From positions 2,820,001 through 2,852,000 of the forward strand of contig OW818675.1 in NCBI GenBank assembly GCA_942493095.1: 32,000 nt of DNA, given 5' to 3'. Below the pieces are notes generated by a model that ran no database searches, was not told the DNA's origin, and worked only from the letters and a program-made list of their open reading frames with translations. Positions 1 through 32,000 of this stretch are shown here, in pieces (positions within the stretch are counted from its first letter, which is position 1; each line of letters opens with the position of its first letter). The translations under genes and the position numbers were made by a program. This DNA comes from Candidatus Electronema halotolerans (GTDB lineage Bacteria > Desulfobacterota > Desulfobulbia > Desulfobulbales > Desulfobulbaceae).

Positions 1-296
1 AAGACGTGTATGAAGGCAAAGGCACCTATATTTTCCCGGACGGCAGCAAGTATGTCGGCGAGCTGTCTGGCGGCTTTTTCTCCGGCCAAGGCACGCTGAC
101 CTATAAGAACGGAAAAAAATACACGGGGTCTTTTCAACATGATCTGCCCAATGGCCAAGGAACCCTGATCATGCCGGACGGCAGTGTCTATAAAGGCATG
201 TTCAAGGCTGGCAAACGCAACGGCAAGGGTGCTGTCACCCAGCCGGACGGGCGGGTGGTCAGGGGCCTGTTCAAGAATGACGAACTTGTCAAATAA
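1..296 (+). CDS. MORN-repeat protein, C-terminal part (5' end lies outside the window)
   Basis: The frame is open from the window edge. It holds four tandem ~23-aa repeats of the Y-x-G-...-G-x-G type (YEGKGTYIFPDGSKY, YVGELSGGFFSGQGTLTYKNGKKY, YTGSFQHDLPNGQGTLIMPDGSVY, YKGMFKAGKRNGKGAVTQPDGRV), typical of MORN repeats. Confidence 0.75.
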   Translation, partial: DVYEGKGTYIFPDGSKYVGELSGGFFSGQGTLTYKNGKKYTGSFQHDLPNGQGTLIMPDGSVYKGMFKAGKRNGKGAVTQPDGRVVRGLFKNDELVK

Positions 297-314
297 CAAC
301 AGGAATAACATATC

Positions 315-608
315 GTGCAATGGCAATATAAAACTATCCTTATTGAATTCCAGAAGGACGGGCTGCTGGGCGACAAGTACATTGATGAGGATGAGACCGA
401 GGCGGCACTCAATGCCGAAGGCCGACACGGCTGGGAGCTGGTGACTGCGACCTTGGTCCCGGAGGGAATGCTGCTCTTCTGCAAGAAGGAGCTGCTGCCC
501 GGCGAGGAGCCGGACAGCATGACGGAAGAGGAGGCGGAGGCTGAAGAAGATGAAGAGGAGCTGCCAGAGGATGACAGCAGCGGTCTTGGCAGCATCAAAA
601 TTTTTTGA
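315..608 (+). CDS. DUF4177-like small protein with an acidic C-terminal tail
   Basis: GTG start at 315. The N-terminal 50 aa (WQYKTI...DETEAALNAEGRHGWELVTATLV) match my recollection of the DUF4177 pattern. The tail is Glu/Asp-rich (EEEAEAEEDEEELPEDD). Confidence 0.6.
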   Translation: MQWQYKTILIEFQKDGLLGDKYIDEDETEAALNAEGRHGWELVTATLVPEGMLLFCKKELLPGEEPDSMTEEEAEAEEDEEELPEDDSSGLGSIKIF

Positions 609-623
609 GCTGGGAATGATGCG

Positions 624-1676
624 GTGAGCTTTTACGTCTTCAAGCGCATTCTTCTCATGATTCCGACTCTGTTCGGCATCATGCTGATCACCTTTGCCGT
701 CACCCAGTTTGTGCCGGGCGGGCCAGTGGAAAAAATGGTCGCCCAGCTGGAGCACCGGGGCGGCGAGGCGGCGGGCGGCAGTGCCGGAGTCTATCAGGGC
801 AAGCAGGGCTTGGATCAGGAGCGCATTGAGCAGCTGAGAAAGCTCTACGGCTTTGACCAGCCGCCAGTGCAGCGTTTTTTCAAGATGATGGCTTCGTACT
901 TGGTCTTTGATTTTGGTGAATCCTATTATCACCAGAAGGATGTGACCGAGCTGGTCATTTCCAAGCTGCCCGTGTCCATGTCGCTTGGTCTCTGGTCCTT
1001 TTTCATTGTCTATTCAGTCTGCATTCCGCTCGGCATCCGCAAGGCAGTGCAGGACGGCTCCCGTTTTGATGTCTTCACCAGCAGCGTCATTCTGGTCGGC
1101 TATGCTGTTCCCGGCTTTGTGCTCGGACTGGCCCTGATTGTCCTCTTTGGCGGCGGCAGCTTCTGGAACATTTTTCCGCTGCGCGGCTTGGTCTCAGATA
1201 ACTGGCAGCAGCTCAGTTGCACCGGCAAAATATTGGATTATCTTTGGCATATCGTCCTGCCAGTCACAGCCTCGACAGTGGGCAGCCTGGCCGTGATGAC
1301 CCTGCTGACCAAGAATTCCTTTTTGGAAGAAATCCGCAAGCAATATGTGCTGACTGCCCGTGCCAAGGGTCTGAGTGAACGGCAGGTGCTGTACGGCCAT
1401 GTCTTCCGCAATGCGATCATTCCAATCATCACCGGCTTTCCCGGCTCCTTCATCACCGCCTTTTTCACTGGCAGCCTGCTGATTGAGACCATTTTTTCCT
1501 TGGACGGCATGGGCCTGCTGGCCTACGAGTCAGTGCTCAACCGCGACTATCCAGTTGTGCTCGGCACCTTGTATTTTTTCACCATCCTTGGCCTGATATC
1601 CCGGCTTCTTTCAGACCTCAGCTATGTCTGGGCCGATCCGAGGATCAGCTTTGACAGCTTGGAGCGGCGCAGATGA
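624..1676 (+). CDS. yejB: ABC transporter permease, oligopeptide/microcin-C (YejB/OppB-like) family
   Basis: 350 aa and multi-TM. The N-terminus FKRILLMIPTLFGIMLITFAVTQFVPGGPVE and the EAA-like loop (LTARAKGLSERQVLYGHVFRNAIIPIIT) are typical of binding-protein-dependent permeases. GTG at 624 is the first start after the in-frame stop at 606-608. Confidence 0.85.
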   Translation: MSFYVFKRILLMIPTLFGIMLITFAVTQFVPGGPVEKMVAQLEHRGGEAAGGSAGVYQGKQGLDQERIEQLRKLYGFDQPPVQRFFKMMASYLVFDFGESYYHQKDVTELVISKLPVSMSLGLWSFFIVYSVCIPLGIRKAVQDGSRFDVFTSSVILVGYAVPGFVLGLALIVLFGGGSFWNIFPLRGLVSDNWQQLSCTGKILDYLWHIVLPVTASTVGSLAVMTLLTKNSFLEEIRKQYVLTARAKGLSERQVLYGHVFRNAIIPIITGFPGSFITAFFTGSLLIETIFSLDGMGLLAYESVLNRDYPVVLGTLYFFTILGLISRLLSDLSYVWADPRISFDSLERRR

Positions 1677-2533
1677 AACGAATTGACATGTTCAGGAACG
1701 TGGCGGCAGCAGGTCTTGTCCTGATTCTGCTACTTTCCAGCGCAGGACAATCAGCGGCGAACAGCATTTCACGGGAGGAACTGCTACAGATGCTCACCAC
1801 TGAGACAGATGTTGATCCGATTCAACTCCGTGCGCTGCCTGCGGAAAATTTTCAGGAGCAGGAGCAGGGCCAGGCTGTGGGCCGGGTGCAGTGGGTGCAG
1901 GGAGCGGTTATTTTTATTCCCAAGGGCGGCTACAGCGCCTATCATTTAAATAAAAGCGTGCCTGTGGCAGTGCATGACGGCGACACGCTCATCACAGCCA
2001 AGAACAGCCGCGTCACCCTGCTGATGAACGACAAGAGCAAACTGACCCTGACCCCGCAGTCAAAAATGGTGATTGATCAGTCCTTGTATAATCCTGCCAC
2101 CAATCGCCGCGACACCAAGCTGCGGCTGCTGCTCGGACGGCTGCGGGCGGTTGTCGCCAAAATCACTGGAGAAAATTCCTACAGCATCCAGACTCCGACC
2201 GCGACCGCCGGAGTGCGGGGCACGGATTTTGCCTTGGCAGCCAATCCTGAAATGACCGCCCTGCTGACCGGCGGCGGCGATTCCACTGTGGAGCTGACCA
2301 GCGCGGCAGGCAGCCGTTTCACAGTCGGCCCCTTGTCTATGGCCGGGGTCTGTCCCACCTGCCAGCCTGATTATCTGGATCAAACCGCCTTGGATATGCT
2401 GCATGACATCGCGCCAGAGCTTGACTCAGTCAAAAAAATACGCTGTTGGCCAATCTTCAGAATGGAAACAATTTTCAGCAGGGAAAAAGTGCACAACTGC
2501 ACGGTTGACTGCGACCAGCAGGATGCCTTGTAA
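1673..2533 (+). CDS. Secreted FecR-domain protein inserted between the two ABC permease genes
   Basis: Signal-peptide-like N-terminus (MFRNVAAAGLVLILLLSSAGQSAANS). FecR-type core with GVRGTDFAL. ATGA start/stop overlap with yejB at 1673-1676, and its TAA (2531-2533) directly abuts the ATG of the next gene (2534). Confidence 0.7.
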   Translation: MKRIDMFRNVAAAGLVLILLLSSAGQSAANSISREELLQMLTTETDVDPIQLRALPAENFQEQEQGQAVGRVQWVQGAVIFIPKGGYSAYHLNKSVPVAVHDGDTLITAKNSRVTLLMNDKSKLTLTPQSKMVIDQSLYNPATNRRDTKLRLLLGRLRAVVAKITGENSYSIQTPTATAGVRGTDFALAANPEMTALLTGGGDSTVELTSAAGSRFTVGPLSMAGVCPTCQPDYLDQTALDMLHDIAPELDSVKKIRCWPIFRMETIFSREKVHNCTVDCDQQDAL

Positions 2534-3568
2534 ATGAACACGGCCCGGAAAAAACAGTCCTTGGCCAGCCGCCGCTGGCGCAATTTCAAGAAAAATCGGC
2601 GCGGCTACTGGAGCCTGCTGCTGTTTGCGGTCCTCTTTGTTCTCTCGCTCTTTGCCGAGTTTCTCAGCAATGACAAGCCCTTTCTGGTCAAATACGAGGG
2701 AAGCTGGTATTTTCCGATTGTCAAAAGCTACCCGGAAACCACCTTTGGCGGTGATTTTGCAACCGAAACCGACTACCGCGACCCGTACATTCTCGACAAG
2801 CTGACAACGCCCGGCAACAAGGTCTTTTTCCCGCCCAATCCCTACAGCAGCAATTCCATTGATCTTGATCTGGGTGAGGCAGTTCCGGCTTCGCCCTCAG
2901 CAAGTCACCTTCTCGGCACAGACGACCGGGGCCGGGATGTGCTGGCCCGTCTGATCTACGGCTTCCGCCTCTCCGTGCTCTTCGGCTTTGCCCTGACCCT
3001 GACCGGCACCCTGACCGGCATTGCCGCCGGGGCGGTGCAGGGCTATTTTGGCGGACGCACTGATCTGGTTTTTCAGCGCTTCATCGAAATTTGGAGCGCA
3101 ATGCCGGAACTCTACCTGCTGATCATTTTCGCCTCAATCTTCAAGCCGAGCGCGCTGCTGCTCCTGATTCTGCTCTCGCTCTTCGGCTGGATGGGGCTGT
3201 CTGACTATGTGCGGGCGGAATTCCTCAAAGGCCGCAATCTGGACTATGTCAAGGCGGCCAAGGCCCTTGGCGTGGGCAATCTGACCATCATGCGGCGGCA
3301 CCTGCTGCCCAATGCCATGACTCCGGTGATCACCTTTCTGCCCTTCCGCATGTCCGGGGCCATCTTAGCCCTGACCAGCCTTGATTTTCTTGGTCTGGGC
3401 GTGCCGCCCTCCACGCCCAGTCTGGGCGAGCTGCTGGCCCAGGGCAAGGCCAACATCGAAGCATGGTGGCTCTCCCTTTCGACATTCATCGTGCTGGTCG
3501 GCACGCTGATCCTCTTGATTTTCATCGGCGAAGCCCTGCGGGAAGCCTTTGATCCCCGCAAACAGTGA
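2534..3568 (+). CDS. yejE: ABC transporter permease, YejE/OppC-like family
   Basis: 344 aa and multi-TM. The motifs HLLGTDDRGRDVLARLIYGFR and the EAA loop (YVKAAKALGVGNLTIMRRHLLPNAMTPVIT) are characteristic of OppC/YejE permeases. Confidence 0.85.
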   Translation: MNTARKKQSLASRRWRNFKKNRRGYWSLLLFAVLFVLSLFAEFLSNDKPFLVKYEGSWYFPIVKSYPETTFGGDFATETDYRDPYILDKLTTPGNKVFFPPNPYSSNSIDLDLGEAVPASPSASHLLGTDDRGRDVLARLIYGFRLSVLFGFALTLTGTLTGIAAGAVQGYFGGRTDLVFQRFIEIWSAMPELYLLIIFASIFKPSALLLLILLSLFGWMGLSDYVRAEFLKGRNLDYVKAAKALGVGNLTIMRRHLLPNAMTPVITFLPFRMSGAILALTSLDFLGLGVPPSTPSLGELLAQGKANIEAWWLSLSTFIVLVGTLILLIFIGEALREAFDPRKQ

Positions 3569-3599
3569 ACCCTCAACCTTATCCATCCAGCCGGGAGCA

Positions 3600-4010
3600 A
3601 TGACGACATCATCATATCAGCCTGAAAAACGGCGGTATCATCGCATCATCTTCAAAGACCCAAAAAAAATTGCCGCGCTGATCTCGCCCTTTGATCAGCA
3701 GGAAATGGAGGATGCCGCTGCCGCCTCGATTTTGAACATGAGTGAAGGCGGCATTCAGATGTCTGTGGAAAAAGAAGCTGCCGCAGGACTGTGGCGGGGC
3801 CGGGAGATCATGCTGCACGGCATCAGCGGCCTGCCTGATCTGGCCGGCCTGACCGAAGTGCCGATGCAGGTTGTCTGGATCATAGAAAATGAGTTTCTTG
3901 ATCATGTCCTGATCGGCACCGCCTTTCAGCAGCTTTCTGACCAGCAGCAGCAGAGTCTGAGTGCTTTTGTCCATGCCAGTCTTGCTCTGGACAAGGAAAG
4001 AAGAGCATAG
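3600..4010 (+). CDS. PilZ-domain protein (putative c-di-GMP receptor)
   Basis: ATG at 3600 is preceded by GGGAG. Both PilZ signatures are present: RRYHR (RxxxR) and NMSEGG (D/N-x-S-x-x-G). The track ORF start at 3549 overlaps yejE and lacks an RBS. Confidence 0.7.
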   Translation: MTTSSYQPEKRRYHRIIFKDPKKIAALISPFDQQEMEDAAAASILNMSEGGIQMSVEKEAAAGLWRGREIMLHGISGLPDLAGLTEVPMQVVWIIENEFLDHVLIGTAFQQLSDQQQQSLSAFVHASLALDKERRA

Positions 4011-4042
4011 GTTCAGCACTCTTCTGTTGATAAACAACCATC

Positions 4043-4498
4043 ATGAATTTATTAGAATTATCTGGCAGCGGCAAAAAGATCGGGCTGCTGACCTTGCCTT
4101 TTGCCTTGGCCGGGCTGCTGGCAAACATCTGGCAGCCCTCGTTCTTCAGCCTGGGCGGACCGCCTCCAGCAGTCAAGGCCGCAGCCGTCCTGCTGACTGC
4201 CGCCGGAGTGACTGGCTGGGCTTGGTCAGTGGTGCTGATGCTGACCAAGATACCCAAAAGAGAATTGATGACAACTGGGCCGTATCGCCTGGCAAAGCAT
4301 CCGCTCTATACGAGCATTGCCCTGCTTGTCCTGCCGTGGGCTGGAGTCTTGGGCAATTCATGGCTGGGCTTTCTGCTCGGCGGCATTTTCTATGCGGGCA
4401 GAAGGTGGTACGCTCCTGAAGAGGAGCAGCTACTGGAGCAACGGTTTGGCAAGGAATGGGAGGAATACAAGAGCAGCGTTTTGCTGCCGTGGCTTTAA
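4043..4498 (+). CDS. Membrane methyltransferase-family protein (isoprenylcysteine carboxyl / phospholipid methyltransferase-like)
   Basis: 151 aa and multi-TM. The segment TTGPYRLAKHPLYTS is the usual ICMT/PEMT-family signature region. Confidence 0.55.
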   Translation: MNLLELSGSGKKIGLLTLPFALAGLLANIWQPSFFSLGGPPPAVKAAAVLLTAAGVTGWAWSVVLMLTKIPKRELMTTGPYRLAKHPLYTSIALLVLPWAGVLGNSWLGFLLGGIFYAGRRWYAPEEEQLLEQRFGKEWEEYKSSVLLPWL

Positions 4499-4529
4499 AA
4501 ACGCCCAAGGCATTGCTCCGGGCCTCCTC

Positions 4530-5591
4530 TCAAGCAGCCATGCTCTTGCCTGCCAGCAGACCGCAGGCGGCGGAGATGTCCGCGCCCCGGCTTTTTCTGA
4601 TGAACACCGTGTAATGCGCCTCCATGAGAATTTGCTGAAAGCGGAGCAGCCGTTCAAAAGGCGGACTGGCATAGTTCAGGCCGCCGCCCTCGTTCATAGC
4701 CAGCAGGTTGATCTTGCAGGGAACATCCCGCAGCAGGGCGGCCAGCTTGCGGGCATCTGCGTCTGAGTCATTGATGCCTTGGAACAGGGTGTATTCAAAC
4801 ATGACCCGCTGCCGCTTTTTGCCGGGATAGTTTTTGCAGGCTGACAGAAGCTCTTCGATGGGCCAGCGGTCATTGACCGGCATCAGGCTGCTGCGGGTGG
4901 CATTGTCCGCCGCATGAAGGGACACGGCCAGATTGACCGTGCTTTGGCGGCCCAGCTCCAGCATCTGCGGCACCAGCCCGCAGGTGGAGACCGTAATCCG
5001 CCGGGCCGAGAAATCCAAGCCGCGCTGCTCAGTGAGAATGGACAAGGCGGCCAGCAGGTTGTCAAAATTGGCCAAGGGTTCGCCCATGCCCATGAAAACC
5101 AGATTGGTCAGGCCCAGCTTCAGGCCCTCGTCATCGCCCGCATTTTCCAGCAGCCAGTCGCGCACGGCGCAAATTTGATTGACAATCTCCGCCCGGCTGA
5201 GGTTGCGGCGGAAGCCCATCTGGCCGGTCAGGCAGAAGCGGCATTGCATGGCGCAGCCGACCTGCGAAGAGACGCAGAGCGTGTTTCGGTCTTCTTCCGG
5301 GATCAGCACTGATTCAATCATCAGGCCGTCTTCCAAGTGAAAGCCGAACTTGACTGCCCCGTCTGCTGAGATTTCTGTCAGCGGCTCACTGAAGCGGCTC
5401 ATGCAGGCGCGTTCGGCCAGCACCGCCCGGAACTCTTTGGCCAAGTCGGTCATCTGGGAAAAGTCCGTGATGCCGGGCCGGTAAATCCACGGCAGAAGCT
5501 GGCGGCCCCGGAAGGCGGGTTGGCCCAGCGAGACGGCATATTCCACCAGCTCGTCTTGGGTCAGATTTTTCAGGTCGGTTTGTTGGTGCAT
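4530..5591 (-). CDS. rlmN: 23S rRNA/tRNA adenine-C2 methyltransferase RlmN (radical SAM)
   Basis: Motifs FRGRQLLPWIY, the radical-SAM cluster GCAMQCRFCLTG, MGMGEPL and a C-terminal GADISAACGLL. I start it at MHQQTDLKNL (ATG at 5591), giving 353 aa. The 57-codon upstream extension in the track looks non-coding. Confidence 0.9.
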   Translation of the reverse strand: MHQQTDLKNLTQDELVEYAVSLGQPAFRGRQLLPWIYRPGITDFSQMTDLAKEFRAVLAERACMSRFSEPLTEISADGAVKFGFHLEDGLMIESVLIPEEDRNTLCVSSQVGCAMQCRFCLTGQMGFRRNLSRAEIVNQICAVRDWLLENAGDDEGLKLGLTNLVFMGMGEPLANFDNLLAALSILTEQRGLDFSARRITVSTCGLVPQMLELGRQSTVNLAVSLHAADNATRSSLMPVNDRWPIEELLSACKNYPGKKRQRVMFEYTLFQGINDSDADARKLAALLRDVPCKINLLAMNEGGGLNYASPPFERLLRFQQILMEAHYTVFIRKSRGADISAACGLLAGKSMAA

Positions 5592-5963
5592 ATCATTCAG
5601 GGCAGATTGCTGAGGTAATTCCCAAATGTCCAAGGCGTTGCCTTGGGCTGTAGAAACTCCAAAGGAGTTTTTGTTCTCAATCACGGCGCAGCGGGCTGAT
5701 GAAGAGGAAGGCTCAAGGAGCACAACTTGGCCTGAAATGGTCAATACTGGGCTGGCACCCATTCAAAGCAGCCGGTTTCGTCAAGTTTCCACGTTTTGCC
5801 GTCCTTGGCAAAATGAGCCATTTTTCAGCTCATTTCTGTGCCGATGATTTTTTTCAGATAGTTGTTGCGGAAGAAGGTCATGTACTTTTGATTTTTCTAT
5901 TTACAGAGTCTGATAGTAGAAGAGTTAATGTCTATTTTTTTGAATTCAAATTTATTAAAATAG

Positions 5964-8201
5964 CTACGAACCGGCTTGATTCCTTATATTAATATAAGGA
6001 AAATTTATGTCTCCTTGACAATTAGAAATTGTCACCCAATGGTTCAATGATTCCTTAGATTCTGCGGTGCTGCAAAAAAATTGCCACGAACAATCCATCC
6101 ATATGCTTTCCGTTATATCAGCTTTATCAATCAAAATCTTCTGGAAATGACAGTCTCTCCAATGACTGCAAATTGCTTTTGCTTGATCAAGCAGGAGCGT
6201 TTGCCCCCGCAGCCCTCGAATCCACCTGTTAGATAATTGCGCGTTTCGTAAATCAACTGTAGTCAGTTCCGGCAATACGCGACCCGATGTAGCCAATGTC
6301 TCAATGATCTCTAACGCCAAATCTGAGGCATCTGACCAAGGTCGGGCCAAGGTCGCGACCAACCGCTCGTTGAGCCGCGCCAGCTCCTGTTCAGCCAGCA
6401 AGAACGTGTTATCACAAATAAATTGCTTGGTCAAGCTGGAAACCGGCTGGTCTATGCGGAACGATTCATCTTCCTGCAACTGCCGCATCAGCCAGCGGCT
6501 GAGAAAATATTCCTGCATGGAAGAATGGGAAAATCCGAAGTTATGCTCGCCGAAACGTACCAATAACGTGGAGGTGCGTAAATCTTTTTCTAAAAGTTGG
6601 CTGTTCTTATAGCTGCTGTATTGATCAGCTAATGCAGGTTGCCTTTGTAGCCAAGCGCAGAACCAGTCGTTGAGTTTGTCAATCTTCCAGAGCTGGGTGG
6701 AATGCTGCCAGAACTCTGCTGCTAAATCACTCAAAAGCTGTTGCTTGTGGCGTGGCTTAATCAAATTTTTTTCCTCATCGCGGCTTAGACAATCCTCAAT
6801 TAAGGCTTGATAAAACCCGGCGGCATTAATTGGTTTACCTTGGCTCTTTAGCTCGCGTAGTTTGGGAAGGATGCGGGATAGTTGGCGGAGAAGAAAAGGT
6901 CGTTCAGCCAAATCTTTCAGATACTTCTCTCTGTTAATAAAGGCGAAAATTTGCTCGGCCTCCTCGCTGCCGAGCAGTTTGGTCAGCAGAGCAAGCATTT
7001 GCTCACTGGAAAAAGGCAGCATCTGTAAGGCGCAGTAGTCGCTGCTGCGCAGACCGCTCCGGTTTAGGCCAAGCAAGAAGCCGTCCATCTGCCGCAACGT
7101 CTCAAAATGATGAGTACGACAGGAGATGAGCACTTTCGCCCGCGCTTGGCCTTCTTGCGGAAAAACCCGCAACAGCTCATTGAGAAACTGGCTCTGCATA
7201 TCTGCGGTGTAAAAAACCAGTTTTTCATCCAAGCCGTCAAAAATGCAAAGCAGCTTGCCCTGCTGGGCCGCCTCAATCAACTCTTTAGCTGTGTACGCCT
7301 CAGCCTGCCCATTCAGACGAAGTACGGTTTCCAGCATCTCCTCCAAAGTCGGCTGGCGGGTCTTGCCATTTACGGTGACAAAGGTCGGCACGTCGCGCAA
7401 ATCAAGGTAAACTGGCTTGGGCAGGTTTGACTCCTGCTGGCAACGTTCAGCCAGCCGTTGGGCAAACATACGGCAGGTGAAGGTCTTGCCCATGCCGTAA
7501 TCACCGAGCAAGGCATAAAGACAGGATTTGTCATCCGTCAGCCAGTCGAGCATGTCAGCCAAGGCTTCGCGGGTGGTGATTTGCTCCTCATCCGCTGCCC
7601 GCAAGTGCCGCTCACTGGCCGTGCAAATCCGTTTCAGCTTACCCTTGGCAGGAATATACTCTTCATCCTCGTACAGCTCTTTCCTGCCGCCCTCCAGCAA
7701 GCAGCAGAGCGGTTTTTGCTTTTCCGCCGCCTGCTCCTGCCGCCGCCGAAGTTCCTGCTGCCGCAGCTTGTCCATCTCCTCCGGCTTGCAGCCCTTGCCG
7801 GGCAAATACTCTTCCGGCAGATAATCCCGATTGGCCCGCCCCGTCACCTGCGGCAGCTCCTTGGGTGCTTCAGCCGAGAAACGCAGCCGGGGCGCGCCGC
7901 CTTTGGCCTTGATCCGGGCCACAGTCAAAGAGCGGAAGACCGCCGCAGCCTCTGGCCTGCCACTCCGCTCCGCCTCCTCAGCCGCTTGGGCCGCACCCGC
8001 CTTGAGCCGGGAAAGAAAACTGCGGCAGGCCCCGTCCTTGTCCTTGCTGCCGGAGAAAAGCAGCTCCGCCAGTTCGGCCCGTCCTATCTCGGCCTGCGCA
8101 TCCAAATGCGGACTGAGAGTGTTGAGATTGCGGCTGTCAGCATTGCCCAGCTCGCCGGAGCTGATCAGCAGGTCAAAGGCCCGCAGCACCTGATCAAGCA
8201 T
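5964..8201 (-). CDS. NACHT/STAND P-loop NTPase with C-terminal pentapeptide repeats and an unassigned ~230-aa N-terminal region
   Basis: Walker A is GDYGMGKT (nt 7482-7505) and Walker-B-like is LLCIFDGLDE, followed by a long helical region. The C-terminal ~100 aa read as 5-residue repeats (LRNAQ LSNRW IRGLR GQTLL LDQAK AICSH WRDCH FQKIL IDKAD). The start is taken as ATG at 8201 (MLDQVL) behind GGAGGA, 8 codons inside the track ORF. Confidence 0.8.
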   Translation of the reverse strand: MLDQVLRAFDLLISSGELGNADSRNLNTLSPHLDAQAEIGRAELAELLFSGSKDKDGACRSFLSRLKAGAAQAAEEAERSGRPEAAAVFRSLTVARIKAKGGAPRLRFSAEAPKELPQVTGRANRDYLPEEYLPGKGCKPEEMDKLRQQELRRRQEQAAEKQKPLCCLLEGGRKELYEDEEYIPAKGKLKRICTASERHLRAADEEQITTREALADMLDWLTDDKSCLYALLGDYGMGKTFTCRMFAQRLAERCQQESNLPKPVYLDLRDVPTFVTVNGKTRQPTLEEMLETVLRLNGQAEAYTAKELIEAAQQGKLLCIFDGLDEKLVFYTADMQSQFLNELLRVFPQEGQARAKVLISCRTHHFETLRQMDGFLLGLNRSGLRSSDYCALQMLPFSSEQMLALLTKLLGSEEAEQIFAFINREKYLKDLAERPFLLRQLSRILPKLRELKSQGKPINAAGFYQALIEDCLSRDEEKNLIKPRHKQQLLSDLAAEFWQHSTQLWKIDKLNDWFCAWLQRQPALADQYSSYKNSQLLEKDLRTSTLLVRFGEHNFGFSHSSMQEYFLSRWLMRQLQEDESFRIDQPVSSLTKQFICDNTFLLAEQELARLNERLVATLARPWSDASDLALEIIETLATSGRVLPELTTVDLRNAQLSNRWIRGLRGQTLLLDQAKAICSHWRDCHFQKILIDKADITESIWMDCSWQFFCSTAESKESLNHWVTISNCQGDINFPYINIRNQAGS

Positions 8202-8364
8202 CGTTCCTCCGCAGCAGCTTGGCAATGGCGTTGATCAGCTCGGCTATCTTGTCCGCATTGAAAGCTGCGCTCATAAAAAGCAGCAGTCCGGCCAGCAGCG
8301 TCAGACGGGCAAAGGTCAAATGCTGAAGAAGATCAGCGGCAAATTGAATAAGCTCGGTTTCCAC
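8194..8364 (-). CDS. 56-aa single-TM mini-protein, translationally coupled to the NACHT gene
   Basis: GTG at 8364 lies 7 nt after AAAGGAGG. The product is METELIQFAADLLQHLTFARLTLLAGLLLFMSAAFNADKIAELINAIAKLLRRNDA, with one hydrophobic helix. Its TGA overlaps the NACHT ATG within ATGCTTGA (8194-8201). Confidence 0.55.
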   Translation of the reverse strand: METELIQFAADLLQHLTFARLTLLAGLLLFMSAAFNADKIAELINAIAKLLRRNDA

Positions 8365-8418
8365 GGCGCGCCCTCCTTTGGCGGAATGTGATCGGCAGAA
8401 CTGCCTGCTTATACTGCA

Positions 8419-8447
8419 AGCATAGCCGCTCCGCCGGTGGAAGGCAA
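8419..8447 (-). promoter_or_regulatory. Candidate sigma-70 promoter for the mini-protein/NACHT operon
   Basis: Read on the minus strand: TTGCCT (8442-8447), a 17-nt spacer, then TATGCT (8419-8424), about 55 nt upstream of the GTG start. Confidence 0.35.
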
Positions 8448-8453
8448 GTAGAA

Positions 8454-8471
8454 TTTTCACGAACGTGAAAA
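8454..8471. promoter_or_regulatory. Palindrome TTTTCACG-AA-CGTGAAAA, a possible operator or weak terminator hairpin
   Basis: Two 8-bp perfect inverted arms with a 2-nt spacer. It sits between the stop of the upstream beta-propeller gene (8496) and the candidate -35 element. Confidence 0.35.
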
Positions 8472-8495
8472 ATGTGAATTACAGAACGATTCGTC

Positions 8496-9401
8496 TCAAT
8501 ACGGCAGCATCACCACCTTGTTCTGCTTGAACAGCGGCACCAGCAAAAGATGACGTTTGGTGTCAAGGCCAAGATCAGCAGGTGACTCCAAATCATCAGC
8601 CAGCACCTTGAAATTGCCGTCTTTGTCCAGCGCATAGAGCGCGGCACCTGCCCAGCTGGAAACAACAAAGCGGCCATCGTCCAGCTTGATCAAACCATCC
8701 AGACTGCCTTTGGGCGGTGTCGGCATGGCGGTCCGCTTCCCGGCAGCATCAATGCTGAACAGCTTGCCTGTGCCAAAGGTGTTCACGACAAGGCGGCCAT
8801 TGTCAGCCCATATCCCGTTCGGATGCCCCATTGCCGCATCTTTGACAATGACCTTCTGCCTGCCGTCCGCCCAAACCTGATACACAGCATCTGCGCCGGA
8901 CGGACTCATGTCAGCCGTCAGACCGCTGTCCGTCACATAGACCGAGCCGTCCGGCCCTGGCGCGACCCCATTGAGAAAGGTGCTGCCATCAATGGTGACG
9001 GATTGCTTCTGCCTGCCGCTCGGCAGCTCGAAAACCTGCACCTGATTGAGATCAGCAACAAAGAGATTGCCGCCTGTCACTGCTGAACCCTTGGGCGCAT
9101 TCAGGGTCACGCCCTCTTTGCTGCCGTCAATCCATTTGAGGTCAGCAACCGTGCCATCAGGTTTGAGCTTGGAAATAAAGCCATTGCCGTCGGCTGCGCC
9201 GGAGCTGCCGTTGATATTGCTGACCAAATAGACATCTTCAGCAGGGTAATATTCCACGGATTCCGGGGTGGCAAAACCAACCTCGCCGACAATGATGCGC
9301 GGCTCAAGTTGGGCGGCAAACGCGCCTGCGGCCCAGAACATGGCGGCAAAAACAGCGGCAAAACTTTGCCTTGCGCCTTTACTCATGCTGTTCATGATCA
9401 T
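8496..9401 (-). CDS. Secreted beta-propeller protein, SMP-30/gluconolactonase/LRE-like or NHL-like
   Basis: Signal peptide (SFAAVFAAMFWAAGAFAAQ). Repeated blade-like segments (GNLFVADLNQVQVF, GSVYVTDSG, GRLVVNTFGTGKLFS, GRFVVSSWAGAALYAL). Confidence 0.6.
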   Translation of the reverse strand: MIMNSMSKGARQSFAAVFAAMFWAAGAFAAQLEPRIIVGEVGFATPESVEYYPAEDVYLVSNINGSSGAADGNGFISKLKPDGTVADLKWIDGSKEGVTLNAPKGSAVTGGNLFVADLNQVQVFELPSGRQKQSVTIDGSTFLNGVAPGPDGSVYVTDSGLTADMSPSGADAVYQVWADGRQKVIVKDAAMGHPNGIWADNGRLVVNTFGTGKLFSIDAAGKRTAMPTPPKGSLDGLIKLDDGRFVVSSWAGAALYALDKDGNFKVLADDLESPADLGLDTKRHLLLVPLFKQNKVVMLPY

Positions 9402-9561
9402 CTCCTCCTGCTATTTTTTGCGAAACGTTTTTCTCTCTGTTTTCCCGCTCCATGAACTGAATCATGCAGGATTTTCTGTGCTGGCAGTAATCGCCCGGAT
9501 GCCTGCACGCCGCTGTGGCGGCATCCATTTTTTCGCCATATTTAGCGCATTCCAGTTCCAT
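9379..9561 (-). CDS. Candidate 60-aa Cys-rich mini-protein (C-x13-C-x6-C-x5-C)
   Basis: MELECAKYGEKMDAATAACRHPGDYCQHRKSCMIQFMERENREK... lies inside the longer track ORF 9379..9717. It is on the same strand as the propeller gene and its end overlaps that gene's start. The RBS is weak (AAGGG close to the ATG). Confidence 0.35.
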   Translation of the reverse strand: MELECAKYGEKMDAATAACRHPGDYCQHRKSCMIQFMERENREKNVSQKIAGGDDHEQHE

Positions 9562-9657
9562 GCCCTTGTTCCATGCAAAGTGATTCCAAAGCCAAGACAG
9601 GCCGCCTGCCGTAGGGGCATCCCCCCGTGGATGCCCGTGCAACGTGCCACAATGACG

Positions 9658-9688
9658 AAAAAAAACGGACGGCCACAGGGGGCCGCCC
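9658..9688 (-). terminator. Rho-independent terminator of the DUF3096-like gene
   Basis: The minus-strand RNA reads GGGCGGCC-CCCUGU-GGCCGUCC (8-bp stem with one G.U) followed by eight U residues, immediately after the stop at 9692. Confidence 0.7.
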
Positions 9689-9691
9689 TTA

Positions 9692-9841
9692 CTATATTTT
9701 GATTCCGAGAATGCCAATCACCCCAATCACGATCAGATAAATCGCGACAATGTAATTCAGCAGCCTGGGCATGACGAGAATGGTAATTCCAGCAATAATG
9801 GCAAGCAGATATTGGACAGCAAAATTCAGATGAATCGTCAT
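9692..9841 (-). CDS. DUF3096-like small membrane protein (49 aa, below the track cutoff)
   Basis: ATG at 9841 follows GAAGGAGGGAAGGCC. The product is MTIHLNFAVQYLLAIIAGITILVMPRLLNYIVAIYLIVIGVIGILGIKI. The PRLLNYIVAIYLI..G motif matches my recollection of DUF3096. A terminator follows. Confidence 0.7.
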   Translation of the reverse strand: MTIHLNFAVQYLLAIIAGITILVMPRLLNYIVAIYLIVIGVIGILGIKI

Positions 9842-9925
9842 GGCCTTCCCTCCTTCAGGGATGTTTTATTGCAGAGCAGGCAGCTTGTCCGCCCGCCTTG
9901 AGCAACGTTATTTTTTGCAGCAATA

Positions 9926-10108
9926 TTAGGAAGAATGCGCTTTCCTGTCTCCTGTCTGCGGACCTTCTTCATCACGCCATTGGAACTTGGCCTGTTTACT
10001 CTCTTCCAATTCCTTCAAGATATGAAAGCCCTGTTCCAAAATGGCCGCCTTTTCCCGCATCCCGACGCAGGGTTCTGCTTCCTTTGTGTCAGCCGATTTC
10101 CTCCACAT
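9926..10108 (-). CDS. Hypothetical 60-aa charged protein
   Basis: ATG at 10108 lies 5 nt after AAAAGGAGGAG, a very strong RBS. The product is MWRKSADTKEAEPCVGMREKAAILEQGFHILKELEESKQAKFQWRDEEGPQTGDRKAHSS. I recognise no family. Confidence 0.4.
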   Translation of the reverse strand: MWRKSADTKEAEPCVGMREKAAILEQGFHILKELEESKQAKFQWRDEEGPQTGDRKAHSS

Positions 10109-10260
10109 TTTTCTCCTCCTTTTTATCGTGTCAGAGCACAACGATACACCTCCTGCCACGAGAAAGCAATGCTATCTGCGGTCAGCAGGCTTGCCAGCCC
10201 GCAAATATTTTTTTATATAGAGCGGGCAAGCAACGAGATCAACCTGCACTGAGGAAAGCC

Positions 10261-10695
10261 ATGCGTCCTGTCGCGCTGACCGACACTGTCACCATCACCT
10301 ATGCTGCCGCCTTGGAGAGCGGCGAGCTGATCGAGCAGACTGACGAGCCAGTCACCTTGGCCATTGGCAGCAGCACAGTCTGCCCGGCAGTGGAAGCCTG
10401 CCTTTTTGGCATGGAGCCAGGCCAGAGCAGAGTGATCCGGGTTCAGCCGGAAGATGCCTATGGCCTGCATCAGTCGGAATTGGTGCAGGGGATTCCTTTG
10501 GCTGCCTTCCAAGGCCGCTTTGCGCCGCAGCCGGGCATGATTCTCTCCTTGAATGTGGAGCGGGACGGGCAGAACTGCCCGGTTCCGGCCACAGTCACAG
10601 CCGTGAACAATGACACGGTCACAGTTGATTACAACCACCCGCTCGCTGGCAAGGTGATTGTTTACACGGTCAATTTGATCAGCATTGCTGATTAG
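10261..10695 (+). CDS. FKBP-type peptidyl-prolyl cis-trans isomerase (SlyD/SlpA-like, no His-rich tail)
   Basis: ATG at 10261 follows GAGGAAAG. The 144-aa product has VTITYAAALESGELIEQTDEPVTLAIGSS..., an insert-in-flap region and a C-terminal VTVDYNHPLAGKVIVYTVNLISI, typical of SlyD-type FKBPs. Confidence 0.8.
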   Translation: MRPVALTDTVTITYAAALESGELIEQTDEPVTLAIGSSTVCPAVEACLFGMEPGQSRVIRVQPEDAYGLHQSELVQGIPLAAFQGRFAPQPGMILSLNVERDGQNCPVPATVTAVNNDTVTVDYNHPLAGKVIVYTVNLISIAD

Positions 10696-10907
10696 CTTCG
10701 GGCCGGAAACTCGGCCTCCTGTTCCTCGGCAAAATAGCAGAATCTGTCCCAAGCAAATTCCCGCCCTGAAACCGGGCAGCGGAGGGTCACTTTCCGCTCG
10801 TCAACAGCGATGACTAACCAGTCGCCCCGGCGGGGGCCGTCCTCAATGTGAATCTTCTGGCCTGTTGCCAAGGGATAAGGGCGGAAGAACACCACTTTTT
10901 CAGTCAT
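10692..10907 (-). CDS. Hypothetical 71-aa protein
   Basis: ATG at 10907 lies 6 nt after AAAGGAGAA. The product is MTEKVVFFRPYPLATGQKIHIEDGPRRGDWLVIAVDERKVTLRCPVSGREFAWDRFCYFAEEQEAEFPARS. The rest of track ORF 10692..11324 is antisense to mazG. Confidence 0.5.
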   Translation of the reverse strand: MTEKVVFFRPYPLATGQKIHIEDGPRRGDWLVIAVDERKVTLRCPVSGREFAWDRFCYFAEEQEAEFPARS

Positions 10908-10931
10908 ATCGAATTCTCCTTTCATGGAATC

Positions 10932-11399
10932 ATGCCTGTGCAAGCCTTTCAACGACTGGAAGAAATTGTCCGCATTCTTCGTTCCGAGCGCGGCTGTCCG
11001 TGGGATCAAAAACAAACCGCAGCCAGTTTGAAGAAATACCTGCTCGAAGAAGCGGCAGAGCTGGCCGAGGCCATTGATCAGGGCGATCCGGCCTTGATCT
11101 GCGAGGAGGCAGGCGACCTCCACTTTGTTCTGGCTCTGCTGCTGGCCATCTGCGAGGAGCAGGGCGGCTGCTCGGCTGCTGCGGCTCTCAATGCCGCCTG
11201 CGAAAAGATGCGCCGCCGTCATCCCCATGTTTTTGCTGCTGACCAAGAAACAACCCTTTCCGAGGCCCAGCTCCGGGAGCAATGGGAGCGGATCAAGCAG
11301 GAAGAAAAAAAGGCAAAAGCGCAATCGCTCTCAGTAACGGAATTGAACCGTCCGCCAGTCAGTTTCAAAATTCCAGAGGGAAAAGAAGGGAATGATTGA
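10932..11399 (+). CDS. mazG: MazG-family nucleoside triphosphate pyrophosphohydrolase (short form)
   Basis: FQRLEEIVRILRSERGCPWDQKQT...LLEEAAELAEAI...EEAGDLHFVL...KMRRRHPHVF is the canonical MazG core. The 3' end overlaps the convergent DUF4390 gene by 69 nt. Confidence 0.85.
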   Translation: MPVQAFQRLEEIVRILRSERGCPWDQKQTAASLKKYLLEEAAELAEAIDQGDPALICEEAGDLHFVLALLLAICEEQGGCSAAAALNAACEKMRRRHPHVFAADQETTLSEAQLREQWERIKQEEKKAKAQSLSVTELNRPPVSFKIPEGKEGND

Positions 11400-11927
11400 G
11401 TGAATGCTCAAGGGCAGGGTGTTTTCCTCCAGCGTGGTTTTGAGGTGCAGAGCGTATTTCTGCCCGCTCACCAGCTTGTTCAGCGGAGCCAGCCTGATTT
11501 CATGCAGTTCCGCCATCATTTTTTCCGCCTCTGCTAAGGAGCGGGTCGTTTCAGGCTGTTGTTTCTCTGAAAAAGCCACTTGATATTCCTGCTTGATCGG
11601 ATCGTAGCTCAGGGTGTGGTTGACAACCTGCTTGACAACCCGCTCGTTGAACCAGTAGCTCCGCACCCGGCGCAGGTCAAGATAGAAGCGGAAGGTGACA
11701 GGAATGGCGTTATGCACGCCTTCCAGCATGTCCTTGGTGAAGCAGTCCTGCACCGCTGCCGAGAGCAGCAGGCTTTCTTTGTCAATGGCAAGATGAATGT
11801 CCGTGATAGCTGGCTCTGCTGCTCCGCCCCCTGCCCATGCCGAGCAGGAGCAGAGCAGCAGGAGCAGGACAAGACCTGTCCGCTCAAATCGCCGGACAGC
11901 GATTGGGAAAAAAAATTGAAGGCGCAT
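11331..11927 (-). CDS. DUF4390-like exported protein
   Basis: Signal or lipoprotein-like N-terminus (LVLLLLLCSCSAWAGG). The segments IPVTFRFYLDLRRVRSYWFNERV and the C-terminal WNFETDW resemble DUF4390. Confidence 0.6.
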   Translation of the reverse strand: MRLQFFFPIAVRRFERTGLVLLLLLCSCSAWAGGGAAEPAITDIHLAIDKESLLLSAAVQDCFTKDMLEGVHNAIPVTFRFYLDLRRVRSYWFNERVVKQVVNHTLSYDPIKQEYQVAFSEKQQPETTRSLAEAEKMMAELHEIRLAPLNKLVSGQKYALHLKTTLEENTLPLSIHSIIPFFSLWNFETDWRTVQFRY

Positions 11928-12073
11928 GAATGGGATACAGAAGATGCGGCACCAAAGGCGCAGTCGTTCAGGCGCGCCCTTGCCAGCGTTTCAGACAATG
12001 AGTCTGCAAAAGTACACCATTCAACAGCCTTTGTCCATGCGCCGGGTTATTTTTCCCGCCAGGCACTTCTCCC

Positions 12074-12103
12074 TTGACAGCAGGCAGGGAAAAGAAATAT
12101 ATA
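12074..12103 (+). promoter_or_regulatory. Candidate sigma-70 promoter for the NifX-like/DUF134 pair
   Basis: TTGACA (12074-12079), an 18-nt spacer, then TATATA (12098-12103), about 90 nt upstream of the ATG at 12193. Confidence 0.5.
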
Positions 12104-12192
12104 TGTGCATATGTTTAAAAACAGCACGGCCTGCCTCTGCCGTTGCGCGCAGACACGGTTGCAAAAAAATCCCTCAACAGGAGAGAACAGAT

Positions 12193-12585
12193 ATGAGCAG
12201 AACACTGACCCTTGCCATCCCCTCTGACAATCCAGGCGGCCTGACCGCTGGCATTTCAGCCCATTTTGGTCATTGCGACATGTTCACCCTGGTCAACATT
12301 CAGGATGATCAGATCGCCTCAGTGAACACCGTCAACAACGTGGAGCACAGCTCAGGCGGCTGCATGGGGCCGGTCAACCTGCTGCGCGAGCAGGGTGTGC
12401 AGGCGATTGTGGTGGGCGGCATTGGCGCACGGCCCATGCAGTTTTTCGCGGAAGCAGGCATTGAGGTCTATTATGCGGACCGGAGTGCCCTGCAAAATGT
12501 GGGCGAGGCGGCCAACGGCCTGATTGCGGGCAAATTTCCCATCATGCGGCCTGACCAGACCTGCCAAGGTGATCACAGCCACTGA
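12193..12585 (+). CDS. NifB/NifX-family (dinitrogenase FeMo-cofactor-binding domain) small protein
   Basis: ATG at 12193 follows CAGGAGAG. The 130-aa product has SAHFGHCDMFTLV and AIVVGGIGARPMQFFAEAGIEVY, typical of stand-alone NifX/NafY-like proteins. Confidence 0.75.
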   Translation: MSRTLTLAIPSDNPGGLTAGISAHFGHCDMFTLVNIQDDQIASVNTVNNVEHSSGGCMGPVNLLREQGVQAIVVGGIGARPMQFFAEAGIEVYYADRSALQNVGEAANGLIAGKFPIMRPDQTCQGDHSH

Positions 12586-12663
12586 TTGATTGGCTCGGCG
12601 GCGCGGCTGGGAGGATCATCCAGTCCGCCGCCGTGATTTTTGCTTTTTCTGCTTTCATCTCTC

Positions 12664-12981
12664 ATGTCACCACGTCCCCGTAAAAAACGCTGCTGCGAAG
12701 GCGGCTTTCTCTCAGGTCAGGCCTTCAAGCCCAGCGGCATTCCCCTGCGGCAGTTGAAACAGATTCCGCTGCACCATGATGAGCTGGAGGCTCTGCGGCT
12801 TTGTGATCTGGAAGGGCTGTTTCAGGAGCAGGCCGGAGAAAAAATGGGCGTTTCCAGAGGCACGGTGCAGCGCTTGGTCAGTTCCGCCCGCCGGAAAATC
12901 GCTGAAGCCTTGGTCTCTGGCGCAGCCCTTGTCTTTGCCGAGGAAGGCGGCGAGCAGCAACAGGCCGAGCAAGGCGGTTGA
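12664..12981 (+). CDS. DUF134/UPF0251-family putative DNA-binding protein
   Basis: MSPRPRKKRCCEG...FKPSGIPL...LHHDELEALRLCDLEGLFQEQAGEKMGVSRGTVQRLVSSARRKIAEAL matches the DUF134 pattern with its sigma-70 region-4-like HTH. It sits directly after the NifX-like gene, which is a known pairing. Confidence 0.75.
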   Translation: MSPRPRKKRCCEGGFLSGQAFKPSGIPLRQLKQIPLHHDELEALRLCDLEGLFQEQAGEKMGVSRGTVQRLVSSARRKIAEALVSGAALVFAEEGGEQQQAEQGG

Positions 12982-12995
12982 GCAAAGTCCAAGCC

Positions 12996-14039
12996 TCAGC
13001 CTGCCGCCTCCACACTACCGGTCCGTCTGCTCAAGGGCGGCACCTGCTCTCCTGCCGCCACTGCGCAATGCCGCAGAACGCTGTTTGCGCCGATCACGGC
13101 TCCTGCGCCGACCGTGCAGTCATGCAGCACCGCTCCAGACGCAATCAGCACGCCAGCACCAATTTCGCACTGGCCGCTGATCTGCACGCCAGCCTGCAAG
13201 ACCGCATCCTGCCCAACCGTGCTTTCTGCTGCAACTAAGACTGTTTCCGGGGCATACATTGTCACGCCTGCCAGCATGAGCTGCCGGTTGCGGCGCAATT
13301 GCAGCTCTTGATGTGCTTGGGCCAGCTCCACCCGTGAATTCACGCCCAGCACGTCAAGAGCTGGCTTATGGACGAATTTTTCTGTCCGCCTGCCCTGCTG
13401 GACAGCAATGCTGACTATGTCGGTCAGATAGACCTCGCCTTGACTGTTGTCTGTGCCCACCTGCCGCAGAGCCTTGAAAAGGAAGTCGCGCTCGGCGATA
13501 TAAATGCCAGCATTGATTTCCCGGACAGCCTGCTCCGCCTCGTCCGCGTCCTTCTGCTCAACAATGCGCAGGACCTGCCCTTCCGCATTGCTGATGATTC
13601 TGCCGTAGCCAAAGGGATTGTCCAGCTCCGTGCTCATCAGGGTCAGGGCAGCCCCCTGCGCCAGATGCTGGGCAAGCATGGCCTGCAAGGTTTCCGGGCG
13701 GATCAGCGGCGTGTCGCCGCAGAGGATCATCACCTGTGCCGCCTGAGCGCAGGCCGCTTCCGCGCAGAGCACGGCATGACCGGTGCCAAGCTGCTCTTCC
13801 TGTATGACCGGGCTGATGCGGTACTCATGCAGCGAGGCCAGCACCGCTTCCTGCTGATGGCCGACAATCACGGCAGGCTGCTCAATGCCAGCAGCAGTGA
13901 CCGCATCCAGCACGTGGTGGAGCATGGGTTTGCAGAACAGCTCGTGCAGCACTTTGGCCTTGGCCGATTTCATGCGGGTGCCTTTGCCGGCAGCAAGAAT
14001 GACAGCGGAAATATTAGCAGTGTTCATCAATGGTTGCAT
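12996..14039 (-). CDS. glmU: GlmU-like N-acetylglucosamine-1-phosphate uridyltransferase with a short left-handed beta-helix C-terminus
   Basis: The N-terminus ISAVILAAGKGTRMKS.KAKVLH, the QEEQLGTGHAV motif and ILCGDTPLI are typical GlmU pyrophosphorylase motifs. The product is only 347 aa (343 if it starts at ATG 14027), whereas bifunctional GlmU is about 450 aa. Confidence 0.75.
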   Translation of the reverse strand: MQPLMNTANISAVILAAGKGTRMKSAKAKVLHELFCKPMLHHVLDAVTAAGIEQPAVIVGHQQEAVLASLHEYRISPVIQEEQLGTGHAVLCAEAACAQAAQVMILCGDTPLIRPETLQAMLAQHLAQGAALTLMSTELDNPFGYGRIISNAEGQVLRIVEQKDADEAEQAVREINAGIYIAERDFLFKALRQVGTDNSQGEVYLTDIVSIAVQQGRRTEKFVHKPALDVLGVNSRVELAQAHQELQLRRNRQLMLAGVTMYAPETVLVAAESTVGQDAVLQAGVQISGQCEIGAGVLIASGAVLHDCTVGAGAVIGANSVLRHCAVAAGEQVPPLSRRTGSVEAAG

Positions 14040-14134
14040 CTGTTGAAAGAGAATATTAGCGAGTTTTTTGATCAGCTGTGTGAATTCATCGATATTTTCC
14101 GAAAATTTCGGCGGTCAGCGGTCATCTTTTGCTT

Positions 14135-14971
14135 TCAAAACCAGAAATACAACAGGAGCAGGGCATTGACAGGCAGCAGCACTGTTCGGATGCGTCTGTC
14201 CCATGCGTCGCTGCGGGCTTTGCTGGCAATGGTTTGGAGCAAATCAGGCACCTTGCTCCGGGCGGGCAGAAGAGCGACAAAGGAAGGAAATTCAAGGCGG
14301 CGGGTCGGCTTGATGAACAGACGGCCATCGCGGTTCAAGGCTAATCTGCCCTGCGCCACGACAGGGTCGCCTTGCAGAAGAAACTGTTCAGCAACTTGGT
14401 ATCTTTTATATTTCCTCATATCCTGCGTGGCTGCCGCTGCCGGACAGCTTCCCTGCGTCTTTTCTGTGCTGCGCAGGGCCAGCCAGTTCTTGGTGAAATC
14501 CTCAGCCTTGACATACACCTTCCCGGCCTTGTCAGTCAGCTCAAGCTCGGCGGCAGACTGTTCACGCAGCAGGGGCTTGCGCTGCGTTTCCAAACCATTG
14601 GCTGGTTTTTTCTTTTTTGTCTCCCATTCAGCAACCACAGTTGCCAAGCAATAAGCGCATTCCTTGCCGCTGAAAGGCAGGCGATGTGTCTGCGCCGCCG
14701 CAATTTTGCCGGTGAAGCGGACATAGCAGTCAATCTTGTCAGGACTGAACGAATCAGGATGTTCCGCCATCCATGCCCTTTTCTTGAACGCGCCAATCTT
14801 GCGCCATTCCCGGAAGGCCAGCGCTGTCAGCCCGACAGGGATGATGCAGGAGAAGAAAAGTTGAAGAAAGTCGCGCTCAGAATTGGGCCAGTCGCGAAAC
14901 CACAGTCCGACATATTGAAGACCTGCTGTCAGCAGCAGGTAAAATATGCTCTTGCCTATCACTGCGACCAT
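14135..14971 (-). CDS. Three-TM membrane protein with GIDE-like topology (tentative)
   Basis: ATG at 14971 lies 8 nt after GGAGG. There are two N-terminal TM helices (IFYLLLTAGLQYVGLWF, LFFSCIIPVGLTALAF), a ~190-aa soluble middle part and a C-terminal TM helix (VLLPVNALLLLYFWF). Confidence 0.55.
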   Translation of the reverse strand: MVAVIGKSIFYLLLTAGLQYVGLWFRDWPNSERDFLQLFFSCIIPVGLTALAFREWRKIGAFKKRAWMAEHPDSFSPDKIDCYVRFTGKIAAAQTHRLPFSGKECAYCLATVVAEWETKKKKPANGLETQRKPLLREQSAAELELTDKAGKVYVKAEDFTKNWLALRSTEKTQGSCPAAAATQDMRKYKRYQVAEQFLLQGDPVVAQGRLALNRDGRLFIKPTRRLEFPSFVALLPARSKVPDLLQTIASKARSDAWDRRIRTVLLPVNALLLLYFWF

Positions 14972-14992
14972 AAGACCAGCCTCCTGCCGTGT

Positions 14993-15397
14993 TCAGCCGT
15001 TGTTGTTGTTTCCGTTGTTATTGTTGTTATTGTTGTTATTGTTATTGTTGTTGTTATTGCTGCTGAAGCCGGAATCCCAGCCTCCTGCCGCCGCGACCAT
15101 GTCCTGTTCATCTTCCGGGCCAAGATAGTAGAGCGGGTCAAGGCGGGTGATCCGTTCGCCGTCAAAACGGAGATAGTCCGCACCATCGCTGCCGGGCAGG
15201 GTTTCCGCTGTGCTCAAGCCGTCAACAGTGAACAGATACAAGGTGTTGCTGCGGAAGAGCACGTAAGGATATTTGCCTGCCTGAGAAGAGAAGTGCTGCC
15301 GCACCTGTGATCGTGCCCGCGCCCTGTCCTTGATGCCAGTCTGCATCAGGTAGCTGTCTAATTTTTTGTCCACTGCTGCTGCGGGCTGGCTCATCAT
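14993..15397 (-). CDS. Hypothetical soluble protein ending in a poly-asparagine tract
   Basis: AGGAG lies before the ATGATG at 15397/15394. The 134-aa product ends ...GWDSGFSS-N15-G-N4-G. It lies 22 nt upstream of the membrane-protein gene on the same strand. Confidence 0.6.
   Translation of the reverse strand: MMSQPAAAVDKKLDSYLMQTGIKDRARARSQVRQHFSSQAGKYPYVLFRSNTLYLFTVDGLSTAETLPGSDGADYLRFDGERITRLDPLYYLGPEDEQDMVAAAGGWDSGFSSNNNNNNNNNNNNNNNGNNNNG
14999..15058 (-). repeat. Imperfect AAY trinucleotide repeat (19 Asn codons) including three perfect 9-nt units
   Basis: The gene-sense reading is AAT AAC AAC AAC AAT AAC (AAT AAC AAC)x3 GGA AAC AAC AAC AAC. The three AATAACAAC units occupy 15014-15040. 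Confidence 0.95.
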
Positions 15398-15556
15398 GAA
15401 CTCCTGTGTTTCGATTTATATTTCGCTCTCATTGTAGTCTGTTTTTCTCTGCCGCCGCAAGAAGCAAGCGGTGAACGATGCCATATTTCTGTGACAGAAT
15501 CCGCTTTTCCTGTAAACTGCCTGCTGGAATCCATCAACCCGCAGGCAAGGAACCAG

Positions 15557-17338
15557 ATGTCGAAGATACGCATTCTCTCAGATCAGCTCGCCAGCCGGAT
15601 TGCTGCGGGCGAGGTTGTGGAGCGGCCTGCTTCGGCGGTCAAGGAGCTGCTGGAAAACGCCCTTGATGCCGGGGCCGACCGGATCGACATGCAGGTGGAG
15701 GGCGACGGCACCCGTCTGATCCGGGTGGCGGACAATGGCTGCGGCATGGACCACGACGACGTGCTGCTCTGCTTGGAACGTCACGCCACCTCCAAACTGC
15801 ATGAGGCAAGCCAGCTCGAAGTTGTCACCACTCTCGGCTTTCGCGGCGAGGCCCTGCCCAGCATCGCCTCGGTCTCACGGCTGATCATCCTTTCCCGGCT
15901 GCGCAACAGCGGAGTCGGCACCCGGGCTGAAGTGCGCAGCGGCATTCTCCACGATGTCCATGAGGACGGCTGCGCCTATGGCACCGTGGTTGAGGTGCGC
16001 GGCCTGTTCAGCAATGTTCCGGCCCGGCGCAAGTTTCTCAAAAGCAGGCGCACTGAGCTGGCTCATATTGAGGAAGTGGTGCGCAGCCAAGCCCTTGCCT
16101 GCCCGGAGATCAGCTTTTCCCTGCTCATTGACAGCCGCACTGTGCTTGATCTGCCTGCGGCCAGCCCGGAAGAGCGGCTGCGGGCTGTCTGCCGCTGCCC
16201 AGCCGCGACGCTGCTCGAACTGACCGGAGAAGGCGCAGTGACAGTCAGAGGCTGGCTGCTCCTGCCGGAAGAGAGCGGTGCTGTGCCGCTGCGGCTCTGC
16301 GTCAACAGGCGGCCTGTGCAGGACCGGCTGCTCCGCCAGGCAGCGGCAGAGGGGCTGCACGGTCTGCTGATGACAAGGCAGCAGCCTGCTGGTGCGCTCC
16401 TGCTGGAGCTGGCCCCGGAATCAGCTGACATCAATGTTCATCCGGCCAAACGGGAAATCCGCTTCCGCAAGGCTGGCGAAGTGCAGGCCGCAGTGGTGCA
16501 GGCAGTGCAGGCGGCAGTGCAACGGCATCAGGAGCGGCTGCGTGCCCGCTTCTTTGCCGTTGGGCCGAACGATGATGCAGGGGCGATTCATGAATTGCCC
16601 CTGCAGCAAAAGTGTTGCACACTTGTAGGGGCGAAAGATTTTTCGTCCCTGCTGCCTCCACAAAATATCTACGTCGCCGAGCCGCAGCCGCCGTTCCGAG
16701 AACAATTTGCCATGCCGCCGGAAACGTCGGTCGCCGCGAGCAGCCCTCCTCTGCTGCTTGAGCCGGAACAGCAAGGCAGGCTGCGGCTGATCGGGCAGTT
16801 CGCCAAGCTCTACCTGCTCTGCGAGCTGGAGGACCAGCTGGTGGTGATTGATCAGCACGCTGCCCACGAGCGCATTCTTTATGAGCAGCTTAAACAGCAT
16901 TATGAGCAGCAGTCTGCCAGCCAGAGCCTGCTCTTTCCAGTCACTGTTGAGCTGGGGCCGGAGCAGGCCGAGCTGCTGGAGCAGGAGGCGGCAACCGTGG
17001 CCAAGCTGGGCCTGACAGCGGAATTTTTTGGCGGCAGCACCTGGCTGATCAAAGCCCTGCCTGCCGCAGTCGCGCATCTGCCTGCCGAGGAGGTGCTGGA
17101 CGACATGCTCACCGCTCTGGCGGCCAAGCTGCCTGACTGCATTGACAAGCTCTTTGCCTCCTTGGCCTGCAAGGCGGCAGTCAAGGCTGGAAACCGCCTC
17201 CAGCCGCCGGAGATGCTGGCTTTGCTCGAAGCAATGGGCGGCAGCGCATTCTTCTCCCATTGCCCGCATGGCCGCCCAGTGCTGAAAACTTTTTCCCGGC
17301 AGGAGGTGGAAAAATGGTTTCTGCGCAGCAGAAGTTGA
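15557..17338 (+). CDS. mutL: DNA mismatch repair protein MutL
   Basis: MSKIRILSDQLASRIAAGEVVERPASAVKELLENALDAGA is the canonical GHKL N-terminus. The C-terminal domain has IDQHAAHERILYE and FSHCPHGRP. ATG at 15557 follows AAGGAA. Confidence 0.92.
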   Translation: MSKIRILSDQLASRIAAGEVVERPASAVKELLENALDAGADRIDMQVEGDGTRLIRVADNGCGMDHDDVLLCLERHATSKLHEASQLEVVTTLGFRGEALPSIASVSRLIILSRLRNSGVGTRAEVRSGILHDVHEDGCAYGTVVEVRGLFSNVPARRKFLKSRRTELAHIEEVVRSQALACPEISFSLLIDSRTVLDLPAASPEERLRAVCRCPAATLLELTGEGAVTVRGWLLLPEESGAVPLRLCVNRRPVQDRLLRQAAAEGLHGLLMTRQQPAGALLLELAPESADINVHPAKREIRFRKAGEVQAAVVQAVQAAVQRHQERLRARFFAVGPNDDAGAIHELPLQQKCCTLVGAKDFSSLLPPQNIYVAEPQPPFREQFAMPPETSVAASSPPLLLEPEQQGRLRLIGQFAKLYLLCELEDQLVVIDQHAAHERILYEQLKQHYEQQSASQSLLFPVTVELGPEQAELLEQEAATVAKLGLTAEFFGGSTWLIKALPAAVAHLPAEEVLDDMLTALAAKLPDCIDKLFASLACKAAVKAGNRLQPPEMLALLEAMGGSAFFSHCPHGRPVLKTFSRQEVEKWFLRSRS

Positions 17339-17389
17339 AAAGCATCTGCGTTTCTGGCTGAATAAGGGGAGCAATCTGAAACGAAATTG

Positions 17390-17398
17390 TGTTATAAT
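17390..17398 (+). promoter_or_regulatory. Extended -10 promoter element (TGTTATAAT) upstream of the gltD-family gene
   Basis: TG-N-TATAAT lies at 17390-17398, about 100 nt upstream of the ATG at 17497. No good -35 element is present. Confidence 0.45.
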
Positions 17399-17496
17399 AG
17401 TGGAATATTTTTCTTGATGTCTTTACATTTCATGCTGTTATTGAACATATTCCACTTTTGTGAATATGCACGATAAATATTTTCAGGAGCAACCCA

Positions 17497-18918
17497 ATGA
17501 ACACCAAAGAACGGATGGCCATTCCCCGCCAGCATCCTCATGAACTTACGCCCGCTGACCGGATCAAAGGATTCGCAGAAGTCACGGCTGGTTACGACGA
17601 GAAAACCGCCCTGCTGGAGGCGAACCGCTGTCTGCAATGCAAGAAGCCCGCCTGTGTGCAGGGCTGCCCGATTCATAATGACATCCCCGGCTTCATCGCT
17701 CTGCTGCGGGAGAAAAAATTTGAGGAAGCCTATTGGAAGGTGCGCGAGACCAGCACCATGCCCTCGGTCTGCTCCCGCGTCTGTCCGCATGAATTTCAGT
17801 GCGAGGGAAGCTGTGTCCGGGGCAAAAAAGGCGAGCCAGTGGCCATCGGCATGCTGGAGCGCTATCTGACCGATTGGATGGTGGCCAACCGCAAGTCTCT
17901 GGCTCATGCCTGCGCCATGCCCAATGGCCGCAAGGCCGCCATTGTCGGCTCTGGTCCGGCAGGCATCACCGCCGCCTACATCCTTGCTCATCAGGGCTAT
18001 AAATGCACGATTTACGAGGCCTTGCCGGTCTTTGGCGGCATGCTCTCCGTCGGCATTCCTCACTACCGCCTGCCCCGCGACATCATCGGCGCGGAGCTGG
18101 CCTCGCTCAAAAGCTGCGGCGTGGAGATCAAACTCGGTGTGACCATTGGCAAGGACAAAACCTTGCAGGAGCTGCGCGAAGACGGCTATGAGGCGGTGTT
18201 CATCGGCATTGGTACTCATGCGGGCAAGCGGCTCGGCATTGAGGGCGAGGAGGACACCAAAGGCGTGCTGCACGGTGTTGATTACCTGCGGCGGGTGCTG
18301 ACCGGCGAAGAGGTCAAGATCGGCAGAAAAGTGGTGGTGGTCGGCGGCGGCAACGTGGCCATTGACGTGGCCCGCACTGCCTTGCGCACCGGCTCGGATC
18401 AGGTCTTCATCCTCTACCGCCGCACAAAAGAGGAGATGCCCGCATCAAAAGAAGAAGTGCGGCACTTGGAGGAGGAAGGGGTGCGGATCGAGTTCCTCGC
18501 CGCGCCGGTCAAGGTTCATGCTGATGCTGACGGCCAGATGACCGGGCTGGAGTGTGTGCGGATGAGCCTAGGTGAGGCGGACGACTCAGGCCGCCGCCGC
18601 CCGGTGATGATCGAAGGCTCAAACTTTGTCATTGAGGCGGATGCGGTCATTCCGGCCATCAGCCAGACAGTGCAGCATGAGGCGGACGCAGGCACGGACT
18701 TGAAGCTGGAATCGTGGGGCACGTACTCGGTCAATCCCCGTACCCTGCAAACCTCGGTGCCGTGGATTTTCGCAGGCGGCGATGACGTGCTCGGCCCGCA
18801 GACAGCGGCCAAGGCGGTCTATCAGGGCAAAGTGGCGGCAGAATCCATGCAGCGGTATATGGAAGGCCTTGACCTTGAAGAAGGGCGCACGCTGTCCTGC
18901 TACATGGTGACGTGGTAA
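17497..18918 (+). CDS. NAD(P)H-dependent oxidoreductase of the glutamate synthase small-subunit family (GltD/GltA/SudA-like)
   Basis: N-terminal Fe-S motifs (RCLQCKKPACVQGCP and CSRVCPHEFQCEGSC) followed by two Rossmann motifs (AIVGSGPAGITAA and VVVVGGGNVAIDVA). RBS is CAGGAGC. Confidence 0.85.
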   Translation: MNTKERMAIPRQHPHELTPADRIKGFAEVTAGYDEKTALLEANRCLQCKKPACVQGCPIHNDIPGFIALLREKKFEEAYWKVRETSTMPSVCSRVCPHEFQCEGSCVRGKKGEPVAIGMLERYLTDWMVANRKSLAHACAMPNGRKAAIVGSGPAGITAAYILAHQGYKCTIYEALPVFGGMLSVGIPHYRLPRDIIGAELASLKSCGVEIKLGVTIGKDKTLQELREDGYEAVFIGIGTHAGKRLGIEGEEDTKGVLHGVDYLRRVLTGEEVKIGRKVVVVGGGNVAIDVARTALRTGSDQVFILYRRTKEEMPASKEEVRHLEEEGVRIEFLAAPVKVHADADGQMTGLECVRMSLGEADDSGRRRPVMIEGSNFVIEADAVIPAISQTVQHEADAGTDLKLESWGTYSVNPRTLQTSVPWIFAGGDDVLGPQTAAKAVYQGKVAAESMQRYMEGLDLEEGRTLSCYMVTW

Positions 18919-18959
18919 GGGACAGCTCACTTCTTGAGGAGAAGATGCAGGGCAGGCGC

Positions 18960-18999
18960 GAGCGTTGATTTTGTCCGAATTTCAACAAAATCAACGCTC
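18960..18999. other. Perfect 15-bp-stem hairpin between convergent genes, with no U-tract
   Basis: GAGCGTTGATTTTGT (18960-18974), a 10-nt loop, then ACAAAATCAACGCTC (18985-18999). A second 9-bp hairpin GCCGCAGGC...GCCTGCGGC follows at about 19031-19066. Confidence 0.6.
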
Positions 19000-19109
19000 A
19001 TGCCGTACATCTGACTGTCCTCCGCCCGTGCCGCAGGCTGAAGGTCAGGGCTGCATGCCTGCGGCCAAGTGTCATCAGTGACCCAAGCATTGAGATGCAA
19101 CGAGTTAAA

Positions 19110-20117
19110 CTATCGTTGTTTTTTCTCCTCCGCCTTGTCAGGCGCTTTCCAATTGCTCCCCAGAACCTTCACTTCCTGGGGAGTGTAGGATTTGATGACA
19201 ATCGGCTCATGACCGGAAATGCTCACACTGGAGACCTCCACTGGAGCTTTGCGCGGCAGCGGCGCATCGCCGACCTGCACAGAGGCGGTGAACAGCAGGG
19301 ACAGGCTGTGAGAATTAGCGGCCAGACGTTCCGGCAGACTGGCAAAGACAGAAACAGTGTCCGGTTCAAAGGAAACCTGCGCCGCCGCATCGGCAGCCTT
19401 GATCGGGATATTGTAAACAATTTTCTCAACAAACTTTTCCTGCACTGTGATCTTGGCCGCCACTGAGGTCTCGCCGATCAGGCTCATCAGCTCTGAGGAA
19501 AGTGCCAGATTGACAGGGATTGTTTCTGACCGCGTCCGGCCTTCCAAATCAATGGGCACGGTTTTCAAGGCCGTCTGCTGCTCCAAAAGGGATTGCGGCC
19601 CGGAGACAAGAATCTTGTCCGGTGAGAGCGTGACCTCTTTGAGCGCATACCCCAGTCCAACCTTGCCTTTGATCTGCGCTTCCACAGGAATATTCCGCTG
19701 GGCCAGTTGGTCAATGGACAGCGTGATGCTGGCCGGTTGAATCCGCAGCACAGCAATGCCGCTGGGCAGCTGGAAGGGCAGGCTGTCGGTGCTGAGGACC
19801 ACCGTGTCAGGCACGGCCTGCGACAGATCAACCGGCAGGGAGAGATTGCGGTTGCGCATTTCCTGCATGATGGTGCGGGGGCCGCGCAGCGTCACCTCCA
19901 CCTCCTTCTGATACTGGTTGTAGATAACCAGCTGTTTCGGCAGGTTGAGAATCTCAATTGGCACGGTCAGGGTCATGTCCATCTGATCCGCGCCCACCAC
20001 CAGCAGCCAGATCAGGATGCCAAGGCCGAGCGAGACCAAGATCAGCAGCAGTTCCTGGCAGTTTTTCCGCGTATTATTTTTTTTCAGTTTCACGACCGGA
20101 CTTTTCGGTTGCTCCAT
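19110..20117 (-). CDS. cdaR: YbbR-domain protein CdaR (diadenylate cyclase regulator)
   Basis: N-terminal TM anchor (LLLILVSLGLGILIWLLVV) followed by repeated YbbR-like beta-rich modules. It overlaps the cdaA 3' end by 28 nt, the usual cdaA-cdaR arrangement. Confidence 0.75.
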   Translation of the reverse strand: MEQPKSPVVKLKKNNTRKNCQELLLILVSLGLGILIWLLVVGADQMDMTLTVPIEILNLPKQLVIYNQYQKEVEVTLRGPRTIMQEMRNRNLSLPVDLSQAVPDTVVLSTDSLPFQLPSGIAVLRIQPASITLSIDQLAQRNIPVEAQIKGKVGLGYALKEVTLSPDKILVSGPQSLLEQQTALKTVPIDLEGRTRSETIPVNLALSSELMSLIGETSVAAKITVQEKFVEKIVYNIPIKAADAAAQVSFEPDTVSVFASLPERLAANSHSLSLLFTASVQVGDAPLPRKAPVEVSSVSISGHEPIVIKSYTPQEVKVLGSNWKAPDKAEEKKQR

Positions 20118-20911
20118 TTTTTCCAGAAAGGATTTTTCTGTTTTGGGATCAGCAGAATGTCTTTGAGAACAGTCTCCAGCTTTTCCTCATCCCGCATGGG
20201 CGTGATGCAGCCGCCTTGGACAATGGAAATTTCCTGCGTTTCCTCAGAAACCGTGATGATGACCGCATCCGTCATTTCCGACAGGCCCAGCGCGGCCCGA
20301 TGCCTCATGCCGTAGCGTTTGTCAACCGCGAGATTTTTCGACAGGGGCAGGACGCAGGCGGCGGAATGAATGCGGCCTTTCTTGATCACCACCGCGCCGT
20401 CATGCAGAGGTGATTTGGTGTGAAAAATCGCCACCAGCAGCTCCTGCACCAGCTTGCTGTCAATGATGAAGCCGGTTTCAATATATTCTTGGAGACCGGT
20501 TTCCCGCTCAATGATGATCAGCGCGCCGATGCGCCGCCGCGACAGTGTGACAGCGGCGGAAATGATCTGGGTCAGGCTGTCCGCAGCGATCCTGCCGCTC
20601 TTCATGAACGGCGTTCTGCCCATTTCAGTCAGGGCGCGGCGGATATCATCCTGAAAAATGATGACAATGATCAGGAGAATGGAACTGAGCAGCGAGCGGA
20701 GCAGAAGCTGGAGGGCCAGCAGGTCCAAGGTGGTGGAAAGAAAATAGAGCAGGGCGACGACTAATGCGCCGACCAGCATCTGCACGGCCCTGGTGCCCCG
20801 GATCAGGAGGATGATCCGGTGGACAATGAAGGATACGATCAGAATATCAACGATATCCTGCCAGCGGAGCGGATTCGGGAGGCTGAAGTAGCTGAACAGT
20901 TCGTGGTGCAT
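20090..20911 (-). CDS. cdaA: Diadenylate cyclase CdaA/DacA (c-di-AMP synthase)
   Basis: Three N-terminal TM helices and a DAC domain with GALIIIERETGL, PLHDGAVVI and HRAALGLSEMTDAVIITVSEETQEISI. Confidence 0.88.
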   Translation of the reverse strand: MHHELFSYFSLPNPLRWQDIVDILIVSFIVHRIILLIRGTRAVQMLVGALVVALLYFLSTTLDLLALQLLLRSLLSSILLIIVIIFQDDIRRALTEMGRTPFMKSGRIAADSLTQIISAAVTLSRRRIGALIIIERETGLQEYIETGFIIDSKLVQELLVAIFHTKSPLHDGAVVIKKGRIHSAACVLPLSKNLAVDKRYGMRHRAALGLSEMTDAVIITVSEETQEISIVQGGCITPMRDEEKLETVLKDILLIPKQKNPFWKKWSNRKVRS

Positions 20912-21142
20912 GAACAGAGAATGAAAAAATGCGCGTCAAAGCAGATTAAAAATTACCATTTTTGTATAACATGCTGCTCTGATTCTGAACAGGGTAAAAA
21001 AGAAGCAGCGCCGATTTTTTTTCAGGAATGGCAAAATAAAAAGCAGGCAGGTCAGTTCCAGCTTGACACGCGAAGATTGGTTCGGTAGAGAATTGTTCAG
21101 CTGCATTTTTCTCTGACACCTTTACCCTGCGCCGATGCCGCC

Positions 21143-21592
21143 ATGATTGTGGAACAGCACTGCTTGAAAAAACGATTGAAACCTGGCGTGGGTCGTTCCG
21201 CGCATCTCTTTGCCGCCCCGTTCATCTGGACAGCGGTCGGCATAGTCCTGATGGAGCGGGGGCTGGGCTGGATGGGCCTGCACCTGACCCTGCGCCTGCT
21301 GCTCATCGCCCTGCTGGCTGGAACCGCCAAATCCCTGACCGTGCTGGACCGGACCGCCAAGAAAGGGCTGCGCCGGATCATGGGCTTTGGCGACAGCACC
21401 TGCATTGGCGCAGTTTATCCTTGGAAAACATGGCTCTTGGTTGTGCTGATGATGGTGCTCGGCATCACCCTGCGCAAACTGACCCATCCCGGCGCAATCA
21501 TCGGCGCGATCTATTTTGCCATTGGCTGGGCGCTGCTGTTGTCGAGTCGGCATGGCTGGACGCAGTGGCTGCGGCAGATCGGCCGCAAATGA
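21143..21592 (+). CDS. Hypothetical four-TM membrane protein
   Basis: 149 aa and hydrophobic. Its TGA overlaps the alr ATG (ATGA at 21589-21592). Confidence 0.5.
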   Translation: MIVEQHCLKKRLKPGVGRSAHLFAAPFIWTAVGIVLMERGLGWMGLHLTLRLLLIALLAGTAKSLTVLDRTAKKGLRRIMGFGDSTCIGAVYPWKTWLLVVLMMVLGITLRKLTHPGAIIGAIYFAIGWALLLSSRHGWTQWLRQIGRK

Positions 21593-22740
21593 AAGAGAAT
21601 GTCAGCGAGCTGTACCGTCGGGCCGCCGCAGTGGTGGATTTGGCCTGCATCCAGGACAATCTGGCTGTGGTGCGGGAAAAGGTGCCAGGCCGCAAGATCA
21701 TCGCCATGATCAAGGCCAATGCTTACGGGCACGGCCTGCGGCAGGTGGGAGCGCATCTGGCTGCGGCAGGGGTTGACTATCTTGGTGCCGCCTATATTGA
21801 AGAGGCTTTGGAGCTGCGTCGGGCCGGGATCACCATTCCGATCATCACCTCCGGCCCATTCTCTAAATTTCAGATTGGCCTGTTCATTGAAAATCAGATT
21901 GATTTCACGGTTGCTTCTGTTGACGCGCTTCAGCTCATCAGCGAATCTGCTGCCTTTTACAAAAAGCGGGTCAATGTCCATCTGAAAGTTGACACTGGCA
22001 TGATGCGGATCGGCATCCGTCATTCCAACGCGCAGCAGCTTTTTGAGGCGGCCTTGCGGGCGGAAAAGCAGGTCAACGTCGTTTCCCTGCTCTCCCATTT
22101 TGCTGGTGCTGACAGTGAAGACCTCAGCTTTGCCCGCCTTCAGCTTGAACGCTTTCTGGAGGCCGCCCATTTTTACGACCAGCGCAGTCTTCCCAACCCC
22201 CTGCTTCATATTGCCAATTCAGCCGCCATCCTGCGAATGCCAGAAAGCCTGCTCGACATGGTCAGGCCAGGCATCATGCTCTACGGGTATCATCCCTCCA
22301 AGCATTCCGAAGCTGAAGCGCAGCTGCGGCCTGCCCTGTCCTTCCGGGCCAAAGTTATGTATTTCAAGGTGATTTTCAAAGGCAGTTCAGTCAGTTACGG
22401 CGGAACATGGACTGCGCCGGAAAACTGCCGGGCTGTCACCCTGCCAATCGGCTATGGCGACGGTTATCCACGCGGCCTGTCCAACAAGGGGCAGGTGCTG
22501 CTGCACGGCAGGCGGTATCCAGTGGCCGGCACGGTCTGCATGGATCAAACAATCGTCAATATTGGCAATGGCGAGGCGCACAACGGGGACGAGGCAGTGC
22601 TGATCGGCAGGCAGGGCGATGAAGTCATCACAGCGGACGACATTGCCGCCCAGCTCGGCACGATCAGCTACGAGGTGCTGACCGGCATCAGCCAGCGAGT
22701 GCCGAGGATTTATCTCAACAGCACAGCCGGGTCAGACTAA
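21589..22740 (+). CDS. alr: Alanine racemase
   Basis: The PLP-lysine motif AMIKANAYGHG, plus HLKVDTGMMRIG, the SHFA segment and a C-terminal YEVLTGISQRVPRIY. The start is placed at MKENVSELY (ATG 21589), because the track's 56-codon extension overlaps the preceding gene. Confidence 0.9.
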   Translation: MKENVSELYRRAAAVVDLACIQDNLAVVREKVPGRKIIAMIKANAYGHGLRQVGAHLAAAGVDYLGAAYIEEALELRRAGITIPIITSGPFSKFQIGLFIENQIDFTVASVDALQLISESAAFYKKRVNVHLKVDTGMMRIGIRHSNAQQLFEAALRAEKQVNVVSLLSHFAGADSEDLSFARLQLERFLEAAHFYDQRSLPNPLLHIANSAAILRMPESLLDMVRPGIMLYGYHPSKHSEAEAQLRPALSFRAKVMYFKVIFKGSSVSYGGTWTAPENCRAVTLPIGYGDGYPRGLSNKGQVLLHGRRYPVAGTVCMDQTIVNIGNGEAHNGDEAVLIGRQGDEVITADDIAAQLGTISYEVLTGISQRVPRIYLNSTAGSD

Positions 22741-23853
22741 TTCAGCCATCACGGTATTGGCAAGCAGCAGGCCCGCTGTGGTCAGGCGCAGGTATTCCTG
22801 AACAATTTCAATCATTCTTAGCTTGATGAGCCGCATCAGCGTTTCGCCGTAATAGCTTGCAGCATCAATGCCGAAACGGCGGTGCAGTTCCAGCAGCGAC
22901 ACACCTGCGGTCATCCGCAGGCATAAGACCACTGTTTCCCGGAAGGCCGCTTCTTGATCTAATGTTTCCCTGTCCTGCCAGACATCCTCTCCTGTTTCCA
23001 TCCGGCGGCAGAATTCATCCACATCAGCAACTGCGGTGCAGCGGGTGCCAGCAATAGAGGATACCGCGCTTGGCCCTAAGCCTATCCAGTCGCCATTTCG
23101 CCAGTAGTTGATATTATGGCGGCATTCATAGCCGGGCTGGGCATAGTTGGAAATCTCATAGCGGCGGAAACCTGCTTGGCTGACCATCTGCCCGGTTGCC
23201 TCCAGCATCCGCAGCACAGTGTCCTCATCCGGCAGCGGCAGTTCGTCGCGTTCCTGCTGGCGGGCAAAAGGAGTGCCTGCCTCAATCGTCAGCTCGTAGA
23301 TGGACAGATGCTGGGGCGCGAGCCGCAGGGCTTGCGCAAGCGTGGCCTGCCATGTTCGCAGGGTCTGGCCCGGAAGAGCATACATCAAGTCCAAACCAAT
23401 ATTTGTAAATCCTGCCTTGCGGGCCAAGCAGACAGTCTGCACTGCATCTGCGGCACTGTGCGGACGGCCCAAACGTTGCAGCTCCGTATTCTGAAACGAC
23501 TGCACACCAATGGACAGGCGGTTCCAGCCCGCCAGCCGCAGGGTTTGCAGAGCGGACAGATCAACAGTGGCCGGATTGACTTCAATTGAAATTTCCGCCT
23601 CTTCGATGCAACGGAACTGCTGACGGCACTCAGTCAGCAGATGGCGCAGAGTCTCCGGCGGCAGCATGGTCGGGGTGCCGCCGCCGAAAAAAATGCTGGT
23701 CAGCGACCGGGCGGCTGAAATTTGCTGAAGTTGCCTGCTGACAGCGGCAAGATATGGGCGGCAATCCCGGCGACTTGGCAGCGAGTAAAAGCTGCAATAA
23801 GCGCATTTTTTCAGGCAGAAGGGCACATGGAGATAAAGGCCGAGGTCACTCAT
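22732..23853 (-). CDS. hemW: Radical SAM heme chaperone HemW (HemN-like, oxygen-independent coproporphyrinogen oxidase family)
   Basis: LYLHVPFCLKKCAYCSF (CxxxCxxC), FFGGGTP, RLSIGVQSF and a C-terminal HemN_C-like region. 373 aa. Confidence 0.85.
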   Translation of the reverse strand: MSDLGLYLHVPFCLKKCAYCSFYSLPSRRDCRPYLAAVSRQLQQISAARSLTSIFFGGGTPTMLPPETLRHLLTECRQQFRCIEEAEISIEVNPATVDLSALQTLRLAGWNRLSIGVQSFQNTELQRLGRPHSAADAVQTVCLARKAGFTNIGLDLMYALPGQTLRTWQATLAQALRLAPQHLSIYELTIEAGTPFARQQERDELPLPDEDTVLRMLEATGQMVSQAGFRRYEISNYAQPGYECRHNINYWRNGDWIGLGPSAVSSIAGTRCTAVADVDEFCRRMETGEDVWQDRETLDQEAAFRETVVLCLRMTAGVSLLELHRRFGIDAASYYGETLMRLIKLRMIEIVQEYLRLTTAGLLLANTVMAELV

Positions 23854-23980
23854 CTCTCAGGCAGCCGCCGTGCTGACCCTGCCGATTTTTAAAATAATTT
23901 TCTGGCAAGCGCGCCACGCTTCTTTTATAATAGAAGAAGTAAAAATAATTGCACAATTCAACCAAGGGAGAACTACGGTC

Positions 23981-24325
23981 ATGGTACGTAATATAGTGAT
24001 TACTCTGGTGTTAGTTTTAATCTGTGTCCCGTCGTGGCAGATCGGCTCGATCATGATTCAAAAAAAGCAGGTCCAACATCTGCTGGAGGAGCAGGCCAAC
24101 AGCATCAAAAGGCAGTCTTTCAATGCGGATATGGTGAAGAAAAACCTCAAAGCGCAGCTAGAGATCATGGAACTGCCCAGCAACTTCACCCTTGAGAGCT
24201 TGGCACGCTGGGAGATTAAAATCAAATATGAGTACAACGCTGCGGCCAGCGTGTTCGGCCATACTTACTATGAAGTGAGCGAGACGCTGGAGGCATCGAC
24301 AGAAGACGGCAAGTTCAATCGGTAA
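23981..24325 (+). CDS. Hypothetical 114-aa membrane-anchored protein
   Basis: ATG at 23981 follows AAGGGAG. It has an N-terminal TM helix (IVITLVLVLICVPSWQIGSIM), and the gene looks more AT-rich than its neighbours. The first 37 codons of the track ORF look non-coding. Confidence 0.5.
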   Translation: MVRNIVITLVLVLICVPSWQIGSIMIQKKQVQHLLEEQANSIKRQSFNADMVKKNLKAQLEIMELPSNFTLESLARWEIKIKYEYNAAASVFGHTYYEVSETLEASTEDGKFNR

Positions 24326-24330
24326 AGAGA

Positions 24331-24365
24331 TGAAGATGACGGCGGCATGTCCGCCGTCATCTTCA
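24331..24365. terminator. Perfect 15-bp-stem hairpin between convergent genes (probable bidirectional terminator)
   Basis: TGAAGATGACGGCGG, loop CATGT, then CCGCCGTCATCTTCA. It lies 6 nt after the stop at 24325 and 28 nt from the rlmE stop. No strong U-tract is present. Confidence 0.55.
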
Positions 24366-24392
24366 GATGCTCTCAACGGGCATTTCAGATTA

Positions 24393-24998
24393 TCAGCCTG
24401 CTTTTCTTATGAATCCGCTTCCCAAGACAAAAACCTCCCGGCTCTCGTTGCGGGAACTTTGCGGCTTGATCACCTTGACATTCGCAAAGAGCGGTTTGCA
24501 TTCCTGAAGAAAGGCAGGAAAATCCTCGCCCTGAAAAACCTTGCAGTACAAGCTGCCGTTTTGGTGCAGGAGCAGCCCGGCCAGCTCCACAGCCCGGCGC
24601 ACCAAGCGCAGCGACTGCTGATGGTCGGCAAAGCGGCTGCCAGTAGTTGCCGGGGCCATGTCGCTGATCAAAACATGAAAGCCGGGCCAGTGTCTGCGCA
24701 GTTCGGCAAGCAATTCATCCGAATAAACATCATAACAGAGCCAGTGTAGCTCGGCCTGATCTTTTGGGGCTGGAATGTCTGTGGGCTGAATATCCACGCC
24801 AACGACAATCCCGCCGCTGCCAATGATCTTGGCCGTGTACAGACTCCAGCTACCTGGATGGCAGCCCAAATCAAGCACCCGCTGCCTGCGCTTGAGAAAT
24901 TTATACTTTTTCTGCGCCTCCTCCAATTTATAAACCGAACGGGCCGGGTAGTTTTCCTTCTTTGCCTTGTGAAAATAAAAATCCTGCTCTTTGCGCAT
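24393..24998 (-). CDS. rlmE: 23S rRNA U2552 2'-O-ribose methyltransferase RlmE (FtsJ)
   Basis: YKLEEAQKKYKFLK, VLDLGCHPGSWS and VLISDMAP form the typical FtsJ SAM-binding core. 201 aa. Confidence 0.88.
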   Translation of the reverse strand: MRKEQDFYFHKAKKENYPARSVYKLEEAQKKYKFLKRRQRVLDLGCHPGSWSLYTAKIIGSGGIVVGVDIQPTDIPAPKDQAELHWLCYDVYSDELLAELRRHWPGFHVLISDMAPATTGSRFADHQQSLRLVRRAVELAGLLLHQNGSLYCKVFQGEDFPAFLQECKPLFANVKVIKPQSSRNESREVFVLGSGFIRKAG

Positions 24999-25047
24999 GA
25001 GAAAGCTTCAGAAAATTAGTTGATTGCGGCGAGCTTCCCGCTCCTGT

Positions 25048-25989
25048 TCACAGCCCGGTTTTGCTCAGTTCGCTGATCAGCCGCTCCTGCTCCTCAGTGA
25101 GCTGCTTGGGCATTTGAGCAATTATTTTCACATACAAATCACCACGTTCGCCAATTGGCCCGGACGGCAGGCCCTGTCCCTTTATGCGCAGCTTGGCATC
25201 CGGCTGCATACCCGCAGGCACTTTTATTTTCAGACTTTTGCCGTCAATGGTGCGGATTTCCACTACGGTTCCCAGACATATCTGGCTGAAAAGAAGCTGC
25301 TTTTCCAGCAGCAAATTGTCGCCGTCGCGGGTGAACTGCGCATCTGGCTGCACTGTCACCTTGAGATAAAGATCACCGGGCGGGCCGCCGTTCGGTGAAG
25401 GGGCACCCTTGCCGCCCAAGCGCAGCCGCTTGCCAGACTCAATGCCCTTGGGCACCTTAACCGAGACATTCTCGGTGCTTCCGTTCCGGCGCAGGCTGAT
25501 GTTCTTCTCCGCCCCGTGCAGCACCTCATCTAAGCTGACAGACAGCTCATACGTCTGATCCTGCCCTTTTTCCGGCTGACGGCGGGTCCGGCAGCCTCCC
25601 CCTCCGCAACCGCCGTCTCCGGCCTGACTGAAAAAATCAAAAGGATTGCCGCCTCCGCCGCTGCTGAAGCGGAAGCTGCTGCGCCCGCCGCCTCCGCCCA
25701 TGTTGAAGCCGAACTGCTTGAAAATATCGTTGAGATCAAAATTGCGGAAGATGTCTTCCTGCGAATAGCGCTGCTGGAAGCCAGCCGCGCCGTACATGTC
25801 GTATTCCTTGCGCTTCTTCTCATCCGACAGCACGGCGTAGGCTTCGTTGATCTCCTTGAATTTGGCCTCAGCCTCCTTGCTGCCCGGATTTTTGTCCGGG
25901 TGATATTTCAAGGCCAGCTTGCGGTAGGCTTTTTTGATTTCATCCGCGCTGGCGGTTTTGGCAACGCCAAGTATTTTATAGTATTCCAT
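25048..25989 (-). CDS. cbpA: J-domain co-chaperone, CbpA-like (DnaJ family without a zinc-finger domain)
   Basis: J domain YYKILGV...[16 protein letters not shown], a Gly/Phe-rich linker and two C-terminal beta-sandwich domains. No CxxCxGxG repeats are present. Confidence 0.8.
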
Positions 25990-26100
25990 CTTCGTCTCTT
26001 CTTGGTCTGTCTCGTTCTCTGCGGATCACTTCAGTAAGGAATACTATAAGAACGATGCGCGTTTTGTCCATCATGGCCCTGCTGTTTTCATGCTAAACAA

Positions 26101-26127
26101 CGGCGGCAGAAGGCAGCCTGCCCGCCG
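26101..26127 (-). terminator. Possible ssb terminator hairpin
   Basis: CGGCGGCAG (26101-26109) pairs with CTGCCCGCCG (26118-26127) with one bulged C, just downstream of the ssb stop. The U-tract is weak. Confidence 0.3.
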
Positions 26128-26144
26128 CTGTTCCGCCATGCGGC

Positions 26145-26588
26145 TCAGAAAGGCACATCGCTGCCCGTGCCGCCGCCTCCGGCAGCATAGTCATAGCCGC
26201 CGCCAGCCGGAGGCCCGCCCGCCGCCGGTCCGGGATCATCACCGTAATAACCGCCGCTGCCGCCTTTCGGAGTCAGCATCTTCATATCTCTGGCAACGAT
26301 TTCAGTTGTCCAGTGGTCATGACCTTCCTTGTCCTGCCATTTGCGGGTCTGAAGTCTGCCTTCAATATACACCTTAGAACCTTTATGCAGGTATTCACTG
26401 CATTTTTCTGCAAGTTTGTCCCATGCGACAATTTTATGCCATTCTGGCTGCTCCTGCATCTGACCGTCCTGACCTTTACGCCACTCTGAGGTAGCGATGT
26501 TGAACGTCGTCACAGGAATGCCGTTCTGAGTATGGCGCATTTCCGGGTCAGCTCCGAGATTGCCGATTAAAATCACTTTGTTGATCAT
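26145..26588 (-). CDS. ssb: Single-stranded DNA-binding protein
   Basis: OB fold NKVILIGNLGADPEMR...WHKIVAW...YIEGRLQTRKW, a Gly/Pro-rich linker and an acidic tip ending DVPF. Confidence 0.92.
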   Translation of the reverse strand: MINKVILIGNLGADPEMRHTQNGIPVTTFNIATSEWRKGQDGQMQEQPEWHKIVAWDKLAEKCSEYLHKGSKVYIEGRLQTRKWQDKEGHDHWTTEIVARDMKMLTPKGGSGGYYGDDPGPAAGGPPAGGGYDYAAGGGGTGSDVPF

Positions 26589-26705
26589 GTTGCACCTGTT
26601 GGTCGATTGGTCGTTTGCTGTTTATGTTGCCTGTGCCGCACATAATAATCATGAATGCGGAAAAAAGCAGCAGGCAATTTACCCAGCCCGCAGACGCAGC
26701 ACTGC

Positions 26706-26734
26706 TTGCGCCGGGCCGTCCAGCCCGGTATAAT
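26706..26734 (+). promoter_or_regulatory. Candidate sigma-70 promoter upstream of the L,D-transpeptidase gene
   Basis: TTGCGC (26706-26711), a 17-nt spacer, then TATAAT (26729-26734). Confidence 0.45.
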
Positions 26735-26751
26735 TAATTGTATCGCAGCTT

Positions 26752-28515
26752 ATGAATTTTTTTCCGTCTGTCCTGTCGGCAGATGCCGCCAATTTCTTCC
26801 CGGCTGCCGCCGGCAGATATATGTTTTTGTTTCATTCTGTCCTGCTCAAAAAAGCTGCGCACCTGCTTCTCTGTCTTGTCAGCAGCCTGATGATCAATCC
26901 GCTTGGCCAGCTTCAGCCTGCCGGCCATTTCCAAGCTCCGCCGTCACTTGACAAGGATTTGTTCTGGCTCCTGAAAAATCAGCCTGCCGTCCGTTTCAGC
27001 GTCAGCAGCCCCAAGCACAGCGAGGCGCAGGATGCGCTGCTCAACGATCTCTATGCCTATAACGGGGTCCAGCCCTACTGGGTGACAGAATATGGGCCAA
27101 AGGAGAAAGCAAGCGTTCTGATCGCCTTTTTGACCCATGCGGATGAGGACGGTCTTGATCCGTCCCGCTACCATCTGCATGAACTGGCCGCCCTGCTCCA
27201 TGTCAGAGACGTGGAGGGGCTTGCCCGCCTTGACATCATGCTCACTCTTGTCCTGAGTGCCTATCTCAAAGACATGCACCTCGGCCAGGCTGCCCCCTTT
27301 CCTCTGAGCAGTGCCGGGAAGGGCAAGGACAAAGATATTGCCCAGCTCACCCTGCAAGGTTTGAACAGCCCTGACATGGCCATTTTTTTGGCGGAGCAGG
27401 CTCCCCAGCATCAGGAATATCAGGCGCTGAAAGCGCTGCTGGCCAAATATCGGCGGCTGGACTTTGCCGGCGGCTGGCCCAAGATTCCCAGCGGCCCGAC
27501 GATCAGACCGGGTGATGCGGATCAGCGGGTTGATCTGCTGGCCAAGCGGCTCTATCTCAGCGGCGACCTGTCTGCGCTGCCGCTGGCCTCAGCAGAAGGC
27601 AGGCGGCGCGGCATCTATGACAAACAGTTAGTCAAAGCGGTCAAGCACTTTCAACGCCGCTGCGGCTTGGAGCCGGACGGCGCGGTCGGCACGAAAACGC
27701 AGGCCCTTCTCAACAGGTCTGTGGAGGAGGAGATCAGGACAATCCGGCTCAATCTGGATCGCTGGCGCGGCCTGCCGCATCAGTTCAGCAGCCATCACCT
27801 GCTCGTCAATATTGCCGGGTTTGATCTGACCATGCTCAACAACGGCCAGCCTGAACTGACCATGCCGGTGATTGTCGGGAAAGAGGATCACAAAACCCCG
27901 GTCTTCAGCCATGCCATGAGTTATATTGAAATCAACCCGTACTGGAACATTCCGCCGTCCATAGCCCAGAAAGAGATTGTCAAGAAAATGCAGCAGGATT
28001 CAAGCTATCTCAGAAAACAGCGAATCCGCATCTTCGCAGGCTGGAACGGGAATGCGCCGGAAATTTCCGCGTCAGCCATCAACTGGCACCGCATTGGCGC
28101 GAGAATCCGCAAGTACCGGCTTCGGCAGGAACCGGGCAAGGGCAATGCCTTGGGCACGGTCAAGTTCATGTTTCCCAACCGGAAAAACATTTATCTCCAT
28201 GACACGCCCGGACACAGCCTGTTTCAGCGCGCCCGCCGGGCCTTCAGTCACGGCTGCGTCCGGGTCAGCCATCCGCTTGATCTGGCCTGGCAGATTTTGA
28301 ACAACGACGGCCAGACCATCTCCAAGGAAAAGCTGCAAAAACAGATCGCCACCGGGCGGCAGGCCGTCTTTGTGCTCAGACAGCCGCTGCCTGTGCATAT
28401 CGTTTATCTGACTGTCCGGGTTTCCGAGGACGGCATGGCGCATTTTTATGAGGATATTTATGGCCGGGACGCGCTGCTGGCCAAGGCGCTGTTTCACGAT
28501 CAGGAACGCAAATAG
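26752..28515 (+). CDS. L,D-transpeptidase, YcbB/LdtD-like (peptidoglycan-binding domain plus YkuD domain)
   Basis: PG_binding_1-like LVKAVKHFQRRCGLEPDGAVGTKT and the YkuD catalytic region IYLHDTPGHSLFQRARRAFSHGCVRV. The start is uncertain: ATG 26752 is only ~18 nt from the candidate -10, so ATG 26821 (MFLFHSVLLKKAAHLLLCLVSS, signal-like) is a plausible alternative. Confidence 0.8.
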   Translation: MNFFPSVLSADAANFFPAAAGRYMFLFHSVLLKKAAHLLLCLVSSLMINPLGQLQPAGHFQAPPSLDKDLFWLLKNQPAVRFSVSSPKHSEAQDALLNDLYAYNGVQPYWVTEYGPKEKASVLIAFLTHADEDGLDPSRYHLHELAALLHVRDVEGLARLDIMLTLVLSAYLKDMHLGQAAPFPLSSAGKGKDKDIAQLTLQGLNSPDMAIFLAEQAPQHQEYQALKALLAKYRRLDFAGGWPKIPSGPTIRPGDADQRVDLLAKRLYLSGDLSALPLASAEGRRRGIYDKQLVKAVKHFQRRCGLEPDGAVGTKTQALLNRSVEEEIRTIRLNLDRWRGLPHQFSSHHLLVNIAGFDLTMLNNGQPELTMPVIVGKEDHKTPVFSHAMSYIEINPYWNIPPSIAQKEIVKKMQQDSSYLRKQRIRIFAGWNGNAPEISASAINWHRIGARIRKYRLRQEPGKGNALGTVKFMFPNRKNIYLHDTPGHSLFQRARRAFSHGCVRVSHPLDLAWQILNNDGQTISKEKLQKQIATGRQAVFVLRQPLPVHIVYLTVRVSEDGMAHFYEDIYGRDALLAKALFHDQERK

Positions 28516-28608
28516 CCGGACCAGCCTCTGACTGCCCTTGCAGCTTGAATTCACCGGCCCTTCCCCCTGTCTCCGCGTCATTTTCCTTTTTTTCAGCCTT
28601 GTTTCACC

Positions 28609-28637
28609 TTGACAGTGTTTTTCCGGGCTTATATAGT
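28609..28637 (+). promoter_or_regulatory. Near-consensus sigma-70 promoter of ilvBN
   Basis: TTGACA (28609-28614), a 17-nt spacer, then TATAGT (28632-28637), about 80 nt upstream of the ilvB ATG. Confidence 0.6.
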
Positions 28638-28717
28638 CTTATCTCTGCCTTTCAATTATGAACATAAGACTCTGCGCCCAGGCACAGGGCATCCATAACC
28701 ACGTTAAGGAACATCCG

Positions 28718-30421
28718 ATGAGCAAAATCACAGGCGCGCAGGCCATTGTCAAGTGTCTGCAGGAGGAAGGGGTTGACACCATTTTCGGCTTTCCAGGCGG
28801 CGTGATCCTTGATCTGTACGACGAGCTGATGGATTCTGATATCAAGAATCTGCTGGTTCGTCATGAGCAGGGGGCAGTCCATGCCGCAGACGGCTATGCG
28901 CGGGCCAGCGGCAAGGTCGGTGTGGCTCTGCTCACTTCCGGCCCTGGCGCGACCAACGGCGTGACCGGCATTGCCACCGCCTACATGGATTCAATCCCGA
29001 TTGTGGTGCTGACCGGCCAAGTGCCCCGCGCTCTGATCGGCAACGATGCCTTCCAAGAGGTTGACATCGTTGGCATCACCCGGCCATGCACCAAGCACAA
29101 CTATTTGGTCAGCAATCCGGACGAACTGGTTTCGATCCTGCGCGAGGCTTTTTATTTGGCCGCCTCTGGCCGACCCGGCCCGGTTCTTGTTGATCTGCCC
29201 AAAGACGTGATGGCCAGCAAGATCGCCTACCCGGAAAAGCAGGAAATCAAGATGAAGACCTATCAGCCGACTATGGAGCCGCATCCGGGTCAGGTTGCCA
29301 AAGCCTGCAAGGCCATCATGAAGGCCAAGCAGCCTGTGCTCTATGTGGGCGGCGGGGTCATTCTCTCTAACGCGAGCAAGGAGCTGACTGAGCTGGCTGA
29401 AAAGACGCAGATTCCAGTCACAATGACCCTGATGGGTCTGGGCGGCTTCCCTGGCACCAATCCGCTTTCCATGGGCATGCTGGGCATGCACGGCACTTAT
29501 GCCGCCAACATGATGGTGGCCAAGAGCGACCTGCTGATTGCGGTCGGTGCCCGCTTTGACGACCGGATCACTGGACGGTTGGACACCTTTGCCCCGGACG
29601 CGGAGATCATCCACATTGACATTGACCCGACTTCGATTTCTAAAAATGTCAAGGTTGATATTCCCCTTGTTGCGGACTGCAAACGGGCGCTGACCGCCAT
29701 GAACGCTTGGTTTGACAGCGCGGCAGATTTCAGCCAGGCCGCTTTTGCCGAAAAGCATCAAAGCTGGAACGAGCAGGTCAAGGATTGGAATTCAACGCAT
29801 CCGCTCTCCTATACCGACGAGGGCGACATCATCAAGCCGCAGTATGTGATCGAGGTCATCAACCGGCTCACCGGCGGCGACGCGATTATTACCACTGAAG
29901 TCGGCCAAAACCAAATGTGGACAGCTCAGTTCTATAAATTCAATAATCCGCGCCAATTCCTCACCTCCGGGGGCCTTGGCACAATGGGCTATGGTCTGCC
30001 TGCGGCCATTGGCGCGAAAATCGCCTTCCCGGACAAGACCGTCATCGACATTGCCGGTGACGGCTCCATCCAGATGAACATTCAGGAGCTTGCCACAGCC
30101 AAGCAGTACGGCGCGGCAGTCAAGGTGGCGATTCTCAACAACAACTATCTGGGCATGGTCCGCCAGTGGCAGGAGCTGTTCTACAACAAACGCTATTCCG
30201 GCACCCCGATGGAAGTCACGCCGGACTTTGTTGAGCTGGCCAAAGCGTATGGGGCAGTCGGTCTGCGGGCCAAAACCAAGAGCGAGGTTGAGCCGGTGAT
30301 CAAAGAGGCTATGGCCATCAAAGATCAGGTGGTGATCATGGACTTTGCCATCAAGCGCGAAGAGTGTGTTTTCCCGATGATCCCGGCTGGACGGTCAACC
30401 ACCGAGATGCTGCTGGCCTAA
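28718..30421 (+). CDS. ilvB: Acetolactate synthase (acetohydroxyacid synthase) large subunit
   Basis: MSKITGAQAIVKCLQEEGVDTIFGFPGG, the ThDP motif GLGTMGYGLPAAIGAK...DGSIQMNIQELAT...NNNYLGMVRQWQ. ATG at 28718 follows AAGGAAC. The 20-codon extension in the track lacks an RBS. Confidence 0.92.
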   Translation: MSKITGAQAIVKCLQEEGVDTIFGFPGGVILDLYDELMDSDIKNLLVRHEQGAVHAADGYARASGKVGVALLTSGPGATNGVTGIATAYMDSIPIVVLTGQVPRALIGNDAFQEVDIVGITRPCTKHNYLVSNPDELVSILREAFYLAASGRPGPVLVDLPKDVMASKIAYPEKQEIKMKTYQPTMEPHPGQVAKACKAIMKAKQPVLYVGGGVILSNASKELTELAEKTQIPVTMTLMGLGGFPGTNPLSMGMLGMHGTYAANMMVAKSDLLIAVGARFDDRITGRLDTFAPDAEIIHIDIDPTSISKNVKVDIPLVADCKRALTAMNAWFDSAADFSQAAFAEKHQSWNEQVKDWNSTHPLSYTDEGDIIKPQYVIEVINRLTGGDAIITTEVGQNQMWTAQFYKFNNPRQFLTSGGLGTMGYGLPAAIGAKIAFPDKTVIDIAGDGSIQMNIQELATAKQYGAAVKVAILNNNYLGMVRQWQELFYNKRYSGTPMEVTPDFVELAKAYGAVGLRAKTKSEVEPVIKEAMAIKDQVVIMDFAIKREECVFPMIPAGRSTTEMLLA

Positions 30422-30458
30422 CCCATTTTTCTCAGGAACTCCTGCAAGGATTGACGCA

Positions 30459-30944
30459 ATGATGAAACATACTCTTTCTGTTCTTCTTCGCAACAAGCCC
30501 GGCGCGCTGTCGCGGGTGACTGGCCTGTTCAGCGGGCGCGGCTTCAACATCGAGAGCCTCTGCGTGGCCGTGACCCTTGACCCGCAGGTGTCAAGCCTGA
30601 CTTTAGTGACACGGGGCAGCGACGCGATCATCGAGCAGATCATCAAGCAGCTCCACAAATTGATTGATGTCATCAAGGTGACGGATATCAGCGAGGGCGA
30701 ATATGTGGAGCGCGAAATGGTGCTGATCCGGGTCAAGGCCGAGGCTGGCACCAGAGCCGAGGTGCTGCGGGTGATTGACATCTTCCGGGGCAAGGTGGTG
30801 GATGTCAGCCCGACTTCCTATGCAGTGGAAGTCACTGGCTCAGAGTCCAAGATCAGGGCGGTGATCGACATTCTCCGGCCCATTGGCATCAAAGAGGTGG
30901 TCCGCACCGGCACCATTGCCATGGCCCGCGCTCCGAAAAAGTAG
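30459..30944 (+). CDS. ilvN: Acetolactate synthase small (regulatory) subunit
   Basis: ACT domain HTLSVLLRNKPGALSRVTGLFSGRGFNIESL plus a C-terminal ALS_ss_C-like domain, directly after ilvB. Confidence 0.9.
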   Translation: MMKHTLSVLLRNKPGALSRVTGLFSGRGFNIESLCVAVTLDPQVSSLTLVTRGSDAIIEQIIKQLHKLIDVIKVTDISEGEYVEREMVLIRVKAEAGTRAEVLRVIDIFRGKVVDVSPTSYAVEVTGSESKIRAVIDILRPIGIKEVVRTGTIAMARAPKK

Positions 30945-30976
30945 CTGGGCAAACTATGCTCACAGCCCTTTCACAG

Positions 30977-31014
30977 GAGGCATGACAGGCGGTCATGCCT
31001 CTTTTTTTCTTTTT
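30977..31014 (+). terminator. Rho-independent terminator of ilvBN
   Basis: GAGGCATGAC, loop AGGCG, GTCATGCCTC (10-bp perfect stem) followed by TTTTTTTCTTTTT. Confidence 0.85.
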
Positions 31015-31029
31015 ATCAAAGCATGTTGA

Positions 31030-31683
31030 ATGAAAACATCTGAATTTTCCATAGCCAAAGAAGGCATTCCCTTCATCCTTCTCTGCGCCTTCATCGCCCT
31101 GATTTGCAGCATTCTTCAATACAAGCACGCCGGACTGGGGGCATTGCTGGCCACCATTTTTGTCACCTATTTTTTCCGCGATCCAGACCGGATCCTGCCG
31201 GACGAGCAGAACGCCATAGTTTCGCCTGCGGACGGCAAGGTCATCCTGGTGGAGGAAATTTTTGACGACCGTTTTCTCAAGAAAAATGTGCTCAAAATTT
31301 CCATTTTCATGAATGTCTTCGATGTCCATGTCAACCGCATTCCCTTGGCTGGCACGGTGCGGCGGATTATTTTTCAGCCGGGCCGCTTTTACGCTGCTGA
31401 CAAGGACAAGGCCGTCTTGCACAATGAATACTGCGCCGTCATTGTCAGCCCTGCTTCCGGGCAGGAATACGCTGTGGTGCAGATTGCCGGGCTGATCGCC
31501 CGCCGCATCTTATGCCGGGCCGAGCCGGGAGATCAGCTCAAGACTGGGGAACGCTTTGGCCTGATCCGTTTCGGTTCGCGGGTGGATCTGTATCTGCCGC
31601 AAGGGACAGCAGCGGCGGTGCAGGTTGGGGATAAAGTCAGAGCTGGGGAAACGGTGCTGGCGCGGATGGAAGGAACAGTTTGA
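31030..31683 (+). CDS. psd: Phosphatidylserine decarboxylase proenzyme (short, archaetidylserine-decarboxylase-related type)
   Basis: 217 aa with two N-terminal TM helices. VHVNRIP and the self-cleavage region GLIRFGSRVDLYLP are typical of short Psd proteins. Confidence 0.8.
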   Translation: MKTSEFSIAKEGIPFILLCAFIALICSILQYKHAGLGALLATIFVTYFFRDPDRILPDEQNAIVSPADGKVILVEEIFDDRFLKKNVLKISIFMNVFDVHVNRIPLAGTVRRIIFQPGRFYAADKDKAVLHNEYCAVIVSPASGQEYAVVQIAGLIARRILCRAEPGDQLKTGERFGLIRFGSRVDLYLPQGTAAAVQVGDKVRAGETVLARMEGTV

Positions 31684-31732
31684 TCGTTGCAGGCATATTC
31701 AGGCATCACAGCACCTTGTCTGCTGCCTGAGG

Positions 31733-31819
31733 CATGAGCTGACAAGCCGGTTGATGCTCACGCCGGACTCAGCAGCTCATGTTACACAGCATTCCTGTCT
31801 TGCAAACAAAAATGCTGTG
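31733..31819. other. Two consecutive 9-bp-stem hairpins in a convergent intergenic region
   Basis: CATGAGCTG (31733-31741) pairs with CAGCTCATG (31773-31781). CACAGCATT (31785-31793) pairs with AATGCTGTG (31811-31819). They lie between the psd stop and the stop of the partial minus-strand gene. Confidence 0.4.
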
Positions 31820-31839
31820 CATCTGTTGACCTGACTGCT

Positions 31840-32000
31840 TCAGCTTTCAGCATCATCCTGCTTCAGCATGAGCGGCTTATATTCCCGGGCACCCTGCATT
31901 TCATGATTATACTGGATGATATCCCAGCCATACGTGTTGGCAGCCCGCAGACAGATATGCAGTATGGCGCGTTTGATGCCGTCATACTTCAAGGCCAGTT
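31840..32000 (-). CDS. 3' end of an unidentified gene (continues beyond the window)
   Basis: The frame is open from the window edge to TGA (31840-31842 on the plus strand) and reads ...LALKYDGIKRAILHICLRAANTYGWDIIQYNHEMQGAREYKPLMLKQDDAES. I recognise no family. Confidence 0.35.
   Translation of the reverse strand, partial: LALKYDGIKRAILHICLRAANTYGWDIIQYNHEMQGAREYKPLMLKQDDAES

Follow-up and report, generated by a model that had tools for sequence, protein, structure and literature searches.

A putative doubly reduced allele of a two-gene NLR-like (bNACHT) module in Candidatus Electronema halotolerans

We read the locus described here, which lies in a 32,000-nucleotide stretch of the Candidatus Electronema halotolerans genome (the window), as a twice-reduced allele of a two-gene NLR-like (bNACHT) module specific to cable bacteria, and we give this reading, together with the outputs proposed below, a probability of about 0.55. 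In intact relatives the module comprises an operator and promoter, a membrane peptide of 55-57 aa, and a translationally coupled protein with the order NNH6-TIR-NACHT-pentapeptide-WD40 and a short conserved tail. The window copy is probably a recently sensor-less, non-signalling allele. Bacterial NLR-like proteins share ancestry with the NLRs of animals and fungi, and the locus bears on how their non-enzymatic N-terminal domains signal.

Organization and setting of the locus

Two ORFs on the minus strand make up the module. The first, of 56 aa (GCAAIG_12585; 8364-8194), starts with GTG at 8364-8362, 7 nt behind the ribosome-binding site AAAGGAGG (8379-8372), and ends with TGA at 8196-8194. The second, of 745 aa (GCAAIG_12580; 8201-5964), runs from an ATG at 8201-8199 to a stop codon at 5966-5964. 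The octamer ATGCTTGA contains both the large-gene ATG and the small-gene TGA, and GGAGGA lies at 8210-8205. The small ORF, the ATGCTTGA overlap and both ribosome-binding sites are all located where the first-pass annotation had placed them, and the translational coupling that it claimed is found again as tight coupling in at least eight related loci. GGAG-type ribosome-binding sites are likewise kept upstream of the small ORF in relatives. The identical 745-aa protein (P0001) is present in two contigs, including one from a second, independent assembly (sources ncbi and lgn).

Housekeeping genes (RlmN, an SGL-like protein, FKBP and an ABC permease) flank the module, which sits outside any defence island. 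Its composition is uneven, with GC of 0.46 in the 3' half of the NACHT gene and 0.32 at the junction behind it, against 0.55-0.58 around the locus; this agrees with its earlier description as an accessory module of aberrant composition amid housekeeping genes. Rfam and tRNA scans of the window were empty. Searches of both proteins against PADLOC-DB v2 returned no named system, only P-loop-level matches (PDC-S20, BrxD and mad8; E 6e-4 to 2e-2 over about 40 aa), and NCBIfam likewise gave P-loop-level noise only.

A NACHT-clade STAND NTPase of a widespread architecture

The window protein is a NACHT-clade STAND NTPase (bNACHT), as had been proposed from its motifs. Pfam NACHT (PF05729) scores 32.8 bits over aa 230-372, above the gathering cut-off of 26.7. 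Walker A is GDYGMGKT (aa 233-240; 7505-7482) and Walker B is LLCIFDGLDE (aa 317-326; 7253-7224), which carries a D-G-L-D-E signature; Walker A and IFDGLDE (aa 320-326) are invariant across 21 homologues. The NACHT module with its helical and winged-helix extensions occupies aa 216-640 (7556-6282). The full-length AF2 model (pLDDT 82.7) has NOD2, NLRC4 and NLRP as its top PDB matches (E 1e-13 to 1e-9), with global TM scores that are low because the remaining domains differ.

To which family does this NTPase belong? Among 54 homologues, mostly of 1000-1290 aa, NACHT, pentapeptide and WD40 regions are combined with TIR_2 or PNP_UDP_1 and NNH6. Judged by sequence, the locus belongs to a widespread bNACHT architecture, NNH6-(TIR or PNP)-NACHT-pentapeptide-WD40, in which the effector, TIR or PNP, is placed between NNH6 and NACHT. 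The full-length relatives closest to the window protein (30-49% identity) are NNH6-TIR-NACHT-pentapeptide-WD40 proteins (among them P0006 from Desulfobacteraceae 4572_130, P0011 and L089) and PNP variants (P0030 and P0033). They share with the window protein a collinear NNH6, NACHT, helical extensions and pentapeptide region, and the closer ones also share the operator; their TIR or PNP domain, WD40 propeller and conserved C-tail are missing from it, and those outside cable bacteria lack the small ORF.

The NNH domains were named, and the D[GAS]hDE Walker B signature defined, by Kibby et al. (bioRxiv 10.1101/2022.07.19.500537). That preprint describes bNACHT proteins as having effectors or adaptors at the N-terminus and repeat sensors at the C-terminus, with antiphage activity shown experimentally for several. 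The window protein shares with that class the D[GAS]hDE NTPase, the N-terminal adaptor or effector slot and a superstructure-forming C-terminal repeat region, which in that class is the sensor; in both, the gene is accessory and varies between close strains. It differs in that the window allele has neither an enzymatic effector nor a terminal repeat sensor, and in its coupled gene for a mini membrane protein, of which the sections of that preprint consulted make no mention. We found no experimentally tested member of the NNH6 clade.

Behind the NACHT module, aa 641-735 (6281-5997) form a predicted degenerate pentapeptide-repeat beta-helix. Pfam PF00805 leaves the window protein blank even at E<=10. 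When close relatives are used to build a profile of aa 640-735, it matches the solved pentapeptide proteins Efs Qnr, Np275/276, MfpA and HetL (E 5e-12 to 1e-6), and AF2 gives the region a confident all-beta fold of short strands with a 20-residue period (pLDDT about 90). The pentapeptide-like C-terminus reported in the first-pass annotation is thereby borne out by profile and model, though Pfam misses it in the single sequence. The suggestion that it probably acts as a sensor or scaffold needs amending, since it is not the terminal sensor: in all orthologues a WD40 propeller of ~330 aa succeeds the pentapeptides, and here it is deleted.

Secondary loss of the WD40 propeller

Residues 1-762 of the orthologue P0004 (1134 aa) align with aa 1-735 of the window protein and are followed by WD40 at 212 bits. 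WD40 is absent from the 745-aa protein and from every downstream frame. In place of about 1 kb of WD40-coding DNA stands an AT-rich filler (6008-5886, minus strand; GC about 0.32), which now encodes the end of the NACHT ORF (~10 codons and the stop) and contains the perfect palindrome CCTTATATTAATATAAGG at 5982-5999. Directly beyond it lies a pseudogenised stump of the 3' end of the ancestral WD40 gene (5885-5741, minus strand), which is in a different frame from the present ORF; by blastn it is 84.7-89.8% identical to the final ~145 nt of the full-length counterparts in L001, L002 and L086. The stump carries a TGG to TGA change at 5827-5825 (IIGTEMS-stop-KMAHFAKDGKTWKLDETGCFEWVPAQY-stop), and about 960-990 nt are absent between ORF end and stump relative to the full-length genes. 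Because this out-of-frame stump with its nonsense codon persists downstream, the loss of the whole propeller, seen in this genome alone, can be recognized as secondary.

Does the deletion end function? It need not, since repeat-less short forms of about 810 aa exist elsewhere in the family (P0020/L074). The window allele may still be expressed and active, as nothing disrupts the 745-codon frame, either ribosome-binding site, the promoter or the small ORF, and some STAND proteins turn constitutively active, rather than dead, when their sensor is deleted. The window copy is the least useful one to study, its sensor being deleted, but it offers a natural sensor-less allele for comparison.

An older loss of the TIR effector

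Between NNH6 and NACHT, where relatives carry TIR or PNP, the window protein has a charged linker (aa 111-215; 7871-7557; AF2 pLDDT 45-69). No TIR or PNP match was found in the protein, and searches of aa 1-230 for nuclease, TIR, SIR2 and protease signatures were empty, in keeping with the earlier view that the N-terminus bears no effector signature. In alignment A1 a linker of ~25 aa faces the ~160-aa TIR-containing insert of relatives, and aa 155-317 of L089, its TIR_2 domain, have no counterpart here. L089 combines NNH6, TIR_2 and NACHT, has the small ORF in front, and shares 79% identity with P0004 across the part of the NACHT half that aligns. As reconstructed from these alignments, the Electronema-like lineage lost its TIR domain long ago by a clean in-frame deletion.

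The TIR-less genes have dN/dS of 0.09-0.20 at dS up to 1.2. Such long purifying selection means that some output other than TIR must exist, and a TIR-less yet long-selected clade thus points to one that has gone unrecognised. The small ORF was considered as a replacement for TIR and rejected, since L089 has both.

A conserved gene for a mini membrane protein

The 56-aa product consists of an amphipathic helix, a hydrophobic core of ~17-19 residues (R-LTLLAGLLLFMSAAF-NADK) and a second amphipathic helix. Its Kyte-Doolittle 19-residue maximum is 1.8, in agreement with the single hydrophobic helix between amphipathic segments described at first reading; the range among homologues is 1.8-2.3 (7 sequences), and all 7 contain a stretch of 17-18 uncharged residues flanked by R/K and NAD/HK. 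The mini-protein is probably a single-pass membrane protein, membrane insertion being deduced from hydropathy alone.

By its sequence record the small ORF is a genuine conserved gene. It is more than a chance reading frame because relatives keep it open, equal in length and coupled, its dN/dS is below 1 (0.38-0.55), and codon position 2 is the least variable (14/54 sites versus 31-32 at positions 1 and 3). A search upstream of homologous NACHT genes, which the first-pass annotation had suggested, finds it in about nine loci (in at least eight related loci the frame is uninterrupted, constant in length and closely coupled), all cable-bacterial. It always directly precedes the NNH6-NACHT gene, the two overlapping by 8 or 4 nt or being separated by 3 nt, and is found solely beside such genes. 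A scan of 80 genome loci yielded no overlapping small hydrophobic ORF outside Electronema. Word-indexed homologue searches gave four matches for the small protein and one for P0060, an exhaustive profile search of 1.84 billion representatives gave two matches only, and a metagenome scan with the small-protein profile added one further locus, cut at a contig end. Pfam, NCBIfam, PADLOC and PHROGs have no match for the mini-protein, and Pfam and PHROGs are also blank for its relatives. A lineage-specific mini membrane protein that is always co-translated with the TIR-less clade constitutes a testable lead.

Could the small ORF be a mere translated leader that tunes NACHT translation by coupling, its peptide functionless? 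The codons of the invariant RRND(A) C-terminus coincide with the ribosome-binding site and start codon from which NACHT is translated (CGGAGGAACGATG), so its conservation can be explained at the RNA level; the dN/dS of the small ORF exceeds that of the NACHT gene (0.4-0.55 against 0.1-0.2), and a tiny, lineage-restricted family would be expected had the ORF arisen de novo between promoter and gene. Yet dN/dS is clearly below 1, position 2 is the most constrained, the length of 55-57 aa is held at up to about 45% protein divergence, and the charged-hydrophobic-FNADK pattern and amphipathic flanks are held with it. We regard a functionless leader as very unlikely.

A second alternative, put forward at first reading, takes the locus as a working two-gene abortive-infection module, in which the pentapeptide beta-helix senses and the 56-aa membrane protein kills by membrane disruption. 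In its favour, a real and conserved small ORF always stands in tight coupling, its hydrophobic core reaches a KD19 of 1.8-2.3, and the selected TIR-less genes require a non-TIR output; short repeat-less family members are known, and bacterial NACHT proteins are antiphage with varied effectors according to Kibby et al. Against this, the peptide and TIR occur together in L089, so that the one does not replace the other, and the propeller of every orthologue has been deleted here, leaving a dead stump. A lethal peptide beside a possibly constitutive sensor-less NACHT protein should moreover be counter-selected, yet the deletion is tolerated; the mini-protein matches no effector or holin family of PADLOC, PHROGs or Pfam, and the locus lies outside a defence island. 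Taken together, these points make a functional killing module of this kind improbable to our minds.

NNH6 and the candidate operator

The N-terminal aa 1-110 (8201-7872) are assigned to NNH6 (PF22737) through their homologues. The window protein itself scores 19.4-22.4 bits, under the cut-off of 27, and the assignment follows from homology to matching relatives and not from this sub-threshold score: 15/15 N-terminal segments from NACHT homologues match NNH6 (best E 8.6e-27), and the L089 N-terminus reaches 32.2 bits. The label "unassigned type" given at first reading therefore has to be dropped, the N-terminus being assigned by homology to a named Pfam domain and the protein being collinear with a catalogued bNACHT architecture.

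NNH6 is modelled as helices plus a beta-hairpin (pLDDT >90 over aa 1-110). Fold searches against PDB and BFVD gave nothing significant and a slight enrichment in wHTH, the best matches being wHTH regulators and phage HTH proteins at E>0.1 and TM 0.3-0.45; NNH6 segments searched against Pfam at E<=10 hit no recurrent HTH family. The fold is thus, at most, weakly winged-helix-like. Separately, the NNH6 profile run against PDB sequences gave a lone 40-aa match to a bacterial STING chain (E 0.005), which we treated as chance.

Upstream of the small ORF lies a candidate operator, the perfect palindrome TTTTCACG-TT-CGTGAAAA (8454-8471), with an extra half-site TTCACA at 8478-8473. It is the sole match in the window to the motif TT[TC]AC[AG]-N2-3-[CT]GT[AG]AA, which is expected there 0.01 times by chance. 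In homologous NNH6-NACHT modules the motif recurs 55-125 nt ahead of the leading gene. Such modules come from cable bacteria, a Desulfobacteraceae MAG, Spirochaetaceae, Arcobacter and a Campylobacterota MAG (at least four phyla), and a version with one mismatch occurs in a Bathymodiolus symbiont. In the 731 kb of DNA scanned, 11/12 matches fall at this upstream position; in the more distant NNH6-bearing relatives examined the motif is missing. Between operator and small ORF we infer a sigma-70-type promoter on the minus strand (8447-8419; -35 TTGCCT at 8447-8442, 17-nt spacer, -10 TATGCT at 8424-8419). It matches the sigma-70 consensus at 8/12 positions, and both hexamers and their spacing are kept in six cable-bacterial loci with differing upstream genes; a strict sigma-70 and terminator scan of 5600-8700 gave no promoter and no convincing terminator.

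A palindrome upstream of NNH6-NACHT genes is new and, with the weak winged-helix likeness of NNH6, suggests possible autoregulation. An operator travelling with these genes across phyla would fit NNH6 being a DNA-binding, autoregulatory domain. Might the whole protein then be, instead of an immune effector, a STAND-type transcriptional switch resembling MalT or AfsR, in which a winged-helix NNH6 binds the palindrome (TTTTCACGTTCGTGAAAA) and sets the dose of its own operon and peptide, TIR being an add-on in some lineages? The palindrome accompanies the gene across four phyla or more and is nearly absent elsewhere, NNH6 always occupies the extreme N-terminus, and in L003 it forms a stand-alone gene directly behind the operator. 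The best fold matches are to wHTH regulators and phage HTH proteins, and wHTH is among the bNACHT adaptors listed by Kibby et al. (bioRxiv 10.1101/2022.07.19.500537). Every fold match is non-significant, however, no HTH family is matched at sequence level, distant NNH6 relatives lack the motif (though their sites may have diverged), and the palindrome could serve an unrelated host regulator. We hold such a switch to be rather unlikely as the full account; it overlaps with the doubly reduced module that we favour and does not exclude it.

Proposed action of the module and its likeness to known systems

How would the intact module work? By analogy with STAND and NLR biology, the WD40/beta-helix end would bind a trigger, the NACHT module would oligomerise with NTP, and the clustered N-terminal parts would give the output, through TIR NADase where that domain is present. 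In the TIR-less clade the remaining outputs would be NNH6 and the co-translated membrane peptide only. NNH6 may be a winged-helix-like adaptor that binds the conserved operator for autoregulation and, once oligomerised, may engage or release the peptide, which would then act at the membrane. The NNH6-operator link consists of co-occurrence together with fold matches that are weak (E>0.1, TM<0.45), and at sequence level no HTH family is hit. The window allele, without its sensor, would be a recent relic or at best a constitutive low-activity remnant.

A more specific version is a long shot: that in the filamentous, multicellular cable bacteria the 55-57-aa peptide is a membrane executioner or anchor, and that clustered NNH6 leaves the operator, so that the operon is de-repressed and the peptide gathered into a lesion. 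Were this true, the pair would be a self-amplifying NLR and mini pore-former, workable without an enzymatic effector, and NNH6 a new DNA- and peptide-binding output domain common to NLR-like genes of several phyla.

Apaf-1, TEP1 and fungal HET-E/D place a STAND NTPase before a WD40 sensor, as does the ancestral form of the window gene, and ligand-triggered, NTP-dependent oligomerisation is the logic that they would be expected to share. Their outputs are CARD or HET, the WD40 of the window gene is deleted, and the likeness is one of architecture, not orthology. The regulators MalT, AfsR and GutR, which join a DNA-binding domain to a STAND NTPase and a repeat sensor, resemble the module only in the way they work. 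A comparable regulatory output is suggested by the palindrome before the window gene and by the faint wHTH likeness of its N-domain, but these regulators are not of the NACHT clade, and their DNA-binding domains are of LuxR or SARP type. TM effectors of CBASS and Pycsar, and type I toxins, are short hydrophobic proteins with the sensor encoded alongside; here too the likeness lies in the way of working, and the mini-protein has no sequence or profile similarity to them.

Among close strains, the window copy illustrates rapid remodelling by domain loss, mosaic recombination and internal duplication. One homologue, P0002, was considered as an assembly chimera, which we rejected: the same internal duplication of the Walker B segment recurs in P0003 and P0005, on other contigs.

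A degenerate member of a known NACHT architecture

The protein encoded by the larger of the two genes matches GCAAIG_12580 exactly; this entry belongs to the cable bacterium Candidatus Electronema halotolerans, for which a closed genome has been published. The 745-codon frame of this gene starts at the ATG at 8201-8199 on the minus strand and is preceded on that strand by a 56-codon ORF that runs from a GTG at 8364, 7 nt after AAAGGAGG, to a TGA at 8196-8194. The small-ORF stop and the NACHT-gene start lie together in ATGCTTGA, with GGAGGA just 5' of it; the ORF, the stop/start overlap and the ribosome-binding site proposed by the first-pass annotation are thus all borne out. The same is true of its NACHT assignment. 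The protein carries Walker A GDYGMGKT and Walker B LLCIFDGLDE and scores 32.8 bits against Pfam NACHT, above the threshold of 26.7, and the best solved fold matches of its full-length AlphaFold2 model (pLDDT 82.7) are NOD2, NLRC4 and NLRP proteins (E 1e-13 to 1e-9). Searches against PADLOC and NCBIfam returned P-loop-level noise and nothing more. Pfam is blind to the proposed pentapeptide-like C-terminal part when given the window protein sequence alone, even at E<=10, but a profile of residues 640-735 built from close relatives matches solved pentapeptide-repeat proteins (E 5e-12 to 1e-6), and the AlphaFold2 model has a 20-residue period of confident short strands over this region. The neighbors are housekeeping genes, and the NACHT gene loses GC along its length: its 5' part has ~0.59-0.69, its 3' half 0.46 and its very end 0.32, in keeping with the aberrant composition noted earlier.

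To what family does this protein belong? Its 54 detectable homologs are mostly 1000-1290 residues long and contain NACHT, pentapeptide and WD40 regions; many also have TIR_2 or PNP_UDP_1 together with an N-terminal NNH6 domain. An alignment of 21 sequences gives the family plan as NNH6, TIR or PNP, NACHT with helical extensions, pentapeptide repeats, a WD40 propeller and a short conserved tail. Residues 1-110 of the window protein alone score 22.4 bits against NNH6 (threshold 27), and 15 of 15 equivalent segments from NACHT homologs match the domain (best E 8.6e-27). In the published bacterial NACHT catalogue (bioRxiv 10.1101/2022.07.19.500537), NNH domains, pentapeptide and beta-propeller sensors, and TIR or PNPase effectors are all described, and several catalogued proteins are antiphage by experiment. 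The large protein is therefore not of unassigned type, as had been claimed, but a degenerate member of this architecture.

A tandem internal duplication of ~85-100 residues occurs in the homologs P0002 (locus L002, about 7040-7310), P0003 (L086) and P0005 (L087). The duplicated segment holds the Walker B of the NACHT domain (residues 262-347 in the window protein), and Walker B is degenerate in the second copy (FFKGLDKML or VLWELEGVEAML). The duplication is absent from the window gene and from P0004, the ortholog in Ca. Electronema sp. JC.

Two domain losses of different age

The first-pass annotation found no effector and took the pentapeptide part as a probable sensor or scaffold; domain loss explains both. 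In the Electronema-like group, 233-245 residues precede Walker A, versus 350-430 in other family members, and the alignment shows the TIR or PNP domain cleanly absent with its flanking segments kept. A close relative, L089, retains NNH6 (32.2 bits), TIR_2 (27.7 bits) and NACHT, and shares 79% identity with P0004 where their NACHT halves align; this makes TIR ancestral and places its loss within this lineage. Substitution patterns (dN/dS 0.09-0.20, at synonymous divergence up to ~1.2) indicate that the TIR-less genes are under purifying selection and are being maintained, not decaying.

Unlike the TIR loss, that of WD40 is confined to this genome. P0004 (1134 residues, 64% identity) aligns through residues 1-762 with residues 1-735 of the window protein and then runs into a WD40 propeller (212 bits), which the window protein lacks. 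The missing end has left a stump: 3' of the present stop, 5885-5741 matches the final ~145 nt of the full-length genes of three relatives at 84.7-89.8% identity, in a frame different from the present ORF and with TGG changed to TGA within the conserved ...ELSWKMA... motif. Between them, ~960-990 nt of the relatives' genes are replaced by ~120 nt of AT-rich sequence (6008-5886). Inside this filler, exactly at the deletion junction, lies a perfect 18-bp AT-rich palindrome (5982-5999, CCTTATATTAATATAAGG), which occurs once in the window and may be the footprint of whatever produced the deletion. In L002 a BrnT/BrnA pair separates the NACHT gene from RlmN, and RlmN comes after the window gene too; the two loci thus share synteny, and the deletion is a local event. 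An identical 745-residue product in an independent assembly of public reads argues against an assembly artifact.

Without the sensor that every ortholog possesses, the window allele most likely no longer signals, and this copy is probably a relic. Could it instead still work as an abortive-infection pair whose effector is the peptide? The membrane peptide gene is intact here, and its product is one of the two effectors first considered, but the WD40 deletion was tolerated, which argues mildly against a lethal peptide effector held in check by the sensor alone; we consider such a pair rather improbable.

The last ~145 nt are 84-90% identical among the window (5885-5741), L001 (9269-9405), L002 (9342-9486) and L086 (4595-4739), the remaining sequence of these loci only 70-78%. 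The encoded tail, ..IIGTE(L/M)SWKMAxFAKDGKTWxLDExGCFEWVPAQY, could be a tether domain, or its DNA a recombination anchor or an embedded signal.

The coupled membrane peptide

All cable-bacterial loci in which the 5' end is visible (L001/L004, L002, L084, L085, L086 and L089) have an ORF of 55-57 codons directly 5' of the NACHT gene, and L087 has a diverged 48-residue version; the two genes share 8 or 4 nt or stand 3 nt apart. No ORF of this kind precedes the NACHT gene in any of the family loci examined from other taxa. The ORF family is tiny: searching by indexed words, by profile through all of 1.84 billion representatives and by scanning metagenomes gave ~9 loci in all. Pairwise dN/dS is 0.38-0.55, variable sites are fewest at codon position 2 (14 of 54, versus 31-32 at positions 1 and 3), and an invariant pattern of R/K, 17-18 uncharged residues and FNA(D/H)K is kept, with a Kyte-Doolittle 19-residue maximum of 1.8-2.3. 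At the C-terminus, the codons of the invariant RR coincide with the NACHT-gene ribosome-binding site, which explains the conservation of this part at the RNA level. Such a constraint is what a leader ORF without peptide function would show; set beside the codon-position and hydrophobicity patterns, this reading is very doubtful, and the small ORF is a genuine gene whose product is probably a single-pass membrane peptide.

L089 carries TIR alongside the peptide gene; the peptide therefore did not originate as a stand-in for the lost effector. A second mini membrane protein nearby, a 49-residue DUF3096 protein (9692-9841, minus strand; Pfam 60.5 bits), has no apparent link to the module.

A shared candidate operator and its possible regulator

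Cable-bacterial loci share a conserved stretch of some 130 nt 5' of the small ORF even where the genes before it differ (SGL in the window, a histidine kinase in L002, XseA in L001 and L086). This region contains a candidate minus-strand promoter (TTGCCT-17-TATGCT) and, just 5' of it, a perfect candidate operator palindrome at 8454-8471, TTTTCACG-TT-CGTGAAAA (TTTTCACGTTCGTGAAAA), adjoined by an extra half-site and beyond the 5964-8364 interval first annotated. The motif TT[TC]AC[AG]-N2-3-[CT]GT[AG]AA recurs 55-125 nt 5' of the first gene in the closer homologs (a Desulfobacteraceae MAG, a Spirochaetaceae MAG, three Arcobacter genomes, a Campylobacterota MAG and, with one mismatch, a Bathymodiolus symbiont), and the operator-like form TTTYACR-N2-YGTRAAA is conserved in front of NNH6-NACHT genes of at least four phyla. 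Sites in relatives include L002 5730-5747, L003 5538-5555, L007 2698-2715, L010 3923-3940, L015 3938-3955 and L089 387-410. It occurs once in the window (0.01 expected) and 12 times in 731 kb of fetched DNA, 11 of them at this upstream position; it is absent from more distant relatives with GC-rich genomes. A cis-element moving with its gene across phyla would most simply be bound by the module's own protein.

Which part might bind it? The AlphaFold2 model of NNH6, helices and a beta-hairpin with pLDDT above 90 over residues 1-110, has as its best fold matches ArsR/MarR-type and phage HTH proteins, all weak (E>0.1, TM 0.3-0.45), and its sequence matches no HTH family. In L003, NNH6 is a separate 121-residue gene (5609-5974) directly behind the operator and before a TIR-NACHT-WD40 gene. 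From the operator distribution, the fold matches and this stand-alone NNH6, autoregulation by NNH6 with predicted DNA binding is a reasonable inference. A purely transcriptional STAND switch, in which NNH6 would use the same operator, is an unlikely account of the module.

As in L003, N-terminal modules of the family are sometimes separate, translationally coupled genes: in L040, L056, L067 and L071 the upstream ORFs end 4 nt inside the NACHT gene (ATGA), in TIR-like sequence. N-terminal parts of this family therefore seem able to act in trans. NNH6 profile positions 31-70 weakly match bacterial STING chain 6wt5_A (E 0.005, 40 residues), probably by chance.

How might the module work, given the observed anatomy, two deletions, selection pattern, coupling and operator distribution? 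By analogy with established STAND/NLR biology, the WD40/beta-helix end of intact relatives would bind a trigger, NTP-dependent NACHT oligomerization would cluster the N-terminal parts, and TIR, where present, would destroy NAD+. In the TIR-less clade the candidate outputs left would be NNH6 and the co-translated peptide; we favor NNH6 as an adaptor that would bind the operator and engage the peptide at the membrane. The portions of the bacterial NACHT literature covered by our search mention neither the coupled membrane-peptide gene nor the cross-phyla operator.

Local mosaicism

Identity between L002 and the window is a patchwork: 92.8% from the upstream region through the small ORF and 1040 nt into the NACHT gene, only 70.5% over the rest of that gene, and ~90% again in the 3' stump and RlmN. 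The breakpoint lies at ~7161 (compare 8539-7161 with 7418-6082), where GC also falls, which suggests allele or paralog recombination in the sensor-proximal half. Of the SGL-like gene that lies upstream of the module in the window, L002 retains just the final ~45 nt (5662-5720, versus window 8539-8496), behind a histidine kinase gene; the upstream flank was therefore rearranged too. The BrnT/BrnA toxin-antitoxin pair of L002 (9492-10026) is absent from the window, where 118 nt stand instead (5710-5592), so that this variable spot holds two local indels. Finally, in the region 5762-5600 the longest RlmN ORF (ATG 5762, 410 residues) overlaps the WD40 stump, and the L002 homolog has 367 residues; the true start is probably further downstream, near MHQQTDL...
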